Position numbers and translations under genes: made by a program
From: an uncultured archaeon
GTDB taxonomy: Archaea > Asgardarchaeota > Thorarchaeia > Thorarchaeales > Thorarchaeaceae
Length of the DNA stretch: 64,000 bases
Assembly (NCBI GenBank): GCA_964558645.1
Contig: CAZLEV010000001.1
Span: 125,568 to 189,567 of the forward strand
Direction: 5' to 3'
In this document: in pieces, positions 1-64,000 of the stretch
How positions within the stretch are numbered: position 1 is the first letter of the stretch
Layout of the letters: every line of letters starts with the position of its first letter
Notes under the pieces: model-generated
What the model saw: the letters and a program-made list of their open reading frames with translations, nothing else
Database searches by the model: none
Told to the model about the DNA's origin: nothing

Positions 1-436
1 GTCTGAGCGCATGGAAGTCAAGATACCTGTCCCACCCGGCGTCGAAGATGGGATGTCCCAGCGCATCAGAGGGGGCGGAAATGCAGGCCCACGAGGTGGC
101 CCCCACGGTGATTTAATAATCGTCTTCACAGTGGAACCCCATGAACGTTTTGTCCGGAGGGGTCTCCATGTATACCTTGAAGAGGAGATCCCCTTTGATG
201 TTGCAGCACTAGGGGGAGAGCAAGAAGTTCCTACTATGTGGGGCACAAGCAAGATCAAAGTGGAACCCGGGACTGAAGGCGGAACCCTATTCCGGATGAG
301 GGGAAAAGGGGTACACGCTGATGATGGGCGGACCGGAGATCAGCTCGTTCGTGTGAAGATAGGAATACCGAAGAAACTCTCCAAGTCCCAGAAGCAGTAT
401 CTTCGGGAGTTCAGAGAGCACTTCAGAGAGGACTAG
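1..436 (+). CDS. dnaJ: DnaJ chaperone, C-terminal part (5' truncated by window)
   Basis: VKIPVPPGVEDG..RIRGGGNAGPRGGPHGDL..HERFVRRG and ALGGEQEVPT match the DnaJ C-terminal domain; frame is open to the window edge. Confidence 0.9.
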   Translation, partial: SERMEVKIPVPPGVEDGMSQRIRGGGNAGPRGGPHGDLIIVFTVEPHERFVRRGLHVYLEEEIPFDVAALGGEQEVPTMWGTSKIKVEPGTEGGTLFRMRGKGVHADDGRTGDQLVRVKIGIPKKLSKSQKQYLREFREHFRED

Positions 437-1002
437 AACTCGAATGGCTTACAAATGCAAGCTTTCATCCTCAGTTCAGGGAAACTGCTGGTATACGCTG
501 GCCTTACAATCCACGCCGTGTCTGCTCCCCGTCCTGTCCCGGCTATACACACAACATCCTTGTCAACTCTGACCAGCCCTGCATCTGCTGCCATCATGGC
601 AATTTCTGCGCAGACTTTCGTTCCCTGAGAGAACGTGCGGAATGCAACGGCCATTAGTTCAGCTGGTGTCCACGTTCCTAGTTTCTTCCTGATACCTCGA
701 GCTAATCCTGCCATGGCATGTGTGGCTGTGAGAACCTTTGCTCCATTTCTCTCTATCTCCTCTCTCTTATCATCATCAAGCTCGTTCTCATTGGCTTCGG
801 CGAAGCCTTCCTGATGGGATACTACAATCAGGTTCCTGTCAGTGAAGACCTTGGAGGCCGCCAATCCGGTGTTACCTCGTGTGGTTGCCACAATCACATC
901 TCGTACGTCAGGGTTGCTGTTGAGATACTCTCTCACAATCTCAAGAGTCTGATCGGTTAGTTCCCATGAGGCTTCATCGAAATAGTGCGTTTTGATATCC
1001 AT
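433..1002 (-). CDS. Pyruvate-kinase C-terminal-like (MTH1675-type) protein
   Basis: IVATTRGNTG, VVSHQEGF, FSQGTKVCAEIAMMAADAG, IAGTGRGADTA motifs; likely start MDIKT at 1002. Confidence 0.75.
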   Translation of the reverse strand: MDIKTHYFDEASWELTDQTLEIVREYLNSNPDVRDVIVATTRGNTGLAASKVFTDRNLIVVSHQEGFAEANENELDDDKREEIERNGAKVLTATHAMAGLARGIRKKLGTWTPAELMAVAFRTFSQGTKVCAEIAMMAADAGLVRVDKDVVCIAGTGRGADTAWIVRPAYTSSFPELRMKACICKPFEF

Positions 1003-1061
1003 CTTCTTCTCTTCTCCTTTCACATTGATTGAAGTATGAATTGTCCAAGTCATAAAGCATA

Positions 1062-1508
1062 CTAATTTCCTCTCTGGACTTGCCAGCCTCTTATGACCCA
1101 TTCAAGAACCACAAAGACTAACAAGACCCCAACGGCCAGAAGAAAGTCAACTGCACCACCGGTAATCTGGTTGACAACCCATGCAGCAATCACCACAACA
1201 ACTATCTTGACGAGAATCTCTGCCAACGCCTTCCAATCCCGATGCTCGTCTTCTGTTTGGCCTTCACCTATCCTCTGCTGTCCGAAGGCTTCAGCTATGT
1301 CTTCGGGTTCCCCAATCTCATGGAAGACTTCGTCGAGTAGTATGTCAGTATCTGCTTCTGGTCTCTCTTCCATCTTATGTTGAAGTGACTCGTAGATATG
1401 AGCACTAACATCCTCCAGAAGGTCCTCTGTTTCAAAGGTATCCGGGAGAACGGTTCTAGCTCTCCGAATATAATCATTAACACGTTTTCCTATCTTCTCA
1501 TTCTCCAT
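1062..1508 (-). CDS. HAAS-domain membrane protein (PadR-associated)
   Basis: DLLEDVSAHIYE...IGEPEDIAEAF followed by two TM helices; coupled to padR. Confidence 0.7.
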   Translation of the reverse strand: MENEKIGKRVNDYIRRARTVLPDTFETEDLLEDVSAHIYESLQHKMEERPEADTDILLDEVFHEIGEPEDIAEAFGQQRIGEGQTEDEHRDWKALAEILVKIVVVVIAAWVVNQITGGAVDFLLAVGVLLVFVVLEWVIRGWQVQRGN

Positions 1509-1858
1509 CAGCTCAATGCCTCCAGTTTCTCAAATACGTCTGTCAGGGTTCGCGAAAGCTCTCTATAGACTCTGTCTCCCTCGCCTGTCAAGACATACAT
1601 CTTCCGTCGAGGCCCCACATCTGACTCCTCAGTGTAAGAGTTCAAGAGCCTGTCCTTTCGCAACCGGTGTAGAATCGGATACAGAGTGCCCTCTTTCACT
1701 TCGAGAAGTCCATCAGTCCGCTCATCGAGTTCGCGGGCAATTCCATAGCCATGAATGCCTTCCTCATGCAGTCTTACTATTGCTAGGACTGCATACTGTA
1801 AAAGTCCTCTGCGAAGCTCTACCTTCCAGCTCTGTTCGAAACTAGGGCCTTTCTTCAA
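1508..1858 (-). CDS. PadR-family transcriptional regulator
   Basis: ELRRGLL..HGYGI..EGTLYPILHRL..GPRRKMYVLTGEG; TTG start at 1858 after GAGGA. Confidence 0.9.
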   Translation of the reverse strand: MKKGPSFEQSWKVELRRGLLQYAVLAIVRLHEEGIHGYGIARELDERTDGLLEVKEGTLYPILHRLRKDRLLNSYTEESDVGPRRKMYVLTGEGDRVYRELSRTLTDVFEKLEALS

Positions 1859-1919
1859 TGTACAGTCCTCGCGAGGAACGCATGTACAAGTCGTTGTTGA
1901 ATTCTTAAGTATCTCTCTC

Positions 1920-3260
1920 TTAAGGGCCTCTGTCGGCATGGCGCCCTGGAAAGAAACCTCTGATCTCGGTCCAGAAGTCTGAGGAGTACTCACGGGGTTC
2001 ATCTAGGAGAAGGTACAAGAAGGAGCTGATGAATCGGAGTCCACCACTCAGCAACAGCATGGCAAACACCGCCAGATAGCTTCCGAGACCTACGGCCACG
2101 AAGTCTCCGAGGATTCCTGCGAGCAGCGAGCCCACCAGCATGACAATGCCCGTAAACGTGTTGTACACGGAGAGATGAGACCCTCGCTCTTCAGATGGTG
2201 CAATATCATAGATGTAAGCAGTGTTGGCGTTCGTTGAAGCTGCAACACAGAAACCTGCAATTGCATTAGCAAGATAGATGATAACAGTCGTTGAAGCAAA
2301 TGCATACATGATCGGTACTATGAAGAGGGTTATGCGCCCCAAGAAAATCAGGGGCTTCCGTCCAACTCGGTCGCTGAGCCGCCCGAAGGGCATTGTGAAG
2401 ATCACGGTAGTCAACGTCATGATAGCCGACGCAATCGCTATCTCCAACAGTGTGTTGTTCAACCATTGGCGCTGCACAATTATCCAAAATGGCCAGGCCA
2501 TGGACATTGAGAATGAGAAGAAGACGCTGACAAGACAGAACCTTCTGAAATCGCCCGGTCTTGACAGAAGGCGAAGGATTGGTGGAAACTCTCTAGGGCC
2601 TGTGGAAGAGTCGTTTCTGGTCTGAATTCTGATAGATATGATAGATGCCACGATTCCAGTGATTGCAGCCAAGTAGAAGGGCATGTAGTATACCTGCTTC
2701 CACGTCTCCACAGACGGGAAGATAATGGGTCCCAGCCCACCGAATTGTGACCTCAGATACGGGCCGAAACCTGGAAAACCTGCTACAAAGCCTGCAAGGA
2801 GTGTCGCCAGCAGGGACATGATGTTAGTGGCCACACCGAGTCTACCCAGTTCGTGGCCTCTGTTATCTTCGTCGATGAGGCTACCCACGAGTGAGAGCCA
2901 GGTTGGTATCTGGATGCTGAGCAGAATAGACTGGATTCCATAGAGAATGATCATGTCAAGCGGTGATGCCGCAAAGAGGAAGAGAAAGACGGTGAATAGT
3001 CCTGACGCCGTTCCAAAGGCGACGAAGGCCTTGGTATGCCCTGTTTTATCCGACACCGATCCCCAAACAGGCTGCATGATTGTCGGCGCTAGGTTGCCAA
3101 CGCTTCTGAAAGCGCCTATCTCAGAGAGCGTAGCTCCTATATCGACCATGTAGCTGTTCAGAAAGGGGGCGTACAGTCCTTGAGCAAACATCACGAGTGA
3201 TCCCGCCGCATATGCCTTGGCAGGAAGCTTTCTCGATTCAGTGGTCTCTTGCTCAATCAT
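1920..3260 (-). CDS. MFS transporter
   Basis: About 12 TM segments; WGSVSDKTG and GRLSDRVGRK motif A copies. Confidence 0.9.
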   Translation of the reverse strand: MIEQETTESRKLPAKAYAAGSLVMFAQGLYAPFLNSYMVDIGATLSEIGAFRSVGNLAPTIMQPVWGSVSDKTGHTKAFVAFGTASGLFTVFLFLFAASPLDMIILYGIQSILLSIQIPTWLSLVGSLIDEDNRGHELGRLGVATNIMSLLATLLAGFVAGFPGFGPYLRSQFGGLGPIIFPSVETWKQVYYMPFYLAAITGIVASIISIRIQTRNDSSTGPREFPPILRLLSRPGDFRRFCLVSVFFSFSMSMAWPFWIIVQRQWLNNTLLEIAIASAIMTLTTVIFTMPFGRLSDRVGRKPLIFLGRITLFIVPIMYAFASTTVIIYLANAIAGFCVAASTNANTAYIYDIAPSEERGSHLSVYNTFTGIVMLVGSLLAGILGDFVAVGLGSYLAVFAMLLLSGGLRFISSFLYLLLDEPREYSSDFWTEIRGFFPGRHADRGP

Positions 3261-3384
3261 CTGTCTGTGGCCGTCCCGTTGAAGTGCTGTAGTATTCCTC
3301 CATGTTTTAACTCTAGTTCTCGCATCACCGAATGAGTTATCTAGAACACAGAAAAGGGATGAAACATTCAGAGGGAAACTCGCC

Positions 3385-4491
3385 ATGCTCTCAGACAGTG
3401 TGTACCAGGAGCGCCTCGAGAGAGTCCGTGACTATCTATTGGAAATCGATGCCGACCATGCCTTTCTCACTCCTTCTGCCAACTTTGAGTACTTGGCAGG
3501 TTTCTCGTATGACATGCGGGAGCGATTAGTCGGTCTGGTGGTTCGTAAGGATGAGGAGCCGTTCATCATCGCCCCCTCTTTTGATGTGTCCAACATTGAA
3601 GGCCAGACCTGGATCAAGAACATGCTTCCATGGGCCGAAGACGAAGACCCGTACGGCCTACTCCGCCGCGAAATCGGGCAAGCGAATAATACCTTCGCGC
3701 TCTTTGACATGTCCACTCCCCTAGGAGTCTTCTGGCTTTTCAGAGAGAAGGTTCAGGACCCAGAACGTACTGACTTGGTCTCCCCTTTCATCGAAGAGAT
3801 GCGTTTGGTGAAGGATGCTGAGGAGATTGGTCTCATGAAGAAGGCCGGAGGGGTGATTGACTCCGCCATCATGCATGCCTTCGAAAGGGCTGATATCGGC
3901 ATGACTGAGATCGAAATGCAACAGCTCATCCACAATGAGATAGTCCGGAAGGGTGCAAGACCCACCTTTGCAGCAGTGCAGTTTGGTGAGAACAGCGCAA
4001 AACCGCACGCGGAGGCGGGAACCCGAGAGTTGCGAGTAGGGGATATAGTCCTGCTCGACTGTGGGTGTTCCATTTCTGGATATAACACGGACATGACACG
4101 CGTGGCTGTGGTTGGTCCTCCCTCATCTCAGCAAGAGAAGGTATACTCTGTTGTGCTTGAAGCACAGAAGACGGCTTTAGATTCTATCCGCGCAGGAATG
4201 ACATGTAGTGCTGCTGACGGTGTTGCCAGGAGAGTCATAGATGAAGGGGGCTATGGTGAATTCTTCACGCATCGCCTCGGGCATGGCATCGGTCTTCAAG
4301 TTCACGAGCCACCATATCTAGTGAATGGCAACTCCAGTGTCCTGCAGCCCGGTATGTGTCATAGTATCGAGCCCGGCATCTACCTGCAGGACAAGTTCGG
4401 CATTCGCATCGAGGATTTGGTTGCTGTCACCGAGGATGGAGCAGAGCTACTCACTTACTCGCCAAAGGATCTATTTGAGATTGAGGCCTAG
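3385..4491 (+). CDS. Xaa-Pro aminopeptidase/prolidase (M24B)
   Basis: DCG..GYNTDMTR, HRLGHGIGLQVHEPP, EPGIY..GIRIED. Confidence 0.92.
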   Translation: MLSDSVYQERLERVRDYLLEIDADHAFLTPSANFEYLAGFSYDMRERLVGLVVRKDEEPFIIAPSFDVSNIEGQTWIKNMLPWAEDEDPYGLLRREIGQANNTFALFDMSTPLGVFWLFREKVQDPERTDLVSPFIEEMRLVKDAEEIGLMKKAGGVIDSAIMHAFERADIGMTEIEMQQLIHNEIVRKGARPTFAAVQFGENSAKPHAEAGTRELRVGDIVLLDCGCSISGYNTDMTRVAVVGPPSSQQEKVYSVVLEAQKTALDSIRAGMTCSAADGVARRVIDEGGYGEFFTHRLGHGIGLQVHEPPYLVNGNSSVLQPGMCHSIEPGIYLQDKFGIRIEDLVAVTEDGAELLTYSPKDLFEIEA

Positions 4492-5102
4492 TCGGAATTC
4501 TCGCTGTCCGTGGGCTCGTTCTCTTGCTCTCTGCGCTTAGACATGATCTCATCAAGTTTCTTACGATCATCTTCACTCAGGTCTTTCATGGCCTCTGCAG
4601 ATTGTCTGAGCATCTGACCCATGATTACAGAATAGACTGCCGGAAGCGCGGTAGCCGTTCTGACACGTTCCTCGCATTCTTTCTCTGCCAGTTCCTTCGC
4701 CTCTTTCAGGGCCTCTTTTGTTACTTCACCCTTTCCTATGCCGGAGCAATCCTTGTTCGTCACATAGAATTTCTCTCCGTCATGCTCCAAGGGAAATGTG
4801 CGGCATGATATGGGTCTTGAGAATCGTATACGGCAGGCATTTGCCTCATCATCGTAGAAGATGCATGCTGTCTGTTCCGAGTTCTCCGAGAGTGGCTTTC
4901 GCAGAGTGCCCAAGGTGATGCCCTTTTCCTCGGCTGCTTCAACATTCATGGTTATTCCATGCAGGATATGGTTCAAGTAATTCTGTGTTGTCCATCGGGA
5001 TAGGTCGTCGAAAGTCACATTCACATGAGGTCGAGTGCAACAGACTCGCTGAGGGCAGTTCTGCTCAAGGCACTTGAAGCTGTATTTCTTCTTGTCTGTC
5101 AT
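4488..5102 (-). CDS. YkgJ/CxxCxxCC-family Cys-cluster protein
   Basis: FKC..C....CC, CIFY...CRI..RPISCRTFP. Confidence 0.75.
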   Translation of the reverse strand: MTDKKKYSFKCLEQNCPQRVCCTRPHVNVTFDDLSRWTTQNYLNHILHGITMNVEAAEEKGITLGTLRKPLSENSEQTACIFYDDEANACRIRFSRPISCRTFPLEHDGEKFYVTNKDCSGIGKGEVTKEALKEAKELAEKECEERVRTATALPAVYSVIMGQMLRQSAEAMKDLSEDDRKKLDEIMSKRREQENEPTDSENSD

Positions 5103-5269
5103 CTCATGTCACCTGAACGACTGTGTGGACTCCGTTCAATTGAGATTTCTCTTAATCCTTTCGAACTTGTCAATTCCTGCTCGTCTTTCCGACAGGTTTA
5201 TTTTCGGTGCTTTATCGCGCTCAGTATAATCCTCTCCCAAAGCAGGTTCGAAGAAACGGAGAACTCGCA

Positions 5270-8068
5270 ATGACTACACAAGAATGGTACCGCAATGACG
5301 TTGACTTTGTCCTTGACGAACTTGAAACCTCTCCTAAAGGGCTGACAACAACAGAGGCCGACAAGAGGCTCGAGAAGTATGGCTACAATGAGCTCACAGA
5401 AGTTGGGAAGATATCTCCTCTTCGGATGTTCTTGGAGCAATTCACTGACCCAATGGTCATCATCCTTCTCATAGCAATTGCCATTTCTCTCGTGGTTGCC
5501 TTTGCAGGTGATCATGGAGAGGGCGGAATCATTGATGCGATCATGATTTCAGTGATTGTCGTCTTCAATGCAGTCTTCGGTTTTGCTCAGGAGTACCGGT
5601 CCGAAAAGGCCCTCGAAGCTCTCAAGAAGCTGGCGGCACCAAAGGCAAGAGTTCTTCGTAATGACTTGTGGGTGGAAATAGACTCCCGGTACGTGGTTCC
5701 AGGAGATATAATCGGCCTGGATCCGGGTGATATTGTTCCAGCCGATGGGCGCATCAATCAGGCTGTTGGCCTATCGGTTGACGAATCCATTCTTACCGGT
5801 GAGTCGGTAGCAGTCCGGAAGATATGTGAACCGCTAGATTTGGAGAATCCCACTGTGGGAGATATGAGAAATACGGTCTTTCAAGGTACTACTATCGCTG
5901 CAGGCAAAGGTACCGCTGTCGTGACTGAAACCGGAATGAACACACAATTCGGAGAGATAGCTGGGCTCGTTCAAGAGAGTCAGAAGGAAATGACTCCCCT
6001 TCAACACGATTTGGCCGACCTTGGTAAGAAACTTGGCCTGCTCATCACTTTCCTCTGTGTCATAATCTTTGCGGCAGAGGTCTACCAGGATATCACTGAG
6101 AGTATCATAGAGGCACTCTTTGCAGCCATCGCTTTGGCTGTATCAGCTGTACCAGAAGGACTTCCCGCAGTTGTCACCATCACCCTCGCAATTGGTGTTC
6201 AGCGAATGGTTGAGAAGAATGCCATCGTCCGTAGACTCCCTTCAGTTGAAACCCTGGGGTCAACCACAGTGATATGCTCAGACAAGACGGGTACCATTAC
6301 TCGGAACGAGATGACGGTGCAGGAGTTGTACGTAGACGGTTCCAGGATAAGAGTGACTGGCTCAGGTTATGATGATGAGGGTAGTTTCTTCCGCGACGGC
6401 CAAGAGATCGACCCAACCACCGATTCTCATCTTGAGAAGCTGTTGGTTATAGGCCAGTTATGCTCGAATTCTCTTCTCCAGGATGATCCTTCTGGTGCTG
6501 CCAAGTGGACTATTGTTGGAGATCCAACTGAGGGCGCACTTCTGGTTGCAGCTGAGAAGGGAGGTTTCAGGTATGAAGAAACCTGGGAGAAATATGAGGA
6601 GATAACTGAGATCTCTTTCGATTCTGCTCGAAAGCGTATGACCTCCATATGCAAAGACCAGAATGGCGATCTCGCTGCCTACACGAAAGGGGCACCAGAG
6701 ATTGTCCTGGCCCTCTGTACCCACCTGCTGGATGATGGTGAAGTACGACCCCTGACGGACTCAAAGCGTGACGAGATTCTCAATGTGAATGCAGAGCTCG
6801 CTAGTAACGCTCTTCGCGTTCTGGCTATGGCCTATCGTCCACTGGAATCTGCTCTTCCAGATTGGGATCCAGAGATGGTGGAACAGAACCTCATATTCGT
6901 TGGACTGTCAGCAATGATTGATCCTCCTCGCGATGAAGTGTCTGAGGCCATCAAGATATGCGTCAATGCTGGCATTCGTCCCATCATGATAACCGGGGAC
7001 CATAGGTTGACCGCCCGTGCAATCGCTATCGAGGTCGGCTTGATATCAGGTGAGGGCACTGTCATTACTGGTGCCCAGATTGACGAGATGACAGATGATG
7101 AGTTCTTTGATGCAGTCCATGATGTGGATGTTTTCGCCAGAGTCGCTCCAGGGCATAAGCTTCGAATCGTTAATGCACTGAAGGAGCAGAATCAGGTTGT
7201 GGCCATGACCGGTGATGGGGTCAATGATGCTCCAGCTGTCAAGAATGCCAACGTGGGAGTATCTATGGGCATCCGAGGGTCCGACGTAACTCGAGAATCC
7301 TCCGACATAATACTCACCGATGACAATTTTGCGACAATAGTCACCGCAGTTGAGAAAGGTCGCGAGATCTACGAAAACATCCGGAAGTTCGTGAGATTCT
7401 TGTTGGCTGCCAACTTCAGTGAGATCTATCTAATCTTCACCATGATTATGATAGGGCTTCCTCTTCCCATAACGGCAATTCAGATTCTATGGATCAACCT
7501 TGCCACTGATGGCTTTCCTGCTCTTGCACTAGGAGTCGATCCCCCGGAGCCAGGCCTGATGGAGCGAGGTCCACGAAAACCCGGTTCAAGGATGATGAAC
7601 AAGGGACTTGCAGCTTTCATATTGATTGGAGGCTTTGTGCAGTTCATAGCTGGATCTCTCCTATTCCTTGGCTCATTGCTTGAATACGGAGGCTGGATTC
7701 CGGGTATCACCGGCCCGATGGTCGATTGGAGTGCCGCTCCTTGGGACTTTGCTCTCACGCACGCTCGGACAGTAGTTTTCGTATCCATCGTCGTATACGA
7801 GCTGCTGTTTGTCTGGAACTGCAGAACTGAATACGCCCCAGTGTGGAAAACCAACGTCACTAACTCAAAGGCACTTGCAGGCACTGTATTGCTCTCAGTT
7901 GTCTTGACCCTGATAGTACTCTATGTGCCATTCATCGCACCACTCTTCGGTGCGGTGCCGCTTAGTGCGCTGGATTGGCTCATCATCTTTGTGAGCTGTC
8001 TGCCAGCATTGTTGATTCCTCCCCACAAGATATTCGGCTACTTCAGGGAACGCGAAGAGAAAGACTAG
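5270..8068 (+). CDS. P-type IIA cation-transporting ATPase (Ca2+-like)
   Basis: TGES, PEGL, CSDKTGT, KGAPE, TGDGVNDAPA motifs. Confidence 0.95.
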   Translation: MTTQEWYRNDVDFVLDELETSPKGLTTTEADKRLEKYGYNELTEVGKISPLRMFLEQFTDPMVIILLIAIAISLVVAFAGDHGEGGIIDAIMISVIVVFNAVFGFAQEYRSEKALEALKKLAAPKARVLRNDLWVEIDSRYVVPGDIIGLDPGDIVPADGRINQAVGLSVDESILTGESVAVRKICEPLDLENPTVGDMRNTVFQGTTIAAGKGTAVVTETGMNTQFGEIAGLVQESQKEMTPLQHDLADLGKKLGLLITFLCVIIFAAEVYQDITESIIEALFAAIALAVSAVPEGLPAVVTITLAIGVQRMVEKNAIVRRLPSVETLGSTTVICSDKTGTITRNEMTVQELYVDGSRIRVTGSGYDDEGSFFRDGQEIDPTTDSHLEKLLVIGQLCSNSLLQDDPSGAAKWTIVGDPTEGALLVAAEKGGFRYEETWEKYEEITEISFDSARKRMTSICKDQNGDLAAYTKGAPEIVLALCTHLLDDGEVRPLTDSKRDEILNVNAELASNALRVLAMAYRPLESALPDWDPEMVEQNLIFVGLSAMIDPPRDEVSEAIKICVNAGIRPIMITGDHRLTARAIAIEVGLISGEGTVITGAQIDEMTDDEFFDAVHDVDVFARVAPGHKLRIVNALKEQNQVVAMTGDGVNDAPAVKNANVGVSMGIRGSDVTRESSDIILTDDNFATIVTAVEKGREIYENIRKFVRFLLAANFSEIYLIFTMIMIGLPLPITAIQILWINLATDGFPALALGVDPPEPGLMERGPRKPGSRMMNKGLAAFILIGGFVQFIAGSLLFLGSLLEYGGWIPGITGPMVDWSAAPWDFALTHARTVVFVSIVVYELLFVWNCRTEYAPVWKTNVTNSKALAGTVLLSVVLTLIVLYVPFIAPLFGAVPLSALDWLIIFVSCLPALLIPPHKIFGYFREREEKD

Positions 8069-8907
8069 GTTGGGAGTCTGCCTTCCAACCAAGTCTCCAT
8101 ATCTCCCAGGACTAGTGCCTTCTGAGGTTCACTATGTAGCTCGTGATAGAGTCCCTCATAGAAGAGCCAAGTCTTATCCTCAGAGGCCAAGCTCTCGAAG
8201 AACTCCCGAGTCTTGTCAGGGTCGACGAGTCTGTCGTCACCAGCCTGTTGGACGAGGACTGGTAATCGGATAAATGGTGCCAACTGATATGCTTCCTTTG
8301 CGGCCTTTAGACCCTCTATTCCGAATCTGGGGGTGACCTTGTCGAATCGCAGAGGATCGTTCTCATGTTCGGCAATGACTTTCGGGTCGTGACATGCCAC
8401 CTCGAAATCGATTTCGTTCTCGAAGTATCGCTTTATGTTCAGGACAGAGAGTATTGACCCTGCGATTCTCTTACCGGTGCCGATGTCCAGGGTTTCTGAT
8501 ACGGCCGGGCACGACAGCATGATGCCGTCAGTTTCGAGCGGATATTCTGCCACATACCTGATAACATGCTGCCCTCCCAGCGAGTGGCCAAAGAGGAAGG
8601 TGAGTTTGTTGATGAATCGATCTTTCACTTGCATTACGATGTTGTGCATGTCTTCGACATATTCATCGAAGTCCATCACGTGTCCCTTGAGGCCGGAGAA
8701 GTGTCCAAAGCCTCTCATGTCTGGTGCGAAGACTCCCAGTCCCCTCTCTGCGAAGTACTCGCCAATGTTCTTCAGGGTCGATCCATGACTTCCAAGTCCA
8801 TGAATGGCAATGAGTAGTGCTCTGACGCGCTCATCATCCGGTAGCCACGTTGCCATGAACATCTTTGTTCCGTCATAGCCGATATACTCGCTTTCGTTAA
8901 ACTTCAT
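8065..8907 (-). CDS. Alpha/beta hydrolase (lysophospholipase/monoglyceride lipase-like)
   Basis: HGLGSH, DMRGFG, GHSLGG, YHELH. Confidence 0.9.
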   Translation of the reverse strand: MKFNESEYIGYDGTKMFMATWLPDDERVRALLIAIHGLGSHGSTLKNIGEYFAERGLGVFAPDMRGFGHFSGLKGHVMDFDEYVEDMHNIVMQVKDRFINKLTFLFGHSLGGQHVIRYVAEYPLETDGIMLSCPAVSETLDIGTGKRIAGSILSVLNIKRYFENEIDFEVACHDPKVIAEHENDPLRFDKVTPRFGIEGLKAAKEAYQLAPFIRLPVLVQQAGDDRLVDPDKTREFFESLASEDKTWLFYEGLYHELHSEPQKALVLGDMETWLEGRLPT

Positions 8908-8989
8908 ACTACCATCAGGATACCTTACACAAAACGGATATTAATCTCTTCCAGAGAATCACGGCCTCTGGTTTGATCTCAAATAGTGA

Positions 8990-9030
8990 CAAAGAATAGA
9001 AGAGAAGGACCACGTCAGTCATGGTCCTCC
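8990..9030 (-). terminator. Putative terminator of the 3-hydroxyacyl-CoA dehydrogenase gene
   Basis: GGACCA/TGGTCC hairpin followed on the minus strand by a T-rich run. Confidence 0.45.
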
Positions 9031-9037
9031 GATTTAT

Positions 9038-9919
9038 CTAGAACCTCATGGGCTCAGGCTTGTTGCCTGTGTAGTCATAGAAGCCCTTGCCGGCCTTTCT
9101 ACCAACCCACCCGGCCCTGACCATTTTTCTGAGCAGTGCGGGTGCGCGGTACTTCCCGTCCTTGAACTCCTCGACGAAATAGTCTGAGATATAGAGGAGG
9201 GTATCGAGACCAACAAAGTCTGCCAGCGTGAGCGGCCCCATGGGCCAGTTAAGACCTAGTTTGATAGCTAGGTCCATGTCTTCAACAGTAGCTACTCCTT
9301 CTTGGATGGCAAATATTGCCTCATTGATTGCGGGAACAAGAAGTCGGTTTACGGCAAACCCGGGTGCCTCGTTAACAAGTACAGTTTCTTTACCGATCTT
9401 CTTAGAGATCTCCTCAATCACCTTGACTGTTTCGTTGTCGGTTGCGGCGCCCTTGATAATCTCTACGAGCCCCATGACGGGTACTGGATTGAAGAAGTGC
9501 ATACCGATGAACTTCTCAGGTCTCTGTGTGACCGCTGCCATTTGTGTGATGCTGATGCTTGACGTGTTCGATGCGAAGATCGCATCCTTCGGAGCTAGTT
9601 CCTCCACCTCTCTCCATGTATCGAGTTTGAGCTTCACTATTTCGGGAATGGCCTCAATAACGAGGTCTGCATCTTTGACTGCTTTCTCAAGGTCGAGCAC
9701 ACCCTCAATTCTTCCCAGAGTAGCATCAACCTCCTCCTGAGTTATCCTGTCCTTCTTCAGACCTCTCTCCAAGTTCTTCTTGATGGTTTCGAGGCCTTTA
9801 TCGATGAATCTCTGCTCAATATCTCTCATCTTAACTTGATAGCCTGCTTGAGCACAGACATGGGCGATTCCATTGCCCATCTGTCCTGCTCCCAGCACTG
9901 CGATTCTCTTTACATCCAT
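9038..9919 (-). CDS. hbd: 3-hydroxybutyryl-CoA dehydrogenase
   Basis: GAGQMGNGIA, ASNTSS, GMHFFNP, PMGPLTLADFVGLD. Confidence 0.92.
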   Translation of the reverse strand: MDVKRIAVLGAGQMGNGIAHVCAQAGYQVKMRDIEQRFIDKGLETIKKNLERGLKKDRITQEEVDATLGRIEGVLDLEKAVKDADLVIEAIPEIVKLKLDTWREVEELAPKDAIFASNTSSISITQMAAVTQRPEKFIGMHFFNPVPVMGLVEIIKGAATDNETVKVIEEISKKIGKETVLVNEAPGFAVNRLLVPAINEAIFAIQEGVATVEDMDLAIKLGLNWPMGPLTLADFVGLDTLLYISDYFVEEFKDGKYRAPALLRKMVRAGWVGRKAGKGFYDYTGNKPEPMRF

Positions 9920-10094
9920 TGTGTGTTCCTCCAACTCATTGGTTGACTACATGTTGTCCGTTACGAGGGCCATAATATTTCTGTCTGTAGTCATGTTTTC
10001 TTTGAAATGGTATACATTTCAGTTTATGCAAGAAAACTTACGCCTACAAACATTTTGTTAAAAGCACTTAAATTAAAAGAACGGTTGGCATGGC

Positions 10095-10107
10095 AAACCT
10101 TTATATG
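10095..10107 (+). promoter_or_regulatory. BRE/TATA-like promoter
   Basis: AAACCTTTATATG about 30 nt upstream of the structured element. Confidence 0.55.
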
Positions 10108-10136
10108 ATTTCATTCTGTGGTGTGGGTGGCGCTCA

Positions 10137-10458
10137 ATAGGTCAGGTCAATAGGCTGCGGTCGCAAGACCGTTCCTTCTGGCCGAAAACATAGATCTCTC
10201 ATCTCCTATAGTGCCAACGGGACCTCGCGTGCCGCTGGCACTCACGCAGGAGCAAATGGTCACATAATGTGACCCTATGATGCGACCCTGAAGTGTGGCT
10301 TCGCGTTATATAGTAGAGATGTCACTGAAAAGCCGGAGAAGTTCCAATGAGTCGGCACCAATCCCCGATGCACATAGCGTGTGGTCAGGAAGTGGTCAGG
10401 CAGTGTCCATTGAAGTGGTCACTTTCGCCCACCAATAGCATATGGCCTGACCACCTAT
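10137..10458 (+). ncRNA. Unclassified structured RNA or 5' leader (about 320 nt)
   Basis: Terminal helix 10140-10149/10443-10452; CGGTC-GCAA-GACCG hairpin; GGTCACA-TAA-TGTGACC hairpin; nested long-range helices; no ORF. Confidence 0.6.
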
Positions 10459-10471
10459 ACGTCAAGATGAG

Positions 10472-11923
10472 ATGAACATCATGAGCAGGATTGTTGAGTT
10501 CTTTGGTCTGACTGACGGGAATGAGAAGGTACTGAGTCTAGCAAGGACTCTTGCAGTGTTGTTTCCCGTCGTGGCTCTGACAATCCAGCTGTCAACCACC
10601 TTCTTCATGATATTTGTTGCTGAGGCTGTGGGGCACGGTTCGTTCATCGAAGGTATGACGGTAGTAGGAGTTCTTGTAGTGATTCAGATGGCTGTTCAGA
10701 CCCTCTTGGACTATCCTACTGGAGCCATTGGGGATTGGATTGGTCAACGCTACATCATCACAGCAGCCTTCCTATCATTTTCGGCTGCCTTCCTGACGGT
10801 GTCATTTGTGGATTCCACGACCCCGATATACTTGCTGATACTCGTGTACGTACTACTTGGTTTTGCCACCTCACAGCTGAGTGGGGCATTCAATGCCTGG
10901 TTTGATAACAACTATCGAGTGGCGATGCCTGGAGACGGAGATCGGAAACAATATGGTGTCTTCATGGGCAAGATTGGCATGCTGTTCAGCCTGATAGGAA
11001 CGCTGTGCATGATTCCCGGCAGTATTCTAGCAGTCATTTTTGGACGTGCGTGGGTCTTTCAGCTCCAGGCCCTCATGTGTGCGGGCATCGCCCTAATCGT
11101 TATGCGGGTAGTCAGAGACTTTCCGGAAGTTGAAGAGGCAAGAGAGGCTCGACCCAGTCTTGGTCAATATACCTCTCTCCTGAAAGAGGGGATTGGTTTT
11201 CTCTTTAGTGATAGTTTTGTCACCTACCTCTTGCTAGGAGGATGCATTGTCATGAGCGTGGGTCTTGTCTGGGGTGAACTGCTCCTCTTTCCGATGTATT
11301 TCAGCTATCTTGTTGCCGAGGTCGCGGTTTCCAGCTTCAGGACTATCCTGTTCATTCCTGGGATATTCTGGCAAGAGCGTTCTGGTGTCTGGGCCAAGCG
11401 ATTTGAACCCGAGAAATGGATCCCACGTTTCAGATTGCTCCAGGGCACAGGCTTTGTCTTCTATCTGGCCTTTGCCGCCATCATGTACCTCTTTCCTCCA
11501 GCTGCCGGAGGTGCAATGATTGCCCTTTCAGTTCCTCTCACGCAGATTACACTTCTTGAGATTCCTGTCTCATCTATTCTTCCGATAACCCTTATGGCGA
11601 CGACCTTCACATTGACAGGAGTCTTTGGTGGGCTCTCACAGATTCTCACACAGCGAGTTCTCTTGGATGTGGTGCCGAACCGGATAAGGAATAGCATATA
11701 CTCTCTCTCTCCGACTATAGCCACAATCATAGCCATCCCTCAGATTGCAGTCTTTGGATGGCTCATTCCTCTTGCCGGATTCCCACTGACAATGGCATCC
11801 TGTGGACTGATCTCTCTCTTCGGGGTACTGATGATTCGAAAGGGTCTCAGCTACCCCAAGCCCACCCCCTCAGATGAGAGGGGTGAGGTTGTCACTATCC
11901 CTCCAACTGTCCCAGCTGAGTAG
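10472..11923 (+). CDS. MFS-type transporter
   Basis: LDYPTGAIGDWIGQR motif, SGAFNAWF, many TM segments. Confidence 0.8.
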   Translation: MNIMSRIVEFFGLTDGNEKVLSLARTLAVLFPVVALTIQLSTTFFMIFVAEAVGHGSFIEGMTVVGVLVVIQMAVQTLLDYPTGAIGDWIGQRYIITAAFLSFSAAFLTVSFVDSTTPIYLLILVYVLLGFATSQLSGAFNAWFDNNYRVAMPGDGDRKQYGVFMGKIGMLFSLIGTLCMIPGSILAVIFGRAWVFQLQALMCAGIALIVMRVVRDFPEVEEAREARPSLGQYTSLLKEGIGFLFSDSFVTYLLLGGCIVMSVGLVWGELLLFPMYFSYLVAEVAVSSFRTILFIPGIFWQERSGVWAKRFEPEKWIPRFRLLQGTGFVFYLAFAAIMYLFPPAAGGAMIALSVPLTQITLLEIPVSSILPITLMATTFTLTGVFGGLSQILTQRVLLDVVPNRIRNSIYSLSPTIATIIAIPQIAVFGWLIPLAGFPLTMASCGLISLFGVLMIRKGLSYPKPTPSDERGEVVTIPPTVPAE

Positions 11924-12067
11924 CTTTCTAGGCTGTCCTGCTCGAATGGGAGAGTATGTGTGCAACAAGGTTATTACGCAAGTTTTCATGAACCTGCATA
12001 GGTGTTACATTTGGCAGATAGACCAGTTTTCCTCACTGTTTCATACGGTGACTCAGGGCTCTCCACT

Positions 12068-12724
12068 ATGAAACATGAGCAGAAGATGATTCGAGAAGAT
12101 GACGTGAAATTTGATGGTGAAGACGGTATTCTAGAATGCACGGATGTGCGTCTTGTCTGGTACAAGAAACCGAGCCGATGGGGCGGTGTGAAAAAGTTCG
12201 GCGGTCTTGCTGGTGCAATAGCTGGGGCGGCCATTCTTGATGGAGTGGGTCGACAGATGGGTGGAATAGGCGGTCGGGCCGTCCGAGGAATAGGTCGCGG
12301 TATTGGTTATGCTGCCGTCGGAACGGCAATATCCTCCTGGACTCGCGACAGCTTCTACAATAAGGATAAAGATGGCAATACGGAGTCCATCGCCCTTCCT
12401 ATGATTGCCATTTCAAACATCGCACAGAGCGGCAAGAACCTAGTTGTCGAACTGAAATCTGGTGGCAACATGATATTCGAGTTCAAGCAGAAGAAAGTGA
12501 TTCCTAGCGTCCTTGCTAATGTCAAGCAAGCTCAGAACCAAGGCAAGTGCCCATTCTGCGGTGCGAATGCAGGAAACGCGGCAAAGTGCCCCAATTGCGG
12601 AGCTCCCATTGAAGGGAGCGGCGGAGGCGGAGCACCATCTGCGGGTGGGAAGTTCTGCACAAACTGCGGACAAGGAGTTCCTGCCGACGCCAAGTTCTGT
12701 GGCAAGTGTGGAAGCCCAGTCTAG
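12068..12724 (+). CDS. PH-like/Gly-zipper/double zinc-ribbon protein
   Basis: GILECTDVRLVW strand, Gly-rich segment, four CxxC pairs at the C-terminus. Confidence 0.6.
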   Translation: MKHEQKMIREDDVKFDGEDGILECTDVRLVWYKKPSRWGGVKKFGGLAGAIAGAAILDGVGRQMGGIGGRAVRGIGRGIGYAAVGTAISSWTRDSFYNKDKDGNTESIALPMIAISNIAQSGKNLVVELKSGGNMIFEFKQKKVIPSVLANVKQAQNQGKCPFCGANAGNAAKCPNCGAPIEGSGGGGAPSAGGKFCTNCGQGVPADAKFCGKCGSPV

Positions 12725-12864
12725 ACCTAGACTTCACTCGAGCTATCTCGCTGTGCATGGTGTATGGCTAGACTGGCCTGTCTGGCTAGCACCTCTCTTA
12801 TATCCTGCTTGTCTTGTATGCCGTCCTAGATATGCATCATAGTGTCGGATATGATGACAATGAT

Positions 12865-13617
12865 TCATCGGAAGAGATCTTCCTCTGCAGGGCGGGTGAT
12901 TTCTCTTGCCTTCTCATTTCCTGGGGCGTAGCGATACCCTCTGACGATTGCTGCAGGGATTCCCTCTGCGTCCTGTCCCATGACCGGTTCCGCAGCAGAG
13001 GCAACTTCATCTGCTTGGCACACCATGGATCGTTCTAAGACCCGCCCAAATAGGTCCATCTTGCCCCTGTTATGTTTGAATGCGTTCAGCCCATCCGCTC
13101 CTATGGCAACGCCCACTGATCCCCTCCTCCAAGGTCTTCCCTGTGAATCCGAAATGACAACAGCTACATCTATCCCAAGAAGACTTCTGATTCTATTCCT
13201 TATTGACCGTGCACTTAGGTCTGGGTTCTCTGGGAGCAATACGTACGATTCTTGTTCTGTGTTGGATTTGTCTACTCCACTGAAGTTGCAGACCTGGCCG
13301 TTCTTCGTTTCAGTGATCAGAACTCGTTCGGCCCGGATGATGTTTCTGCTCTCTCTCAGAGCCAGCTCGACCTGGACTGGGTCGAAGCTGTTCCTCTGGG
13401 CGATTTGTGCGGCTCTATCAGAGACTTCAACATCAGATGACTTGATGATACGGCCTTCTGCCTTGGACACTATCTTCTGGGCTACCACCAGTACATCTCC
13501 CTCTTGAATCATCATGCGGCTCTCTCTCATTGCGTTCACAAGCAGTTCTGCGATGTTGTCTCCAGGTTGGATCATGGGTACACCTTGTACCCCAATAACG
13601 CGAACTATTCCTGACAC
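12865..13617 (-). CDS. cofE: Coenzyme F420-0:gamma-glutamyl ligase
   Basis: AQKIVSKAEGR, GVDKSN, DSQGRPWRRG, DLFGR..ADE, DLFR end. Confidence 0.92.
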   Translation of the reverse strand: MSGIVRVIGVQGVPMIQPGDNIAELLVNAMRESRMMIQEGDVLVVAQKIVSKAEGRIIKSSDVEVSDRAAQIAQRNSFDPVQVELALRESRNIIRAERVLITETKNGQVCNFSGVDKSNTEQESYVLLPENPDLSARSIRNRIRSLLGIDVAVVISDSQGRPWRRGSVGVAIGADGLNAFKHNRGKMDLFGRVLERSMVCQADEVASAAEPVMGQDAEGIPAAIVRGYRYAPGNEKAREITRPAEEDLFR

Positions 13618-13915
13618 AGATAGAACATCCTGGGCGCACGCTAGTATTATCTACAACGAATATCCTCTTATATGCACGCTTAGAACACGTGTACTAAGTC
13701 GAAATGAAACCGCAATAGAACGGATATGAGCATGACCCGGAAGGAGGCCGTGGTGCTTCATGGCTTCCACGGGAAAACAATAAATGCAGAGTGCGTGAGC
13801 TCAAAGTAGTTGGCTCGTATGCGACCATCTAGATTGTGGTCTGTTGCAGGTAATGAAGGGCGATGAATCCATAGCCTGCAACCAATGCAATAATCGTAAA
13901 GATGGAGTGGATCAA

Positions 13916-15904
13916 TTGAGTTCCTCAAAAAGAAGTGAATCAGCTGGCAAGAAGCGGTCCCATGAAACAGGGGACATCAAACAGGGTACAATAGCGAAAT
14001 TCATGAGAAAGAGGACCCAGTTGGTTGGATTTGAAACAGGCCTGAACAAACATACGCAGTACGCTATCGAGTTCCTGGATAATGCCATTGATGCTCTTGA
14101 GAGCTGGTGGTGGAGGAAGAAACGCAAGCCCAAGCTGACTGACCAGCTTGACCCAGATCTTATCAAAGAGATACGCGAGAAGTTTGAAGGAAAGACTATC
14201 GATTCTATTGCACGGTCCAAGAAACTGGAGAAAGACACCAAGGCAGGTCGGGAGGTAGATATTCCTCCACGACAGAAGGAGACGTTGGATGAACGTATCA
14301 AGAGATTCAGGAAATTCCTCGTACCATTCCGGACGTTGATCAAGAAGAACGAACCCTTTGCAGTGCTGAAGCTTACTGAGGTCCACATGCCAGATCTTGT
14401 GGCATTAGATGACGAGGAAGGTTTCAAAGTCTACGAGTTCACCTGCTTCGACAATGGTATTGGAATGGTTCCCCAGGATCTTGAGAAGTTCGGGATCTAT
14501 CTTGCGTCAAGCAAGTCTGAGAAGCTTCGTCAGACGCGAGGAAGTCAAGGCTTCGGAGCTCCATCAGCATTCAGTGACGCGCAGAATACTACCGGGAAGC
14601 CCATCTTCACGGTCTCTAAGCGAATGGGTTCCAAGATGTCCACTGTTGCAGACTTCTACACAACGACCGAAAACACAAAGGACTATGTCGGCGGGCCCAA
14701 ACAGATGAAACTCCCATTCAAGCATGGGACTTACGTTCGGCTCAACTATCTGAATATCCAATATCGCAGAGGCTATGCAGACATATACGCAGAGATGGCA
14801 TCGCTTCTGAATTCACATGTTACAATTATCTTCATAGATCCCTATGGTGAGGTCCACATCTATCCGCGAAGAGTCAACAAGTTTCCTGAGGAACCCAAAT
14901 TTGCCCAACCTCACCCTGCAAGCATCAGAATCGGTGAGTTTCAGGATCTTCTACGAGAAACGAAGGAGAAGACTATCAGGAGCTTTCTGACGAAAGCCTT
15001 CACCCGTTTGTCTACAAATAAAGCGAAGGACATCGTCAAGGCGGCGAATGCGGAGCTTGGGAAGAGACATCTTGACAAGATCAAACTCGGCGCTCTTCCA
15101 AGGAGCCTGAGTAAGGTTCAGGTAGAGCTGCTTTATCGTGCTTTCTCAAGTGAGGACTACTACTCTCCCCCTACCGACACTGTCGTCCCAGTGGGTGAAG
15201 AGGTATTCGAGCAGACAATAAAGATGGCCTACAGGCCCGACTTTGTGACATCGGTTACTAGGAAGCCAACATCCGGCAAAGGTCTCTCTTTTGCTGTTGA
15301 GGTGTGTATTGCCTATGGAGGAGAGATTGAGCCCGCAACATCAGCGCCGATGGTCCTATGGAGATTCGTCAACCGTGTACCCAAGTTGCGTGATAACAGC
15401 GATTGCGCTACCTGGAAAGCTTGTACTATGGTAAACTGGAAGAACTACAAGCTGAAAACATTTGACAACGGTATACCTCGAGGACCTGTTATGGTCTTCA
15501 TCCATGTATGTGGTGCCTACGTGCATGTCATGTTCAAAGGACAGAGCAAACAGGCCTTAGCTGAGGATGAGGTCTTACTCAAAGAAATCAAGCTTGCTCT
15601 TGAAGAGGCCGGCCGTAAGTTCAGGCGTTATATCACGCGAAGAGAAACTGCAAAGCGCAAGGCCAAACGAGCGGGCATTCTTGCTATGTACGCGGATCAG
15701 TTCACACACAGTCTCGTCACAATCGCGAATGGTTATGCGGGAAAGGAGGTATACGATGCGGAAACTCTGGCGAGCAAGATACGCGATTCAATCACCGGCT
15801 TTGAAACACGAGAAGACCTAGATGAAACCGAAACGGACTCTGAAGGAAGCGATTTAGTTTCCGACGTGCCGCTTGGTGAGGGTGAGGGATCTGAGGAGGA
15901 ATAG
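13916..15904 (+). CDS. top6B: DNA topoisomerase VI subunit B (divergent, with insertion)
   Basis: GHKL motifs EFLDNAIDA, DNGIG, SSK..QTRGSQGFG, HGT; transducer RFVNRVP and WKNY; TTG start after GGAGTGG. Confidence 0.88.
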   Translation: MSSSKRSESAGKKRSHETGDIKQGTIAKFMRKRTQLVGFETGLNKHTQYAIEFLDNAIDALESWWWRKKRKPKLTDQLDPDLIKEIREKFEGKTIDSIARSKKLEKDTKAGREVDIPPRQKETLDERIKRFRKFLVPFRTLIKKNEPFAVLKLTEVHMPDLVALDDEEGFKVYEFTCFDNGIGMVPQDLEKFGIYLASSKSEKLRQTRGSQGFGAPSAFSDAQNTTGKPIFTVSKRMGSKMSTVADFYTTTENTKDYVGGPKQMKLPFKHGTYVRLNYLNIQYRRGYADIYAEMASLLNSHVTIIFIDPYGEVHIYPRRVNKFPEEPKFAQPHPASIRIGEFQDLLRETKEKTIRSFLTKAFTRLSTNKAKDIVKAANAELGKRHLDKIKLGALPRSLSKVQVELLYRAFSSEDYYSPPTDTVVPVGEEVFEQTIKMAYRPDFVTSVTRKPTSGKGLSFAVEVCIAYGGEIEPATSAPMVLWRFVNRVPKLRDNSDCATWKACTMVNWKNYKLKTFDNGIPRGPVMVFIHVCGAYVHVMFKGQSKQALAEDEVLLKEIKLALEEAGRKFRRYITRRETAKRKAKRAGILAMYADQFTHSLVTIANGYAGKEVYDAETLASKIRDSITGFETREDLDETETDSEGSDLVSDVPLGEGEGSEEE

Positions 15905-15907
15905 TTC

Positions 15908-18148
15908 ATGGCCAAGAAACGGAAGAAAGAGGAAACTGTCCAGATGACTCTAGATGCCTCCAATGCGAAGAGTGAGAAGATGCAGAGCAAACTAATGGAC
16001 TTGCCCGGCGTTGGAGAGAAGACCGTCGAGAGCCTTCTCAATGCGGGATACGACTCTCCAGAAAAGATAGTCGATTCAAGCGTAGGTATTCTGGCCAAGG
16101 AAGTAGACGGAGTAGGGAAAGGAACGGCCGGCAGAATCATTGCGGCTGCCAAGAAGATGGTGAAAGCACCGAAGACGAAGGCAAGTCGAAAGAAGACCAC
16201 CAAAGCGGTGAAGAAGAAGACCCAATCGGCCATCCCGATGACCAAGCTTCCAGGTGTGGGCAGCAAGACGAGAGAGAATCTCATTGCAGTTGGTTATGAT
16301 TCTGTTGAGAAGATCTCAAGCTCGAAGCCTTCTGAGATCGCAAAGGATGTCGAGGGAGTAGGAAAGATTACCGCCGAGAAGATTGTGAGAGCAGCCAAGA
16401 AGATGTCAAAACCTCCGAAGAAGACGCCAACCCCGAAGAAGAAATCCCGTACAGAACCACCAAAGAAAAGCGGTGCTCCTGAAGCATCAATGACATCTCT
16501 TCCGGGTGTGGGGGCCAAGACGCGAGAGGGTCTTATTGCAGCTGGCTATGACTCCGTGGAGAAGATTTCACGTTCGAAAGCCAAAGCGATTGCCAAAGAT
16601 GTTGACGGTGTCGGTAAGAAGACAGCTGAAGCCATTGTAAAGGCGGCAAAAGAGATTCTACCACCGGAAGAGCCGGAGGGCCCTGATATTTCCATGAAGG
16701 ATCTTCGCGGCGTCGGCCCCAAGACTAGAGACGCTCTAGTTGATGCGGGGTATTCATCAGTAGCGAAGATATCAGAGGCAAAGCCGACTGAGATTGCAAA
16801 GGCGGTTGACGGTGTTGGAAAAACCACGGCCGGGAAAATTGTTGAAGCGGCACAGGAGCTGGTGGGGTCAGAACAAGAATCTATGGAAGAGCCCAAGCCC
16901 TCTATGAGGCCTGTCAGACCACTCAAGAAGGTTCCCGAACGCGAAAGAGCTAAACCAGTGAAGAAGAAGTCTGGCCTGCCCGTGCCCGAGGAAGTCATAC
17001 AACTTGAGAAGGAAATGAAGAAGAACTGGGCGGAGGCTCAGAAGAAGATTGACGAGAGAGAAGTCCAGAAGACGATGAAGGTCTCGGCACTCACTGCCGA
17101 TGAGACCGAGGAACGGTTGGTCAAGGAAGTTGAGATGATTCTTAATGAAATAGTTACCACAGGGCGGCCTGCCTTCGAGATTCCTAGTAGGTCGTCGGAT
17201 AACATCGTGTGGGACGAGGTGCGCGACCTGCTACTTCTTGGTATGAAGAAGATATCTCGCCCCTATCACTCACTCGGTTCCGTTGTTGATGCAACGCGCA
17301 CGGCACGTCTGATGGAGATTGTATTTCAACTGCTTCAGTCTAATTTACACGCAACAAAGAGAGAAGTATTCTACAGTGATGTCAATCTATTCCGAGACCA
17401 GAAGTACAGTGATAGAATCATGGAAGATGTAGCCTCGATGCTTCAGACAACCCGTGACAGTATCCACATTGTAGCTTCTGCCAGGGGTTCTGCGATGGGT
17501 AGGGTCGTAATACGGGATGGGGGCGACCTGATTGACCTGACGAAGATGGGCACTGGTGGATGGGCTATCACCCCGTTTCTTGACCAAGTTGACATCGTCG
17601 AGAGCGATGCTGAGTTCATCATCATGTCAGAGAAGGACGCTGCTGTCATGAGGCTGGCCGAGGCAAAATACTGGAACCGACAGCCATGCATTGTACTGAC
17701 TGGAAAAGGTTCAGGGGACATCGCTACTCGCGCATTCCTGAAGCGCCTTGTTCGAGAACTGGAGATACCTGCCTTTGCTCTGGTGGATTCTGACCCCTAC
17801 GGACACTACATCTACTCTGTGTTCTTGCGGGGTTCCAAGAGGCTCTCATATGAGTCGCCATTCATCGCCACACCCGAACTGAAGCTTCTGGGTGTTCTGA
17901 GCCGCGATCTTGACGCTTACAACATCCCCAAGGCCGTCCGTATCCCAATGGAGCCGACCGACATGAAGCGTGTCAAGGATATGCTGAAAGAGGATTTTGT
18001 TCAAAGCAACAAGGAATGGGTTGAGGACCTCCGGCTGATGCTCAAGCTCAAAGAGAAAGCAGAGATTCAGGCGTTTGCGAGTCACAGCTTCGAGTTTCTC
18101 ACAGACGAATACCTTCCTACCAAGCTGGAAACTGGCGACTGGATCTAG
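15908..18148 (+). CDS. top6A: DNA topoisomerase VI subunit A (Spo11-like) with four N-terminal HhH repeats
   Basis: ATKREVFY catalytic Tyr motif, TOPRIM EKDA, TGKG, DSDPYG, KAEIQA. Confidence 0.9.
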   Translation: MAKKRKKEETVQMTLDASNAKSEKMQSKLMDLPGVGEKTVESLLNAGYDSPEKIVDSSVGILAKEVDGVGKGTAGRIIAAAKKMVKAPKTKASRKKTTKAVKKKTQSAIPMTKLPGVGSKTRENLIAVGYDSVEKISSSKPSEIAKDVEGVGKITAEKIVRAAKKMSKPPKKTPTPKKKSRTEPPKKSGAPEASMTSLPGVGAKTREGLIAAGYDSVEKISRSKAKAIAKDVDGVGKKTAEAIVKAAKEILPPEEPEGPDISMKDLRGVGPKTRDALVDAGYSSVAKISEAKPTEIAKAVDGVGKTTAGKIVEAAQELVGSEQESMEEPKPSMRPVRPLKKVPERERAKPVKKKSGLPVPEEVIQLEKEMKKNWAEAQKKIDEREVQKTMKVSALTADETEERLVKEVEMILNEIVTTGRPAFEIPSRSSDNIVWDEVRDLLLLGMKKISRPYHSLGSVVDATRTARLMEIVFQLLQSNLHATKREVFYSDVNLFRDQKYSDRIMEDVASMLQTTRDSIHIVASARGSAMGRVVIRDGGDLIDLTKMGTGGWAITPFLDQVDIVESDAEFIIMSEKDAAVMRLAEAKYWNRQPCIVLTGKGSGDIATRAFLKRLVRELEIPAFALVDSDPYGHYIYSVFLRGSKRLSYESPFIATPELKLLGVLSRDLDAYNIPKAVRIPMEPTDMKRVKDMLKEDFVQSNKEWVEDLRLMLKLKEKAEIQAFASHSFEFLTDEYLPTKLETGDWI
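15992..16862 (+). repeat. Four tandem roughly 56-aa double helix-hairpin-helix modules inside top6A
   Basis: Each reads [LM]xxL[PR]GVGxKT..L..[AV]GYxS..I....[LI]AK.V[DE]GVGK.TA..I..AA; first two linkers are Lys-rich. Confidence 0.9.
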
Positions 18149-18273
18149 GAACATGCTTGTAATGCTATCAAGGACAACGGATACGGCACTCTTGCGGTTT
18201 GAAGAGACTCATAAGCCCCAACACAATTCACTATCGTAGGCTATGTAGCTAGAGTTGACACGAGGATTTACCC

Positions 18274-19212
18274 ATGGTTGTTTCAAAGCTCGGAATACGC
18301 GTCGTTGATTCACATGCTCATTTCTTCACTTATGACAATATGAGAGAGTGGCTGGAGGATGAAGAGAATGTGGAGCGAATGCAGCAGAGAGTTAAATACC
18401 AAACCGACATGAAAGAGCTCAAGCTTCCTGACGATCCCTGGGATGTTGGGAAGATGTGGATTGACGAGCTTGATAAGTACGGCATCTCTGCAATTGGGAT
18501 GATGGTATCTCCTGAGGCGTGGGATGAGTTCAATGAGGCACGTCAACGTTTTCCCGGTCGATTCATGGGTTACGCAAACATAGACCCCTCCCGTGATGAT
18601 GCTGTTGAGCTTGTTGCACGGGCTGGAAGTGACGATTTTCAGGGAATCAAGCTGTACCCGAGCACATGGGACTTCCCTGTATATGACGAAAAAGTCTATC
18701 CGATCTACAGAGAGGCGTTGAAGCAGGAACTGCTCGTGATTCTCCACTTCGGCATCACTATTGGTTCCAAAGCCAATCTGCGCTTTGGCAACCCATTGGA
18801 TATCCAGAGGCCAGCTCAGGACTTTCCTGATCTCAATTTCATGGTTGCTCATTTCGGGGCTGGTTTCTTCCGTGAAGCACTGATGCTCATGTACCAAGTA
18901 CCAAATGTCGTCATGGACACCAGTGGTAGCAACAGCTGGATGGACTATCAGCCAATTGATCTGACAATCACCAAAGTATTCGAGCGAGCTCTGAAAGCTG
19001 GTGCGTCTTGTCGAGTAGTTTTCGGGACAGACTCTTCATTCTTTCCACGTGGCTTCCGTTACAACATCCTAAAGGAGCAGTTCAATGCTGTGAAGGCTAT
19101 CTGTCCTCAAATGTGCTACTCATCTGATGATGTTGACCTGATTTTCAGCGGGAACATCCTGAGACTGACAGGATTTCGCCCGGCCGATTGGAGTGAATCG
19201 GTGCAGGTATAG
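18274..19212 (+). CDS. Amidohydrolase family 2 (TIM-barrel metallo-hydrolase)
   Basis: DSHAH, GIKLYP, LHFG, AHFG, FGTDS. Confidence 0.88.
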   Translation: MVVSKLGIRVVDSHAHFFTYDNMREWLEDEENVERMQQRVKYQTDMKELKLPDDPWDVGKMWIDELDKYGISAIGMMVSPEAWDEFNEARQRFPGRFMGYANIDPSRDDAVELVARAGSDDFQGIKLYPSTWDFPVYDEKVYPIYREALKQELLVILHFGITIGSKANLRFGNPLDIQRPAQDFPDLNFMVAHFGAGFFREALMLMYQVPNVVMDTSGSNSWMDYQPIDLTITKVFERALKAGASCRVVFGTDSSFFPRGFRYNILKEQFNAVKAICPQMCYSSDDVDLIFSGNILRLTGFRPADWSESVQV

Positions 19213-19218
19213 AACCGG

Positions 19219-20475
19219 CTATGCTTTTCGTATCTTCTTCTCAAGACCTCTTAGCCTCTTCTGGTCATCGCCCAGTCGGAACTTTTCTGCGGCCTCTTGA
19301 TATAGCGCAAGAGCATCACGTGTCATTCCCTTCTTAGCCAAGTCGTCTCCCTCTGACTCAATGAGCTTCCCCCAATCCGAATAGCATTCGCGGACCTTTT
19401 CAGCGCACTTTCCACGCATCTTGGCATTTGTCGTGAACATGTAAATCTCTCTTGCCTTCTTGTACTGGACAATGGCCCATTCGAACTCGTCTTCCTTCTT
19501 GTGCTCCTCCGCCTGGTCATAGTGGAACTCCGCCATGGCCTCATACCCGTCATCTATCTTCTTGCGAGCATCATCAACCGCTTTCTCGTAGTTGGCTCTT
19601 TCAAATAGCTTCTTCGCCATCTCAAATGACTCTATAGCTTTCTCATGTTCATTTGCTTCGAGTAGCTCTTCTCCGTGCTCAATTCGCGCCTTTCCCATGG
19701 CTTCAAACACGTAGTCTGGATACTCGAATCCGTCTCCGGTGATGGCTGCTCCACAACTCGGACAGCTTGGAGTCTTCAATTCCCTCATCGGTTCTTCGAT
19801 TCCTATCCTCTCGGGTTTACCGACCACTACATCGATGAACTCCTTGGAAGTTACGCCTCTTCCACTGGGAAACAGATGTGCAACCGTGTCAGTGGGATCC
19901 TCGCATTCTCCGTGGGGGAACAGATGGTCGCGTGTTTCGCTCATTAACGATTCTTTGCACGGGCCGTCATCCACTATATCAGGCGGTTCCACCTCGATGA
20001 ACGGGTTTCCAACCTTCACATCATCTGGTGTTATGACCTTGACCTGTGGAGCCTCCCATGTCAGGCTGTCTTCATCAGTACTCTTGTCCGATTCATCTTC
20101 CTCCGAAGGCATGTCCTCTACTTCCCAGCTGAGTGCCATGTCCGTTTCTTCCTGACCGGCTTCTTCGGCATTGAACTCCTCCGGTTCTTGTGGGAGAGGT
20201 TCCAAATCAGACTCCTCAAGAGGAGGCAAGACATCTAGTTCATCTTCCTCTTCTCCTGCAACCTCCAGACTGTCGCCATCAGCAAGCATGTTGGTCATCT
20301 TTGCCTTGAGCGCCTCCAGCTCCGGATTCAGCTGAGCGATATCCTCTTCTCTTCTGGGTGATTCCTCTTTAGCATCCTCTTGTGGCATGAGTCTCGTCCC
20401 ACACGTCATGCAATGCGTCGAACCCTTTCCCACGCGAGCTCCACATTCTGGACAGAAGTTGATATTGGCCACCAT
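19219..20475 (-). CDS. Zinc-ribbon/acidic linker/TPR-like protein
   Basis: N-terminal CPECG..CMTCG, acidic linker, CPSCG, three helical A..Y..A repeats. Confidence 0.65.
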   Translation of the reverse strand: MVANINFCPECGARVGKGSTHCMTCGTRLMPQEDAKEESPRREEDIAQLNPELEALKAKMTNMLADGDSLEVAGEEEDELDVLPPLEESDLEPLPQEPEEFNAEEAGQEETDMALSWEVEDMPSEEDESDKSTDEDSLTWEAPQVKVITPDDVKVGNPFIEVEPPDIVDDGPCKESLMSETRDHLFPHGECEDPTDTVAHLFPSGRGVTSKEFIDVVVGKPERIGIEEPMRELKTPSCPSCGAAITGDGFEYPDYVFEAMGKARIEHGEELLEANEHEKAIESFEMAKKLFERANYEKAVDDARKKIDDGYEAMAEFHYDQAEEHKKEDEFEWAIVQYKKAREIYMFTTNAKMRGKCAEKVRECYSDWGKLIESEGDDLAKKGMTRDALALYQEAAEKFRLGDDQKRLRGLEKKIRKA

Positions 20476-20622
20476 ATGTATCCGCCATAGTGTTCTGGAC
20501 TGGATTAAATAAGGTAACTTGGTCTTTCCTCACACACTGAAGAAATCCCTATCTCATTTGTGAAAGTATAGATCAGTCCAAGATTATCTCGCTCTAGTCA
20601 TTTCATAAGAGTTACTCGTATC

Positions 20623-21249
20623 TCATGCCACGGGGTATAGGCTTGTATACACTACTAGAGTTATAACGATTCCAATGAAGAGCCCGAGAAGTCCCTGTTC
20701 TAGGGAGTGTTGTTTCAGAGTCATTCTTGACCAGACCACCAGAAACCAGATGGGAACGACGAGGAGCGCGACGATACCGTACATCCAGATTAGGGCAGTC
20801 CCCGGGCCTGAAACCCCTGTTGCATGGACGGAAACCTTCGTGAAATGATTGGCGAGCGTCACGCCGGATGTGACGAAAATATATGCAGCGGCCAGTATCG
20901 CCATCACTGTGCATTGTGTCAGAGAGTATACGGTGTAAGCTAACACGTAGCAGGCGATTGAGAACAAGAAATATCGTCCTCTGTGTTCCCGTCGGGATAC
21001 ATCGAGATCTACATGCCCTCTCCAAGCACTGAAGAGAATCGGACTAATAGGCAATATCACCATGGTCAGGACACATATGAACACTATCTCAATAGGCCCG
21101 AGGACTGGGCCCGTTCCTATGGGGGAAGTGAATGCAATCAAGAGTGCGACATAGAGGTTGAACACGGGCGCAGCTGTCAAGCGCGAGATCCCTCTTGCTA
21201 GATTGACCTTTCGGCCTTCCAGTTTCAAGACTTGATCTCCAAATCGCAT
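20623..21249 (-). CDS. PAP2-like membrane protein
   Basis: About six TM segments; KVSVH and WSR..LKQH motifs. Confidence 0.65.
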   Translation of the reverse strand: MRFGDQVLKLEGRKVNLARGISRLTAAPVFNLYVALLIAFTSPIGTGPVLGPIEIVFICVLTMVILPISPILFSAWRGHVDLDVSRREHRGRYFLFSIACYVLAYTVYSLTQCTVMAILAAAYIFVTSGVTLANHFTKVSVHATGVSGPGTALIWMYGIVALLVVPIWFLVVWSRMTLKQHSLEQGLLGLFIGIVITLVVYTSLYPVA

Positions 21250-21422
21250 AGCCTATTCCTCAGTCACGAAGGGCTTCAATCCTTTCTTTTTGAAGTGTTT
21301 GGTATTTGGTTTGCTCAAGCTGCTAGGTTTTTTTCATGTAGAAAGACAGGGAAAACCTTTATTCACTGAAATTACTCCTAGCAGACAACAGTTTTCGTGA
21401 ACCCTCACGGATGTGCTCCAAA

Positions 21423-21731
21423 ATGCCAGCAATGCCAAAGCGCGAGATGTTCGAACAGATAATACAGAGCATTACGAGTAAGTTTCCTGATGTATACGCT
21501 GCCCTCTTCATTAGTCCCGAAGGCTTCCCAATCAACACCTGGGGAGTATCCATGGAGCGCGCTGAAGAGATCTCGGCGCTTCTGAGTTCCCTTATTGGCA
21601 AGACAAAGGAGATTATATGCCAGGTAAGTGAAGGTGCTGCAATGCAGTTCATCCAGATTGCAACCAATATCGGGTCTATCAGGATTGCTCCTCAAGAGGA
21701 GTATATCCTTGTGACGCTGGCAAAGAACTGA
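21423..21731 (+). CDS. Roadblock/LC7-domain protein
   Basis: AALFISPEGFPI..EISALLSSL..IATNIGSIRI..ILVTL. Confidence 0.8.
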   Translation: MPAMPKREMFEQIIQSITSKFPDVYAALFISPEGFPINTWGVSMERAEEISALLSSLIGKTKEIICQVSEGAAMQFIQIATNIGSIRIAPQEEYILVTLAKN

Positions 21732-21926
21732 TACACTTCTCTGATTCGCTGATGACATGAACGAAACGATGCAGTTCGTGTTAGGTCTGCTATCATATGA
21801 CCATGACTATCTCTCACTCGGTGAAACCACTAGTGCCATTTTTATAAGATACATAATAACTCAAGACTAATAACGGACTCCATGAGAGATGGACACGTCA
21901 ACTGAAGACTGAGGGAGGTCTGAAAG

Positions 21927-22934
21927 ATTTCGCCCGACGATAATGAAGATGTAGACTATGAAGAATTCGAGGAAGAGGACTTCGACGAGGATGAAGAGGA
22001 TATCGAAGTTCAGGATCTGCCCGGAGTAGGTCCGGCAATCAGCAAGCGATTGGCTGAGGCCGGGTACAAGAGCGTCGAGGCTATAGCCGTAGCCTCTCCC
22101 AGTGAGTTAGCTGCTGCTGGTTCAATCGGTGAAACCACCGCAACGAAGATTATCAAGGCTGCTCGGGAGATGCTTGATATTGGCTTTGAAACAGCAGATC
22201 TTCTGCTAGAGCGCAGACACAACGCTGGGAGAATCACGACCGGCTCAAAAGCCATCGATGAGCTCTTTGGTGGTGGGGTGGAGACGCAAGGCATTACTGA
22301 GATGTATGGTTCGTTTCGTTCGGGTAAGACACAGATTGCCCATCAGCTGGCAATAAACGTACAGTTGCCCCCGGGTGAGGGCGGTTTGGGTGCCACTGCA
22401 ATCTATGTTGACACAGAGGGCACTTTTCGCCCTGAACGTCTAGTGGATATGGCAGAGCCCCTGGGACTCGATCCGGGGAAGGTCCTGAAGAATGTTGTTT
22501 GGGCTAGGGCATACAACTCTGATCATCAGATTCTCCTGTGCGATCAAGCCATGGAAATGGCTCCAGAGAAGAATGCCAAACTCCTAGTTGTCGATTCGGT
22601 AACCAGTCACTTCCGTGCTGAATACACTGGTCGAGGAACCCTTGCAGCTCGACAACAGAAACTCAACAAGCACCTGCACCACCTACAACGGGGTGCCGAA
22701 GTCAACAATATGGCTGTGTATATCACCAATCAGGTCATGTCGCGACCCGACGCTTTCTTTGGGGATCCGACTGCGCCTGTTGGTGGTCATGTTCTCGCGC
22801 ATGTACCCCAGACAAGGTGCTATCTCAGGAAATCAAAGGGTGAGAGGCGCATCTGCAGATTAGTAGACTCACCAAACCTTCCCGAAGGAGAAGCAGTCTT
22901 TACAATCACTAAGAATGGAATTGGGGATGTGTAA
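21927..22934 (+). CDS. radA: DNA repair and recombination protein RadA (apparent ATT start)
   Basis: DLPGVG Hh[10 protein letters not shown] Walker [24 protein letters not shown]. Confidence 0.95.
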
Positions 22935-22972
22935 GTGGATTCGCTCCTCAGCTGGAGCGGGTCTTCTCCCTG

Positions 22973-24325
22973 CTATGAGAAGTCTGCCTGCTCAATCACA
23001 CCTAGGACTTGCTCATTCCATTTCTCAAGACCGTTTGGCCTTAGGGGATAGTTTTCGTAGAGATTCGCGATTTTCTTCATGAGGCTTGCGGCCTTCTGTA
23101 TTTTCATGAGAAGTCGGATGTTCTTGATTCCTCTTTGGAACCGTTTGAGTTTCTCCAATGGACCCATTGAGAATCCTTCTCCCCTGTTGGCGTTCATCAA
23201 GTCGTCAGCCTCAAGTAAACGCTTCTCAAAACCGAAATCCATCTCTTCATCCGAAACTTGCTGCAAAAGTCTTCTGAATATCTCTAGCGATGCCAACCGA
23301 CTTCCGAAGTCAGAAAGATATCTCGTATTGTATGTCCATAGTCCTTTTGCAGTTGGGTTTCTTCCTGCAATCGCCTCTTTGGCCACTTCTCCCAGTATGG
23401 TTCCGGCTCTCATCCCAGCTCCAATTCCGCCTCCATGAATGGGGTTGGTCTGCAGCGCCGCGTCGCCGACGAATGCTACGCCGTCACCGACAAGACTCAT
23501 CATCGGTCGTCTCACGGGGACTGCTCCACCGGAACTCTCCAATACTTCACTCCCCTCAAACAACGGATACTCCTTCTTGAATTCCAAGAAATGGGATTTC
23601 GGTGAACCCCTCCCCTTGCCTCCACAAACTCCGACACCCACATTAACTTCCTCGACGCCCTTTGGAAACATCCAGGCGTATCCTCCGGGCGCAATGTCCC
23701 CCCCAAGGAACACTCGGGCAACTTCTGGCTCTCGAAGAGGCTCACTCAGCTTCAGTATCTCCCTGTAACAGAGGGCAACATCCTCTTTGTCTATTTCTTT
23801 CTCTACATATGGATGATCAATCTTATTGCGGAGGACCGCAGCAAAGCCGCTTGCATCAATCACAAGCTTCGAATACACTCTGTGGTCTTCTCTTGTTTTC
23901 AAGTCTTGGTATGCAATTCCCACCACTTGCTCAGATCTCAGTATTGGTTCTTTTACATGGCAATCAGGATAGAAGTATACTCCGGCTAGTATCGCTTCTT
24001 GAAGCAATCTTTGGCCAAACTTCCATCTGTCAACTGTCCATCCATCGAAGTCCTTCCATCCCCGAACCCGCAGTTCGTTGGACAGACTGGGTGGATATAC
24101 ATCGGCGCCTGCTATGACTGTGGATATCTCCTCTCCGCCTGGATAGTCGATACCTGTGGCCTCAAAATGAGATTTACTTATCTCATCCCCACAGACCTTT
24201 GATCCAACTCGCTCTCGTGGCTTTCTGTCAAGCATGAGTGTTCTAAGACCCATTTCGCAACACCTGCGAGCTGTGACACAACCTGCAGAGCCTGCTCCAA
24301 CAACAACGACATCTGGATGCTTCAA
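22973..24325 (-). CDS. Geranylgeranyl reductase family flavoprotein
   Basis: VVGAGSAG, KVCG, PGGYAWMFPKG, GDAA..NPIHGGGI. Confidence 0.88.
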   Translation of the reverse strand: MKHPDVVVVGAGSAGCVTARRCCEMGLRTLMLDRKPRERVGSKVCGDEISKSHFEATGIDYPGGEEISTVIAGADVYPPSLSNELRVRGWKDFDGWTVDRWKFGQRLLQEAILAGVYFYPDCHVKEPILRSEQVVGIAYQDLKTREDHRVYSKLVIDASGFAAVLRNKIDHPYVEKEIDKEDVALCYREILKLSEPLREPEVARVFLGGDIAPGGYAWMFPKGVEEVNVGVGVCGGKGRGSPKSHFLEFKKEYPLFEGSEVLESSGGAVPVRRPMMSLVGDGVAFVGDAALQTNPIHGGGIGAGMRAGTILGEVAKEAIAGRNPTAKGLWTYNTRYLSDFGSRLASLEIFRRLLQQVSDEEMDFGFEKRLLEADDLMNANRGEGFSMGPLEKLKRFQRGIKNIRLLMKIQKAASLMKKIANLYENYPLRPNGLEKWNEQVLGVIEQADFS

Positions 24326-24498
24326 TTTTGGTCACGAGTGCAATAGTTGCCGTAGATATAAATCCGACTTCTAAGATGGCCTCCTTGTCTCCTATGTTGG
24401 TTCGGTTATGTCCCTGTGGGTAAGCGATAGCTGGGGGTTAACCTGAGTCCTGCACAAGTGTTATCAAGGCTTTTGGGTCCAGGCCGAGTTGGTTGAGT

Positions 24499-25800
24499 AT
24501 GCCTAGTCTGGTTATCCTCGGTCTGCAATGGGGCGATGAAGGAAAGGGGAAGATTGTGGATTATTTGTCCGGCGAATTTGACATCATCGTTAGATTCCAA
24601 GGGGGGAATAATGCAGGACATACTGTCAAGATTCGGGATAGCACATACCGCCTCAGGTTAATTCCAACCGGTGCTATCCGGGGAAAGAGAGTCGTCATAG
24701 GAAATGGGGTGGTCGTGGATCCGCGCACATTGTTAGATGAAATCTCTGATCTCAGGAAAGCAGGTATCACTGTTGATCTCCTATTGAGTAATAGAGCGCA
24801 CATAACCACTCCTTATCATGTCAAGATTGATGAGCTTCAGGAGCTCGAGAAGGGAGAAACCCAGATTGGTACAACGAAGAGAGGCATCGGTCCAACATAT
24901 TCGAACAAGATAGACAGAATCGGTCTGAGAGTTGCCGACTTCTTGATAGAGCCATCGGAGTCAGTTGATGGATTTCGAGAATCGATATCTGCGAAAGTCG
25001 CTGCTCTATTCGGCATCGAAGTGACAGACGAGCTCAAGAATGAATATGAGCTGTGCTGTACACTTGTGCGATCTCTTGAGCCGCATATTGGCGATACAGG
25101 GGAGTATCTGAGAGCGGCGATACAGAGAGGTGAACGCGTGCTTTTCGAAGGCGCTCAGGGAACTATGCTCGACATAGATCACGGAACCTATCCATTTGTG
25201 ACATCTTCCAACTGCAGTATAGGGGGTGTTCCAACTGGAACTGGCGTTCCCCTATCTCAAGTTGGTTCGGTTCTTGGGGTCGCGAAGGCATATGTTACAA
25301 GAGTAGGGACCGGACCGTTTCCCACCGAACTGCACGACAGTGTTGGTAAGGCTATTCAAGCACGAGGGAAGGAATTCGGTACAGTCACAGGCAGACCAAG
25401 GCGGTGTGGCTGGCTTGACTTAGTAGCTCTAAGATATGCAGTAGCGCTGAATGATGCACGCCATCTTGCAATCACCAAGATAGACGTGCTTTCTGGCTTA
25501 TCAAAACTGAAAGTCTGCACAGGCTACGAATTGAGTGGTTCAGAGATTTCGTCCATCCCTGCACATGCAGACCAGTACGAATCAGTAGAACCCATCTATG
25601 AAGAAGTGAAGGGGTGGGCTGCTCCTGAGGAGGGGCACTGGACTCGGGTCTTGGAAGGTGGGCCTGATTCTTTGCCGGCCAATCTCCTCGAGTATGTGGA
25701 ACTGATCGAGAGATTCACCAAGTCAGAAGTGAAACTGCTTTCATTCGGGCCGAAGCGAGAAGAAACCTTGGTCCTAGATGAGAAATGGTTTCAAGACTAG
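24499..25800 (+). CDS. purA: Adenylosuccinate synthetase
   Basis: QWGDEGKGK, GGNNAGHT, EGAQGTMLDIDHGTYPFVTSS, TGRPRRCGWLD. Confidence 0.97.
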   Translation: MPSLVILGLQWGDEGKGKIVDYLSGEFDIIVRFQGGNNAGHTVKIRDSTYRLRLIPTGAIRGKRVVIGNGVVVDPRTLLDEISDLRKAGITVDLLLSNRAHITTPYHVKIDELQELEKGETQIGTTKRGIGPTYSNKIDRIGLRVADFLIEPSESVDGFRESISAKVAALFGIEVTDELKNEYELCCTLVRSLEPHIGDTGEYLRAAIQRGERVLFEGAQGTMLDIDHGTYPFVTSSNCSIGGVPTGTGVPLSQVGSVLGVAKAYVTRVGTGPFPTELHDSVGKAIQARGKEFGTVTGRPRRCGWLDLVALRYAVALNDARHLAITKIDVLSGLSKLKVCTGYELSGSEISSIPAHADQYESVEPIYEEVKGWAAPEEGHWTRVLEGGPDSLPANLLEYVELIERFTKSEVKLLSFGPKREETLVLDEKWFQD

Positions 25801-26342
25801 ATGTGTTTGAACTCGATTATCACTATTGACAAGATGACCATTAGTACTATCAGAAGCAGGATTGGAGGCGTCCAGTTCAGAAAGAGCTCGAAGTATCCAA
25901 CGATTGTTGATGGGTCAAGCGCGATAACAACGAGGTGGGCATAGATCAGAAGGAACCCATAGACTGCGAATATGGGATAGAATACTGGTCCGCCACTAAT
26001 GACTAGAAGCAGAACGAGTAGTGCAAGACGACTTTTGGTTGGATCAAGAAGTGAGACCGGTATTATTTCATCATCATCGAACTGGAAGTAGTAGCTCGGA
26101 AGAAACGTTGGTTTCCTAACCCGTAGTAGTTCGAGTATCTGCACTCCCAGTTGCACTGATAGGAGTGCGAAGGTATGCACAAGCATATAGCCCAAGATTA
26201 GGGCATTGAGTATCGGCAAGTCCTCTTGAAAGATTTGGAAGCTATCAACAACACCAACAAGAACACAGAAATTGATGACAAAAAGGGCCATATGCCCGAA
26301 CGCACCTCTTATTATCTGGGCCCTTTCTGGCATTTGAATCAA
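25797..26342 (-). CDS. Hypothetical membrane protein (about 4-5 TM)
   Basis: Hydrophobic ORF directly downstream of the Rab-like GTPase. Confidence 0.6.
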   Translation of the reverse strand: MIQMPERAQIIRGAFGHMALFVINFCVLVGVVDSFQIFQEDLPILNALILGYMLVHTFALLSVQLGVQILELLRVRKPTFLPSYYFQFDDDEIIPVSLLDPTKSRLALLVLLLVISGGPVFYPIFAVYGFLLIYAHLVVIALDPSTIVGYFELFLNWTPPILLLIVLMVILSIVIIEFKHI

Positions 26343-26359
26343 TCCGCTTGTCCTTCGAG

Positions 26360-26962
26360 CTAGGTCATCTTGGATGGTTTTCCGGGAGTTACTGGTCCGG
26401 TTTGCTTCTTCCCGGATTGACGTGCCTGTTTCTGCTTTTCAATTGCCCTTTGCACAAGGTCTGTGAACAAGTCGTTAACATTCTCACCAGTCTTGGCTGA
26501 TGTTTCATAGTGCATAACATCCAGCCATTTCTTGACCATCTCTCCTGCCTCAGGTGGCACAAGTCTATCCGGACGGTCTATCTTGTTTGCGACAACCGTT
26601 ACAACGGCATTAGGGCAAACTGCAACAAACTTGGTGAACCACTCACCTATGTCCAAGAAGGTCTGAGGACGCGTCACGTCGTATACGATTATCGCCATCG
26701 AGGCGCCAGCCATGTATCGTCTTCTGAGCTCATTGTAGGTGGGCTGGCCAGCGAGGTCCCAGAGTACCACACGAGCTGTGACATCACTACCATCGGGCAT
26801 TTCCAGACTCACTGTTTTTAGCGCGAAGGTCGTGCCGATGGTCATGATGTAGCGTTCGCTGAAGCTGTCCTCAGTGTATCGCTTGATGCAGCTTGTCTTG
26901 CCGACGGCCCCATCTCCCAGGGCAACAAGCTTGAACATGTGCGATATCTCTTTTGTGGACAT
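26360..26962 (-). CDS. Rab-like small GTPase
   Basis: GDGAVGKTS, TIG, WDLAGQ, NKID, ETSAK. Confidence 0.92.
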   Translation of the reverse strand: MSTKEISHMFKLVALGDGAVGKTSCIKRYTEDSFSERYIMTIGTTFALKTVSLEMPDGSDVTARVVLWDLAGQPTYNELRRRYMAGASMAIIVYDVTRPQTFLDIGEWFTKFVAVCPNAVVTVVANKIDRPDRLVPPEAGEMVKKWLDVMHYETSAKTGENVNDLFTDLVQRAIEKQKQARQSGKKQTGPVTPGKPSKMT

Positions 26963-27392
26963 CTTGATAACGACCTCTGGTACACTGCCTCGAAAGAAAC
27001 CATATGTCCATTTAATGATTCTGGGAATGTCCTCCCAGCAATATTTCACGGTGAATGTCGCATGTATTCACCAGCACACCTCTCTAGGGAATTCCTCCAT
27101 AAGGGTTCGGCTCGGGTGTCACCTTCTTCAAACACGCAATAGACACCGTTCATTGTGTGTTGGATAAACTTGAGCACCACAGAATTGCCCCCAGATAACG
27201 GCATTGGTGGTTTCTGTCGTGGTCAGCGATACTTTGTGAGCGACCAGCTCTCAGTCATGGGCCGGATGATACAGACTCCTGCGCTGAAATGTCCAACTTT
27301 GTCCACGTTTTCCGTAACTGTTGGTATATCCTCAAAGCTTTTTTCTACTAAGTGTGCATGTCTGACATGACGATCATAGCAGGTGAAGTCCT

Positions 27393-28136
27393 ATGGCAGA
27401 GCAGTTTCTAAACAAGCTAAATGAGATTGAGAAGAGCATAGATTCTCTTGGTGATACCCTGAAACGCATGATTACGATACTCTCCACACTCAATGAGATC
27501 AAGTCGGAGGTGCGGGTTTCGAAGGAGGAAATCATCAATCGGATGCAGCAGATTTCTTCTCAGTCTACGGATACCACCACCGAAGAGGCAACTCAGAAGT
27601 TGACTGCTGAAGTTCAGTCTGTGAAAGAGGAGCTGATTTCTGTTGTCTCTGGTATGGGGGCTTCACAGTCGGGCGTATCGCGGGAAGAAGTAAACGAGAT
27701 AGTCAAGTCAGAGATCGATGAGTTAGGCAAGTTCATCATCGAAGGCATCGAAGACATGAAAGAAGACTTGATTGTGGCACTGAAGTCAGCTCCTGCGGCG
27801 GTTGCAGCACCACGCGTAGAATCTCAGGGAGAAACAGCTCCCGTGGCCTCTGACGCGAGTCTTGCTCCTGATCGTGCAATGAAGATTGCTGATCAGCTCC
27901 AGGTGATCTTGGATTCACTGAAAATGGGGTGTGTCGCGGGGGACGTTCTGGAAACCATGAATGAGGCCAAGTCCAGCATCATGAATATCGTGCCGAGCGA
28001 CCCAATCATGGTTAAGATTGACAAGTGGGCCGGCGTCGTAAAAACATATTCAAAGAGACACGAGCTGCAGGCACGTGACATTCTGAAACTGAAAAAGGAC
28101 CTACGTGAAGAGATCTCGAAGTATAGACCCGCCTAG
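27393..28136 (+). CDS. Coiled-coil protein with Vps28-CTD-like C-terminal domain
   Basis: Heptad-rich N-terminus, Ala/Pro linker, C-terminal D-LK..A-D-L..K..W..L..DL pattern. Confidence 0.55.
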   Translation: MAEQFLNKLNEIEKSIDSLGDTLKRMITILSTLNEIKSEVRVSKEEIINRMQQISSQSTDTTTEEATQKLTAEVQSVKEELISVVSGMGASQSGVSREEVNEIVKSEIDELGKFIIEGIEDMKEDLIVALKSAPAAVAAPRVESQGETAPVASDASLAPDRAMKIADQLQVILDSLKMGCVAGDVLETMNEAKSSIMNIVPSDPIMVKIDKWAGVVKTYSKRHELQARDILKLKKDLREEISKYRPA

Positions 28137-28537
28137 TCTTCGGAAGCTCCACCCGCAATCATCTTCATAGTTGCAAGTACACGAATCAGGTCTGTTGCAG
28201 TGACTATTCCTATCGTCTGATCACCGTCTACAACAGGAAGGTGTTTCTTCCCTGTTCTATCCATCAGGGCGATGGCCTGCCAGAGGTCTGCCTCAGGAGA
28301 TATGCTGACCACCTGAGTCGTCATGATATCGCCCAGTCTGAGCCCCTTGTAGGCTTCCGGAGATAGTAGCTGTGAAGATATGAGATCTCTTTGAGTCACA
28401 ATGCCAACCATCGTATCTCCCTTGGTGATAACAAGACTACCGATGTCTTCAGCTGCCAAGAGCTTGGCGGCATCCGAAACTTGCATCGATATATCTGAAG
28501 TCACCAGAACAGACGTCATGAATTCTCTCACTTGCAT
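28133..28537 (-). CDS. CBS-domain pair protein
   Basis: VREFMT..IGSLVI..GIVTQRD; DIMT..HLPVVD..GIVTATD. Confidence 0.9.
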   Translation of the reverse strand: MQVREFMTSVLVTSDISMQVSDAAKLLAAEDIGSLVITKGDTMVGIVTQRDLISSQLLSPEAYKGLRLGDIMTTQVVSISPEADLWQAIALMDRTGKKHLPVVDGDQTIGIVTATDLIRVLATMKMIAGGASED

Positions 28538-28571
28538 CGTCTATATGCTCCCGTCCGTAAAACTACCGTAA

Positions 28572-29177
28572 CTACATTTCAGTATCACGTTGCTCTTCTA
28601 ACTTCTTCTCCAGAATCAAAGTCGCTATCTCTCGAAATACATCTGCTACGGCCGTTCCAGTCTTCGCTGAGGTCTCGTAATAGGGTGCTTGGAACCAGTT
28701 TCTCAGCATGTGTCCTGGTTCAATTGGAACCATCCTCTCTTCTTCAAGATCTGTCTTATTGGCGGCCAATACCACTTCTGCGTCTGGACAAGTTTCTCTG
28801 AATGACTCAAACCAATTGTTCATTGCCATGAATGTTTCGGGCCTGGTAACATCATAGACAACAACCGCGCCTGCAGCTCCCTTCATGAACTGTCTTCGGA
28901 GTTCCCTGTATGTTTCCTGCCCTGCCATATCCCAGATTACAAGACGCACATTTCTGGTTTCTTCATCTTCTGATGTAACAGATACATCCTTGCTGGCAAA
29001 GGTTGTGCCGATGGTCTGTTTATACTCCTCATCGAAGACATTCTCAGTGAACCGCCTCAAGACCGATGTCTTGCCAACTCTTGCATCACCAAGAAGCACA
29101 ACCCGGAACTTGAATCCATCAAAACCTCCGTCCTCGGTGGGGCTTTTGCTGGTAGAGCTGGAATTCCCTGATGTCAT
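28572..29177 (-). CDS. Rab-like small GTPase
   Basis: GDARVGKTS, YKQTIG, WDMAGQE, NKTD, ETSAK. Confidence 0.92.
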   Translation of the reverse strand: MTSGNSSSTSKSPTEDGGFDGFKFRVVLLGDARVGKTSVLRRFTENVFDEEYKQTIGTTFASKDVSVTSEDEETRNVRLVIWDMAGQETYRELRRQFMKGAAGAVVVYDVTRPETFMAMNNWFESFRETCPDAEVVLAANKTDLEEERMVPIEPGHMLRNWFQAPYYETSAKTGTAVADVFREIATLILEKKLEEQRDTEM

Positions 29178-29297
29178 CCGTTTGCACCTCTGCTGGTTGG
29201 CTCGTTATCTCCGCTTACCCATATTCGAAAAGGATGTCTATCTTATATGTTTTCTTCGCAGTTTCTACCGGCACACGTAGGGCTCACCAATCGTGGT

Positions 29298-30959
29298 TTA
29301 CCATGCTCCATTCTCAGGTAGATGCATCTCGAAGGCCACCACCGGGTTTCCTATCTCGAAATTCGTTAGAACTGTGGGATCTATTTCTCCCGCAATGCCC
29401 ACATCTTCTTCGTCTATCAGTATTCTGGCTGAACGTCCTGTGATGAAAGACGAATCTCTACATGGTGTGAACCTGAAGCGTCCTTCAAGTCCCATTCCCC
29501 TCAGAACAAATGCCAACTCGCGAAGCAATTCGGTCACGTCAACTCTGTTGTTCGTAGTCATTGCACAGAGCGCAGTGAGTTGGCGTGTTCTAGTCTCTGT
29601 GTGTTGGTCGGGCAGGACAATGTCCCCCACCTCAAAAACCTTCTGAGGATAGTCTGCGTGTTGGTTTCTTGCAGCAAAATCAAGAATGACAGGGAGTAGT
29701 GAGTTTCTAAGAACCGAGAAGTCTCTACTCTTCGGATTTGCTGTACTTACATACGGTGTATACCTTTCCATCTTCAGATTGAGGACTTCTGGTGATGTCA
29801 TAACATAGCTCATGACTTCTTGGTAACCCACGCCTACCATTAGATCTCGGCCTTTGTTCTTCAACCGAGTCATCGTACGCAACGCTCCAATGGTCATGGT
29901 CTCCGGCAGTGTTGGCCTTATGTTATCAAAGCCGTATCCTATGGCAACATCTTCGATGATGTCAACAGGATGTAGAACGTCTACTCTAAACGCAGGAACC
30001 TTGACTTTAGCAGTTCCCTTATTCACCTTTGCACCGTAGCACATCCTTCTCAGACTCTCTCTGATCTCCTTATATGTCAGTTCAAGTCCTAGTAGCTGTC
30101 TGATCTGCTCCACATCAACCTCCATGTCCCTCGGGTCGAGGACTGGTGTGTGCGTAGTATTTCCATCAGGATATGCTACCTCGACAGATTCTATCCTCCC
30201 CCCACGTTCGGCCAGAGAAGTAGTCATGATATTGAGACACTGCTCTACCGTAGGTAGGTGCGTTCCTGTCACCTCGACAAAGATGTTTTTTGTGTCCTCG
30301 GAGATTTTTCCAAGGTCATTGCTGTTGATAATCGGGGGGAGACTCAGAATCTTACCTGCATTATCCGCTAACAGTGGCCACCTATCGAAGTCAGAGATGA
30401 TATGTCCAAATTCGATTCCCTTCTCATGCTTCTTCAGTATTGTTGGGCCGTCCATCGGTTCGTCGTGACCTAGTGGAATAAACTTGATTTTTTCAGAGTC
30501 CTCTGTACCATAATACACAGGGAAGTCAAGCTCGTCGTGTACGTAGAGTCCAATACTGGCCTTGCATCGATTCCGACCATGAGTTGATGTCAGCAGCTCC
30601 TGAAGACGCATATACTCTTTGATGAGCTGGTCACTTGTTTCTACATCTTTCACTATGCCACAGGCAATGTACTTCCTGATCTTCTCTAGTCCTCTCTCGA
30701 CGACTATCTTTTTTCCGGAGCCCTTGACCGGGAACTTGGGTAGACCTGGGCTGATGTCAAGGAATGCCCGCAATGCTCGTGCAATTCCCTCCGTGGAAAG
30801 CATGTCCTGTCTATCGGGGTTCACCTCAATGTCTATCGTTCCGTCGCCGAAACCTTCCACTTCGGATTTGAGGAGAAACAGCTTTTCTTCGAGCTGCTCT
30901 TCTGTAATCTTTCGGCCGATGAGCTTCAGGAGACTCTCAAGGATACATGTTACAATCAT
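29298..30959 (-). CDS. pheT: Phenylalanyl-tRNA synthetase beta subunit
   Basis: EVNPDRQDMLS.EG.AR, LSLPPIINS, RVDVLHPVDIIEDVAIGYG. Confidence 0.95.
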   Translation of the reverse strand: MIVTCILESLLKLIGRKITEEQLEEKLFLLKSEVEGFGDGTIDIEVNPDRQDMLSTEGIARALRAFLDISPGLPKFPVKGSGKKIVVERGLEKIRKYIACGIVKDVETSDQLIKEYMRLQELLTSTHGRNRCKASIGLYVHDELDFPVYYGTEDSEKIKFIPLGHDEPMDGPTILKKHEKGIEFGHIISDFDRWPLLADNAGKILSLPPIINSNDLGKISEDTKNIFVEVTGTHLPTVEQCLNIMTTSLAERGGRIESVEVAYPDGNTTHTPVLDPRDMEVDVEQIRQLLGLELTYKEIRESLRRMCYGAKVNKGTAKVKVPAFRVDVLHPVDIIEDVAIGYGFDNIRPTLPETMTIGALRTMTRLKNKGRDLMVGVGYQEVMSYVMTSPEVLNLKMERYTPYVSTANPKSRDFSVLRNSLLPVILDFAARNQHADYPQKVFEVGDIVLPDQHTETRTRQLTALCAMTTNNRVDVTELLRELAFVLRGMGLEGRFRFTPCRDSSFITGRSARILIDEEDVGIAGEIDPTVLTNFEIGNPVVAFEMHLPENGAW

Positions 30960-30965
30960 CTAGAT

Positions 30966-32477
30966 TCACCTCGTGAAATACTTCCTTCTTATCCAATTCA
31001 GGTCTCGACTGAACACATTCCTAATATCATCGATATCCATGGCCGCCATGTACATTCGGCTTGCTCCTAGCCCCCATGCCAACACTGTTTCTTTGATTCC
31101 CAAGGGATGGGTGACCTCTGGCCTGAAGATGCCTCCAGGTGCTACCTCAATCCAACCAAGTTTCTCGTGTTTTGCATACCCTTCGACGCTTGGTTCAGTG
31201 AATGGGAACTGTCCAGGTTTGAACCTCAGCTTCTTAATTCCCACGCTCTTGCATATCTCTCGGATATAGCCCATCAGGTCCCTCAACGTGAGCCCCTCGT
31301 CCCATATGATGCCTTCGCACTGGTCGAACTCTTGCCCATGGGTTGCACTGAGTGTTTCGGATCTGAAGTTGCGGTCGATGATGAACATCTTATGCGGAGG
31401 CTCGGCGTGGGTTGCCAAGTATCTGGCGGACACAGGTGTTGTGTGCGATCTCAAGCAGAGCCTTGTTGCAATCTCTCTGCTGAATGCGGCCTGCCACCCC
31501 GTAGAACCCGTGTTTCCTCCATCTTCATGAACTTCCTTGACTTGTTCGAAGTGATGTTCGTCAGGTATATCTCCATGGTCATAGGGTTCGTCTACGCGGA
31601 ACTGATCCTGTACTTCTCGGGCTACGTGGTCTTGAGGTACGAACAGCACGTCATTGTTCCAGAATTCAGTTTCAACATAAGGTCCCCACCATTCTGTGAA
31701 TCCAAGACTGATGAGCTCCTCCTTAAGCCAGTCAACGAATTCAGCATATGGATGTTTCCTACCTGCATTGATCGGTGGTGGAATGATCTCCATGTTGTAA
31801 GGTTTGAATCTCTTGCCTTGCCACTCTCGTGATGCAAGCATCCTTGGAGTCAGACTGAGTATATCTTCCTCTTCCGAACCAATCAGTGTTTCAGCTTTAG
31901 ATTTGTCAATCGCCAGAGAAGCAACGAATACCTTCTCTATGCTGGTTTCAACAAGGGTTCTTCCTTGGGCCTGGCGTAGCCCTTTTAGAAGCCCTTTTTC
32001 GATCTCAGTTACTCCATCACTGAGCAGGTTGAGCAGCTCCTGAACTGAGGAATCTATGTCCTCCTTCAGCAGTCCAAATACTGACTGCCCATCTCTCTTC
32101 GATATGCTCAGCCAACCGTTCTTCCGGCACCAATTGATTGCAATCCCCTTGGTCTTCTCGTTCAGGCCGGCGGCCGAAACAGCTGCATCCATATCCAGTG
32201 TTCCTCCAGCATCTTTCACCGCTTCGAAAAGTCGAACCTCCGGTAGCCCATCAGCTGCGTACTCAAGTCCTTCGTCGGTCAGCTCGTAGGATTCGACCTC
32301 TTGAATCTCCAAATTGACGAGTGACTTCTCGGCCAAAGAATTCAGGATTGACACGACTCTTTCTTTCCTGTCATTCATGCTCTTCGCCAATGATTCCGCC
32401 TGGGCTCTTCCGTCTATCTCCAGAAGCTCTAAGAGAATTCTTCTCTCTCCTTCTGTCAACTGGATGTCGTCAGTCAA
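30966..32477 (-). CDS. pheS: Phenylalanyl-tRNA synthetase alpha subunit (archaeal/eukaryal long form)
   Basis: PQDHVAR, LRSHTT, FDQCEG, FPFTEPS, GIFRPEV. Confidence 0.95.
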   Translation of the reverse strand: MTDDIQLTEGERRILLELLEIDGRAQAESLAKSMNDRKERVVSILNSLAEKSLVNLEIQEVESYELTDEGLEYAADGLPEVRLFEAVKDAGGTLDMDAAVSAAGLNEKTKGIAINWCRKNGWLSISKRDGQSVFGLLKEDIDSSVQELLNLLSDGVTEIEKGLLKGLRQAQGRTLVETSIEKVFVASLAIDKSKAETLIGSEEEDILSLTPRMLASREWQGKRFKPYNMEIIPPPINAGRKHPYAEFVDWLKEELISLGFTEWWGPYVETEFWNNDVLFVPQDHVAREVQDQFRVDEPYDHGDIPDEHHFEQVKEVHEDGGNTGSTGWQAAFSREIATRLCLRSHTTPVSARYLATHAEPPHKMFIIDRNFRSETLSATHGQEFDQCEGIIWDEGLTLRDLMGYIREICKSVGIKKLRFKPGQFPFTEPSVEGYAKHEKLGWIEVAPGGIFRPEVTHPLGIKETVLAWGLGASRMYMAAMDIDDIRNVFSRDLNWIRRKYFTR

Positions 32478-32889
32478 TATGATTCGAAACCCCTTGATGT
32501 GTCGGTTGATCGGGGATATGTACCTGGTGTGAACACAGTCCACGTGAGAAGTAGTCCCTTACCGGGCTGGAAGAAATTGGTAGTACATTCCACCGTTCAC
32601 CTGTAGACGTTTCAGGACTGGATGTTCCTTTTTAATCTGTCGTATCAAACAGCACCTCGGACATCCTCCCCGTTCTTCGACTGAAGGCATGCCTCCCCTG
32701 TTTGAGAAACGATAGCATGATGTACTGCCTTTTTCAACTCCTCGTCAGGCAAGGCACTATATTGGCGGGACGAGAGAGTGGCATGTCGCAATCTTAAAAT
32801 ACTGTGTACAGTTGGTTTGCTTCAGGCAGTTGCCCTCGGCAGACTCGTTCTGATGAAGCTCAACGGTTGACAGCATAGAGGCGAAAAGA

Positions 32890-33966
32890 TTGGACCTGAA
32901 GCGACTGAAGCTAAAGCGGAAGATAGCAGAACTAAATGAGCTGAAGGGTCGTCATAGCTCCTTTACCACTCTTTACGTTCCGCCCGATAAGAACTTGGTC
33001 GATGTTATCAACTTCGTCAAGGCTGAGCTGGCCGGTGCAGAGAACATCAAGAGCAAGACAAACCGGAAGAATGTTTCTGACAACCTCACTGCGATATTGA
33101 GCGAACTCACAAAGATTCCCGAGCTGCCCGAGAACGGAATTGCGTTTTTCTTCGGGATTCAAGAAGAAGGGGGTACTCAAGACGAGATCCGTGACATAGT
33201 TGTGCCTCCTGCCCCTATTTCTCAATTTGTGTATATCTGTGGCCGTGAATTCGTGACTGAGGAGCTCGAGAGCATGGTGGAGCCAAAGAGCCTCTCTGTC
33301 ATCGTCCTTATTGAGGGTGGCAAAGTCACGGTCGGCTATCTCCGCGGTAAACACATAGAACTTGTACGGGACGAGGATTTCTACATCATCGGAAAGACAC
33401 GCGCGGGAGGGCAGAGTGCTCGTCGATATGATCGTATTCGCGATGAGAAGATGCAGGACTTCTTCAAGTATGTCGCCGAATTGCTTGAGGATCTTCTCCT
33501 TGATAAGCTCGACCAAGTCGACGCCATAATACTTGGCGGAAATACGATTCGTGCGCAAGAGTTTCTTGAAAAGAGTGGGCTCGATTATCGCCTCAGAGAG
33601 AAGGTAGCAGATGCAATCATCTCCGTCGGAATGATTGATGAAACTGGGCTGTACCAAGCAGTCAAAGAGGCTTCGCGGATAATGCGTGAGACCGAGATAT
33701 ATGCCGAGCGCAAAGAATGGGATTCTTTCATGGAAGACCTGATGAAAGGCATGAATACCGTGACGTATGGGAAGAAGGAAGTAATGGAGGCTCTTGAGCA
33801 GGGGAGAATTGACACAATCATGATCTTGGAGGGACACGAGCTGTTAGATGAGCTGGTTCAAGAAGTGGAGAACTACGGCACAGATATCATGGTCTTTTCA
33901 AGCCAAACCGAATCAGGTGCCCAGCTCGAGTCGCTCGGCGGCGTTGCTGCTCGCCTGCGATGGTAG
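32890..33966 (+). CDS. prf1: Peptide chain release factor aRF1
   Basis: NIKS, YICG..F and GGQS motifs. Confidence 0.92.
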   Translation: MDLKRLKLKRKIAELNELKGRHSSFTTLYVPPDKNLVDVINFVKAELAGAENIKSKTNRKNVSDNLTAILSELTKIPELPENGIAFFFGIQEEGGTQDEIRDIVVPPAPISQFVYICGREFVTEELESMVEPKSLSVIVLIEGGKVTVGYLRGKHIELVRDEDFYIIGKTRAGGQSARRYDRIRDEKMQDFFKYVAELLEDLLLDKLDQVDAIILGGNTIRAQEFLEKSGLDYRLREKVADAIISVGMIDETGLYQAVKEASRIMRETEIYAERKEWDSFMEDLMKGMNTVTYGKKEVMEALEQGRIDTIMILEGHELLDELVQEVENYGTDIMVFSSQTESGAQLESLGGVAARLRW

Positions 33967-33976
33967 TGAACAAGTA

Positions 33977-34414
33977 CTACTCTCTCGGAGGTCTAGGTAG
34001 CTCGCTCAAGTTCACAATGTCTTCAATCCATGCAGCAAGATGGTCGGAGATATCCTCCATGTATCTCATCAGAGCTTCTTGGAATCTATGAAGCTTGTCT
34101 TGGTCCAGCTTTCCAGTCTTTGACTTGTAGTCATCAACCCGTCTGGGTAAACCCAATGCCCACTTCCTCAGGCTGACCTCGGCTTTTCGATCGGACAGGA
34201 TTCTTTTTGCAGTTCTATCTTTTCTCCAGGTTTCAATCAAATCCTCAACGAGACGCTGGACACCAATCAGCGCTGCAACAGCCTCTTTTGCATCATCCTT
34301 CTTGGCTCGATTACGGGTAGTATAGTATACTTCCTTCAGCTCGCGCTTTGCATTCATGACCTTGCCGAGGAAAGTCCTGAGTTCTCGCATGAGTGTCACA
34401 TGTGCTTTGACCAA
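33977..34414 (-). CDS. Hypothetical all-helical protein
   Basis: Charged helical ORF, basic N-terminus and acidic C-terminus, ends LSELPRPPRE; start 34414 or 34390. Confidence 0.6.
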   Translation of the reverse strand: MVKAHVTLMRELRTFLGKVMNAKRELKEVYYTTRNRAKKDDAKEAVAALIGVQRLVEDLIETWRKDRTAKRILSDRKAEVSLRKWALGLPRRVDDYKSKTGKLDQDKLHRFQEALMRYMEDISDHLAAWIEDIVNLSELPRPPRE

Positions 34415-34464
34415 GATTACTCTTTTGCATCTATTTCGGTTCATTCTGTTTTCTACAAGAAGCC

Positions 34465-35118
34465 CTAGATGGCCGAATATTGGCATCTGCCGTCCCGACT
34501 GAAGGGACAGATTATGCAGACGTTCCTATTTGATTTAGGCTCAGGTGTCTTGTTACGAAACCAGTAGTCATCCATCTTCTGCAATTGTGAAATAGTACGT
34601 GATGGTCTGAAGCTCTTGACCATAACAGAGGCATTTCTGCATCTAACACAGTTGGCGACATTTTTCTTCTGGCAGTTTTTCGCATGTTCTTGAAGGCAGT
34701 AGATCGTGACCAGTTTGGCAGAGCTGCACGAAACACCCGATTCCTGGAGGGCAAGAGCATAGAGACTTGCCTGGAAGAAATCTTCCTTCTGTGGTTCTCG
34801 CGGCAGAAATCTAGTTGGGTATTTCCTTTCAATAACCGCCTCGAGAATTCCCACTTGATTGAACCGCAAGACCGCCGCGTCGAATCTCCCTGTGTATCTA
34901 TGTGTCATTGAAATGACACTCTCTTCTGTGAAGAGACATCTTTTCTGGATTCTTTTAGAATCTTGTTCAAGGAATTCACGCAATGATATAGGCGACCGTG
35001 ATGCAGTCGCTATCACCCTCCGAATCCTCATAGTCGCACCGCCCGCCCTAATCACAGAGAGCGCGACAATCCCAATTATGAAGAATGCAAGGAGGACTAA
35101 GCTTGCTATTTCATTCAA
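34465..35118 (-). CDS. Membrane-anchored PD-(D/E)XK Cas4/AddB-like nuclease, catalytic half
   Basis: N-terminal TM; GRFD, IERK, QASLYA, C-terminal CIICPFSRDGRC. Confidence 0.7.
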   Translation of the reverse strand: MNEIASLVLLAFFIIGIVALSVIRAGGATMRIRRVIATASRSPISLREFLEQDSKRIQKRCLFTEESVISMTHRYTGRFDAAVLRFNQVGILEAVIERKYPTRFLPREPQKEDFFQASLYALALQESGVSCSSAKLVTIYCLQEHAKNCQKKNVANCVRCRNASVMVKSFRPSRTISQLQKMDDYWFRNKTPEPKSNRNVCIICPFSRDGRCQYSAI

Positions 35119-35375
35119 AGTAGTCCCTCCATCACCCAGAGAATGCCAGCTATTATCGTCAAGATGGCAACAACGACAAAGATCTTCTCATATTCGATGA
35201 AGTGCTGTTCTGCTGATGCTCTATCCGTCCCGTGGAGATGAGTGCCAACCCTCTGTGCTTGGCTGTTCGGAGCTCCGAACCTCAGTCGAAGATACAGTCG
35301 GTACTCGCAGAGATACTGAATTCTCAGCTCAGAGACCTGACGAAACCCTTTCATCTGTGTCCGCTTTGAAGGCAT
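35115..35375 (-). CDS. Small TM protein carrying the N-terminal motifs of Cas4-like nucleases
   Basis: VSELRIQYLCEYRLYL..GTHLH then a C-terminal TM; 4-nt TTGA overlap with the next gene. Confidence 0.6.
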   Translation of the reverse strand: MPSKRTQMKGFRQVSELRIQYLCEYRLYLRLRFGAPNSQAQRVGTHLHGTDRASAEQHFIEYEKIFVVVAILTIIAGILWVMEGLL

Positions 35376-35575
35376 GTCTCTCAAGCATGCTGTTCCTGAT
35401 ATACTCTCATAAGGTCCTATTTCTTCAAGTCTACCTCAAGAAAACAGCCGAAAATATGCGTCGAGTGAGGGGACAAACAAAAGAGCTTTATTTATATGAG
35501 TCGCAATAAGAGGACTACAAGTCCAGTCTTGCTGCAGCTGGATATGGGGAAAAACTAAGCAGGTGAATATTCAAG

Positions 35576-35992
35576 ATGTCCGAGTACGAAGGGGCCACAG
35601 CCGGTCGAGTCTTAACTTTTGATGAGAGTGAGAGTGTTGCCTTTCCAACTTCATTCAAGGAAGCGCTGGGTACAGACCGCGGGCTTATGGTGCTTGTACA
35701 CAAAGACCGTTTGATCAAAATCTTCCCGTTGGATGCCTCAGAAGTGAGCTACCTTTCTCTTGAGATTGGAAAACTCACGAATGATTTCCTAACGCGTCTT
35801 TCACAGATCTTCAAGAAGTCGGGCCTGATTGACCTGCTATTCTCTACTGGCGTCTGCTTGCGAGGAACTCGTTGTTTCTACGAATGCTATTTCTCACCCG
35901 AACAGCTGACTCTTTCACTGGACGAACTGAGAGACTCACTTGGAGAACTAGATGGGGTTAGGCGGGTCATAATCAAAGAAGTAGGGAAGTAG
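35576..35992 (+). CDS. AbrB-like plus ACT-domain putative regulator
   Basis: N-terminal D....V.FP..FKEALG swapped-hairpin pattern; C-terminal ACT-like LTRLSQIF...L.ELDGVRRV. Confidence 0.5.
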   Translation: MSEYEGATAGRVLTFDESESVAFPTSFKEALGTDRGLMVLVHKDRLIKIFPLDASEVSYLSLEIGKLTNDFLTRLSQIFKKSGLIDLLFSTGVCLRGTRCFYECYFSPEQLTLSLDELRDSLGELDGVRRVIIKEVGK

Positions 35993-36118
35993 TCCTTTAC
36001 ACACGCCATCCGGACACCATATTCTCATTTGAACGGCCCATTTCGAGTTATGCTGCAGATCACGAGGCCCAGAAGTTTGCGAGCTGATTATCCACTATCC
36101 CGAGAAACCTATATGAGG

Positions 36119-36142
36119 GCTTGATTTGACCACAAATCAAGC
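36119..36142. promoter_or_regulatory. Perfect 10-bp inverted repeat, candidate operator
   Basis: GCTTGATTTG-ACCA-CAAATCAAGC just downstream of AACCTATATG. Confidence 0.5.
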
Positions 36143-36195
36143 TGTGTCGTTGAAAAGAGCTTCATATCGTCCAACAGCCCCGGAGTGTTGCATGT

Positions 36196-36792
36196 TTGCA
36201 GGATGTCATACAGATTGTCACAGATTTGATTCTGGAGGGATATCTCGGCCTCTTCTTGGCTTGTTTCATAATCAATATGGTCCCATTTGTGAGCCCTAGC
36301 AATATGGTTCTAGCTGGCCTTGGGTCTCTGCTACTTCCTTGGATGCATTGGGTTTCAGTGGGGCTCATCGTCGCTCTGGCCGCTACACTCTCAAGTTTCA
36401 CCTACTATCTACTCATTCGGGGCTCGAGGGTTGCTCTCTCCGACAAGCAAATCGAACGACTTGACTCAGAACGAAGACGGATGGAGAAGTGGGGTTCGCT
36501 TGCTCTGTTCATTGCTGCAGCATCTCCTGTGCCCGACGATCCCCTGATAATATACGCTGGTTTCATCGAACACCCTATTCCCGCATATCTGATTAGCTTC
36601 TTCTCAGGCAAGGTTCTTGTTACACTCGCTGGAGCACTGATTGGGTACACCGTCGGCGGCCTCTTTGCGTCTTTGCCGATTGCCATCGGATCGATTGCGC
36701 TTACGGCCCTTCTTACGGGGTATCTCTTCAAGTGGAGGACGAAGAGCGAAGAGCCTGATCAGTTGCACGACATATTGGATGAGGCAATCTAA
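36196..36792 (+). CDS. DedA/VTT-family membrane protein
   Basis: GYLGLFL..N.VPF, KWGSLALFIAAASPVPDD, GK. Confidence 0.8.
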   Translation: MQDVIQIVTDLILEGYLGLFLACFIINMVPFVSPSNMVLAGLGSLLLPWMHWVSVGLIVALAATLSSFTYYLLIRGSRVALSDKQIERLDSERRRMEKWGSLALFIAAASPVPDDPLIIYAGFIEHPIPAYLISFFSGKVLVTLAGALIGYTVGGLFASLPIAIGSIALTALLTGYLFKWRTKSEEPDQLHDILDEAI

Positions 36793-36874
36793 CTCGTATC
36801 TGTTCCAAAAATGCAGTCAGACTGGATACTTCGCAACTCTTAAGAGCTCTGACGCGTGGGCTCGTTAAGCACCG

Positions 36875-37279
36875 GTGAGCAAGATGCCAGGTACAAGCAC
36901 GGTTGAAGTGAAATGTGTTAAGTGCGGTCATGTATACGAAACCGAGGTTATCGACCACATAGATCTCTCTCAGGACAGAGATCTCTACCGAAAGATTCAA
37001 CGTGGTAAGATTAATCGTGCACAATGCCCGAAGTGTCGGAAAGTCATGTACATGGATCGCAGTGTTGTTATCAACTTCGAACCATTGGACCTCATTGTTG
37101 TGTATGATCCCAATGCCAAAACGGCTGCAGCGAAGAAGGAGATTGAAGGCCAGTTTCGCAATGTCACCTCATTCAATGAAGTGCTTGAAGAGGTTGGCCA
37201 AGACGTTGAGTTCGAGGTCATTAGTGATCTCAAGAGCCTCAAGAAGCTCATGAAAGAGTACCTTAAGACCTACGGATAG
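36875..37279 (+). CDS. CpXC-domain zinc-binding protein
   Basis: CVKCG..E...ID....L...I..G.IN...CPKC. Confidence 0.7.
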   Translation: MSKMPGTSTVEVKCVKCGHVYETEVIDHIDLSQDRDLYRKIQRGKINRAQCPKCRKVMYMDRSVVINFEPLDLIVVYDPNAKTAAAKKEIEGQFRNVTSFNEVLEEVGQDVEFEVISDLKSLKKLMKEYLKTYG

Positions 37280-37282
37280 AGG

Positions 37283-38350
37283 TTATCTCTTTCGTTTTCC
37301 AAGAAGGAACTCTTCAACCCAGCGTTCAGCCTTGTACATCTTGGTTGCTCTAGGAGGTTTCTTGAATCCATAGGCGGAGATTGACTCGAGAGCTCCACCT
37401 ACACCTCTCTTGAGAGCGAGCTTGGCTGCGCGAATTGCATCAAGGAGAATCGGCCCTGCATTCGGTCCATCAGTGACTTCCATTCTGATATCAATCCTCA
37501 CTGGAGCCGCTCCAAACTGTCTTCCATTTATGTAGAAGTATGATTCTCTGCTATTATCCATGAATGGCACAAAATCGGACGAACCCGCCACCAATGGTGC
37601 TTCATACGGGAGGTCTTGACTTACGGCCTCGCTTTTCACGCGACGCTTTCTCATTCGCCCTCTGTAGTGTGAGTCAAGCGACTCCGCACCGCCACCAACA
37701 TCAAGCTGATAGCTTTCATCTACCCGTACACCGCGTGCAACGAGAAGTTGTAGTATATTCCTGTGAAGAATAGTTGACCCGAGCTGATCTTGGATATCAT
37801 CGCCAATCAAAGGTATGCCCCGTTCTTGAAACCGTTTTTCCCATTCAGGATCTGAGGCAATCGGAATAGGGGTCCCGTTGATGAATGCACAGCCTGCCTC
37901 AAGACATGCGTTGGCATAGAATGCAGTCGCCTGTACAGATGATCCCGGCAAGAGGTTGACTGCTATTTCTGCTCCCGTGCCATTCAGAACCTTCACAACA
38001 TCCGCTTCCGGAGTCTCAGCAACCTTGACCAACGCCCTCAGATTGTCGTCGATACCATCGTGGACCGGTCCTCGTAGCACTTTGACGCCTGTATTGGGAA
38101 CTTTAGCGAATCGCATGACATTATTCGGCTCGGCAAAGATGGCCTCTGAAAGATCAAGTCCGACCTTTGACTCCGTGACGTCAAATGCAGCTACGAACTC
38201 GATATCACTAACATGGATTCCTGCAAGGTCTGGATGACTCAGCCCGATGACCTCTTCCTCACTCTTGGCATCCTTGTAGTATTGCAGGCCCTGTACAAGT
38301 GCACTTGCACAGTTTCCTATCCCTATTAGCGCTACTCTAACCTTATCCAT
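37283..38350 (-). CDS. ino1: myo-Inositol-1-phosphate synthase
   Basis: GIGNCASALVQG, GDDIQDQLGSTILHR, YQLDVGG, DGPN. Confidence 0.9.
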   Translation of the reverse strand: MDKVRVALIGIGNCASALVQGLQYYKDAKSEEEVIGLSHPDLAGIHVSDIEFVAAFDVTESKVGLDLSEAIFAEPNNVMRFAKVPNTGVKVLRGPVHDGIDDNLRALVKVAETPEADVVKVLNGTGAEIAVNLLPGSSVQATAFYANACLEAGCAFINGTPIPIASDPEWEKRFQERGIPLIGDDIQDQLGSTILHRNILQLLVARGVRVDESYQLDVGGGAESLDSHYRGRMRKRRVKSEAVSQDLPYEAPLVAGSSDFVPFMDNSRESYFYINGRQFGAAPVRIDIRMEVTDGPNAGPILLDAIRAAKLALKRGVGGALESISAYGFKKPPRATKMYKAERWVEEFLLGKRKR

Positions 38351-38503
38351 TGGAGATTCCTCTTGGTCCAGCTCGTTGTTCGGCTTCGAGTGTTCGTCTG
38401 GTCTTATAAGTTGTTCTATGGTCATAGAATAGTATGCGGTTGTATGTGACTTTTTTGAGGCCGCGAGACCTTAGGAAATGCTTATGTGGGAAGCTGTGTG
38501 TAT

Positions 38504-38752
38504 AATGGGTTGGACGACGAATCGACAGACATGAGCTTCACAATTGGCCCGTCAGGGTGGGTCAACAGAAAGCTTCGTGGCCAGCGGCTGATCTGAATGT
38601 CCTTCTACAGGAGGTTCGGCTCTCACCAGATGGTTCAGAGAGAGGCTGTAGTGGCGCGGGATGTGGGGCTGAGATGACGTTTATCCAAAAGAATGGGTGT
38701 GTTTCATAGCCCGTAGGGCACAACGCACCAGTCGATTGTCGTCCACCTCATT
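38504..38752 (+). ncRNA. Unclassified stand-alone structured RNA (about 250 nt)
   Basis: About 21-bp terminal helix 38504-38526/38731-38752; internal hairpins with G-U pairs; GAAATGCTTATG about 25 nt upstream; no ORF. Confidence 0.65.
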
Positions 38753-38824
38753 CTCTGATGACCTCGTCTTGTGGCAAGAAGCGTAAAGCGTTCTCCATCA
38801 GATCTCGGACTCTGAATAGCTGAC

Positions 38825-40024
38825 CTATTCCTGGTGGTCAACACTCTGAGCCAGAAGACTAACCACATCGACGATGTCGATATCCGATTCGACGAGCTTG
38901 GCCCCCGACTTCAGGTTGTGCTCGCAGAACGGACAGGCCGTTGCCAAGACCTCCGCACCGGATTCTACTGCGTCTCTTACTCTGTATCCCCCAATGCGCT
39001 TTGCAAGGTCGGAATCGTAGGACCTGAGACCACCGCCTGCGCCGCAGCACATCGCCTGGTCATGGTGAGTCTCCATCTCAACCAACTCAACCCCCGGAAT
39101 AGACTTGAGAATGCTACGCGGACTATCATAGATACCAAGCTCGCGACCCATGTGGCAGGGATCGTGGTAAGTGACCGTGAGCTCCTTGTGCAGTGCCTGA
39201 GGTTTGAGCTTCCCCTCTTTGTTCAGCCTATCTGCGTATTCCACGATATGCAATACCTCCGGAATCTCAATTCCCATCTGGGGGTAGTCCTTTCGAAGGG
39301 TCTTCAAACACCCGGCGCAACTAACGATGATCTGCTTTGCACCAGTGGAACGTAGCATTGCCCCTACCCTCTTGGCGTTGCTCTCAGCCTCCTTTGTTCG
39401 TCCAGTCCTGAGCATGACTGAACCACAACAAGGCTCATCCTCCGTCACCGAGAAGTCCACGCCAGCTGCCTTGAGAATCCTTGCCGTATCCTTAGCCACA
39501 TCTGGTATCCGCATCCCAGCCGTGCACCCAACGAAATAGAGGGTTTCTCCTTTGCTTGGAATATCGAGTCCGAGTTGCTCGATCCACTTTCGTCTGACAG
39601 AATTGTCTTCGTCGTAGGGGTTGTCGTGAGAAATGATCTTCTCACTAATAGCATCTCTGACATCGTTTGGAATCTCATTCAAAATGTGTCGTACCTGCTC
39701 CAGCGCTTTAGCAGGTTCAAACTCTGATGGACAGATTGCTGTGCAATTGCCACACAGGGTGCATTGATAGAGGGATTCTGCGTTTTCTGGCGTCCTTTCA
39801 AGAATACCCTCCAGAAGACCAAGAGCCACCATGATCTTTCCTCGCATGAAGCTGGTTTCAAAGCCGCTCGAGTTCTTCCACACAGGACAGATTCCATCGA
39901 ATCCTCTACTCTCGTAGACTGCGTTCCTGCACAATCCGCAGCGTCTACACTGTAGGAGTTCCTCTTTCAGATAATCCAGCTCAATTTCCACCATTTTACG
40001 TAACTCTCTCTCTTTCGAAGTCAC
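38825..40024 (-). CDS. HdrD/GlcF-like Fe-S oxidoreductase (CCG domains)
   Basis: CRRCGLC, CTLCGNCTAICP, CCGS, YHDPCH, CCGAGGG, ACPFC. Confidence 0.9.
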   Translation of the reverse strand: MTSKERELRKMVEIELDYLKEELLQCRRCGLCRNAVYESRGFDGICPVWKNSSGFETSFMRGKIMVALGLLEGILERTPENAESLYQCTLCGNCTAICPSEFEPAKALEQVRHILNEIPNDVRDAISEKIISHDNPYDEDNSVRRKWIEQLGLDIPSKGETLYFVGCTAGMRIPDVAKDTARILKAAGVDFSVTEDEPCCGSVMLRTGRTKEAESNAKRVGAMLRSTGAKQIIVSCAGCLKTLRKDYPQMGIEIPEVLHIVEYADRLNKEGKLKPQALHKELTVTYHDPCHMGRELGIYDSPRSILKSIPGVELVEMETHHDQAMCCGAGGGLRSYDSDLAKRIGGYRVRDAVESGAEVLATACPFCEHNLKSGAKLVESDIDIVDVVSLLAQSVDHQE

Positions 40025-41438
40025 TACCTTCTCGTTCAGTCATGAGAATACTTGGGTTCATGATGTTGTTCGGGTCGAGGAGATTCTTTAGAGCCTTAAT
40101 GAGTTTGAGATAATCTTTCATCTCCTCTACACCTTCGACCCAATAGGTTGCAAGTTTGAATGGAACTGCTCCTGTCTTGAAGAGCCTTCTTGAGAGGGCA
40201 GCATGTGCGTCGCGGACCTTCTGTTCTTCCTCAGCATCTTCGGGGTCGAAATAGAGGTGGGGATAGAAATTGTAGCTGGCGTGACCCGTAAGGAAGCCCG
40301 CGGTGTGACCAAGCAGTCCGAACTCATCCATCACTTCCCAGATAGACTCAACAGACCTATGCCAGTTGGTAGGCGTCTGGTGGTGATAGAGAATGCGCCA
40401 GTGCCAGCCGTGAGCATAGGATGAACGCGCAAAGGTTCGCATCCGATCATCCCACTCTCCCTGGGGCAACTCGCTGATTCCGATGATATGTCCTCCAAGA
40501 CTCTCGCAGATCTCAGCCGCCTTCTCCACATCGCTTGCCAGCTGGTCCTCCCTCAGCCGGCCGAGTGTTGCCGAGACCGTGTAGGTCGGCCACTCGTACT
40601 TCGGTATTCCATACTCTTCCCCAAGCATATCCATGAAGAACTCAAGAATCCTGCCCTCATAGATTGAGGCGAAGACCGCCTGCACATCGTTCTCCCTCAG
40701 CCCCAAGAGAAAGCGCTCCGCCTGTTCAGCGGTTTTGAAGCCGTAGGTTTCATAGTGGAAATTACGAATACGTCTGAATGTCTTCACTGAGACCTTGGTG
40801 ATGATTCCTAGTGCACCCAGTGAACCTATGAAGAGCCCGGTTATGTCTGGACCAAATGCGTATCGCAGGAAGGGTCCAGGAGCGTTAGGATTTGCCTCTG
40901 AGCCCGTCTGGATGATTGTTCCATCGGGAAGAACTACCTCAAGTCCTAGGACCATCTCTGCAATGCACCCATAGGTGCTTGAACCCGGTCCTGCTCCATT
41001 GACTGCCACATTTCCTGCAACAGTACATACAAGGGACGATTCCGGGTAGATGGGCACCCAAAGGTCATGCTGGTTCAGGTACTTGTCGAGCATGCCGAAT
41101 GTGACACCCGCTCCCACCCTGACTGAACGCAGGTCTTTGAACAAGGTTATGTCATCCAGACGCATGAGCTCGACGACCAAGCCTCCTTCTTCTGGAATGA
41201 CTTCCCCCTGAAGGCTTGAACCCCCGGACCTTGGTGTGACTGGTATCTTGTACTTGTTAGCGACGCGTAGAATTTCTGAAACCTCATCTGTACTCCCCGG
41301 TCGGACAACTGCTCCGGGCAAAACTCCATCATAACCTATCGATGCGGAGTGCGAGTAACTGAGAAGCACATCGGCTCTGGTCGAAACATAGGAATCCCCT
41401 ACTATGCTGGTAAGTTCACTTACCACCCGCTGGTCCAA
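39996..41438 (-). CDS. FAD-binding oxidoreductase (VAO/PCMH/GlcD superfamily)
   Basis: PRSGGSSLQG, TVAGNVA, GSLGALGIITK, LDPNNIMNP. Confidence 0.85.
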   Translation of the reverse strand: MDQRVVSELTSIVGDSYVSTRADVLLSYSHSASIGYDGVLPGAVVRPGSTDEVSEILRVANKYKIPVTPRSGGSSLQGEVIPEEGGLVVELMRLDDITLFKDLRSVRVGAGVTFGMLDKYLNQHDLWVPIYPESSLVCTVAGNVAVNGAGPGSSTYGCIAEMVLGLEVVLPDGTIIQTGSEANPNAPGPFLRYAFGPDITGLFIGSLGALGIITKVSVKTFRRIRNFHYETYGFKTAEQAERFLLGLRENDVQAVFASIYEGRILEFFMDMLGEEYGIPKYEWPTYTVSATLGRLREDQLASDVEKAAEICESLGGHIIGISELPQGEWDDRMRTFARSSYAHGWHWRILYHHQTPTNWHRSVESIWEVMDEFGLLGHTAGFLTGHASYNFYPHLYFDPEDAEEEQKVRDAHAALSRRLFKTGAVPFKLATYWVEGVEEMKDYLKLIKALKNLLDPNNIMNPSILMTEREGSDFERERVT

Positions 41439-41470
41439 TATATGGCCTCCAAGAGCTGAATCACTGGGGA

Positions 41471-41797
41471 CTAGAATATGTGTCGGATCTTCATGAGGTC
41501 AGAAGCTGACCCCTTGACTTTGAGTTTTCTTCTCAATAGTGCCGAAGCGGCACTCATCTCTTCTAGGAAGAGTTTCCTGATTGAGTCTTCGTCGCTCTCA
41601 ATCTTCATGTCGTACTCCTCGATGTCACCCTCTTCCACCTTGATGTCATTGTCTTTCACAATGAAATGGTATTTGGGTCCTTCCTTTAGTTCGAGCAGAG
41701 CTGTTCTCTCCCAGCCGTCGATTGCTTCAATCGTCTTCTCTCTCTCTAGGCCGATGGCGATTCTCTCTCTCATGAGTGATAGCAGGTCTTCTGTCAT
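41471..41797 (-). CDS. SCP2 sterol-carrier-domain protein
   Basis: V.EG....DM.I......LF.....A..AL...KLKVKG..DLMK. Confidence 0.75.
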   Translation of the reverse strand: MTEDLLSLMRERIAIGLEREKTIEAIDGWERTALLELKEGPKYHFIVKDNDIKVEEGDIEEYDMKIESDEDSIRKLFLEEMSAASALLRRKLKVKGSASDLMKIRHIF

Positions 41798-41990
41798 CTG
41801 TCAATTCTCTCCTGTAGATGCAGGGCCGTTCGCACCATGTTTTAGTCTTTTTCATATCAATGCATCGGCAGAAAGCGAAGAATCGGAAGATGATGGTTGT
41901 TCATCGAAGTGTGGAGTCAATCTCTCAAGACTCTGTATGACCCAACAGGAACCCAAATAAGAGCTCATGGCTTGCGACCAGATGATTTTC

Positions 41991-42521
41991 ATGGCCAATG
42001 GGGAGAGTCCACGACCGGATGAATTGGAAAGCAAACCAATGCTCTGGAGCCGCGGAGACGAGATCAAGGAAAGCATCCACGTTATGCTGTCACACCATCC
42101 TCCCTCTCTCTACGGGCACTGCCTTCGGGTTACGTTTCGCGGAAAATCTCTGTATCTGTGCGGAAGATGTACTGGAATATATGGTGGACTCGGATTGGGA
42201 ATTCTGAGTATAATACTTCTACAGGTTCCCCTTGAGCCTTCATGGGCATGGTTTATTCTAGCAGTGGCGATGGGTCTTGCAACTGTGGTGGATTGGACAA
42301 GTCAGCGCCTTACCCCCCGAAAGACAACCGTGCACATCAGATTCTGGACCGGCCTTTTCAGTGGATTCGGATTGGCAATCATATTCATGCTGCGGAATCT
42401 GTTCTTTATGCTGATAGCTCTTGTTGGAATGACTGTGTCTGTAGGAGTAGTCAGTCTGGTGGAGAATCGACGAGAGCGGGAGGCAAGAGAGGTTGCGCGG
42501 GAGGAATCCAGCAGTGAATAG
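41991..42521 (+). CDS. DUF2085-like membrane protein
   Basis: LCGRCTGIYGG, DW..Q, IRFWTG. Confidence 0.7.
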   Translation: MANGESPRPDELESKPMLWSRGDEIKESIHVMLSHHPPSLYGHCLRVTFRGKSLYLCGRCTGIYGGLGLGILSIILLQVPLEPSWAWFILAVAMGLATVVDWTSQRLTPRKTTVHIRFWTGLFSGFGLAIIFMLRNLFFMLIALVGMTVSVGVVSLVENRREREAREVAREESSSE

Positions 42522-42615
42522 AACGCGCTTGTTCTTGCAAGGATGAGTGGTACAGATTCCATGGTAGCCAAAATGTTTTATCTGCGTTGGAGTGCTCCGA
42601 AGACCAGTGAATAGG

Positions 42616-43752
42616 ATGATTCCCATTGCTCAACCCATCATCGGCCAACCAGAGATTGATGCTGTCCTTGAGGTTCTCAAGTCCGGCTTTCTTGCTGAAG
42701 GTAAAGTGTCAAGAGAGTTCGAGAAGGAGTTTTCTCACTACATTGGAACAGAATATGCAACAGTTGCTACAAATGGCACAGTTGCGTTGAGTACTGCTCT
42801 CGATGCTTTGGGCATTGAGCCGGGTGACGAGGTCATCACATCCCCATTCACTTTCATTGCATCAGCCAACACCATTGCCATGGTGGGCGCGGTTCCTGTA
42901 TTTGTAGACATAGATCCAAACACATACAACATATCTCCCGATGCAATAGAGGCTGCCATTACTGAGAAGACCCGTGCAATCATGCCCGTTCATATTTTTG
43001 GTATGCCTGCTGATATGAAACGGATAATAGAGATTGCAACAGACCATGACTTGTTAGTTATCGAGGATGCTTGTCAGGCACACGGCGCAGAGATTGATGG
43101 CAAAAAGGTTGGTTCATTTGGCCACGTTTCGGCCTTCTCGTTTTATGCCACGAAGAACATGATGACCGGTGAAGGAGGCATGATCACTACTGATGATGAA
43201 CAGATCTATGATCGTTGCTTGATGATAAAGAATCATGGTCGGGGGAAGAAGGGTGGCTATAGCCATTATCGGATTGGTTTCAACAATCGAATGATGGATC
43301 TTGTATCGGGGATTGGAAGAGAGCAGTTGAAGCGTCTGCCAGAAGTTGTGAGAGTCCGCAGAGAGAACGCTGCTTTTTATGACAAGCTCTTCGGTGAATT
43401 CGAATCTGTGACTCCTCAAGAGGAGCTTGAGGGATTCATGTCTTCTTTCCATGTATATGCTCCTCGCCTTCATCACGTCGATATCAACCGTGATGAGATG
43501 GTGGAGCTTCTGAAGAAACACGAGATTGGTTCGCGTTCGGTATATGCCTTGCCCTGTCACAAGCAAGGTACTTATCTCAACATCAACGATTGGCGCTGGG
43601 CTGAGTTTGTGGAATACCCCGACTACTCCAAAGTGAGTCTTCCAGCCTCAGAAGAGATAGGAGACACGCACTTTGAAGTGCCTGTACATCCTGGGCTAAC
43701 ACGTTCTGACCGAGAGCACATCGCCCATGCGGTCAGTGAGATATTGGGCTAG
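42616..43752 (+). CDS. DegT/DnrJ/EryC1 PLP aminotransferase
   Basis: NGTVAL, TFIASAN, IEDACQAHGA, FSFYATKNMMTGEGG. Confidence 0.93.
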   Translation: MIPIAQPIIGQPEIDAVLEVLKSGFLAEGKVSREFEKEFSHYIGTEYATVATNGTVALSTALDALGIEPGDEVITSPFTFIASANTIAMVGAVPVFVDIDPNTYNISPDAIEAAITEKTRAIMPVHIFGMPADMKRIIEIATDHDLLVIEDACQAHGAEIDGKKVGSFGHVSAFSFYATKNMMTGEGGMITTDDEQIYDRCLMIKNHGRGKKGGYSHYRIGFNNRMMDLVSGIGREQLKRLPEVVRVRRENAAFYDKLFGEFESVTPQEELEGFMSSFHVYAPRLHHVDINRDEMVELLKKHEIGSRSVYALPCHKQGTYLNINDWRWAEFVEYPDYSKVSLPASEEIGDTHFEVPVHPGLTRSDREHIAHAVSEILG

Positions 43753-44402
43753 CTTCGTTCAAAGTGCTGAAGAATCGAGCGAAGGTCTTTCGACCGGATT
43801 GTGATATTAGCCGCTTCCTCGACTCTCTTTGATTTGGGACTGAATGCGATGCTGAAGGCCGAAACGCCGAACATATCAATATCATTCTCGCCATCACCGA
43901 CACTCGCGAGATTAGCTGGAGAAAGATTCTCTTCTTCTAGGTATCTGAGTACTGATTCTGCTTTCTGTTTACCTGACATGACATATTCGACGTTTCCATC
44001 GTGCTTGCCGTTTTCTTGTCCTAAGATGTTGGAGTAAGCGAAATCTAGGTCCAGTCGTCTTTTGAAGGGCTCCATGAAAAACTGACTGACACCACTTGAG
44101 ATGCACCCAACTCTGTATCCTCTATCTTTAAGCGTAGACACGGTTTCCTCTGCCCCTTTCATCAAGGGAAGATTGTTGACTAGCGGATCCAACGTGCCAT
44201 CAACAGGAACGCCTATCCAGATTTCGGCTCCCTTTATTATGGTCTGCTCCAGCCCGTACTGCTTCTCAGCTGACTCCTTGAAGATTTTGAAGAATCTCTC
44301 TGCGAGACCGAGCTGAGTTGCGAGCGGTTGCACTGCACTTGGGCCATCGAATAACACGCCGTCCAAATCCAGTGCTATTACTTCGATGTTTTTTGTTGCC
44401 AT
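43749..44402 (-). CDS. HAD phosphatase, phosphoserine-phosphatase-like
   Basis: DLDGV, ISSG, K, VGDGENDIDM. Confidence 0.8.
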   Translation of the reverse strand: MATKNIEVIALDLDGVLFDGPSAVQPLATQLGLAERFFKIFKESAEKQYGLEQTIIKGAEIWIGVPVDGTLDPLVNNLPLMKGAEETVSTLKDRGYRVGCISSGVSQFFMEPFKRRLDLDFAYSNILGQENGKHDGNVEYVMSGKQKAESVLRYLEEENLSPANLASVGDGENDIDMFGVSAFSIAFSPKSKRVEEAANITIRSKDLRSILQHFERS

Positions 44403-44407
44403 CTCTA

Positions 44408-44779
44408 TCAACCGACCACTCTGTCTGATGGATGTGCCTGTAAGGCACGTCTCTGAATGGTGTTGCCAAATAATCCACCGAGTATTGCGATTGCAGCCAT
44501 CAGCAAGGCTGCAACGCTAATAGCCAAGAGATCCACTTGCTGTCCGTCTAGACTTGATGTTAGCATGAACAGAGGGATGTATGCAAGGACAGCCCCGAGT
44601 GACGATCCTGCTATCGCATCCTCTATCTTTACCAAGAGATAACCAATAGCTGCACCTGCCACAAAAGGTGTCAAGAACCAGAGGATGGAGTAGAGCCCTA
44701 CATTGAGGAGAGCACAAGCCACAATCAGTGCAAGAAGCCTGACGACTCGCACACTCTTGTTTCTCTCTTCTGCCACCAT
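44408..44779 (-). CDS. Small membrane protein
   Basis: Four Gly/Ala-rich hydrophobic segments; overlaps the HAD gene start region. Confidence 0.6.
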   Translation of the reverse strand: MVAEERNKSVRVVRLLALIVACALLNVGLYSILWFLTPFVAGAAIGYLLVKIEDAIAGSSLGAVLAYIPLFMLTSSLDGQQVDLLAISVAALLMAAIAILGGLFGNTIQRRALQAHPSDRVVG

Positions 44780-44926
44780 GTCTTATCACGCCTATCTGTC
44801 GCATACACGTACTGGTTATAATAATGCCGGACTCTGAACGGCTTGCCCTTCTAATGGTATGCATTAATATGCAAAGTCTGGTCCACAGTAAGCCGAATAC
44901 TCTGTGTATGTGGAGTGGCATGAACA

Positions 44927-45049
44927 ATGAGCAAAGAAGAAGAATCAACAGGTGAGAAGCTGAAGCGCAATCTATCTTTCAAAATCGGGAAACCGAAGAA
45001 CCCATTCAAGAGAAACCCATTCAAAAGAAAAGACGATTCCGGCGAATAG
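44927..45049 (+). CDS. Unannotated 40-aa protein with tandem NPF motifs
   Basis: MSKEEESTGEKLKRNLSFKIGKPKNPFKRNPFKRKDDSGE; GGAGTGG upstream; hairpin downstream. Confidence 0.55.
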   Translation: MSKEEESTGEKLKRNLSFKIGKPKNPFKRNPFKRKDDSGE

Positions 45050-45100
45050 GCGAAATCTGGTGCGGCTGATCTTGGGTAGTAGGTTTCGAAAGGATGCGAT

Positions 45101-46066
45101 TTGTCATTAGATAGTTCTGTTAACGAGATACATCTAGATGATGCAGATATGATGAACGGCTCCAGCCAACGAACAACACGAATCTCCACTGAGGATTACA
45201 GCCTGCTGAAATCGGTACATGCTTGGGTCTTTCCTGACATTCAGCCTGTCCCCGAACTCACTGGTCCCAATTCTCTCTGGCGTACCTTCACATTTGATAC
45301 TATCAGCCTACCTGTTCACATTCAACAGAATTGTGAGGACGAAGGATTAGTGATCACTCATCCCGGAGAGTCTTCTGTCGCATCGACAGAGCAGAAGATC
45401 CGGACCGTCTTAGGTCTCGACGTAGAAACTCAGGGTGCAATTGATGAGATTCGTCAAGATGAAGACCTCATGAAGTATGCTGATGACCTACAATCCCTTC
45501 GCCCATATCAAACCGACACAGTCTTTGAATCAATCATCAAGTCAATCATCCAACAACAGATATCATTCAGAGGCGCGAATTCCATCACAAAGCGGTTGAT
45601 TCTCGCCACTCAGAAGACCCTTGTATGGAATGGAAATAGATTCTTTGGATTTCCTAGTTTTGACTCGATTCTGAATCTGGGTCTAAGAGGATTAAGAGGA
45701 CTGGGGCTTGGCCACAAGGCCGAGTATATCTTTGACATCTGCAAGCTCATCGATAAGGGTGCCTTTCTTCCTGAGAGCCTTCGGCAGGAGCCATATTCTT
45801 CTGTAGCTTCTATTCTGGGCGAAATACGTGGAATCGGACCATGGACAATAAACGCCGTTGCCATTTCAGGATTAGGTCTCTTTGAGATCTTCCCCTATTC
45901 GGACTTGGGTATCAGGAATATAGTCGGCAGGTTTACTCGTGGGTGTCAGCGAGCATCTATCAAGCAGGTCATCAGGTTCAAGAACCGATTCGGTGACCAT
46001 GGTGACCTTGTTCTGTACCTGCTGATGTGTGCGGAAGTTCTCGGCATACTAGACAAGGAATCGTGA
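45101..46066 (+). CDS. AlkA/OGG-like HhH-GPD DNA glycosylase
   Basis: FESIIKSIIQQQIS, IRGIGPWT, PYSDLGIR. Confidence 0.82.
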   Translation: MSLDSSVNEIHLDDADMMNGSSQRTTRISTEDYSLLKSVHAWVFPDIQPVPELTGPNSLWRTFTFDTISLPVHIQQNCEDEGLVITHPGESSVASTEQKIRTVLGLDVETQGAIDEIRQDEDLMKYADDLQSLRPYQTDTVFESIIKSIIQQQISFRGANSITKRLILATQKTLVWNGNRFFGFPSFDSILNLGLRGLRGLGLGHKAEYIFDICKLIDKGAFLPESLRQEPYSSVASILGEIRGIGPWTINAVAISGLGLFEIFPYSDLGIRNIVGRFTRGCQRASIKQVIRFKNRFGDHGDLVLYLLMCAEVLGILDKES

Positions 46067-46128
46067 AACCTCTCGAAAACGCATAAAAGCAGTGACAAGG
46101 ATGCAGAAGCAAAGCATGGTGAACCCCT

Positions 46129-47280
46129 TTGTCAACCGAAGAACGGAAGAATAGCAAGATCTGGCGTATTCGATCCATGCTGCTGAAGGAGCTTAGACTC
46201 ATTCAGAACGACCGTTTCGCTCTGCTTCTTGTCTTTGTCCTTCCGACCATGATTATGGGGACCATGTGGGTGGCGACTTCTCAAGGGAGTGCAGGTATTG
46301 GAGATAGTGGCGGAGATAGTGATGGTGTCATCCTGCTCGGTGTCGTCGATATGGACCCAACAGACACATTTCCGGATGAGGACTTGTCCGAGAATTTCAC
46401 TTACTATCTCTCTAAGAGCAATTCTTTCTCTGTCATAGTATATGAGACTGAAGAAGAGGCTCTCGACGCACTCTATAGAGATGCAATAAACGCCTATGCT
46501 GTAATCCCTTACGGATTCGAGGGAAACATCACCAATGACATACCTGCGTTTGTTACCATTCACATCAGCAGCACAGACTTTCAGAGCCAGTCGGCAGTCT
46601 TCTCTGCTTTCACCGATGTTGTTGCAGAATTCCGGTATGATCATGGTTGGATTAAGGGAGAGGTTGAGATGGTTCGGGTCCGGGAGTTCCAACCGACAGG
46701 TAATTACACAGCTGCCACGTTCGGTGTCTTCCTCCTAGTTTTCTCTGTCTTCATTGCAGTATCCGCTACTGCTGCTCAGGCGATTGTTGGTGATGTTCCT
46801 CTTAATCGAATGCTTCTGACTCCGGCGACTAAAATGGAGGCCATCCTGGCGAAGACACTGGCGTATTTCGCTGTGGGTGTCCTCCAGGCTCAATTCCTGC
46901 TGTTACTCTGGATGGGAATCTTTGGTATTCGTCCCAACACCGACTATCTCACATTGAATGTCATTCTTGGCCTGATGTCTCTCTCTGGTTCAGCTCTGGG
47001 AGTCCTGATTTCAACACTAGTAAGCACACGCCTACAGGCAAATCAATCATTCTTGTTCCTGCTATTTGCATCTCTCATTGTGGGGACGGGCTTCATGGAT
47101 GTAGGCGTAATAGATGAATACTACCCCCTGAATCTGGGTCGAGTGATGATTGTTGATACTGCATTCAAGGGTGTTTCACTACTGGACTTCTTGCCAGAGA
47201 TTCTGTTGATCTTAGAAGTTTCACTGGCGTTCATTCTCATGGCATGGCTCGTCTTCATGAAGCGACAGACCTTGGCATGA
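46129..47280 (+). CDS. ABC-2 type transporter permease
   Basis: KELR..ND..LLLVF.LP, extracellular domain, RMLLTP..K. Confidence 0.8.
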   Translation: MSTEERKNSKIWRIRSMLLKELRLIQNDRFALLLVFVLPTMIMGTMWVATSQGSAGIGDSGGDSDGVILLGVVDMDPTDTFPDEDLSENFTYYLSKSNSFSVIVYETEEEALDALYRDAINAYAVIPYGFEGNITNDIPAFVTIHISSTDFQSQSAVFSAFTDVVAEFRYDHGWIKGEVEMVRVREFQPTGNYTAATFGVFLLVFSVFIAVSATAAQAIVGDVPLNRMLLTPATKMEAILAKTLAYFAVGVLQAQFLLLLWMGIFGIRPNTDYLTLNVILGLMSLSGSALGVLISTLVSTRLQANQSFLFLLFASLIVGTGFMDVGVIDEYYPLNLGRVMIVDTAFKGVSLLDFLPEILLILEVSLAFILMAWLVFMKRQTLA

Positions 47281-47350
47281 CAGTTCTCAAATTAGCAAGT
47301 GTCATAAGGAACGCCTGCCCCCTTCAGTATAAAGGTACGGAGCCATCAAT

Positions 47351-47554
47351 ATGACTGTTATCAAGGTAATCGAACTGATAGGCGAATCACCCAAGAGCTG
47401 GGAAGATGCTGTGAAAGAGGCTTTGAAGGTTGCATCAGAGTCTGTTCGCAATATAGTGGGAATAGATGTGGATCACTTCACCTGCAAAGTTGAAGGTGAT
47501 AAGGTCATCCAATTCAGGGCTGACCTCAAAGTTGCTTTCAAGTACGAGGAATAA
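47351..47554 (+). CDS. Dodecin (flavin-binding)
   Basis: KVIELIGESPKSWEDAV..A..SVRNI..FRADLKVAF. Confidence 0.9.
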   Translation: MTVIKVIELIGESPKSWEDAVKEALKVASESVRNIVGIDVDHFTCKVEGDKVIQFRADLKVAFKYEE

Positions 47555-47562
47555 CGAGGCAA

Positions 47563-47591
47563 GTGAAGAGGCACAGACCGTATCTCTTCAC
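47563..47591. terminator. Hairpin between convergent genes
   Basis: GTGAAGAG...CTCTTCAC inverted repeat. Confidence 0.45.
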
Positions 47592-47602
47592 ATCCGTTTG
47601 CT

Positions 47603-48412
47603 TTAGAAACCAAGAAAGATGAGGAGTACCGCTATTGAGTTGTTCAGTCCATGAGCAACCGCCGGCGCCACAAGCGAGTAGTTCCTTTTTTGTGCTAGAT
47701 ACCCCAAGAAGAGTCCTAGTACGAACCTGGTTGGAATCCCCAGTAACTCGAGGTGTATTGCAGCGAATATCAGTGAGCTGATAACTAGTGATAGTATTCG
47801 GTATCTTCCTCTTCCTGCTTGTTTGAAGTACATCTCCATTCTCCGCTGAAGAAATCCCCTGAAGAGTAGCTCCTCACTTGTTCCAACTATGAGGAACATG
47901 ACTATGAACCAGCCTATCAGTTCCTGGATACTGCTTGCAAATGTTAACTCAAGCTGCGATTGATCAGGAACAGGGAAGACCTCGAAAGTCAGCCAAGTAA
48001 TCAAAAGATTTGAAAGAAGCATGATTGCCCCGACGCCCAGTCCTATCAGGATATCTCCACCCAGATTGCTGGTCTTGATGCCCAGAGAGCGAAAACTCAC
48101 CCCCTTCTTCTTGATGTAATAGATAGGCGGCAAGAAGAATGCAATCTCGGCGAATGAAGCAATGAGAAATGCCCAAGGTTCGAAGGTCACCTCAAACGTA
48201 ATAGGATTGATTTGGATGAATCCAAGAAGAATCAGTGGAAGAATAATTACTCCTGTCAATAACAGGAAGAGAGCTATTGCCGCTCCTGTATAGACGAGTA
48301 CTCTGAAGAAATTATCCCAGTCCATTTCACGTTCAATGTATGAACCTGGTACGAATATACCAATTCCTTCTGACTGCTCCATCTCGTACTCATCAGGATC
48401 TTCCATGACCAT
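47603..48412 (-). CDS. CPBP (Rce1/Abi-like) intramembrane protease
   Basis: EELLFRG, FAAIH, HGLNN. Confidence 0.9.
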   Translation of the reverse strand: MVMEDPDEYEMEQSEGIGIFVPGSYIEREMDWDNFFRVLVYTGAAIALFLLLTGVIILPLILLGFIQINPITFEVTFEPWAFLIASFAEIAFFLPPIYYIKKKGVSFRSLGIKTSNLGGDILIGLGVGAIMLLSNLLITWLTFEVFPVPDQSQLELTFASSIQELIGWFIVMFLIVGTSEELLFRGFLQRRMEMYFKQAGRGRYRILSLVISSLIFAAIHLELLGIPTRFVLGLFLGYLAQKRNYSLVAPAVAHGLNNSIAVLLIFLGF

Positions 48413-48564
48413 TTCCTTAATCCTCTCCTGCTAGTTCCTGGTTCGTTTCATAAGCATTTGGTTAAGAATCTGCATGATTGCATTGTCCGAATATGCTATA
48501 TCAGCTCTCTCCAACATCTATAAGTCGTTCCACCAAAACGAATTCACCTTGAGGTGCCTTCAGT

Positions 48565-50559
48565 TTGGACGAAAGTGATCGGGTGCCAAAACGCACTAGG
48601 GGTACTGCTATCCTAGTCATGACCCTGATACTTGTCAGCGTCACTGTAGGCGTCTATTTCGTGGGTCCAAGAAATGGCCTTGAAACGAAACTTCCGGTTC
48701 GAGTTGCTGTTATTGATTCTGGAATAAGTCCTGACTCCGAGCTAGAACAGCGTATCGTCGCTGAGAGGAGTTTCATCCAAGAGGGGTATGGCTATGACGT
48801 AACGGATAACACCACCGCCGATAGTACTCCCTCTGGGATCCAGCATGGGACCATTGTGTCTCGGATAATCATAGAGAATAGCGAGAATGCTATGATAGTC
48901 AACGCGAAAGTGGTGACTGGTGAGAATCAGGCCACGGTTACTGCAATTGTCGATGCGATTCGTTGGGCCGTTGAAGAGAACTGCTCCGTGATCAATCTCA
49001 GTCTTGGCGGGACACCAACAAGCCATGATCTTGTCGGAGAGGCAGCAGTATGGGCTTTCAATCAGGGTGTAGTGGTTGTGGCTGCCGCAGGTAACAACGG
49101 TCAAGGAGGGGTGGCTGGCAGCTCAATCGAAACTCCAGCGGTGCGTTCTGAAGTTATAGCTGTGGGTGCTGTTGATGAGAATCTGCAACCATTCGCCTTC
49201 TCCGGAAGAGGCCCCTTGAGGAATGGTCTCGTCAAACCTGACATAGTAGCTCCTGGGTATTACAACGATGCAGGAGGAACCGTGTTTGGGACGAGTTTCG
49301 CGGCACCCAGAGTTGCAGCCGCTGCCGCAACAATAGTCGCACTCTGTCAGGAAAACGGCTGGAGATGGACACCAGGAATGTTGAAGGCTCTTCTTCTGGC
49401 TAGCAGCAAGAATCTCTCATCTCAGGTATATGAAGTTGGGTCTGGGCTGGTTGATGCTGAAGCTGCCGAGATGTATCTCCAGAATGTTCCGAAAAGGGAA
49501 GGACTCCCACTGGTCGCTTGGATGATGCCAACATCAGCACCTTACGATTTTGAACGCTGGTTTGTTAATTCAACGAATAGAGTAGCATTGTCCGTATATA
49601 CAAGCAGTAATGATACTTGGTTCATTACCTATTCTGGAAGTGGTTCTCACCATGTCCGCGGGCCGGGTATAATAGAGGTCAATCAGACCAGTTCTCTTGA
49701 TGTCAAGGTTCATGTCATATCCGAGCGCCGGGTTGAGGATGTCCGAATTCAGATCACCCTAAGTTCGCCTGACTATCGACACATGCGTTGTAGTCTTCAG
49801 TTTCAAGCAGAGGTGTCGATCGCGAAGATTGCATTTGATGTGAGTCACACTCCTTGGTCTATCGACTCCGTATACGGTCAGTTCAGAGAGTTCTATGAGA
49901 TTGCCACGGATGTCGGGATTGCTGTAGAAGAGATTGTTTGGCCATCCAATATCACGTTACCGCTTCTCTTGGAGTATGATGCGGTAGTAATCCTCGATCC
50001 TTGTGCGTATGACGCACATTATCTGAATGACACGCTGGTTCGAGATTTTCGAAGATACACGTCGACGGAGATAATTGCATATAGAGAATACTGGGAATCG
50101 GGCAGAGGGCTTTTCATTGTGGGAATGGCAAATGACAGCATACATCTCTCAGCCGCAAATGCTCTACTCTCGCAATTTGGAATGGTTTTCAACTATGATA
50201 GACTCCCACAGATTCGAATGGCCATTAGCAATGTGGAATCGACACTTTCCATAGACAAGTTCATGGAGCACCCCGTGACCCAAGGCATTGATTCAATTGA
50301 CTATTCCGGGTGTTCAATCAATGTCATAGGTGATGCATTCCCCTTGGCATGGACAACGGTGCGTGTCGAGAATGGGCCATTAGGTCAACACGAGAATCGT
50401 ACTGTAATTGCAGGACTCTCAGGTGAAGATGGTGCACGCCTGATATGCAGCGGCAGCAACTACTTCGTAGATAACTGGGCCCTCTTGGGGAGATACTCAT
50501 CCGACAAGAATTCCAAGTTTGTGAGACAGATACTCTTTTGGCTTATCGGCTTAATCTAG
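48565..50559 (+). CDS. Membrane-anchored S8 subtilase with C-terminal GATase-like domain
   Basis: TM, VIDSG, HGT, AAGN, GTSFAAP; FDVSH..YDAVVILDP..GRGLFIVG. Confidence 0.85.
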   Translation: MDESDRVPKRTRGTAILVMTLILVSVTVGVYFVGPRNGLETKLPVRVAVIDSGISPDSELEQRIVAERSFIQEGYGYDVTDNTTADSTPSGIQHGTIVSRIIIENSENAMIVNAKVVTGENQATVTAIVDAIRWAVEENCSVINLSLGGTPTSHDLVGEAAVWAFNQGVVVVAAAGNNGQGGVAGSSIETPAVRSEVIAVGAVDENLQPFAFSGRGPLRNGLVKPDIVAPGYYNDAGGTVFGTSFAAPRVAAAAATIVALCQENGWRWTPGMLKALLLASSKNLSSQVYEVGSGLVDAEAAEMYLQNVPKREGLPLVAWMMPTSAPYDFERWFVNSTNRVALSVYTSSNDTWFITYSGSGSHHVRGPGIIEVNQTSSLDVKVHVISERRVEDVRIQITLSSPDYRHMRCSLQFQAEVSIAKIAFDVSHTPWSIDSVYGQFREFYEIATDVGIAVEEIVWPSNITLPLLLEYDAVVILDPCAYDAHYLNDTLVRDFRRYTSTEIIAYREYWESGRGLFIVGMANDSIHLSAANALLSQFGMVFNYDRLPQIRMAISNVESTLSIDKFMEHPVTQGIDSIDYSGCSINVIGDAFPLAWTTVRVENGPLGQHENRTVIAGLSGEDGARLICSGSNYFVDNWALLGRYSSDKNSKFVRQILFWLIGLI

Positions 50560-50561
50560 AG

Positions 50562-50945
50562 CTACAACATGGGTCCGATCTTCTCGCATGCCGTCTTCGC
50601 AGCATACACAAGCAATCCCGTCTTCATGTCCTTGCGGGCAGCGAGAACCAGGATTGCCTTCTCTCCCGCACTCTTTAGTATCATCAGACCATGTTCGTTG
50701 GTCAGAAGGATCTCTTCGAGTAACCCTTGATCCATTCTCTCCGCGGCGAGGTCTGCTACTCCAAGTATTGATGCCGCCATGGCCGCTATCTCTGCCTCCT
50801 CTAGTCCTTGAGGAACAGCTGATGCGATAGGAAGTCCTTCTTTGGAGAGAAGCATCCATGCCCGAACCCCGGTAGCCAGTGCTGTCGCCTCTTCCATAAT
50901 CTCTCTGAGATTGACCTGAAGCTGCTCAAAATTGGCGTCGAACAT
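50562..50945 (-). CDS. Roadblock/LC7-domain protein
   Basis: LLSKEGLPIAS..IAAMAASIL..G.LEEILL....G..IL..AG..AILVL. Confidence 0.9.
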   Translation of the reverse strand: MFDANFEQLQVNLREIMEEATALATGVRAWMLLSKEGLPIASAVPQGLEEAEIAAMAASILGVADLAAERMDQGLLEEILLTNEHGLMILKSAGEKAILVLAARKDMKTGLLVYAAKTACEKIGPML

Positions 50946-51087
50946 AGCGGCCACTCCCTATGGTGTCTTAGGTTGTGTTTCCTGTTTGGAAGATGCGCAT
51001 TAATAAAGTTATACTGGTCATGATTGATATGTGCTGTTTCAAGTAACACTAACGTGTTACTGACTTGAATCAAATCGGGTTAAGACT

Positions 51088-51720
51088 ATGAAAAGGCAGG
51101 TTGATCTCACCTTCGAATCCTCCAATCGAAAAGGTATCGATTGGAAACCTGGCGCCAGAGCTTTAGGGATAGCTGAGAGTTTTCACAAGAGCGACGAAAG
51201 GAGTGTAGTGGCTGGCGTTGTGATGAGGGGGGATTTGAAGATTGATGGCGCCGGTTTCTGTTGGCCTAAGATTGGTGGCACGGATGCAACAGCCGAAATC
51301 CTCTCTATGTACTGTCGTCTGTCTAGGAGTGACGTCAGGGCTATTATTATCGGTGGAACAGTGATTTCGTGGTTCAATATCGTGGACTTACAACAGCTTC
51401 ACGATGAAACTGGAGTGCCGGTTGTCAGTGTATCTTATGAGGAGTCCAAAGGAATCAAGCAGTATCTTGAGGAGTATTTCCCCTCTGATTGGATGAGAAG
51501 GCACGAAATACTCTTACGAAATGGCAAGCGCTCTGAAATCGTCTTGGACAACGGTCTTCGGGTGTTTGTCAACACCAGTGGAATCAGGATTCAGGACGCA
51601 AAAGCTCTCCTGAACCTCTTCAGTCATCAAGGGAAGGCGCCCGAGCCCGTTCGTGTGGCCGGAGTGGTTGCCGCCTCATTGCGACGCGATTCTTCAGAAA
51701 AATCGAAGGGATTGGACTAG
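51088..51720 (+). CDS. DUF99 (endonuclease V-like/EndoDU) protein
   Basis: LGIAESF, GGTDAT, ISWFNIVD, PEPVRVA. Confidence 0.85.
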   Translation: MKRQVDLTFESSNRKGIDWKPGARALGIAESFHKSDERSVVAGVVMRGDLKIDGAGFCWPKIGGTDATAEILSMYCRLSRSDVRAIIIGGTVISWFNIVDLQQLHDETGVPVVSVSYEESKGIKQYLEEYFPSDWMRRHEILLRNGKRSEIVLDNGLRVFVNTSGIRIQDAKALLNLFSHQGKAPEPVRVAGVVAASLRRDSSEKSKGLD

Positions 51721-51721
51721 T

Positions 51722-52324
51722 CTAATCAGGACTGCTTGCTATTCTTTGTGCTAGACGAGTGGCGCTGGGGATGTTGACTTCTCTGATTCTTGCGAGAGCG
51801 GAAGAGATGAAGGGTTGAACAATCCCAAGCTCAATTCCAATCCTATTGAGCCACATTGCATGATTCATCATGTCCAAAAGATCTGCGGCGTGAACAATTC
51901 TTGCCTCAAGAGTTTCTATCTGCTGCATCTCGAGATGTAGCTCGAGCATGTCATCTCCCAAGTGCTCTTGTCTAGTGAAGATGTGCTTCATTGCCTCTCG
52001 TTCAGCCTCTTTCTTGATATCACCTGTAAGGACCTTGGAATCCTGTACAGCACTTCGAGGAATATCTGACGTCAGACTCTCCCCCAAGTCATGGATTATC
52101 GCCATTGCAAGAGCCTTCTCAACATCCACGTCCTGACCTTTCTCTCTCAACTCAAGTGAGAGCAAGAGGGCAAAGACACTCGTCCCCCAAGAATGCTCTG
52201 CAATCGACTCTCCTAGGGTCTTGGGTACTCCCGAGAGTTGCCATCCTGTTCTACTCAGCTGCTTAAGTCTTTCAATGTACGATGGAACCATTATGCCGTT
52301 CTTGTCGTTCATCGAGAACACCAC
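51722..52324 (-). CDS. HD-domain nucleotidase (YfbR/HDDC2-like)
   Basis: LK..RTGW, ESIAEHS, HDLGE..SDIP, ADLLD. Confidence 0.88.
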   Translation of the reverse strand: MVFSMNDKNGIMVPSYIERLKQLSRTGWQLSGVPKTLGESIAEHSWGTSVFALLLSLELREKGQDVDVEKALAMAIIHDLGESLTSDIPRSAVQDSKVLTGDIKKEAEREAMKHIFTRQEHLGDDMLELHLEMQQIETLEARIVHAADLLDMMNHAMWLNRIGIELGIVQPFISSALARIREVNIPSATRLAQRIASSPD

Positions 52325-52338
52325 TCAGAAAGAAATAG

Positions 52339-52365
52339 GAAGAGTGGGGCCTAAAGGCCCCTCTT
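52339..52365 (-). terminator. Putative terminator of the BMP gene
   Basis: AAGAG-TGGGGCC-TAAA-GGCCC-CTCTT hairpin then a T-rich run on the minus strand. Confidence 0.45.
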
Positions 52366-52377
52366 AACTCCGGAGTT

Positions 52378-53463
52378 CTACACTTCCACTGTGATTTCGC
52401 CTGTAGCTATATCAATTCTGTAATCCTTGACAACCTGGATTATGCTGGCTGGGACATAGGTCGCATATACAAAATCTGTGAGATTCACTCCACCATTAGC
52501 CACATTGTATTCCAGCACTTCTCCACCCTGGAAATCATTCCAGAGTGTCGCATTCAGAATCTGGTAGACTGCGAGATCGGTACGTGGAACCACGCTTGTT
52601 GGGATCATGCTTCCCCATTCTCCAGAGGAGAGGACTTCGGGGTCCGGATTGCCATAGTAGTCTTGGTTTCCTTCAGCTGCTATGACCATCGGTCTACGTT
52701 CTCCTGCGAATGTGGCATTCGCAGTCAGTAAGCCCTGCCTCACTCCCACGATGGCTGCTCTGACCGGTGCAAAGATCAGCGACACACCCTCCGAACCAAG
52801 GAACAGTGTTTCAGTATACTGCTTTGCAAGCTCAGTTCTGTTGTATCCTCCAAGGAAGATAGGGTCTCTTATCGTCACCTCTAGGCCGAAGGTTTGATTT
52901 GCTTCTTGGACACCCATTATGAAGCCACTAATCATGTCCTGTACGGAGTTATCTGACTCTAGTGAAGCCAAGATGCCAATTCTACCATTATACAAGGGCT
53001 CGGACACTTGCAGAGCGGCAAAGATGCCTGCTAGGTATGCACCCTCTTCTACGGCGAACGTAGCCGACGCAACATTGTCCAAATCAACCTGTCCACCTAT
53101 AATAGCGAATTGCTGTTGGGTGTATTGCTGAGCCGCAGCAGCAAGCTCTTCCACCATTCGTTGTCCAAGGACGACTATCAGTTCATAGATTCCTGTTGCA
53201 GCCAGGCTCTTCAGCGTCTGCTCGGCTTCGGCCTCTGTTGTGACAATCTCGTCGTACGCGACATTGATGTCACCTGCAAGAAGTCCCAGACCTTCCTCAA
53301 GCTGGTCTGCATAGCTCCTGTCACCGAATCCGGGTTCAAGGACTACCACCGCCACTTGTGATGGCTCATACTGGTTGGTTCCGTAGAGAACCACAGCGAC
53401 TGAGCCAAAGATGATTATTGTTATTATCAATGACGTGATTATGCTCGATCGAGAGCTCACCAT
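52378..53463 (-). CDS. BMP-family (nucleoside) substrate-binding protein
   Basis: N-terminal anchor, GFGDRSY, NVASATFAVEEGAYLAG. Confidence 0.8.
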   Translation of the reverse strand: MVSSRSSIITSLIITIIIFGSVAVVLYGTNQYEPSQVAVVVLEPGFGDRSYADQLEEGLGLLAGDINVAYDEIVTTEAEAEQTLKSLAATGIYELIVVLGQRMVEELAAAAQQYTQQQFAIIGGQVDLDNVASATFAVEEGAYLAGIFAALQVSEPLYNGRIGILASLESDNSVQDMISGFIMGVQEANQTFGLEVTIRDPIFLGGYNRTELAKQYTETLFLGSEGVSLIFAPVRAAIVGVRQGLLTANATFAGERRPMVIAAEGNQDYYGNPDPEVLSSGEWGSMIPTSVVPRTDLAVYQILNATLWNDFQGGEVLEYNVANGGVNLTDFVYATYVPASIIQVVKDYRIDIATGEITVEV

Positions 53464-53649
53464 AATTCCTCCAGAGTCAATATTGGGATTTCGCTCGGTG
53501 GCTGATTTAAATATGTCGTTCTCAGCTTGAATGTAGAGCAACTCTGTGGAATATCTTTGAGCAGTTGAACCTTTCTGACGACTTTGAGCTTCTAACCAGA
53601 GTTATAAATATGTGAATATGTTCTTGATGTACATTGGAAACGGAAGTGT

Positions 53650-54372
53650 TTGAGTATGGCGGGAGACATGCTTGCCAAGGTCGCGGATTTGCTGGAGGAG
53701 ACTCTGCAAGTGCACAAAGCAGTGAAGAATGCTGTGCTATGCACCCGCGAAGGGGTTGTTGTTGCTGCCGTTTCGAAACATGAAGACATAGACCCGCGTC
53801 TCCTCGCCACGGTGTCCGCAGCTCTTGCCTGGGCTGGGAACAGTGCTCTTGGGCATATTGACCAGTCAACTCCAAGTCATCTCATTCACTCGACGAGAAT
53901 TGAGAATATACTAACCATTCTTCAACCACACTATCAGTTGGTTGTGGTCGTAACGAAAGGCAACGACCTCAGTTTTGATATCAGTAAGCACCTTCCAGAG
54001 CTTCAGTCGCTTGCCACACGGATAGAGCTGCTGATGAGTTCACATAGCGAGTTCAGCAGAGAAACGCTTCTTGGCAATATTGTGGAGGCCATCCCCGAAA
54101 TCACTCAGGTTATGCTACTAACACTCGATGGCTTACCTCTCGGGTCGGTGGGCTTTGATGATGAAGTTGAGATTGCCGGGCTGATTGGCTCAATCTTTGC
54201 CAACGGTCTGACCTTCTCAGACAGCACTGAATACATCTTTGTGAACTCCGAGAAGACAGACTTCCTAGTGTATCAAGTTGACGAGAAGCGACTGCTGGCT
54301 GTGGTCTGCCATGGCCCCCATCCTGATAATCTGGCACGGAAAGTCCTCGACTTGGTCGAACAGATTGTCTAG
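53650..54372 (+). CDS. Tandem double roadblock/LC7 protein
   Basis: AVLCTREGVVVA..LATVSAAL and MLLTLDGLPLG..IAGLIGSI. Confidence 0.75.
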   Translation: MSMAGDMLAKVADLLEETLQVHKAVKNAVLCTREGVVVAAVSKHEDIDPRLLATVSAALAWAGNSALGHIDQSTPSHLIHSTRIENILTILQPHYQLVVVVTKGNDLSFDISKHLPELQSLATRIELLMSSHSEFSRETLLGNIVEAIPEITQVMLLTLDGLPLGSVGFDDEVEIAGLIGSIFANGLTFSDSTEYIFVNSEKTDFLVYQVDEKRLLAVVCHGPHPDNLARKVLDLVEQIV

Positions 54373-55073
54373 GCGCCCTCTGCCTTGATTTCCTCGGTCG
54401 CTCTGCTCGTGATGGTTTCGTCGTCCAGGAACTCAAATTCCCATTCTGTCAGGTTGATCGTGATAAAACAGTCCTTCCCCCTCTCAGGGCAATCGATACG
54501 GATGGTAACACGTTCTGATGTCTTCTCCTTGATCTCAGGATTCAGACATCCCTCCTCAAGCTTATCCATGAGAAAGATGACGAATGCCTCTGTTATCGTG
54601 TTGAGACTTCCAGCAAGAAGGGCCTCTCCGAGTCCAGCAAGATAGTGCCTCTTCTTCCTTCCCTGTCGCTCAACTCTTACAAGTCCCACCTCTATCATTT
54701 TGTCAACATGCCATCTGATTGTATCGTGGTGCACGCCCAGTCCCTCTGCAAGCTGCTCCTGATAACAGCCTGGATTGTTAACAATGTGGGTGAATATTTG
54801 CTGAGCTGTTTCACTACGCATGGTCAGATATGCCATTTCCGCCTCTTGAGAGCGAAGCATCTTCGGGTAATAGAGACGCTTTCCGGCGAATTTAGTGGAT
54901 TTGATGAGTCCTTCTCTTTGCAGCATCCTCAAATGCCACGTCAATGTGCCCAGAGGAGACTCAAGAAGGTTCACGAGTTCAAGAAGATAGGTCCCAGGGT
55001 TTTCACAAAGCACCTGATACAGATCCTTCCTGAACGGATGCAGAAGCAATGATAATCTTTTTCCTCTTCCCAT
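54369..55073 (-). CDS. Double winged-helix transcriptional regulator
   Basis: Two NPG...EL/QL...WH..L/M...GL[IV] wHTH units. Confidence 0.8.
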   Translation of the reverse strand: MGRGKRLSLLLHPFRKDLYQVLCENPGTYLLELVNLLESPLGTLTWHLRMLQREGLIKSTKFAGKRLYYPKMLRSQEAEMAYLTMRSETAQQIFTHIVNNPGCYQEQLAEGLGVHHDTIRWHVDKMIEVGLVRVERQGRKKRHYLAGLGEALLAGSLNTITEAFVIFLMDKLEEGCLNPEIKEKTSERVTIRIDCPERGKDCFITINLTEWEFEFLDDETITSRATEEIKAEGA

Positions 55074-55215
55074 CGCTTGCTCCTATTGTGATGTCTCGAA
55101 AGAGCGATAAAAGGGCTTCGCCAAGCAGTGAAGACAATACTTTGTACATAGAACACTTTATTATCGGAAGTTCACGGGTTCATCTGCTCATCGAACACAT
55201 ATCAGAGGGACCGAT

Positions 55216-57048
55216 TTGTGCGGGATTACCGGTATCGTTAGTAAGAATCGAGAAAACATAGGCGAACTACTCGTGAAGTGTAGCCGAAAACTCACTTACC
55301 GCGGTTATGACTCTGTTGGTGTTGCAGCTGTCAAAGATGGAAAAGTCGATCTTCGTAAGGATGTTGGAACGATTGATGTGGTTGACAGACAGTTGAACCT
55401 GTCAGCGATGCGGGGGGACAGGGGGATTGCTCAACTAAGATGGGCCACGTATGGTGCTCCCACCAAGGTAAATGCCCAACCACATTATGGTTGCACAGAG
55501 GTCTTCTATGGGGCTCATAACGGCAATCTTCACAACTACGCAGAATACAGGGCTCAGCTCGTTGAAGCAGGACACATCGTAAGATCGGAGAATGATGGTG
55601 AGCTCTGTGTGCATGCTGTAGACAAGTATTATGAACAGACCGGTGACATGTTCGAGGCAGTAAGGCTTTCAACTCGTGATTTGAAGGGTGCTTTCGCTTA
55701 CGCTGTAGGCAGGGCTGATGAACCCGAAATCTATGCGGTCAAGATGGGGTCTTCTCTCGTTGCTGGAGTTGCTGGAAGTGACACGATAGTTTCTAGTGAC
55801 CTCCCCTCAATACTTCCTCTGACGAACCGTGTTGTCTACCTTCAAGATGGCGAAATGGTCGTCTTGACCCCTGATGACGTAAGAGTCTATCGAGTTGAAG
55901 ACGGGAAGCATCTGGATCGTGTACCACAAATCAGCAATGTTGATGCCCATGCAGCTGAGAAGGGCGGATACCCTCATTTCATGCTCAAGGAGATTAATGA
56001 GCAGCCTACAGTCGCTCAGGATGTGGTAGGAGTACTGTGTGGCAAAGAGTGCGATAACTGGCTTAAGATGATAGGGGATTCCTCGAAAAAATACCTCGTT
56101 GCCTGTGGTTCTTCCTATAATGCGGGCGTAGTTGGCACCTACTACTTCAACCGCCTTGCGGGTGTTTCTGTGACTCCCGTTATTGGCGGCCAGTTTGAGC
56201 CAATGTACGGAGAAACTCTCGATGAGGACACTCTCTGCATGCTCGTATCTCAGAGTGGAGAAACCAAAGATATCATGAATATCTTGAACCTTGTGAAAGA
56301 CAGCAAAAAGGGCAATACACTGGGAGTTGTAAATGTAATTGGTAGCACGCTGATGTTTCAGGCTGATGACTATGTTCCAATGGCATGTGGATATGAAGTA
56401 TCGGTTCCTGCCACGAAGACATACTTCTCGCAGACGGTCATCTTTGCCTACCTTGCTGCGAAACTGGGGGAGAGGAATGGATTCCTTGATCCGTCCGAGT
56501 CGAAGAGATTCATTACTCTTCTTGAGAACGAACTTCCCACATTGACTCAGAAGACGATTGACAAGACCGGAATACTCACAAAGAATCTAGCCCGCACCCT
56601 GCTTGATGTAAAGGATCTGTATTGCCTAGGCTACGGTTTCACTGACGGTGTTGCACGTGAAGGAGCTTTGAAGATTAAGGAAATCTGTTACAATCACTGT
56701 GAAGGCATGTACTCATCAGAGTTCAAGCATGGTCCCCTTAGCATAGTCACAGAGGGATATCCCGTCATCTTTGTCACCACACCCCAGGACAGTTGGATGG
56801 TCATCAACCATATCAACGAAGTCAAAGCAAGACACGGTCGAACGATTGTCGTGGGGGAGTTTGAGGATTCTCTGAATCATTACGTGGATGACATCACCGA
56901 CTACCTTGTTGTTCCCAAATCGGATGTCCTTTTGAATCCCCTGCTCGATGTGATTCCACTTCAGATGCTAAGCTATTATCTCTCCGTTGACTTGGGCATC
57001 AATCCCGACTTGCCAAGGAATCTGTCAAAAACCCTAACTGTCGATTAG
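55216..57048 (+). CDS. glmS: Glutamine-fructose-6-phosphate aminotransferase
   Basis: MCGI start, YRGYDS, SQSGET, EGALKIKE, EFKHGP, PRNLSK. Confidence 0.93.
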   Translation: MCGITGIVSKNRENIGELLVKCSRKLTYRGYDSVGVAAVKDGKVDLRKDVGTIDVVDRQLNLSAMRGDRGIAQLRWATYGAPTKVNAQPHYGCTEVFYGAHNGNLHNYAEYRAQLVEAGHIVRSENDGELCVHAVDKYYEQTGDMFEAVRLSTRDLKGAFAYAVGRADEPEIYAVKMGSSLVAGVAGSDTIVSSDLPSILPLTNRVVYLQDGEMVVLTPDDVRVYRVEDGKHLDRVPQISNVDAHAAEKGGYPHFMLKEINEQPTVAQDVVGVLCGKECDNWLKMIGDSSKKYLVACGSSYNAGVVGTYYFNRLAGVSVTPVIGGQFEPMYGETLDEDTLCMLVSQSGETKDIMNILNLVKDSKKGNTLGVVNVIGSTLMFQADDYVPMACGYEVSVPATKTYFSQTVIFAYLAAKLGERNGFLDPSESKRFITLLENELPTLTQKTIDKTGILTKNLARTLLDVKDLYCLGYGFTDGVAREGALKIKEICYNHCEGMYSSEFKHGPLSIVTEGYPVIFVTTPQDSWMVINHINEVKARHGRTIVVGEFEDSLNHYVDDITDYLVVPKSDVLLNPLLDVIPLQMLSYYLSVDLGINPDLPRNLSKTLTVD

Positions 57049-57431
57049 TCCTTGTCGCCGGTTTCTCCGATTCGTATTGCTCGCATAGCGTACGACGTGA
57101 CATTCCCAGCATCGAAGCCTTCTCTGATGTTGCCGAGATCCTCGTCTTCCACCTCGAGCACCGCTATCAGTTCATTCTCATCAGCCAGAACCCATTGACC
57201 GTAGAGACTCACTCCCTCTTTCGTTTCACACTCAAGCAAACCCACGGTGCCTGAGCTGGACCACCAACTCAGACAATTCGTCTGGAGTCCAATGTCCTCA
57301 AGAAAGCCAAGCCAAAGTTCTTTCAACCGTGTGGGGCCGTGTTTGTTTCGAAAGCTGATTACATAGTTACCTGGCTTCTTGTTAATCGAGTGTGATATTC
57401 TGTGAACTTCTGAGCTTGAGAAGAGCTTCAT
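57045..57431 (-). CDS. Hypothetical protein
   Basis: 128-aa ORF filling the gap; no motif recognised. Confidence 0.5.
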   Translation of the reverse strand: MKLFSSSEVHRISHSINKKPGNYVISFRNKHGPTRLKELWLGFLEDIGLQTNCLSWWSSSGTVGLLECETKEGVSLYGQWVLADENELIAVLEVEDEDLGNIREGFDAGNVTSYAMRAIRIGETGDKD

Positions 57432-57525
57432 CTTAAACCACGTAGAGGTTGACCCAACCTGTTAAAAGCGGCACGCTATGGTTGTAGCACACATACACTC
57501 ATGAAAACCAGAAAGTGAGCTTCAG

Positions 57526-58425
57526 ATGCTTTCAGAATCAAGCTCAGAGATTGGCCTATTCTCGTCAGACCCCACGTCCCGAAGGGTCGCCTCACTTGAG
57601 GCATCCTTTGCTGAACTGGGAATACAGACCATGCGAGTCCTTCCCTGGAAAGTGATGCGACGGCTGTCTTCTGACTCTCATAGGCTGATATCTGAAGGAG
57701 AAGACTTGGGCAATCTAAGAAGAGTGCTTGTCTTAGATCTTGGTGGAATGGATATTGGAACATTCTTTCATCGTGTTGGAATCTTGTCAGCTATGCAGGA
57801 TCTGGATATCGAAATCATCAATTCTGTCTGGTCCATACTACAGATGAGAAACAAAGCTGAGTGCATGAGGCGTCTGGTTTCAGCGGGACTACCTGTTCCC
57901 GATACTCTGATAACAGAGTCCATTGAGGAGGCGGCCAGATTCGTGCTTGAGAGGAACCCCTGTGTACTGAAACCTCTGGTTGGATTTGGTGGGGTCGGTG
58001 TTCAATTGATAAGTGATCCCTTCGACCTCGAGAACATTTACGATTACTTGAAGTTTCACAGTCAGCTCTTCGGACGGGGTGCTTTTCTACTACAAGAATT
58101 AGTTTCCAGTCCGGGCTTTGATATTAGGGCATTGGTCCTCGAGGGCGAAGTGATAGCAACGATGCAGAGGCATTCTCAGGACGGGATAATCACCAATATT
58201 CATGCGGGCGGAGTGGCGAGACCAAATGACATCGATGTTGAAGACTTAGCTCTACAAGCTTCTCGTTGTGTGAGGGGGCGTTTTGTTGGTGTGGACATCA
58301 TCCCTAGCAGTGATGGGGATCTCTACGTCCTTGAAGTCAACGCAACTCCTGGCTGGGCTGGTATCCAGAGTGTTACTGATCTTGACATATCTGCACGAAT
58401 AGCCCAGACATTCGCCCTTCCCTGA
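57526..58425 (+). CDS. RimK/LysX-family ATP-grasp ligase
   Basis: NKAE, P.VLKPL.G.GG.GV, DIRA, TNIHAGG, GVDI, EVNATPG. Confidence 0.88.
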   Translation: MLSESSSEIGLFSSDPTSRRVASLEASFAELGIQTMRVLPWKVMRRLSSDSHRLISEGEDLGNLRRVLVLDLGGMDIGTFFHRVGILSAMQDLDIEIINSVWSILQMRNKAECMRRLVSAGLPVPDTLITESIEEAARFVLERNPCVLKPLVGFGGVGVQLISDPFDLENIYDYLKFHSQLFGRGAFLLQELVSSPGFDIRALVLEGEVIATMQRHSQDGIITNIHAGGVARPNDIDVEDLALQASRCVRGRFVGVDIIPSSDGDLYVLEVNATPGWAGIQSVTDLDISARIAQTFALP

Positions 58426-58565
58426 TTCGTGATCCAATGCTCTCCGTTTTTCTTTCTAGAACACACGGGACCAATCGGGCTCAAATCTGGCTCCCTAGGG
58501 CCTCAGCTGCCTCCTCTGATGTGTTCTCATGGATACACTTTTAAGACGACAATTCGGGCGATGCA

Positions 58566-58645
58566 TTACAGAACGACCCTTCTTAACGAGGGGAAGAGAA
58601 ATCCGTCTTGCGAAAGCAAGGCCTGTAAAACGAAGTTCTGAGGTA
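58566..58645 (+). promoter_or_regulatory. Structured 5' leader
   Basis: Two hairpins (one with a GAAA tetraloop) and two alternative closing helices next to the SD. Confidence 0.45.
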
Positions 58646-58653
58646 TAGTAGTC

Positions 58654-59574
58654 TTGACAGAAGCAGCTGATACAACTGACTCAGTGGAAGATGTTGAGGG
58701 TCTAAGGGCAAACATGCGGGAACTCAAGTCAAAGGCGAGAGATGAGCTTGAGGAGCTCCGCAGAGATCGCGATAAGATGCGGGAGTACAAAGCCATTCGT
58801 GACGAGCATAATAAAGAGGTTCGCGCTCTGATTGAATCGGTAAAGGCTGAACGTGAAGAGCGCGATCGGATAAACGACAAGATTCAGGATGCTAAGAATA
58901 GACGGACAGCAATCCACCAGCAGTTAAAGGGTATCTACGACGAAATTCGAGAGCTGAGGAGTAACCTTGTTGGGAGTCCATCTACGGATCAACGAAAGAT
59001 GATGCGTAGGGTTGAAGAACTCGAATGGAAACAACAGACTGAACAGCTCACAATCGATGAGGAGCGTTCTATTGTTGAAGAGATTGCTGAAATAGAGAAG
59101 CAGCTGATTCGTATTGGTCAGGAGAAAGAGAAACAAGATCGCATTAATGAACTGCGGCGGCTGGCCCGAAGGCTGAAAGAAGAGGCCTCAGAGGCCCATC
59201 AGGCAGTTCTAGATCTGTCAGAGAAGTCCCAAGTTCACCATCAGGAAGTTGTCAGGATTCGCCCGCAGTTAGAGCAAGAGAAGAGGGCTGCTGATACCGC
59301 TCATCACAAATTCGTTGAATGGCTTAAGAAGGTAAAGTCTGGGGAAGAGCGTCTTAAGGAGATTCGCTCCGAGATTGACAAAATCAACGGAAAGATTCGG
59401 AAACAAGTGACTGACAAGCATGAAGCCACCCGAACCGAACGAAAAGCGAGGCAGAAGGCGCAACAGAAGGAACGCGTGGAGGAAGCCGTCGAGAAGCTCC
59501 AGGCCGGGAAGAGAATGACATTCGACGAATTCATTCTTGCTCAGAAGCATCAAGACGACCAAGATTCCGATTAG
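58654..59574 (+). CDS. Archaeal long coiled-coil protein (COG1340-like)
   Basis: RDE.N repeats, LEWKQQT..L..DEE..IV, H..V..L....Q..H, G.RMTFDE. Confidence 0.8.
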   Translation: MTEAADTTDSVEDVEGLRANMRELKSKARDELEELRRDRDKMREYKAIRDEHNKEVRALIESVKAEREERDRINDKIQDAKNRRTAIHQQLKGIYDEIRELRSNLVGSPSTDQRKMMRRVEELEWKQQTEQLTIDEERSIVEEIAEIEKQLIRIGQEKEKQDRINELRRLARRLKEEASEAHQAVLDLSEKSQVHHQEVVRIRPQLEQEKRAADTAHHKFVEWLKKVKSGEERLKEIRSEIDKINGKIRKQVTDKHEATRTERKARQKAQQKERVEEAVEKLQAGKRMTFDEFILAQKHQDDQDSD

Positions 59575-59634
59575 TAGTTGTGGTATGTCAGGTTGGGAGA
59601 GGTCGAATGCATCTCCTAACAAAGTCATCTTAGG

Positions 59635-60903
59635 GTGGAGCAGTTGAGTAGCCGTAGTCAGAGGCCCGTGGGGAGATTCTCAAGTATCCAGACTCTCTAT
59701 CTTCTGGCATTGGGGTCGGGAGTAATGCGCACTGTTTCTGTCGGTTTTGATATTATTGCTGTTAACACAGCAATAGACGACCCGCTGGTCTTCGGTTTCA
59801 TGTCTCAATGGGTTTCGTTCCTTGTGACCGTATCTGTCGTGGGGTTGTTGAGTCTGAACCGTCAACGTGATGGTAAACGACGCCCTCTGGGCTATGACCT
59901 AGATCCTGACTTCGGACGTCTCTCGATTCTTCCTAGGAAGCCATTGATGTACGTTTTGTTTGCCGGCATATTTGCTGGGATCTCCACGTATTCCTATTAT
60001 GTTCTGGTGGGAATGTCTGATGCCTCTTCAGTCCTGCCATACGGACAGCTTGTCATAATCTATCTCTTGGTGGGAGACCTGTTTGCTGAAAAGGATACTC
60101 CAACCATCGTCGAAGTTCACTGTATACTATCGATATTGCTCGGCGTTCTGCTTATTGGTGCATCACCTAGCGGCTTTGACATGGCTACACTCGTGATAGT
60201 TCTCATTCCAATGAATATCTCATCTGCTTTGACTACATACTACCAGCGTCGTGCAAAACGGTATGAAGTGCGTCCCGGACTCCGAGTTGACTCCCTGAAC
60301 ATGCGTGTTTGGTCCTTGCTCGTTCTTGACTTGGTGTTCACACTACTCTCGTTACCAATCATGAACGAATCGAACTGGAATACAATGACGGTGAAGTTCA
60401 TTCCTCTCCTGGGTTTCATGGTTGGTTCTTCGATTACGACGTTCCTCTCTGTTGTCCTGTATGTTCGGGCGTTGGGCCGCGGATCAATGGCCGTAGTTAA
60501 CTCTCTGTCCGCAATATCGGTAGTGCTCGGCATACCAATGACCCTAGTTGGAGATCTTTTGATGCCCGGAGCTTTTGGGTTCTTATCTTCTGATGCCTTT
60601 CTATGGACGCTGAAAGTGTCCGGTATCACGCTGGTAATGATTGGTGTGATTGCCCTCGAGGCATCTGATGTCAGGTCCATCATTCTTGTGAAAGTCCAGC
60701 CTAGGACTCCTGACTTGTTGTCTGAACTCTATGCGATTCGCGGTGTTGAGACCGCATCTGCTCTTGCAGGGAAACACGACTATCTGCTGAGCGTTAGGAG
60801 CAGGAGTCTGCCGAAGACAAGAAAGATGATTCTGAGAAAGATTCAAGATATCGCAGGAGTCAAGACCGTACAGACCCTGGTTGTTCTAAAGGATTACAGA
60901 TAG
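59635..60903 (+). CDS. EamA/DMT transporter fused to a C-terminal Lrp/AsnC (RAM) ligand-binding domain
   Basis: About 10 TM in two repeats; then ILVKV..GVE...LAGKHDYLL..IQDIAGVKTVQT. Confidence 0.75.
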   Translation: MEQLSSRSQRPVGRFSSIQTLYLLALGSGVMRTVSVGFDIIAVNTAIDDPLVFGFMSQWVSFLVTVSVVGLLSLNRQRDGKRRPLGYDLDPDFGRLSILPRKPLMYVLFAGIFAGISTYSYYVLVGMSDASSVLPYGQLVIIYLLVGDLFAEKDTPTIVEVHCILSILLGVLLIGASPSGFDMATLVIVLIPMNISSALTTYYQRRAKRYEVRPGLRVDSLNMRVWSLLVLDLVFTLLSLPIMNESNWNTMTVKFIPLLGFMVGSSITTFLSVVLYVRALGRGSMAVVNSLSAISVVLGIPMTLVGDLLMPGAFGFLSSDAFLWTLKVSGITLVMIGVIALEASDVRSIILVKVQPRTPDLLSELYAIRGVETASALAGKHDYLLSVRSRSLPKTRKMILRKIQDIAGVKTVQTLVVLKDYR

Positions 60904-60934
60904 ATTGAGACACAAACGTGGAGAAGAGAAAGAG

Positions 60935-61186
60935 ATGACCGAAACTGTACTGGCGTATCTACTGATGGAGATCGAGCTTGGAAAAACGGACGAAGTACTA
61001 CAGCAGCTACGCTTGATAGATGAGGCGACGAAGATTGCTGTGACAACAGGGGTCTATGATATAATCATACGGCTTGAGGTTGCGAGCCTTGAGGACCTGT
61101 ATGATATTACCGTACACAGAATCCATTCCATACCAGGCATCAAGGACACAACCACGGCCGTCGTTGAGAAGATGCTGTCTTCCTGA
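60935..61186 (+). CDS. Stand-alone Lrp/AsnC RAM-domain protein
   Basis: AYLLMEIELG..VTTGVYDIII..IHSIPGIKDTTT; no HTH. Confidence 0.85.
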   Translation: MTETVLAYLLMEIELGKTDEVLQQLRLIDEATKIAVTTGVYDIIIRLEVASLEDLYDITVHRIHSIPGIKDTTTAVVEKMLSS

Positions 61187-61296
61187 TGAATCCAAGCTGC
61201 TACTCATCAGAATGACGAGATTACGCGCCACACTTTTATCTGGAAATGCTCTATAGAACGACCTAGCCCTGGCCCTTCACTCTTTGGGCAACACTA

Positions 61297-62250
61297 ATGG
61301 TGATTCTTGTGAGCGATGTAGTGATATCTGAACTCACCAAGCGATTTGGTGATCTAGTTGCAGTGGACAATCTCAGCCTCGAAGTCCCAGAGGGAACGAT
61401 ATTCGGTCTCCTCGGTCCAAATGGCGCAGGAAAGACAACGACAATTCGCATGCTCTGTACGCTACTGAGACCAACATCAGGAACAGCTCAAGTCGCTGGG
61501 CATGACATATTGGGACAACCTGTTGCCGTTCGACAGAGCACGGGCGTCCTGCCCGAAGAGGGAAATCATACTCTCTACCCTACCATGTCGGCAATGGAGA
61601 ATCTACAGTATTTCGCGAAGCTCTACGGCGTAGAAGAGTCAGAAATTCACGAGCGCACCGAAGAGCTGTTGCGATTCATGGAGCTCTGGGAACGGAGAAA
61701 CGACCCTGCAGGGGAGCTGAGCAGTGGGAACAGGCAGCGGCTTGCACTCTGTCGAGCTCTGTTGCACAGACCCACCGTTCTGTTGCTGGATGAACCAACA
61801 TCGGCACTTGACCCCATTGCCTCGAAGAGAGTTCGGGAACTCATCCTGACTCTTTCCAAGAAATATGGCCAGACGTTCTTTATCAATAGCCACAACCTCG
61901 CAGAGGTGCAACGAATCTGTGATAAGATAGCTATCATTGACGAGGGAAGAGTGCTGCTCTCAGGTGAGACTCGGGAACTAAGAAACAGGCTCTCTGCACA
62001 GCAGAAGTATAGAATCAGAGTCGTTGAGAAAATAGAGGAAGCAGAGAGAATCATCAAGCAAGCTGACTACGTTGATGAGGTGACCATCGAGGCTGATACA
62101 TTGGTGGCAAGAATCTGCTCACCCTATGAGAATAACACACTACTGATGAGGATCCTTCTTGACGCTGGTCTCAGGCTCATCGAATTTGCAGAAGAAGAAA
62201 CCACACTAGAGGATGTCTATCTTCAGGCAGTTAAGGGAGGTGACCGCTGA
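61297..62250 (+). CDS. ABC transporter ATP-binding protein
   Basis: GPNGAGKTT, LSSGNRQR, LLLDEPT, SH. Confidence 0.95.
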   Translation: MVILVSDVVISELTKRFGDLVAVDNLSLEVPEGTIFGLLGPNGAGKTTTIRMLCTLLRPTSGTAQVAGHDILGQPVAVRQSTGVLPEEGNHTLYPTMSAMENLQYFAKLYGVEESEIHERTEELLRFMELWERRNDPAGELSSGNRQRLALCRALLHRPTVLLLDEPTSALDPIASKRVRELILTLSKKYGQTFFINSHNLAEVQRICDKIAIIDEGRVLLSGETRELRNRLSAQQKYRIRVVEKIEEAERIIKQADYVDEVTIEADTLVARICSPYENNTLLMRILLDAGLRLIEFAEEETTLEDVYLQAVKGGDR

Positions 62251-63014
62251 TGCGTCGTAGTAAGTCCATCACTGTTGCTGTGACTGACCTGCGAAATGCA
62301 CTCAAGGTCAGCTGGATGAAATACTTCATCTTGGCTGCAGTGTTTCTGGGCCCTGTCTTTGTTATTGCATTGTTGGGTTCGATGATTGTGCTGATACCTC
62401 CCGACGATCCCGGCTACGTAGTTACACTCGACCTCTTGATACCCATGGCATCCAGTATGATTGCTCTTATGGCTGCAATCCCTGCAACCCTCATCGCGGC
62501 AAACGCACTGGTGGGTGAGCGCGAGCAGAACACATTGGAACCCCTTCTCTGCACACCTCTGACAGATAGGGAACTCATTTGGGGGAAGACCCTTAGCTCC
62601 TTAGTGCCCTCTCTGGCAATCCTCTGGGGTGGAACGGCCCTATCCTCAGTCGGTCTGATTCTACTATCCCTCGTGTTTCAAGCTCCGATAGTCATGTTTC
62701 CTGACCTTCCAGGATTGTTTCTCATCGCCGTAGGAGGGCCTATTATTCTCTTGGCGGTGGTCTCAGTCATGATTCTGATAAGTGGCCGAGTGAAGAGGGT
62801 CTACGAGGCATATCAAACAGGTGGGCTTGCTACGCTCGTTCTCATGATTCCAATGTTTCTGCCTCTCATGTTCCTATCAGGCGAAGCCATCGACCCGGGA
62901 GTGATCTGGTTTTCGAACATTGTGACGGTGCTAATTGCTATAGTCCTAGCTGTAGTTACTTGGTTCTTGGCCTTGAAGCGCTTCAACCGCGACACCATGA
63001 TATCTTTGGTGTGA
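62250..63014 (+). CDS. ABC-2 type permease
   Basis: GEREQNTLEPLLCTP..GK, six TM. Confidence 0.88.
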   Translation: MRRSKSITVAVTDLRNALKVSWMKYFILAAVFLGPVFVIALLGSMIVLIPPDDPGYVVTLDLLIPMASSMIALMAAIPATLIAANALVGEREQNTLEPLLCTPLTDRELIWGKTLSSLVPSLAILWGGTALSSVGLILLSLVFQAPIVMFPDLPGLFLIAVGGPIILLAVVSVMILISGRVKRVYEAYQTGGLATLVLMIPMFLPLMFLSGEAIDPGVIWFSNIVTVLIAIVLAVVTWFLALKRFNRDTMISLV

Positions 63015-63049
63015 TCTGTAAATAGGAAGCCATTACAGAGGCTTCTGTC

Positions 63050-63571
63050 TTACAGCTTCTTCAGCGCGCTAGGATATCTTCTCGCTAGGTCTTGATAGAT
63101 TTTCTTGAATCTAGTGAGCTCTTCCCTCTGACTCTCCTTGACAGGGCCAATGACCTTGGCAGGGACACCAACAACAACCATCCCCGCGGGGACTTCGAAT
63201 CGGGCCTTCACAACTGCACCCTCTCCTACTACGGCATTCTCTCTCACCGTTGCATAATCGGAGACAATTGCCCCCATTCCGATGACTGCATGCTTCTCTA
63301 CAGTTGCATTGTGTATGATGCAACCATGACCTAGTGTGACCTCATCACCTATCTTGGTTTCTTCGTCCGGCCTTGCGTGGATGACCACGTTGTCCTGTAC
63401 ACTTGTGCCATCACCGATGACTATTCTTCCGTAATCGCCTTTCACAACAGCGCCTGGTGCGACATAACATCTGTCACCTATCAACACGTCACCCACTACA
63501 GAAGCAGAGGGGCTGACATACGTCTCTCTCCCCAGCACAGGTGTTCTGCCTTCGAACTCATAGATTGTCAT
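63050..63571 (-). CDS. Gamma carbonic anhydrase family (hexapeptide repeat) protein
   Basis: GDV.IG, VQDNVVIH, GHGCIIH, GVPAK. Confidence 0.9.
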   Translation of the reverse strand: MTIYEFEGRTPVLGRETYVSPSASVVGDVLIGDRCYVAPGAVVKGDYGRIVIGDGTSVQDNVVIHARPDEETKIGDEVTLGHGCIIHNATVEKHAVIGMGAIVSDYATVRENAVVGEGAVVKARFEVPAGMVVVGVPAKVIGPVKESQREELTRFKKIYQDLARRYPSALKKL

Positions 63572-63714
63572 AAATCGAACCACTCCTTTTATGCGCCAAG
63601 ACACCATGAGCTTGATATTTTGGTTTAAGGATGATGTCACCCAAGACCCCCCGAAGTGTTAAAAGTTGTGAGGTGATACAGTGAGCCTTAGAAACTCAAG
63701 GGGCAGATGGTCAA

Positions 63715-64000
63715 TTGCCAGACAGTCATGATACAGAGAACGAGGAGCTCCTCTTTCCAATCCTCAGAGGTGAGTCAGTGGCCGAGAGTGGTTCTGTCGA
63801 TGGCGAGGTGGTGATCATCTGTACCCCCGACGAACTGAACCGAGAATGGAACTCACGAGAGATTGCGGTTCTTGCCTCAGCCTTGCAAGAACACTTGGAG
63901 TCAGACCCGGGAATCATCGATGCTCTCTTCAGCGAAGTTTCTGCGGCTGTATGTGAATTCGGGGCGATGATGGGTGAGCTGGCATCTGTTGCATTTGTCC
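63715..64000 (+). CDS. PEP-utiliser mobile-domain-like protein (3' truncated)
   Basis: Open frame MPDSHD..LRGESVAESGSVDGEVVII..AAVCEFGAMMGELASVA; not in the ORF track because no stop lies in the window. Confidence 0.5.
   Translation, partial: MPDSHDTENEELLFPILRGESVAESGSVDGEVVIICTPDELNREWNSREIAVLASALQEHLESDPGIIDALFSEVSAAVCEFGAMMGELASVAFV

Follow-up and report, generated by a model that had tools for sequence, protein, structure and literature searches.

A Thorarchaeia protein family with a Vps28-like C-terminal domain, encoded beside a Rab-like GTPase

Vps28-type domains and the Thorarchaeia locus

The C-terminal domain (CTD) of Vps28 docks ESCRT-I onto ESCRT-II. It is a four-helix bundle of ~90 residues (PF03997; 2J9U, 2J9V, 2J9W, 2G3K) that follows a flexible linker and binds Vps36/Vps22, whereas the N-terminal steadiness-box (SB)/headpiece hairpin of Vps28 assembles with Vps23/Vps37. 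Adaptor proteins that carry the domain (Vps28-C) were outlined in Asgard archaea by Makarova et al. (2024, mBio; PMC10936438), who also note Vps28-C proteins with longin domains. One example of such Asgard multidomain proteins, of ~790 aa, joins DDRGK, UFL1-like and PCI parts to Vps28-C (L078:198-2549, L079:158-2527), and Vps28-C also occurs as a stand-alone protein (asCOG cog.004115, for instance in Heimdallarchaeota AB_125). Asgard ESCRT systems offer the best view of the origin of eukaryotic membrane sorting, and the Thorarchaeia stand out among them: no ubiquitin homologue was found there (Hatano et al. 2022), and we found no canonical Vps28 above the Pfam cut-off in the sampled genomes of the taxonomic family to which the DNA described below belongs.

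The window considered here is the whole 64,000-nucleotide stretch of Thorarchaeia DNA that was analysed, and the target gene within it encodes a protein of the Asgard class that carries Vps28-C on unrelated N-terminal parts (Table 1). On sequence grounds the gene is real and conserved: a homologue search returned 329 proteins, nearly all labelled 'hypothetical protein' of Thorarchaeota, and orthologues are ~50% identical overall, with a mean column identity of 80% in the CTD. The start codon is taken to be correct because the N-terminus MAEQF is conserved among orthologues, and the ATG is preceded, at 8-12 nt, by a GGTGA motif.

Table 1. Features of the target gene and its neighbours, in window coordinates
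Feature	Coordinates	Strand	Basis and remarks
Multi-pass membrane protein, 181 aa	25797..26342	-	No Pfam family; directly downstream of GTPase-1
Rab-like GTPase 1 (GTPase-1)	26360..27049	-	Pfam Ras 3.6e-40; divergent from target
Target gene, 247 codons + stop	27393..28136	+	ORF list and translation; long form of the Thorarchaeia coiled-coil + Vps28-C family
Conserved N-terminal helix, residues 1-57	27393..27563	+	Orthologue alignment; AlphaFold2 helix 2-57
Variable helical spacer, residues 58-131	27564..27785	+	Large indels among orthologues; AlphaFold2 helices
Pro/Ala-rich flexible linker, residues 132-158	27786..27866	+	AlphaFold2 disorder; alignment
Vps28-C-like four-helix bundle, residues 159-247	27867..28133	+	Most conserved part of the protein
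CBS-pair protein, 134 aa	28133..28537	-	Pfam CBS 3.4e-26; convergent with target
Rab-like GTPase 2 (GTPase-2)	28572..29177	-	Pfam Ras 4.4e-47; convergent with target

A preliminary description had proposed an N-terminal coiled coil, an Ala/Pro linker and a terminal helical domain, and this layout matches both the ORF and the AlphaFold2 model; the CTD motif that it quoted is present in the target sequence. In the full-length model, built from a 52-sequence alignment, the N-terminal helix has a pLDDT of 74-87 over residues 2-57, and its first 40 residues are rich in invariant positions (M1, A2, E3, F5, L9, L19, L23, R25, M26 and T28). The spacer, which differs in length and sequence between orthologues, is modelled as helices 63-90 and 97-131 (pLDDT 54-74), and residues 134-155 of the linker are disordered (pLDDT < 50); a Pro/Ala-rich stretch of variable length is present in all orthologues. 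The CTD consists of helices 159-175, 182-199, 205-217 and 227-244 at pLDDT 94-98, and modelling it in isolation gave a pLDDT of 93 and a pTM of 0.83.

The surrounding gene order is as the preliminary description gave it, with GTPase-1 and the membrane protein on the divergent side and the CBS gene and GTPase-2 on the convergent side, where the 3' ends of the target and CBS genes overlap by 4 nt. Among PDB entries, GTPase-1 matches 'Thorarchaeota Rab' 7ezb best (E 1.3e-33), with eukaryotic Rabs next; by comparison with its orthologues, its translation probably begins at one of two Met codons, 26962 or 26938. The membrane protein adjoins GTPase-1 both in the window's own family and in the sister family (one genome sampled), and the two are tied together by an in-frame fusion in one genome (L105:584-1732:-, 58% identity, E 1e-70), making the membrane protein a probable partner of GTPase-1. 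The divergent arrangement of membrane protein and GTPase-1 against the target recurs at all loci examined in the window's own family and in the sister-family genome. The wider neighbourhood of GTPase, target, CBS gene and second GTPase, for which conservation among relatives had been the proposed check, is likewise kept in the window's own family, as part of a conserved block of ~12 kb that runs from Roadblock/RadA to PheRS/aRF1 and includes PurA and geranylgeranyl reductase. In the sister-family genome the conserved part shrinks to the membrane protein, GTPase-1 and the target: neither CBS nor GTPase-2 is retained, and an FAD oxidoreductase occupies the GTPase-2 position.

Relationship of the C-terminal domain to Vps28

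The family includes a shorter paralogue that has both the N-terminal helix and the CTD in common with the long form, and a CTD profile built from both forms was compared by hhalign with 42 Asgard Vps28 CTDs. The match (93.2%, P 2.9e-7, score 41.3, 82 columns) spans the domain end to end and aligns both conserved Trp positions, and the corresponding nulls scored 14.7 for the reversed template and 15.9 +/- 3.7, with a maximum of 28.7, for 100 block shuffles. Against the same Vps28 CTDs the long form alone gave 84% and the short form alone 92%, and the two forms matched each other at 97% (1.3e-11). A profile from close orthologues only (Neff 1.9) matched Vps28 weakly (P 0.045), the match becoming significant only with the addition of the short paralogue and of a broader Vps28-C template. 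The subgroup closest to the target CTD is the DDRGK type (88%, P 2.9e-6), and the score between them, 36.4, exceeds the 18.5 obtained between two Pfam-accepted Vps28-C subgroups.

For the isolated CTD, PF03997 is the best Pfam match and lies in the same register, at a sub-threshold E of 0.033 and 14.4 bits against a gathering score of 24.5 bits; no family member attains this cut-off, the best reaching E 0.0047. With the full-length protein as query, Pfam gave no PF03997 match at E<=1, and what it did return was weak coiled-coil noise such as Med11 and BAR_3. When PDB sequences were searched by HMM with the family alignments, Vps28 was again absent, the matches being apolipoproteins and RuvB at E > 0.005.

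In Foldseek searches of the PDB, both models placed the Vps28 CTD 2j9w_A at rank 1 (TM 0.65-0.70), with 2j9v and 2g3k also on top or near the top, at E-values of only 0.03. An exhaustive scan of 48,161 chains ranked the yeast Vps28 CTD 2j9u_A first, with 91/94 residues aligned at Z 10.1, a value tied by a designed bundle and followed by many unrelated bundles at Z 7-9, a range that does not discriminate among helical bundles, as four-helix bundles easily match one another. In the ESM Atlas, the first row of a shape search was eukaryotic Vps28, whose members all (100%) carry PF03997, and two further Vps28-C-bearing families stood within the top six rows. A protein-atlas search by features, with the CTD and the N-terminal part as queries, gave no usable match. 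The first characterization of the domain as Vps28-CTD-like is borne out by the profile-profile homology and by the top matches in the PDB, the ESM Atlas and Pfam, and it is very probable that the CTD is a diverged form of the Vps28 CTD.

Distribution, N-terminal part and competing readings

The target family is present in 73 of the 77 genomes sampled from the window's order (72/76 in the window's own family and 1/1 in the sister family) and in 0 of 224 other Asgard genomes sampled. Canonical Vps28 is mostly carried by Asgard genomes outside this order, and PF03997 exceeds its cut-off in 195 of the 301 sampled Asgard genomes, essentially all of them outside the window's own family. The only cut-off-level match within that family comes from a charged helical protein of 410 aa, which is universal in it and reaches 24-26 bits on PF03997 in genus g12; considered as a true Thorarchaeia Vps28, it proved spurious, with a P of 0.11 against the Vps28 profile, a reversed null of 0.046 and no similarity. 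Similarly, the genome that contains the window has a sole PF03997 match, at E 0.14, which lies in a 621-aa ATPase-like ORF and is spurious. A homologue search from a distant member of the target family (P0137) returned only 4 proteins, and an exact-sequence look-up of one paralogue (L060) returned no record. In two genomes, neither a GTPase nor an ESCRT gene adjoins the short paralogue.

Compared at the sequence level, the N-terminal part, taken as residues 1-133 or 1-60, scored against the Asgard Vps28 NTD and the Thorarchaeia Vps22 SB no better than reversed nulls (hhalign P 0.03-0.23), with values of 0.23 for the former and 0.12 for the latter and a positive control at 99.2% (7.7e-20). The Snf7-Vps4-Vps25-SB-Vps22 cluster of this genome lies on contig C2, and the target lies on contig C1. 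The label ESCRT-I, which the preliminary description had attached to the protein, is not supported: the N-terminal part has no detectable Vps28 headpiece or SB and the gene and the ESCRT cluster are on different contigs. The target is probably a Thorarchaeia-specific adaptor-type protein, composed of an N-terminal helix, a spacer, a linker and a divergent but homologous Vps28-C, and not a Vps28 orthologue, because its N-terminal part is without the steadiness-box/headpiece hairpin. By analogy with Vps28, the bundle would dock onto the ESCRT-II/III set of SB-Vps22, Vps25, a Zn-ribbon/PH/SB protein and Snf7, and the invariant N-terminal helix might bind a second partner. In an order that lacks a canonical SB + Vps28-C protein, this family may be what provides the Vps28-C function.

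Two other accounts concern the ancestry of the protein. That the CTD is a generic up-down four-helix bundle of convergent shape, with neither ancestry nor function in common with Vps28, is quite unlikely. The sub-threshold Pfam score, the weak narrow-profile hhalign match and the Z values of designed and unrelated bundles would all suit such an account, but the profile score stands far above both the reversed and the block-shuffled nulls along the entire domain with both Trp positions aligned, three independent structure libraries rank Vps28 first, and the distance from the family to accepted Vps28-C subgroups is smaller than that between some of these subgroups. Very unlikely, in our judgement, is the converse account of a highly diverged but true Vps28 orthologue, in which the N-terminal helices would be an unrecognisable steadiness-box hairpin and the protein a Thorarchaeia ESCRT-I subunit. 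Its layout of helical N-terminal part, flexible linker and C-terminal bundle does mirror that of Vps28, and a family that is near-universal in the order is distributed in complement to canonical Vps28; however, the N-terminal comparisons stay at null level beside a strong positive control, the middle of that part varies in length and sequence, and the gene is unlinked to ESCRT genes.

The remaining accounts concern the adjacent GTPase. The locus had been described as a possible Rab-ESCRT-I module, and of this the conservation of the neighbourhood within the window's own family stands; the module itself is still conjecture, because the block is laden with housekeeping genes, the sister family has only part of the neighbourhood, and the paralogue lacks it. 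In the form that we regard as rather unlikely, the target would bind the GTP form of GTPase-1, which would be held at the membrane through the transmembrane protein, and so bring ESCRT-II/III to the membrane. Consistent with this are the retention of the pair and its membrane protein in both families, the Rab-like character of GTPase-1 and its fusion to the membrane protein in one genome, a Roadblock/LC7 gene within the same conserved block, and the longin-bearing Vps28-C proteins of Makarova et al. (PMC10936438), which link the domain class to small GTPases. Against it, the ~12-kb block also holds RadA, PurA, geranylgeranyl reductase, PheRS and aRF1, and with such housekeeping genes included the adjacency of target and GTPase may be plain colinearity; CBS and GTPase-2 are missing at the sister-family locus, and the short paralogue, itself an N-terminal helix and CTD, has no such neighbour. 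A complex prediction of GTPase-1 with GTP, Mg and the full-length target scored 0.00, which is no answer and evidence neither way. A bolder version, in which the target takes the place of Vps28 in docking onto ESCRT-II in Thorarchaeia and the Rab-like GTPase encoded next to it, anchored at the membrane, recruits it, is distinctly improbable; if true, it would amount to a prokaryotic Rab-to-ESCRT recruitment pathway that foreshadows GTPase-controlled endosomal sorting in eukaryotes.

Comparison with described Vps28-C proteins

As a putative adaptor-type protein, the target is a concrete candidate for ESCRT-II engagement in the Thorarchaeia lineage, and a near-universal 'hypothetical' Vps28-C protein with a shorter paralogue fills part of the gap left in this group. 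Its conserved place beside a Rab-like GTPase and a membrane partner is a cheap and testable lead. The advance is incremental, because Vps28-C has already been published as a shuffled Asgard adaptor module.

With Vps28 itself, the target shares a C-terminal four-helix bundle after a flexible linker, the conserved Trp positions and the helix-1 pattern L..LD..K[LM]. Unlike Vps28, it has an unrelated conserved helix and a variable spacer in place of the steadiness-box/headpiece hairpin, a CTD that falls below the Pfam cut-off, and a gene outside the ESCRT gene cluster. The Asgard multidomain proteins, likewise an Asgard-restricted class, resemble it in carrying Vps28-C as a C-terminal module on a non-ESCRT-I N-terminal part, but their CTDs exceed the Pfam cut-off and their N-terminal parts are of winged-helix/PCI, adaptin or longin type, whereas that of the target is a simple ~130-aa helix/coiled coil in a family confined to one order and possessing its own short paralogue. 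The stand-alone proteins of cog.004115 are similar in that Vps28-C and the SB hairpin are separately encoded; they adjoin Vps22 and Vps23 in the ESCRT cluster and co-occur with full Vps28, whereas the target is unlinked to ESCRT genes, bears an additional N-terminal part and is found where the genome lacks canonical Vps28. The domain class was already known from Asgard archaea, and the target family is a lineage-specific member of it.

Architecture of the protein and the affinity of its C-terminal domain

Alignment of 52 orthologous sequences divides the 247-residue coiled-coil protein into four parts: a strongly conserved N-terminus in which residues 1-40 include many invariant positions, a middle part whose length and sequence differ among orthologues, a linker rich in Pro and Ala, and a C-terminal domain (CTD) of ~90 residues, with a mean column identity of 80% as against only about 50% overall identity among orthologues. 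AlphaFold2 predicts helices at residues 2-57, 63-90 and 97-131, a disordered linker at 134-155, and a CTD of four helices (pLDDT 94-98 in the full-length model; pLDDT 93 and pTM 0.83 for the isolated domain). Alignment and model together confirm the layout that the preliminary description had read from the ORF, namely an N-terminal coiled coil, an Ala/Pro linker and a helical CTD.

A Pfam scan of the whole protein gave no VPS28 hit at E<=1, and HMM searches of PDB sequences gave no Vps28 match. Foldseek searches of the PDB, a check proposed in the preliminary description, placed Vps28 CTD structures at the top with both models of the CTD (2j9w_A, TM 0.65-0.70; 2j9v and 2g3k, TM 0.66-0.71, rmsd 2.8 A), at E-values of only about 0.03. 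Exhaustive alignment to 48,161 chains ranked the yeast Vps28 CTD 2j9u_A first (Z 10.1, 91/94 residues), tied with a designed bundle, in a Z range that does not discriminate among helical bundles. More specific was a shape search of the ESM Atlas, where row 1 is eukaryotic Vps28 (TM 0.70; PF03997 in 100% of members), row 2 an Asgard DDRGK/UFL1/PCI family with a C-terminal Vps28-C that was Pfam-positive in a separate scan, and row 6 a methyltransferase-VPS28 fusion from fungi.

With the CTDs of close orthologues only (Neff 1.9), the hhalign match to Vps28 fell on its CTD part and in a plausible register, but was weak (P 0.045). Merging the CTDs of the long form with those of a shorter paralogue (Neff 3.5) gave 67.6% (P 4.9e-5) against canonical Asgard Vps28, as aligned from genomes with PF03997 above cut-off, and 93.2% (P 2.9e-7, score 41.3, 82 columns) against a wider template built from 42 Vps28 CTDs; this latter alignment covers the domain over its whole length and pairs the two conserved Trp positions. 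The observed score was reached by 0 of about 300 nulls, comprising reversed templates (12.9-14.7), column shuffles (12.3 +/- 2.5) and 7-column block shuffles that keep helix periodicity (15-16 +/- 3-4, maximum 28.7). Single-form profiles matched the same template at 84% (long) and 92% (short). Compared with the DDRGK-type Vps28-C, the family reaches a score of 36.4; the DDRGK and Loki types, both Pfam-accepted subgroups, score only 18.5 against each other. For the isolated CTD, PF03997 is the top Pfam match (E 0.033, residues 16-87 on profile positions 107-182), in the same register as in the profile-profile alignment, and the CTD of another family member matches at E 0.0047. With the profile score above all nulls and Vps28 first in both the PDB and ESM Atlas searches, the Vps28-CTD-like identity first suggested from sequence stands, and homology to Vps28-C is very likely. 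The protein consists of two modules joined by a flexible tether, with the Vps28-C homologue at the C-terminus; it is conserved order-wide, and its invariant N-terminal helix recurs in the paralogue.

Distribution, paralogues and the ESCRT set of the genome

The CTD family occurs in 72 of 76 genomes of Thorarchaeaceae, in the single sampled genome of the sister family (1/1), and in 0 of 224 from the other families of the phylum. PF03997 exceeds its cut-off in 195 of the 301 sampled genomes, essentially all outside Thorarchaeaceae. From these opposite distributions, the combination of coiled coil and Vps28-C is present in a lineage where canonical steadiness box (SB) plus Vps28-C was not found, a wording preferred to 'absent' because the sampled genomes vary in completeness.

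The marginal PF03997 matches examined in Thorarchaeaceae all came from one genus and had two sources. One is a match confined to the N-terminal part of the profile (positions 6-64), which is what the SB of an SB-Vps22 fusion would give. The other is a family-universal, highly conserved, charged helical protein of 410 aa, rejected as Vps28, to which it has no profile similarity; in some genomes it lies at the Pfam VPS28 cut-off (24-26 bits over the whole profile), and it probably accounts for some of the genes wrongly annotated as 'Vps28' in Thorarchaeota. Its gene adjoins a D-aminoacyl-tRNA deacylase-like gene.

The N-terminal part of the coiled-coil protein shows null-level similarity to the SB domain of Asgard Vps28 and to the SB of Thorarchaeia Vps22, while the positive control, Vps22 SB against the Vps28 N-terminal domain, gave 99.2% (7.7e-20). 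The protein is therefore not Vps28 itself. The ESCRT cluster of the genome lies on a different contig. The first ~80 residues of its Vps22 are a Vps28-type SB (98%, 2.9e-13), in a fusion kept in 45/46 family genomes and known as a general Asgard feature, one published example being from Thorarchaeia (Makarova et al. 2024, PMC10936438). A 520-aa protein of the cluster has N-terminal Zn ribbons, a PH/GLUE-like segment and no Pfam match; it is collinear with the sequence labelled ThorAB25_08990 'SB' by Hatano et al., and its counterpart in Makarova et al. would be the Znr_PH_CC_SB class. By analogy with the zinc finger of yeast Vps36, it is a candidate docking site for Vps28-C.

The genome survey found the shorter paralogue (about 172-197 aa) in many Thorarchaeia genomes, that of the window included (172 aa), and hhalign relates it to the long form (97%, 1.3e-11). 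It has the N-helix of the long form and a Vps28-C-like CTD with a second Trp in the last helix, as in canonical Vps28-C. Consistently, as in this genome and one other, it is flanked on one side by a cupin gene and on the other by a conserved unknown ORF of ~113 aa and a DHH phosphoesterase. A third variant of 380 aa, at a contig end in genome G299, has a far longer coiled coil rich in Ser, Asp and Glu, together with a stretch rich in Lys; its end resembles the CTD more weakly and matches the CTD profile at E 1.5e-4.

Coordinates of the genes discussed (L, loci in sampled genomes; G000, the window's own genome)
Feature	Location	Strand	Remark
Coiled-coil protein	window 27393-28136	+	long form
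GTPase-1	window 26360-27049	-	Ras/Rab family, divergent from coiled-coil gene
TM protein	window 25797-26342	-	multi-TM, downstream of GTPase-1
CBS-pair gene	window 28133-28537	-	convergent with coiled-coil gene
GTPase-2	window 28572-29177	-	convergent with coiled-coil gene
Roadblock/LC7 protein	window 21411-21731	+	
ESCRT cluster	G000, contig C2		Zn-ribbon/PH/SB protein, Snf7, Vps4, Vps25, Vps22
520-aa Zn-ribbon protein	L041:5326-6885	+	G000, contig C2
410-aa protein	G000:C5:86453-87685; L032:1489-2718	+ (L032)	
Short paralogue	G000:C8:155371-155583; L054:8342-8860	- (L054)	
Third variant	L064:201-1340	+	
GTPase-1/TM frame	L105:584-1732	-	G155, contig C3
DDRGK-type proteins	L078:198-2549; L079:158-2527	+; +	other Asgard families

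The GTPase neighbourhood

The ORF list bears out the neighbour order first described (GTPase-1, coiled-coil gene, CBS, GTPase-2), and among solved structures GTPase-1 is closest to 'Thorarchaeota Rab' 7ezb (E 1.3e-33), with eukaryotic Rabs next. Synteny, likewise proposed as a check, extends over Roadblock/LC7, RadA, geranylgeranyl reductase, PurA, TM protein, GTPase-1, the coiled-coil gene, CBS, GTPase-2, PheRS beta, PheRS alpha and aRF1, in an order alike in the window and three independent assemblies with orthologues about 50% identical. Lack of a conserved neighbourhood in relatives, named in the preliminary description as a ground for refutation, is thus not what these genomes show. The sister-family genome keeps PurA, TM protein, GTPase-1 and the coiled-coil gene. 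Adjacency to the GTPases may nevertheless be plain colinearity, because the same block also holds plain housekeeping genes. CBS and GTPase-2 are gone from the sister-family genome, replaced by an FAD oxidoreductase, and the short paralogue, with the same N-helix and CTD, has no GTPase or ESCRT gene nearby at its loci in the two genomes.

The Roadblock/LC7 gene adjoins RadA 5 kb upstream; its product belongs to a family of small-GTPase regulators. In one genome, GTPase-1 and the TM protein form a continuous 383-aa frame, whose C-terminal half shares 58% identity with the TM protein in the window (E 1e-70). This Rosetta-stone fusion would tie GTPase-1 to the TM protein, not to the coiled-coil protein, and hints that GTPase-1, which has no CaaX motif, is anchored through the TM protein; found in that single genome, the frame could also have arisen by loss of a stop codon or by misassembly. 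GTPase-1 orthologues end in a short P-[FH]-K-[LIM]-x tail instead of prenylation cysteines. The mechanical GTPase-1 ORF begins at a GTG 29-37 codons upstream of the orthologue starts (M..ISHMFKL or MFKL), and translation probably starts at 26962 or 26938.

Proposed function and known systems

The Vps28 CTD bridges ESCRT-I to ESCRT-II. By analogy with this role, and with the two-hybrid contacts between Vps28 and Vps22 that Hatano et al. (2022, PMC9192718) reported from other lineages of Asgard archaea, the CTD may dock onto ESCRT-II/III, and the N-helix would bring a second partner, which is unlikely to be the neighbouring Rab-like GTPase.

An outline published in 2024 presented Vps28-C as a module shuffled among various Asgard proteins, in some cases together with longin domains (Makarova et al., PMC10936438). 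We found no description of this family, annotated in databases as 'hypothetical'. As far as we can tell, what is new here is the short paralogue, calibrated statistics for the homology, a distribution complementary to that of canonical Vps28, and the exclusion of the 410-aa protein as a false positive. Elsewhere among Asgard families, ~790-aa proteins carry DDRGK, UFL1-like (E3 UFM1 ligase) and PCI winged-helix parts and end in a Pfam-positive Vps28-C, which suggests that these lineages have a scaffold of UFMylation-like or PCI type with a link to ESCRT-II. Although these DDRGK-type proteins pass Pfam and the coiled-coil protein does not, it shares with them a Vps28-C at the C-terminus.

Follow-up and report, generated by a model that had tools for sequence, protein, structure and literature searches.

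In the 64,000-nucleotide stretch of Thorarchaeota DNA analyzed here (the window), two adjacent minus-strand open reading frames, ORF1 and ORF2, very likely represent two real, translationally coupled genes that together encode one EXO5/Cas4-type PD-(D/E)xK iron-sulfur nuclease, severed within the linker that follows its N-terminal helices; this degree of confidence applies to the explanation as a whole. A nuclease that usually consists of one soluble protein is here split into coupled genes with one predicted membrane helix each at the cut, and the enzyme therefore probably assembles from two chains at the inner membrane face. The original prediction had described two ORFs, a TTGA overlap between them, and a set of motifs, namely VSEL..QYLCEYRLYL..GTHLH in ORF1 (containing Cys23 and His48) and GRFD (residues 77-80), IERK (96-99), and QASLY (116-120) in ORF2, all of which are present in the sequence (Table 1). 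An alternative TTG start of ORF1 was also noted at position 35384.

Table 1. Features of the two-gene locus, in window coordinates
Feature	Position	Strand	Description
ORF1 (small subunit)	35375-35115	minus	86 aa from ATG; predicted cytoplasmic N-terminal domain and C-terminal tail-anchor helix
ORF2 (large subunit)	35118-34465	minus	217 aa, TTG start; predicted N-terminal signal-anchor helix and PD-(D/E)xK core
TTGA overlap	35115-35118	minus	ORF2 start TTG and ORF1 stop TGA; putative translational coupling
Shine-Dalgarno-like GGTGATGGAGGG	35125-35136	minus	within the final ORF1 codons, 6 nt upstream of the ORF2 TTG
ORF1 N-terminal nuclease motif VSEL..Q-x2-C23-E..G44-x3-H48	35232-35336	minus	putative first Fe-S ligand and conserved His
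ORF1 C-terminal transmembrane helix, residues 65-86	35118-35183	minus	best 19-residue Kyte-Doolittle window 2.62
ORF2 N-terminal transmembrane helix, residues 4-23	35050-35109	minus	best 19-residue Kyte-Doolittle window 2.88
ORF2 catalytic core G77-R-F-D80 ... E97-x-K99	34822-34890	minus	invariant in 42 sequences
ORF2 Q116-x3-Y120 motif	34759-34773	minus	invariant; aligns to FQVSLY of human EXO5
ORF2 4-Cys insert C141-x7-C149-x7-C157-x2-C160	34639-34698	minus	all four Cys invariant
ORF2 C-terminal C201-x2-C204-x7-C212	34483-34518	minus	three remaining putative Fe-S ligands; invariant

Homology to the EXO5 family

Membership in the nuclease superfamily was framed by the Pfam clan PDDEXK (PF09810, PF01930, and PF12705). 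The ORF1 profile aligned to residues 32-72 of single-chain Exo5/PDDEXK_1 proteins of 226-277 aa (hhalign 96.6%, E 4.9e-10), and the ORF2 profile aligned to residues 105-256 of the same proteins (hhalign 99.5%, E 1.1e-22), the two alignments being collinear and non-overlapping on these soluble chains. As the original prediction had proposed, the small ORF thus matches the N-terminal segment of a nuclease family, including the first cluster cysteine, and the large ORF matches its catalytic core together with three C-terminal cysteines. In the 42-sequence alignments, the R, V, L, Q, C, G, and H residues of the ORF1 motif were invariant, as were D80, E97, K99, Q116, Y120, and all seven cysteines of ORF2. 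On sequence grounds, the motifs in both ORFs lie far beyond chance, because they combine this invariance with such low profile E-values. The C-to-G (21) and G-to-H (4) spacings of ORF1 were identical to those of the single-chain relatives, and its N-terminal Cys/His motif also occurs in human EXO5. The GRFD and IERK motifs of ORF2 aligned to the G-x2-D ... E-x-K of the single-chain relatives, and its C-terminal Cys triad aligned to KCRTCTY..C of human EXO5. The single-chain family itself matched human EXO5 (7LW7) with an E-value of 3.5e-19 over a region spanning the N-terminal Cys/His and C-terminal Cys motifs, and a search of the window genome with the single-chain profile retrieved only ORF2 and ORF1. 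The locus had been described as a Cas4/AddB-like Fe-S nuclease; this assignment held at the level of the superfamily, but the nearest relatives proved to be EXO5 and the single-chain proteins related to it in prokaryotes, not CRISPR Cas4 or AddB. Some of the soluble single-chain prokaryotic relatives are labelled "Cas4 (RecB family)" by JGI.

The two window ORFs had no Pfam hit and reached no curated cut-off in an NCBIfam scan. Sub-threshold Pfam hits within the ORF2 family were to PDDEXK_1 (10 of 42 sequences), Cas_Cas4 (4 of 42), and Exo5 (2 of 42), and those within the ORF1 family were to Exo5 (3 of 42); a profile search of the PDB that started from the ORF1 alignment returned chance-level hits only. 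The 4-Cys insert of ORF2, which is found at the same position in the nearest single-chain relatives (P0033, P0036, P0060, and P0064), is a probable second metal site.

Fold models

The AF2 model of ORF2 had a pLDDT of 85.9, and its top Foldseek matches were Cas4, MGME1, and EXO5. It superimposed on Cas4 residues 55-190 (VIA; Z 10.8, rmsd 2.8 A, 116 aligned residues) and also aligned to EXO5 residues 147-354; since the matches begin only at Cas4 residue 55 and EXO5 residue 147, ORF2 lacks the N-terminal segment. A single-chain model was available from a natural in-frame case, locus L049, in which the intervening TGA was read as Trp. This read-through model, built from an unpaired alignment and with its transmembrane helices partly misaligned, had a pLDDT of 82.3 and extended the match to Cas4 residues 5-198 (VIA; Z 12.4, rmsd 4.4 A, 157 aligned residues) and to EXO5 residues 74-353. 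In both models, which are cofactor-free, the C-terminal Cys region was modeled with low confidence (pLDDT 47-70). The Foldseek and VIA results indicated a RecB-like restriction-endonuclease fold.

The confident folding of the ORF2 model by itself raises the alternative that ORF2 alone is the nuclease, ORF1 being a separate small membrane protein that serves as a regulator, inhibitor, or anchor. Locus L017 of genus g16, where ORF1 has been hit by a TnpB-like insertion element while ORF2 looks intact, could be read in the same way. We nevertheless regard this alternative as unlikely. The Cys and the G-x3-H His of ORF1 are invariant and are spaced as in the single-chain relatives and EXO5, ORF2 lacks the part that matches Cas4 residues 1-54 and EXO5 residues 74-146, and its invariant C-terminal Cys triad supplies just three of the ligands that a 4-Cys site needs. 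The L017 lineage, moreover, is decaying, as a sister genome, also of genus g16, keeps just a remnant of ORF1.

Conservation of the split and its junction

Comparison of 51 loci from species-level Thorarchaeota genomes revealed that, in about 49 of 50, a homologue of ORF1 lies immediately upstream of ORF2. The frame offset between ORF1 and ORF2 was +1 in approximately 26 loci and +2 in 22, and at L049 the two parts shared a frame with a TGA between them. The junction in relatives was mostly a gap of 4-5 nt or an overlap of 4 nt. In 35 of 43 junctions, a GGTGA-type Shine-Dalgarno motif, formed from the last Gly codon of ORF1 and its TGA stop, preceded the ORF2 start by 4-5 nt. Both genes were under purifying selection at similar rates (dN/dS 0.09-0.38). 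No fused form was found among 1.84 billion representative proteins, where all strong matches were at most 252 aa (21 at E<=1e-30), or in a search of 5.8 billion proteins, where every match was 164-239 aa. The original prediction had asked whether relatives keep the split or encode a fused transmembrane hairpin; in two large protein collections and in the Asgard genomes, they keep the split, and the EXO5/Cas4-type domain, usually defined on a single polypeptide, is here distributed over two ORFs with no fused homologue.

These comparisons bear on two readings in which the locus would be a single gene. A sequencing or assembly indel, or a recent frameshift in the window genome, might have broken one gene in two, and the 4-nt overlap with a difference of one frame does have the look of a single-base indel. 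Such an explanation is left with virtually no probability, and the comparative data have already refuted it: approximately 49 independent assemblies carry the same split, with both frame offsets, with ORFs that overlap or stand 4-5 nt apart, and in one case with an in-frame stop, while selection has acted on both ORFs and the very large protein collections hold no fused homologue. The split is accordingly real and not an assembly error, and because about 50 genomes keep it, their junctions differing in geometry, the inspection of reads that had been suggested for the window junction became unnecessary. Alternatively, programmed recoding, through a -1 or +2 frameshift or through read-through of the stop, would join the parts into one continuous chain, with the transmembrane hairpin in its interior. 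The L049 arrangement, in which the parts are in frame and one TGA apart, and the constant position of the ORF1 stop within a few nucleotides of the ORF2 start are both compatible with recoding. We consider it very improbable, since frame offset (+1, +2, and 0) and spacing both vary, and no single conserved recoding signal is therefore possible; what the junctions do conserve is a Shine-Dalgarno-type motif with an ATG, GTG, or TTG behind it, the mark of re-initiation.

Predicted membrane topology and proposed assembly

The hydrophobic segments of both proteins scored as membrane helices, with family means of 2.77 (ORF1) and 2.65 (ORF2) for the best 19-residue Kyte-Doolittle window. ORF1 has the features of a tail-anchored protein, with a single transmembrane helix at the extreme C-terminus, a very short tail (median of 1 residue after the helix in 42 sequences), and no N-terminal signal. 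An ArsA/Get3-type ATPase is encoded in the window genome; its presence is consistent with an ORF1 tail anchor and is not evidence of its use. The ORF2 helix is preceded by a median of 3 residues, with a net charge of -0.67 before the helix and +2.5 in the 15 residues after it. Both soluble halves had been placed on the same face of the membrane, and the present data agree, predicting from hydropathy and the positive-inside rule only that both would face the cytoplasm. A nuclease core facing outward, either as an extracellular membrane-bound nuclease or with the ORF2 helix acting as a cleaved signal peptide, would account for a protein that, like secreted proteins, starts with a hydrophobic helix. 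This orientation is, in our judgment, highly unlikely, given that the residues ahead of the helix are acidic or neutral, not basic, that the hydrophobic stretch measures about 20 residues, and that the charge is distributed toward the segment after the helix. An outward core would also put the ORF1 domain and the ORF2 core on opposite sides unless ORF1 were inverted too, and an Fe-S domain would need to be exported in a folded state.

With both halves in the cytoplasm, the two-chain enzyme can be outlined as follows. ORF1 would be tail-anchored, with its N-domain cytoplasmic and about 1 residue outside, and ORF2 would be an N-out signal anchor carrying a cytoplasmic nuclease core; together, the two helices would resemble a transmembrane hairpin severed at its turn. 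Pairing of the helices in the membrane would seat the ORF1 domain against the ORF2 core, bringing Cys23 of ORF1 and Cys201, Cys204, and Cys212 of ORF2 around a [4Fe-4S] cluster, and His48 of ORF1 would join Asp80, Glu97, and Lys99 of ORF2 at the catalytic metal site. The G-x3-H His would be a ligand of the catalytic metal, as in the Cas4 protein SSO0001. Since ORF1 brings this conserved His in addition to the first Cys, the active site as well as the Fe-S cluster would be composite across the two chains. The product would be a membrane-tethered nuclease that faces the cytoplasm and acts on DNA ends arising at the membrane. Cas4 proteins combine a 1+3 Cys cluster layout with 5'-3' exonuclease chemistry, and by analogy with EXO5 and Cas4, the activity of the pair is probably that of a 5'-end-dependent single-strand DNA exonuclease.

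Genomic context and distribution

The statement that no cas1 or CRISPR lies near the pair was confirmed: the Cas1 (C4:109177-110016) and canonical Cas4 (C4:110516-111082) of the window genome lie together on another contig. The pair scored 14.7 bits (E 0.02) against TIGR00372, for which at least 65 are required, and PADLOC 2023 matched it with Cas4 models only, the ORF2 match (E 3.5e-5) being at the superfamily level. The pair is not part of CRISPR. All loci shared the same housekeeping synteny block, containing PheRS, aRF1, and inositol-phosphate synthase, and the neighbors in the window are aRF1, PheRS, a VTT-domain protein, and a CpXC protein. With the block syntenic in all loci, no defense-island or mobile/variable context was found, and this housekeeping neighborhood offered no functional clue from gene context. 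The downstream ORF3 (33977-34390, minus strand), which had no informative PDB or Pfam match, was examined as a candidate third component; since all 16 of 16 genera have it, including those without the pair, it is no obligate partner.

The pair was present in 70 of the 85 genomes of the family to which the window belongs, representing 14 of 16 genera, and the other 315 Asgard genomes contained weak partial matches only; judged by these searches, it is confined to a single Asgard family. The pair was cleanly absent from genus g15, whose position in the aRF1 tree, a single-gene tree with an unresolved base, is nested next to the genus of the window. Secondary loss is supported for this genus; for genus g3, the absence could be either a loss or primary. 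A single-chain EXO5-like replacement was sought in the genomes without the pair, and none was found except for weak matches in one genome (G387). The ancestor of the Thorarchaeota family probably had the pair, and at least two losses have followed, with the pair gone or in decay in several lineages; it is therefore dispensable. Such repeated loss fits an accessory role, for example, the handling of foreign DNA.

Possible roles and significance

The pair may serve in defense against incoming DNA, in DNA uptake, or in membrane-proximal repair. More speculatively, and in our view less likely than not, it might be a gatekeeper nuclease of Asgard archaea, an EXO5-type exonuclease whose DNA-threading channel, Fe-S cluster, and active site close when the two anchored chains meet. 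As it would close only upon that meeting, the gatekeeper would therefore act only at the inner membrane face, on entering DNA of viral or plasmid origin or from uptake. If this were true, the pair would tell self from non-self by location, in the manner of the membrane-bound E. coli anti-phage nuclease SNIPE (PMC13190303), but would have evolved independently from a repair-type nuclease.

In a search of the literature, no description of a split or membrane-anchored Cas4 or EXO5 was found. To our knowledge, the Fe-S "staple" nucleases (Cas4, EXO5, AddB, and Dna2) have been treated as single-domain units that draw all four cysteines from one chain. The pair would differ in carrying the first Cys and the active-site His on a separate, 86-aa tail-anchored protein, and also in that the whole enzyme would be tethered to the membrane with its cluster bridging two subunits. 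Because the two pieces can be expressed apart or together, the roles of the cluster and the N-terminal arch become directly testable. Asgard archaea are relatives of the eukaryotic host lineage, and the pair would add to them a membrane-associated DNA enzyme that is specific to one lineage and belongs to the family of eukaryotic EXO5.

Comparison with known systems

The closest known system is EXO5/exonuclease V (PF09810; human EXO5, PDB 7LW7-7LWA) together with its prokaryotic relatives (P0033, P0036, and P0062 among others), with which the pair shares the Q-x2-C-E...G-x3-H, G-x2-D, E-x-K, and Q-x3-Y motifs, the C-terminal Cys triad, and the fold. These proteins consist of one soluble chain, whereas the pair is cut after the N-terminal helices with a membrane helix added on each side, and the spacing before the last Cys is x6-7 in the pair family compared with x5 in the EXO5/Cas4-type triad. 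The best structural matches of the pair (Z 10.8-12.4) were CRISPR-associated and solo Cas4 proteins (PF01930, TIGR00372; SSO0001, 4IC1; type I-C Cas4, 8D3L; a Cas4-Cas1 fusion, 7MI4; and, on the Cas4 Fe-S exonuclease, PMC3466216), from which it differs in having no adjoining cas genes and in being split and membrane-anchored. AddAB and AdnAB, two-chain RecB-family Fe-S nucleases that appeared lower in the fold lists, contain an Fe-S "staple" domain of the same superfamily; in AddB and AdnA/B, however, the whole nuclease domain and its four cysteines reside in one chain, whereas the pair spreads one domain over two. SNIPE may share the logic of a nuclease stationed at the inner membrane face where foreign DNA enters, an analogy of working principle only: SNIPE is a bacterial defense system, whereas the housekeeping block that contains the pair is conserved across an archaeal family.

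Results

Two minus-strand genes, the small upstream ORF1 and the large downstream ORF2 (together, the pair), overlap by TTGA, which combines the TTG start of ORF2 with the TGA stop of ORF1. ORF1 carries the motif VSEL..QYLC(23)EYRLYL..G(44)THLH(48), residue positions in brackets, and a 22-residue hydrophobic segment at its C-terminal end. ORF2 begins with a 20-residue hydrophobic segment, followed by GRFD (77-80), IERK (96-99), QASLY (116-120), four cysteines at 141/149/157/160, and C201-x2-C204-x7-C212. The original prediction, which had described two overlapping ORFs with these motifs, was therefore exact in its observation. All catalytic and Cys positions of the pair are invariant.

Features of the locus and its neighbors (window positions)
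Feature	Position	Strand	Description
ORF1	35375-35115	minus	86 aa from ATG; alternative start TTG at 35384
GGTGATGGAGGG	35125-35136	minus	Shine-Dalgarno-like motif, the window's version of the junction motif
ORF2	35118-34465	minus	217 aa, start TTG
GCAAAAGAGTAATCT	34414-34428	minus	15-nt motif ~25-35 nt before ORF3 start, conserved in many loci
ORF3	33977-34390	minus	137 aa, all-helical, ends PRPPK/R, directly 3' of ORF2
138-aa protein	35576-35992	plus	Divergent from ORF1, 200-nt intergenic region common to both

Homology places ORF1 and ORF2 collinearly on a single EXO5/Cas4-type domain. Neither passed curated family thresholds when both were scanned directly, and family-wide scans gave weak PDDEXK_1, Cas_Cas4, and Exo5 matches at most; a PADLOC Cas4 model matched ORF2 at E 3.5e-5, and the ORF2 profile reached human EXO5 (7LW7; E 8.6e-4) via the QxxxY and C-terminal Cys regions. 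The distant matches of an exhaustive search were soluble single-chain proteins of 226-277 aa, which passed the Pfam Exo5 and/or PDDEXK_1 thresholds and some of which JGI labels Cas4 (RecB family). An alignment of such single-chain relatives (A5) has invariant C43-E44, G64, H68, G113, D116, E130, K132, Q146, Y150, C241, C244, and C250, and matches human EXO5 (E 3.5e-19) across both the N-terminal ..DLA.QNWCE...G.SIH and the C-terminal Cys motif. In profile-profile comparison, the ORF1 family fell on A5 residues 32-72 (96.6%, E 4.9e-10), bearing out the proposal of a Cas4-type N-terminal part in the small ORF, and the ORF2 family on residues 105-256 (99.5%, E 1.1e-22); the footprints lie side by side without overlap, and ORF1 shares the Cys-to-Gly (21) and Gly-to-His (4) spacing of A5. 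Searched against the six-frame genome, the A5 profile hit ORF2 (E 8.3e-17) and ORF1 (E 0.0096) and nothing else.

The split into two polypeptides, as originally proposed, is real and old. Scanning one genome per species yielded 51 loci, all from Thorarchaeota/Promethearchaeota MAGs, and in practically all loci extending far enough, an ORF1 homolog lay immediately 5' of the ORF2 homolog. Among the loci compared, the two parts were never joined in one reading frame: the offset was +1 in ~26 loci and +2 in ~22, and only L049 (4139-4150) had both in frame, with one TGA plus two codons in between. ORF2 homologs in a large-collection protein search measured only 164-239 aa. When 1.84 billion representative proteins were searched exhaustively by HMM, 21 clusters came back at E<=1e-30, each <=252 aa, below which the score fell sharply to E ~1e-8; the few long entries were N-terminal extensions out of frame. 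Across five informative pairs, dN/dS (Nei-Gojobori) was 0.09-0.38 for ORF1 and 0.12-0.30 for ORF2, with similar dN in both. ORF1 usually ends in ..W-I-x-G-stop, encoded by TGG ATN NTN GGG TGA, so that its last Gly codon and stop spell a GGTGA-type Shine-Dalgarno motif, located 4-5 nt before the ORF2 ATG/GTG/TTG in 35/43 loci. Judging from its sequence, this junction bears the signature of termination-reinitiation coupling rather than recoding. The recurrence of the split with varied offsets, the conserved junction, and the dN/dS values effectively exclude misassembly, a recent frameshift, and programmed frameshifting; ORF1 and ORF2 are two coupled genes.

A membrane helix is present on both sides of the cut. 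With 42 sequences per gene, Kyte-Doolittle windows of 19 residues peaked on average at 2.77 in ORF1 and 2.65 in ORF2, and the soluble part of ORF2 stayed at <=1.55 throughout (42 sequences). A median of 1 residue follows the ORF1 helix and 3 precede the ORF2 helix. Net charge was -0.67 before the ORF2 helix and +2.5 in the 15 residues after it; ahead of the ORF1 helix it was +0.74. By the positive-inside rule, this distribution predicts a cytoplasmic position for both soluble domains, agreeing with the earlier claim that both halves face one side of the membrane, with the chain ends meeting outside. The predicted topology resembles a transmembrane hairpin severed at its turn. The architecture of ORF1 is that of a tail-anchored protein; an ArsA/Get3-type ATPase is encoded in the genome, which is compatible with this reading.

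Modeled alone, ORF2 had a mean pLDDT of 85.9, the C-terminal Cys region being the sole poorly defined part, and Foldseek ranked Cas4 (8D3L, 4IC1, 7MI5), MGME1, and EXO5 at the top. In VIA-align, the model matched Cas4 7MI4 residues 55-190 (Z 10.8, rmsd 2.8 A, 116 aligned) and EXO5 residues 147-354 (Z 7.7-8.1), which indicates that ORF2 lacks the N-terminal segment. A fused chain was modeled from L049, the natural in-frame case, with its TGA read as Trp and with an alignment in which ORF1 and ORF2 homologs were left unpaired. This model (pLDDT 82.3) contained two long junction helices, 65-87 and 97-127, in line with a hairpin, and spanned Cas4 residues 5-198 (Z 12.4, rmsd 4.4 A, 157 aligned) and EXO5 residues 74-353 (Z 10.2-10.4); the modeled ORF1 part thus occupies the position of the segment absent from ORF2. 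Stop read-through in L049, if it occurs, would naturally join the two parts into one chain through a hairpin.

In a set of 400 Asgard genomes, the pair was strongly matched within the Thorarchaeaceae alone (70/85 genomes, 14/16 genera), and the remaining 315 gave weak partial matches only. Three such cases that were inspected were ordinary single-chain relatives, one overlapping a NurA gene: at L064:54-1825, from another Asgard family, a 260-aa soluble Exo5/PDDEXK_1 relative overlaps the end of a 330-aa NurA-domain gene, which suggests a NurA + EXO5-like end-resection pair. The block is syntenic in all loci, running from FAD/Fe-S oxidoreductase genes, inositol-1-phosphate synthase, a CpXC protein, a VTT/DedA protein, and the 138-aa protein through ORF1-ORF2-ORF3 to aRF1, PheRS alpha + beta, a Ras-family GTPase, and a CBS protein. 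Across the family, ORF1 and ORF2 share ~40% identity, compared with 70-77% for flanking genes. As had been noted, no CRISPR or cas1 lies nearby; Cas1 and a canonical Cas4 sit side by side on a different contig of the same genome.

Genera g15 and g3 cleanly lack the pair, with only 114-150 nt between the 138-aa gene and ORF3. When an aRF1 tree was rooted with two other families, g15 came out as the sister of the window's genus (support 95/88) and deep branches carried the pair, which indicates loss in g15. The pair is decaying in g16, one genome of which retains an ORF1 fragment without ORF2 (L063:2362-2562); this remnant, between the 138-aa gene and ORF3, has 66 codons and lacks the His motif and TM helix. 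In the sister of that genome in the aRF1 tree, a TnpB-like (IS200/IS605 OrfB-type) element stands in place of the ORF1 5' part (L017:1-580). No clear single-chain substitute was found in genomes without the pair. ORF3 (~50% identity) occurs in 16/16 genera, pair-less ones included, and had no informative Pfam or PDB match. From this distribution, the tree, the losses, and the persistence of ORF3, we conclude that the pair was already present in the ancestor of most or all of the family, has been inherited vertically, can be dispensed with, and does not depend on ORF3.

For ORF3, the 169-aa call that begins at 34486 probably extends too far, and the GCAAAAGAGTAATCT motif probably serves as a promoter of ORF3 itself; at the same place, TTTTTAC or TTTATAC occurs in other subclades and ATATAAAT in g15 and g3. 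Such a promoter, if real, would separate ORF3 transcription from that of ORF1-ORF2. The 138-aa protein (64-96% identity across the family) had no Pfam match and only a weak NCBIfam match, PRK08577.

Discussion

We propose that the ORF1 and ORF2 helices pair within the membrane, that a [4Fe-4S] cluster and the active site would assemble between the two chains, with a putative Cys geometry, and that the nuclease would be turned towards the cytoplasm. In Cas4 SSO0001, the His of the N-terminal G-x3-H presumably ligates the catalytic metal together with the core Asp and Glu. This His is invariant in ORF1, A5, and EXO5, and the catalytic site, beyond the cluster, would then also be split between the chains. 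The chemistry is probably that of a 5'-end-dependent ssDNA exonuclease, to judge from EXO5 and Cas4. Full-text literature searches turned up no account of a Cas4/EXO5 that is split or anchored in the membrane.

A membrane-tethered DNA-end exonuclease would suit destruction of foreign DNA, processing of imported DNA, or repair near the membrane. The rapid divergence and recurrent loss of the pair tend to favor an accessory role, whereas its constant position among housekeeping genes tends to speak against one. The logic of destroying foreign DNA at the membrane as it enters is that of bacterial SNIPE (PMC13190303), and the same logic is one candidate task for the tethered ORF1-ORF2 nuclease.

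Follow-up and report, generated by a model that had tools for sequence, protein, structure and literature searches.

A covariation-supported gene for a 236-nt structured RNA in one family-level clade of Asgard archaea

Large non-coding RNAs with an intricate and strongly covarying fold are, to our knowledge, rare, and very few are known in archaea beyond the universal ones. Orphan RNAs that have been worked out, such as RNase P RNA, SRP RNA, 6S RNA, OLE and HEARO/omega RNA, have exposed new biochemistry. OLE, raiA, ROOL, GOLLD and HEARO are large structured bacterial RNAs that were found as orphans by comparative genomics; their function was unknown at discovery, and several were later shown to be components of RNA-protein particles (RNPs). 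Signature protein genes accompany some of them, oapA in the case of OLE and IscB in the case of HEARO. Y RNAs, which form RNPs with Ro60, and 6S RNA act in trans, bind protein and have a long closing stem. Invariant helices standing beside freely covarying ones are typical of protein-bound or tertiary-packed RNAs such as RNase P RNA, SRP RNA and riboswitches.

The locus described here lies in a 64,000-nucleotide stretch of Asgard DNA (the window, to which all positions refer) and comprises, with little doubt left in our view, the only copy in its genome of a gene for a highly structured, 236-nt non-coding RNA at 38511-38746 on the + strand, predicted to form a transcription unit of its own, for which there is no transcript evidence. 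We regard as established that the gene exists, which strand encodes it, how its RNA folds and where it occurs. With archaeal SRP (7S) RNA (RF01857) it shares a single-copy stand-alone gene, a stable RNA in the range of ~230-310 nt, 5' and 3' ends that are paired in a closing helix, a BRE/TATA promoter and a C/T-rich 3' tail. However, SRP RNA is universal and consists of a rod-like, elongated helix 5 together with helices 6 and 8, whereas the new RNA has a compact multi-junction fold and is limited to one family. In common with archaeal RNase P RNA (RF00373), including the reduced type-T form, are the multi-helix junction closed by P1, the presumed binding of protein, and invariant helical or junction nucleotides beside freely covarying stems; motifs of the CR-I/CR-V type appear to be absent from the new RNA, as judged by inspection only. 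Like OLE, raiA, ROOL, GOLLD and HEARO it is recognisable by covariation only, exceeds 200 nt, contains several junctions and has a narrow phylogenetic range. Unlike these it is archaeal with an archaeal promoter and matches none of their Rfam models, and it is moreover much smaller than OLE, GOLLD and ROOL and lacks an associated signature protein gene of the kind that marks OLE and HEARO. Finally, a stand-alone gene and a long terminal stem with conserved irregularities are found in Y RNAs and 6S RNA as well, and the mechanism that we propose below, a protein-binding RNA acting in trans, is of the same kind, but the internal fold of the new RNA is far more elaborate and the central bubble typical of 6S RNA is missing.

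The bounds of the gene were taken from a covariance model, the two versions of which, R1 and R2, match it over its full length with 165 and 130 bits, respectively (C1:164078-164313 in assembly coordinates). It sits within a 399-nt gap that separates two minus-strand genes, namely ino1, encoding myo-inositol-1-phosphate synthase (PF01658/PF07994; open reading frame listed at 37283-38425, with the real start almost certainly being the ATG at 38350), and a gene for an hdrD-like CCG/4Fe-4S protein (38825-40024), which comes after a glcD-like FAD oxidase gene. The TATA box of ino1 (CTTATAAG, 38403-38410, - strand) lies between ino1 and the RNA gene and thus excludes the RNA from the ino1 leader. 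The promoter of the RNA gene itself (38473-38488, + strand) consists of a purine-rich BRE (AGGAAATG) followed by a TATA-like CTTATGTG, ~30 nt upstream of the 5' end. An earlier note on this DNA had pointed to such an element, and it recurs throughout the family: a purine-rich BRE with CTTATGTT or CTTAATTGG precedes [TC]GGACG by ~30 nt in all 68 of 68 homologues, a GCATAC-like element is present near -12 in 68/68, and a C/T-rich run follows CGUCCAC, again in 68/68. In the source genome this run is a pyrimidine/T-rich tail (CUCAUUCUCU, 38747-38756, + strand) that we presume, by inference only, to be the termination region; the SRP RNA gene of the same genome has a comparable 3' tail, CCTTATCT. 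Transcription would accordingly be predicted to start ~27-30 nt downstream of the BRE/TATA element, to head away from the divergent ino1 gene and to end in the pyrimidine-rich tract just short of the 3' end of the convergent hdrD-like gene. A resemblance of the 3' tail (CCACCUC) to an anti-Shine-Dalgarno sequence was discarded, as it is not conserved and other genera carry CGTCCACTCATT, CGTCCTCTTTTT or CGTCCCCATC instead.

The consensus fold of the RNA is P1[P2[P3,P4[P5,P6]],P7,P8-P9]. The conserved closing stem P1 comprises 15 bp, formed by UGGACGAC-g-AAUCGAC (38511-38526) and GUCGAUU-GUCGUCCA (38731-38745); its GGACG/CGUCC part is near-invariant, and each inner-pair column contains compensatory changes. 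The earlier note had drawn a closing helix of 21 bp, of which this inner core covaries and is retained. The outer 6 bp, AAUGGG/CUCAUU (38504-38509 with 38747-38752), turned out to be genome-specific, as they pair in the source genome only, average 2.5 of 6 pairs in the homologues, which is chance level, and also fall outside the predicted transcript. P2, which closes the P3/P4 junction, pairs AGCUUCACA (38534-38542) with UGUGGGGCU (38662-38670) and reads GCUCC/GGAGC in most genera, with 92% of cells paired and compensatory changes at four of its five pairs; the ATGAGCTT/AAGCTTCGT helix that had been suggested for this region is merely a local alternative in the source genome. The hairpin P3 (38544-38565; UUGGCCCG-ucaggg-UGGGUCAA) differs in sequence in every genus and is always formed, with compensatory changes at 6/6 modelled pairs, so that the previously noticed UUGGCCC(G)/(U)GGGUCAA hairpin now has comparative backing. 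P4 (UUCGUG-g-CCA-GCGGCU at 38574-38589, paired with 38644-38660) closes the P5/P6 three-way junction; its sequences are unrelated between genera, the pairing is always kept and all 13 of 13 modelled pairs show compensatory changes.

The two hairpins at this junction are nearly invariant. P5 (38593-38619; cuGAAUgUCC-loop-GGAgGUUCgg) occurs in the family as GAAUgUCC...GGAgAUUC with a conserved G.G mismatch, a form that is almost invariant; GAAUGUCC and GGAGAUUC hardly vary, pairing is found in 97% of cells, and the helix is extended at its base by covarying pairs (CG, GC, AU, UA). P6 (38620-38642; CUCUC-ACC-loop-GGU-uca-GAGAG), with its conserved 3-nt UCA bulge, is the most conserved element of the RNA and the only hairpin of its kind in the 3.6-Mb genome. 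Its register is fixed by the compensatory variants CCCUC/GAGGG in genus g7 and CUCUU/AAGAG in genus g12, which settles the CUCUC/GAGAG arm of the earlier note in its favour.

The 3' domain is less certain. P7 (38678-38695), which has an A-rich hairpin loop and is based on the conserved element ACGUUYA, has only a tentative register: pairing of GUUCA with UGGAC, a part of the invariant GGGUGGACC, is possible in most genera and 93% of cells are paired, yet changes are almost all one-sided, a two-sided change being found in one sequence at one pair. The invariant GGGUGGAC has two competing partners, GUUCA, with which it would form P7, and, for part of its length, a partner inside P8, and derived versions of the P7 module occur in the clade of the source genome (g1, g13) and in g5 and g14. 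P8 (GGUGUGUU/AACGCACC) encloses the hairpin P9 (GCCC-gua-GGGC) at 38696-38729. P9 covaries in the 65-pair model described below. A P8 of differing sequence is retained in g1, g13, g5, g14, g7 and g2, but this rests on inspection only and lies outside the formal model, and the registers of P7 and P8 remain unsettled. While all helices of the earlier note can be drawn in the sequence, the outer parts of its long hairpin in this domain (GGGCU/AGCCC and GAGAU/GUUUC) are local alternatives to the consensus P8/P9. In the fold as modelled, the closing stem P1 would hold a four-way junction with the P2 branch, P7 and P8-P9; P2 would carry the variable hairpin P3 and the stem P4, and P4 in turn would close a tight three-way junction with the near-invariant P5, including its G.G mismatch, and P6 with its UCA bulge.

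Several lines of evidence support this fold. The 249-nt stretch 38504-38752 folds with -101.8 kcal/mol (z = -3.7), none of 200 dinucleotide shuffles being equally stable, and folding of the reverse strand is 17 kcal/mol weaker. The single-sequence MFE folds of 21 homologues have one common architecture, and when P1, inner P4, P5 and P6 are constrained, 43 of 68 sequences take the shape P1[P2[P3,P4[P5,P6]],P7,P9]. In the source genome the family consensus fold, for which it suffices to force P2 alone, has -95.1 kcal/mol as compared to -95.8 kcal/mol for the MFE structure, a cost of 0.7 kcal/mol. With an alignment made by MAFFT only, RNAalifold recovers P1, inner P4, P5 and P6, with compensatory changes at 15 of 35 pairs. 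In the R1 alignment of 68 sequences, 93.5% of cells are paired over 33 modelled pairs, as opposed to 34-51% with slid partners, and two-sided changes are found at 26 of the 33. Adding the P1 extension, P2, P3, outer P4, P7 and P9 gives a model of 65 pairs. When this model was applied to the R1 alignment, which had not been fitted to the added helices, 84.5% of cells were paired and 47 pairs were compensatory; after refitting (R2) the values were 89.0% and 53 of 65 pairs. The covariation score of R2 is 0.42 as compared to 0.18 for shuffles, of which 0/500 scored as high, and at most 0.10 for slid controls. Alignments based on a covariance model are biased towards the structure of that model, and shuffle controls overstate significance since the sequences are related; the slid-partner control and the test before fitting are the fairer measures of covariation, and both are clear. 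Genus representatives share 41-61% identity (median 52%), and the covariation among relatives that the earlier note had asked for is strong across 15 genera. A search by column statistics for pseudoknots or tertiary pairs was swamped by the complementary invariant words GGAC/GUCC and GGAG/CUCC, and the conserved GGAC/GUCC words could not be separated from chance.

The strand, too, can be read from the pairing pattern. G-U cells outnumber A-C cells in the 65-pair model by 455 to 106, which fixes the RNA on the + strand and agrees with the earlier remark that the long hairpin is rich in G-U pairs that work on this strand alone; 89.1% of the pairs are canonical when read on the + strand versus 81.0% on the minus strand.

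The RNA was found once per genome and in one clade only. By BLASTN it is single-copy in the source assembly (3.63 Mb, 37 contigs, 92.8% complete), and 10 of 24 genomes sampled within its family gave matches to the region, which for the most part fell in a core of ~75 nt. A strict pattern for this core gave one match each in 21 of 86 family genomes and none in 314 genomes that represent 32 other families of this phylum; reversed-pattern controls gave 0. R1, which was built from 20 sequences and for which a full-length match covers model positions 1-236, detected one full-length copy (30-187 bits) in 71 of the 86 family genomes, including 22 of 23 genomes of high quality, and in 15 of 16 genera of the family. 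Weak second matches in two genomes (G355 and G378; loci L099 and L100) are false positives. In an even sample of the phylum R2 matched 24/26 family genomes and 0/125 genomes from 26 other families, a search in which very weak relatives could have escaped the stricter Infernal filters. Among metagenome contigs, 21 stretches contain the core pattern and 19 a full-length model match in the same gene context, two of the 19 representing the same place on one contig. The collection thus amounts to ~87 natural sequences, 68 from genomes and 18-19 from metagenomes. No real match was obtained in four genomes of genus g10, where the gap between hdrD and ino1 at the syntenic site is only ~125 nt. This is a clean natural loss of the RNA gene and shows that at least one lineage can do without the RNA. 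The sister family f2 likewise has no copy, and the gap of just 155 nt beside ino1 leaves no room for one. As far as searched, the RNA family is confined to one family-level Asgard clade, so that of the earlier inference of an unnamed stand-alone Asgard RNA the words unnamed and stand-alone hold, whereas it is not general to Asgard archaea.

What, then, does this RNA do? The best explanation overall, to which we assign a probability of about 0.5, is that of a stand-alone RNA gene whose product has a trans-acting role as the scaffold of an RNP. That the RNA acts in trans within a lineage-specific RNP, as its scaffold or as a subunit, is inferred, and taken by itself it remains a tentative proposition. 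It rests on the presence of invariant helices within covarying stems in an RNA that occurs in one copy and near-universally in its clade, which suggests a trans-acting RNA that is bound by protein or packed by tertiary contacts, and on the finding that the gene comes with a promoter of its own and is not consistently followed by a downstream gene, which points to a role in trans. The invariant elements P5, P6, ACGUUCA and GGGUGGACC would provide the surface for protein recognition or tertiary contacts, whereas the variable stems (the inner part of P1, P3, P4, P8 and P9) would merely preserve geometry. No partner protein has been identified: Ro60/TROVE is absent, and the distribution of an Ssb-like family discussed below does not follow that of the RNA. 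Nor did we find, in the source genome, convincing second P5- or P6-like sites that might mark the mRNA of an autoregulated partner. A bolder version, in which the RNA is the core of an unknown RNP machine peculiar to Thorarchaeota-type Asgard archaea, with the invariant P4-P5-P6 junction and GGGUGGACC as its catalytic or substrate-recognition centre, appears unlikely on present evidence.

Two alternatives to a trans-acting scaffold start from the neighbouring genes. The position of the RNA is syntenic across genera. In ~40 of 49 genome loci, and on most metagenome contigs, 54-170 nt separate its 5' end from the start of the divergent ino1 gene. On the 3' side it faces the convergent hdrD-like gene at a distance of 12-900 nt across loci, and in the source genome and at least eight other genera this gene, 12-200 nt off, is the next one downstream. 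In several genera, however, a same-strand gene for an Ssb-like OB-fold protein (PF21473, 135-177 aa) follows 170-240 nt 3' of the RNA (g5, g6, g11, g2 and g7), as it does downstream of the RNA on four metagenome contigs, and where the distance between RNA and hdrD is 580-900 nt it lies between the two in most of the loci examined (L048 has an unrelated ORF). A degraded remnant downstream of the RNA in the sister genome G001 suggests that RNA followed by ssb was the ancestral order. The RNA could thus be tied to this gene as a structured leader or co-transcript, or be the RNA partner of its product, and the earlier statement that the RNA is not a leader, while valid for the source genome, does not simply extend to these sister genera. 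We nevertheless consider such a link quite unlikely. The RNA is intact without ssb at the locus in the source genome, in g4, g13, g9, g12, g14 and g15 and in parts of g3, g6 and g7, which makes a leader role unlikely, and the hallmark of a cis-regulatory leader, a place in the 5' UTR of a same-strand gene in most representatives, is lacking. Moreover, a TATA-like box located 35-45 nt past the RNA end in the ssb-bearing loci indicates that ssb probably has its own promoter. The Ssb-like family has five paralogues elsewhere in the source genome and close orthologues (64-67% identity) in g10, and as a multi-copy family present also in this RNA-less genus it was rejected as obligate partner. From the distribution of both, the RNA survives the loss of its ssb neighbour and the Ssb-like protein the loss of the RNA. 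On the other side of the gene, the constant vicinity of ino1 might mean that the RNA belongs to the ino1 regulon or takes part in its regulation through a shared divergent control region, for example as a sensor or trans-regulator in inositol, lipid or compatible-solute metabolism. In agreement with this, insertions are far commoner downstream of the RNA than between RNA and ino1, and the two TATA boxes stand on either side of a conserved palindrome, ATTCTATnnnnATAGAAT, which in g4 is only 3-4 nt away from each of them. Then again, the palindrome keeps a fixed distance to the TATA box of ino1 and a variable one to that of the RNA, and the glcD-hdrD-ino1 block is syntenic family-wide, including the RNA-less g10, so that adjacency may be simply inherited. 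Two genomes (G021 and G017) keep the RNA without ino1 within 1.5 kb, and neither g10 nor the sister family needs the RNA for a functioning ino1. Antisense pairing with the ino1 mRNA does not come to the aid of this explanation either: the 8-nt complementarity of the P5 3' strand to the ribosome-binding region of ino1 (leader GAAUCUCC) and that of leader AGCCGAAC to GUUCGGCU are not conserved in other genera and are attributed to chance. All in all, a role tied to ino1 has only a rather small chance of being correct.

The remaining alternatives concern the nature of the RNA itself rather than its neighbours. Instead of scaffolding a protein it might bind a ligand or be catalytic, as an orphan riboswitch-like sensor acting in trans or as a ribozyme. 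A fold as complex as this, with several junctions and with invariant nucleotides surrounding a tight three-way one, would fit this view, as would the two mutually exclusive, near-iso-energetic folds in the source genome (-95.8 and -95.1 kcal/mol) and the two partners that compete for GGGUGGAC. However, the RNA lacks an expression platform and in most genomes is not followed by a downstream gene, none of the known riboswitch or ribozyme models matches it, the alternative helices have no covariation of their own, and the conserved GGAC/GUCC words could not be told from chance; we regard this possibility as improbable. A known universal RNA (such as RNase P RNA, SRP RNA, a tRNA-like RNA or Y RNA) that is reduced, or highly diverged, so that the Rfam models miss it, would share with our RNA such generic traits as a closing stem, a multi-junction fold and a single-copy stand-alone gene with its own promoter. 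Yet the source genome contains its true RNase P RNA (RF00373; C4:209083-209421, 339 nt, canonical, 153.9 bits) and SRP RNA (RF01857; C6:184495-184807, 102.5 bits) on other contigs, and the RNA locus scores nothing against either model. None of the 4227 models of Rfam 15 matched anywhere in the window at the gathering score, nor did any match 38380-38880 on either strand at E<=10 with permissive filters, ARAGORN detected no tRNA or tmRNA gene in 38300-38900, and a TROVE/Ro60 gene (PF05731) was not found in the 92.8% complete source genome, which speaks against a Y RNA/Ro60 identity. This alternative, very improbable in our estimate, is largely refuted; the absence of SRP, RNase P and tRNA identity asserted in the earlier note has proved correct, and the database search that it proposed has matched no known family. 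Searches of the literature in full text, including recent preprints on prokaryotic non-coding elements, likewise revealed no description of such an Asgard RNA, and we rate it as a new family without recognisable relation to known ones. Hardly any room is left, finally, for the view that there is no RNA gene at all but an element acting at the DNA level (a site of protein binding, or the relic of an inverted repeat or of a mobile element) or a small protein gene. A long terminal inverted repeat and two overlapping ORFs of 50 and 53 codons might suggest as much. But the ORFs have no Pfam match, the homologues vary in length (215-256 nt) by differences spread over all three frames, and their longest open frames range from 32 to 83 codons and are not conserved, from which we conclude that the region is non-coding. 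A MITE or other dispersed repeat is ruled out by the one BLASTN copy, the one real model match per genome and the syntenic position, and the strand asymmetry of the covariation, with compensatory changes using G-U wobble on one strand only, refutes a DNA-level element.

The trans-acting RNA remains the preferred reading. The RNA is carried in one copy per genome by almost every member of a major family of the Asgard archaea, the group closest to the eukaryote ancestor, and we know of no RNA-bearing organism of this family in culture. Its size, the strength of its covariation and its Asgard host make it interesting. Against this stand its narrow range, the fact that one genus does without it and a function that is still unknown. 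With a defined gene, a 65-pair model, ~87 natural sequences and a natural knockout lineage (g10) at hand, its role is directly testable. If the RNA should prove to be only a lineage-specific regulator, it would still be a new family of Rfam grade that improves the annotation of Asgard genomes. If, on the other hand, the reading as an RNP machine were true, it would be no simple regulator and would represent a new class of functional RNA comparable to RNase P RNA, SRP RNA and OLE.

The ino1 gene, which encodes myo-inositol-1-phosphate synthase and diverges from the predicted RNA gene, is listed as an ORF starting at 38425 on the - strand, and this ORF is almost certainly 25 codons too long at its 5' end; homologues align only from the ATG at 38350 (MDKVRVALIG...). 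The stretch 38351-38429 contains a - strand TATA box, CTTATAAG, at 38403-38410, adjoined by a perfect palindrome, TTCTAT-GGTC-ATAGAA, at 38414-38429, which is kept as ATTCTATnnnnATAGAAT in almost all genera. The palindrome probably acts on ino1 as an operator or activator site, and it is possible that it is common to both divergent promoters, that of ino1 and that of the RNA. In a subset of genus g3 (loci L055, L056, L059 and L077) the RNA lies some 780-940 nt from ino1, and palindrome half-sites (CATAGAATA) are still found upstream of the RNA promoter despite this insertion.

Directly 3' of the RNA, a box C-like CTGATGA (38755-38761) is followed by box D-like CTGA motifs at 38812-38815 and 38820-38823, all on the + strand, and they are spaced as they typically are in a C/D-box sRNA. 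The sister genome G001 does not share the stretch 38755-38823, its sequence diverging right after CTCATTCTC, and the motifs are probably there by chance. The RNA itself shares its sequence with two small ORFs, one of 50 codons on the + strand (38557-38709) and one of 53 codons on the - strand (38562-38723). Neither has a Pfam match and their open frames are not kept in the homologues of the RNA; an automatic gene caller could mis-annotate them as hypothetical proteins.

In genera g5, g6, g11, g2 and g7 a gene for an Ssb-like OB-fold protein (PF21473) is found between the RNA and hdrD, for example at L049:1970-2470 (+ strand) and L047:834-1328 (- strand). The locus-linked proteins (135-177 aa) resemble, as judged by eye, eukaryotic SSB1/NABP. 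Gain and loss of this gene are patchy even inside one genus. G001 (L046) retains a degraded remnant about 110-290 nt past the RNA, and the window genome has no such gene at the locus and five paralogues elsewhere. Genomes of the family also contain a second ino1 paralogue of 41% identity (L107, G350:C11:47517-50431; also L108 and L109), and in G350 this paralogue has an Ssb-like gene about 1.4 kb away, encoded on the other strand.

In L070 and L071 (genus g2) the otherwise near-invariant P6 hairpin (CUCUCACC...GGUUCAGAGAG) gives way to another short hairpin, UGCC-gaagaggau-GGUG, with UUCA after it, so the P6 sequence is not absolutely required. In genus g10, whose genomes are smaller (2.2-2.9 Mb), the gap between hdrD and ino1 measures only about 125 nt (L105, G011, 1375-1501) and holds no trace of the RNA gene. 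This genus is a natural deletion lineage for the RNA gene and as such is useful for phylogenetic profiling.
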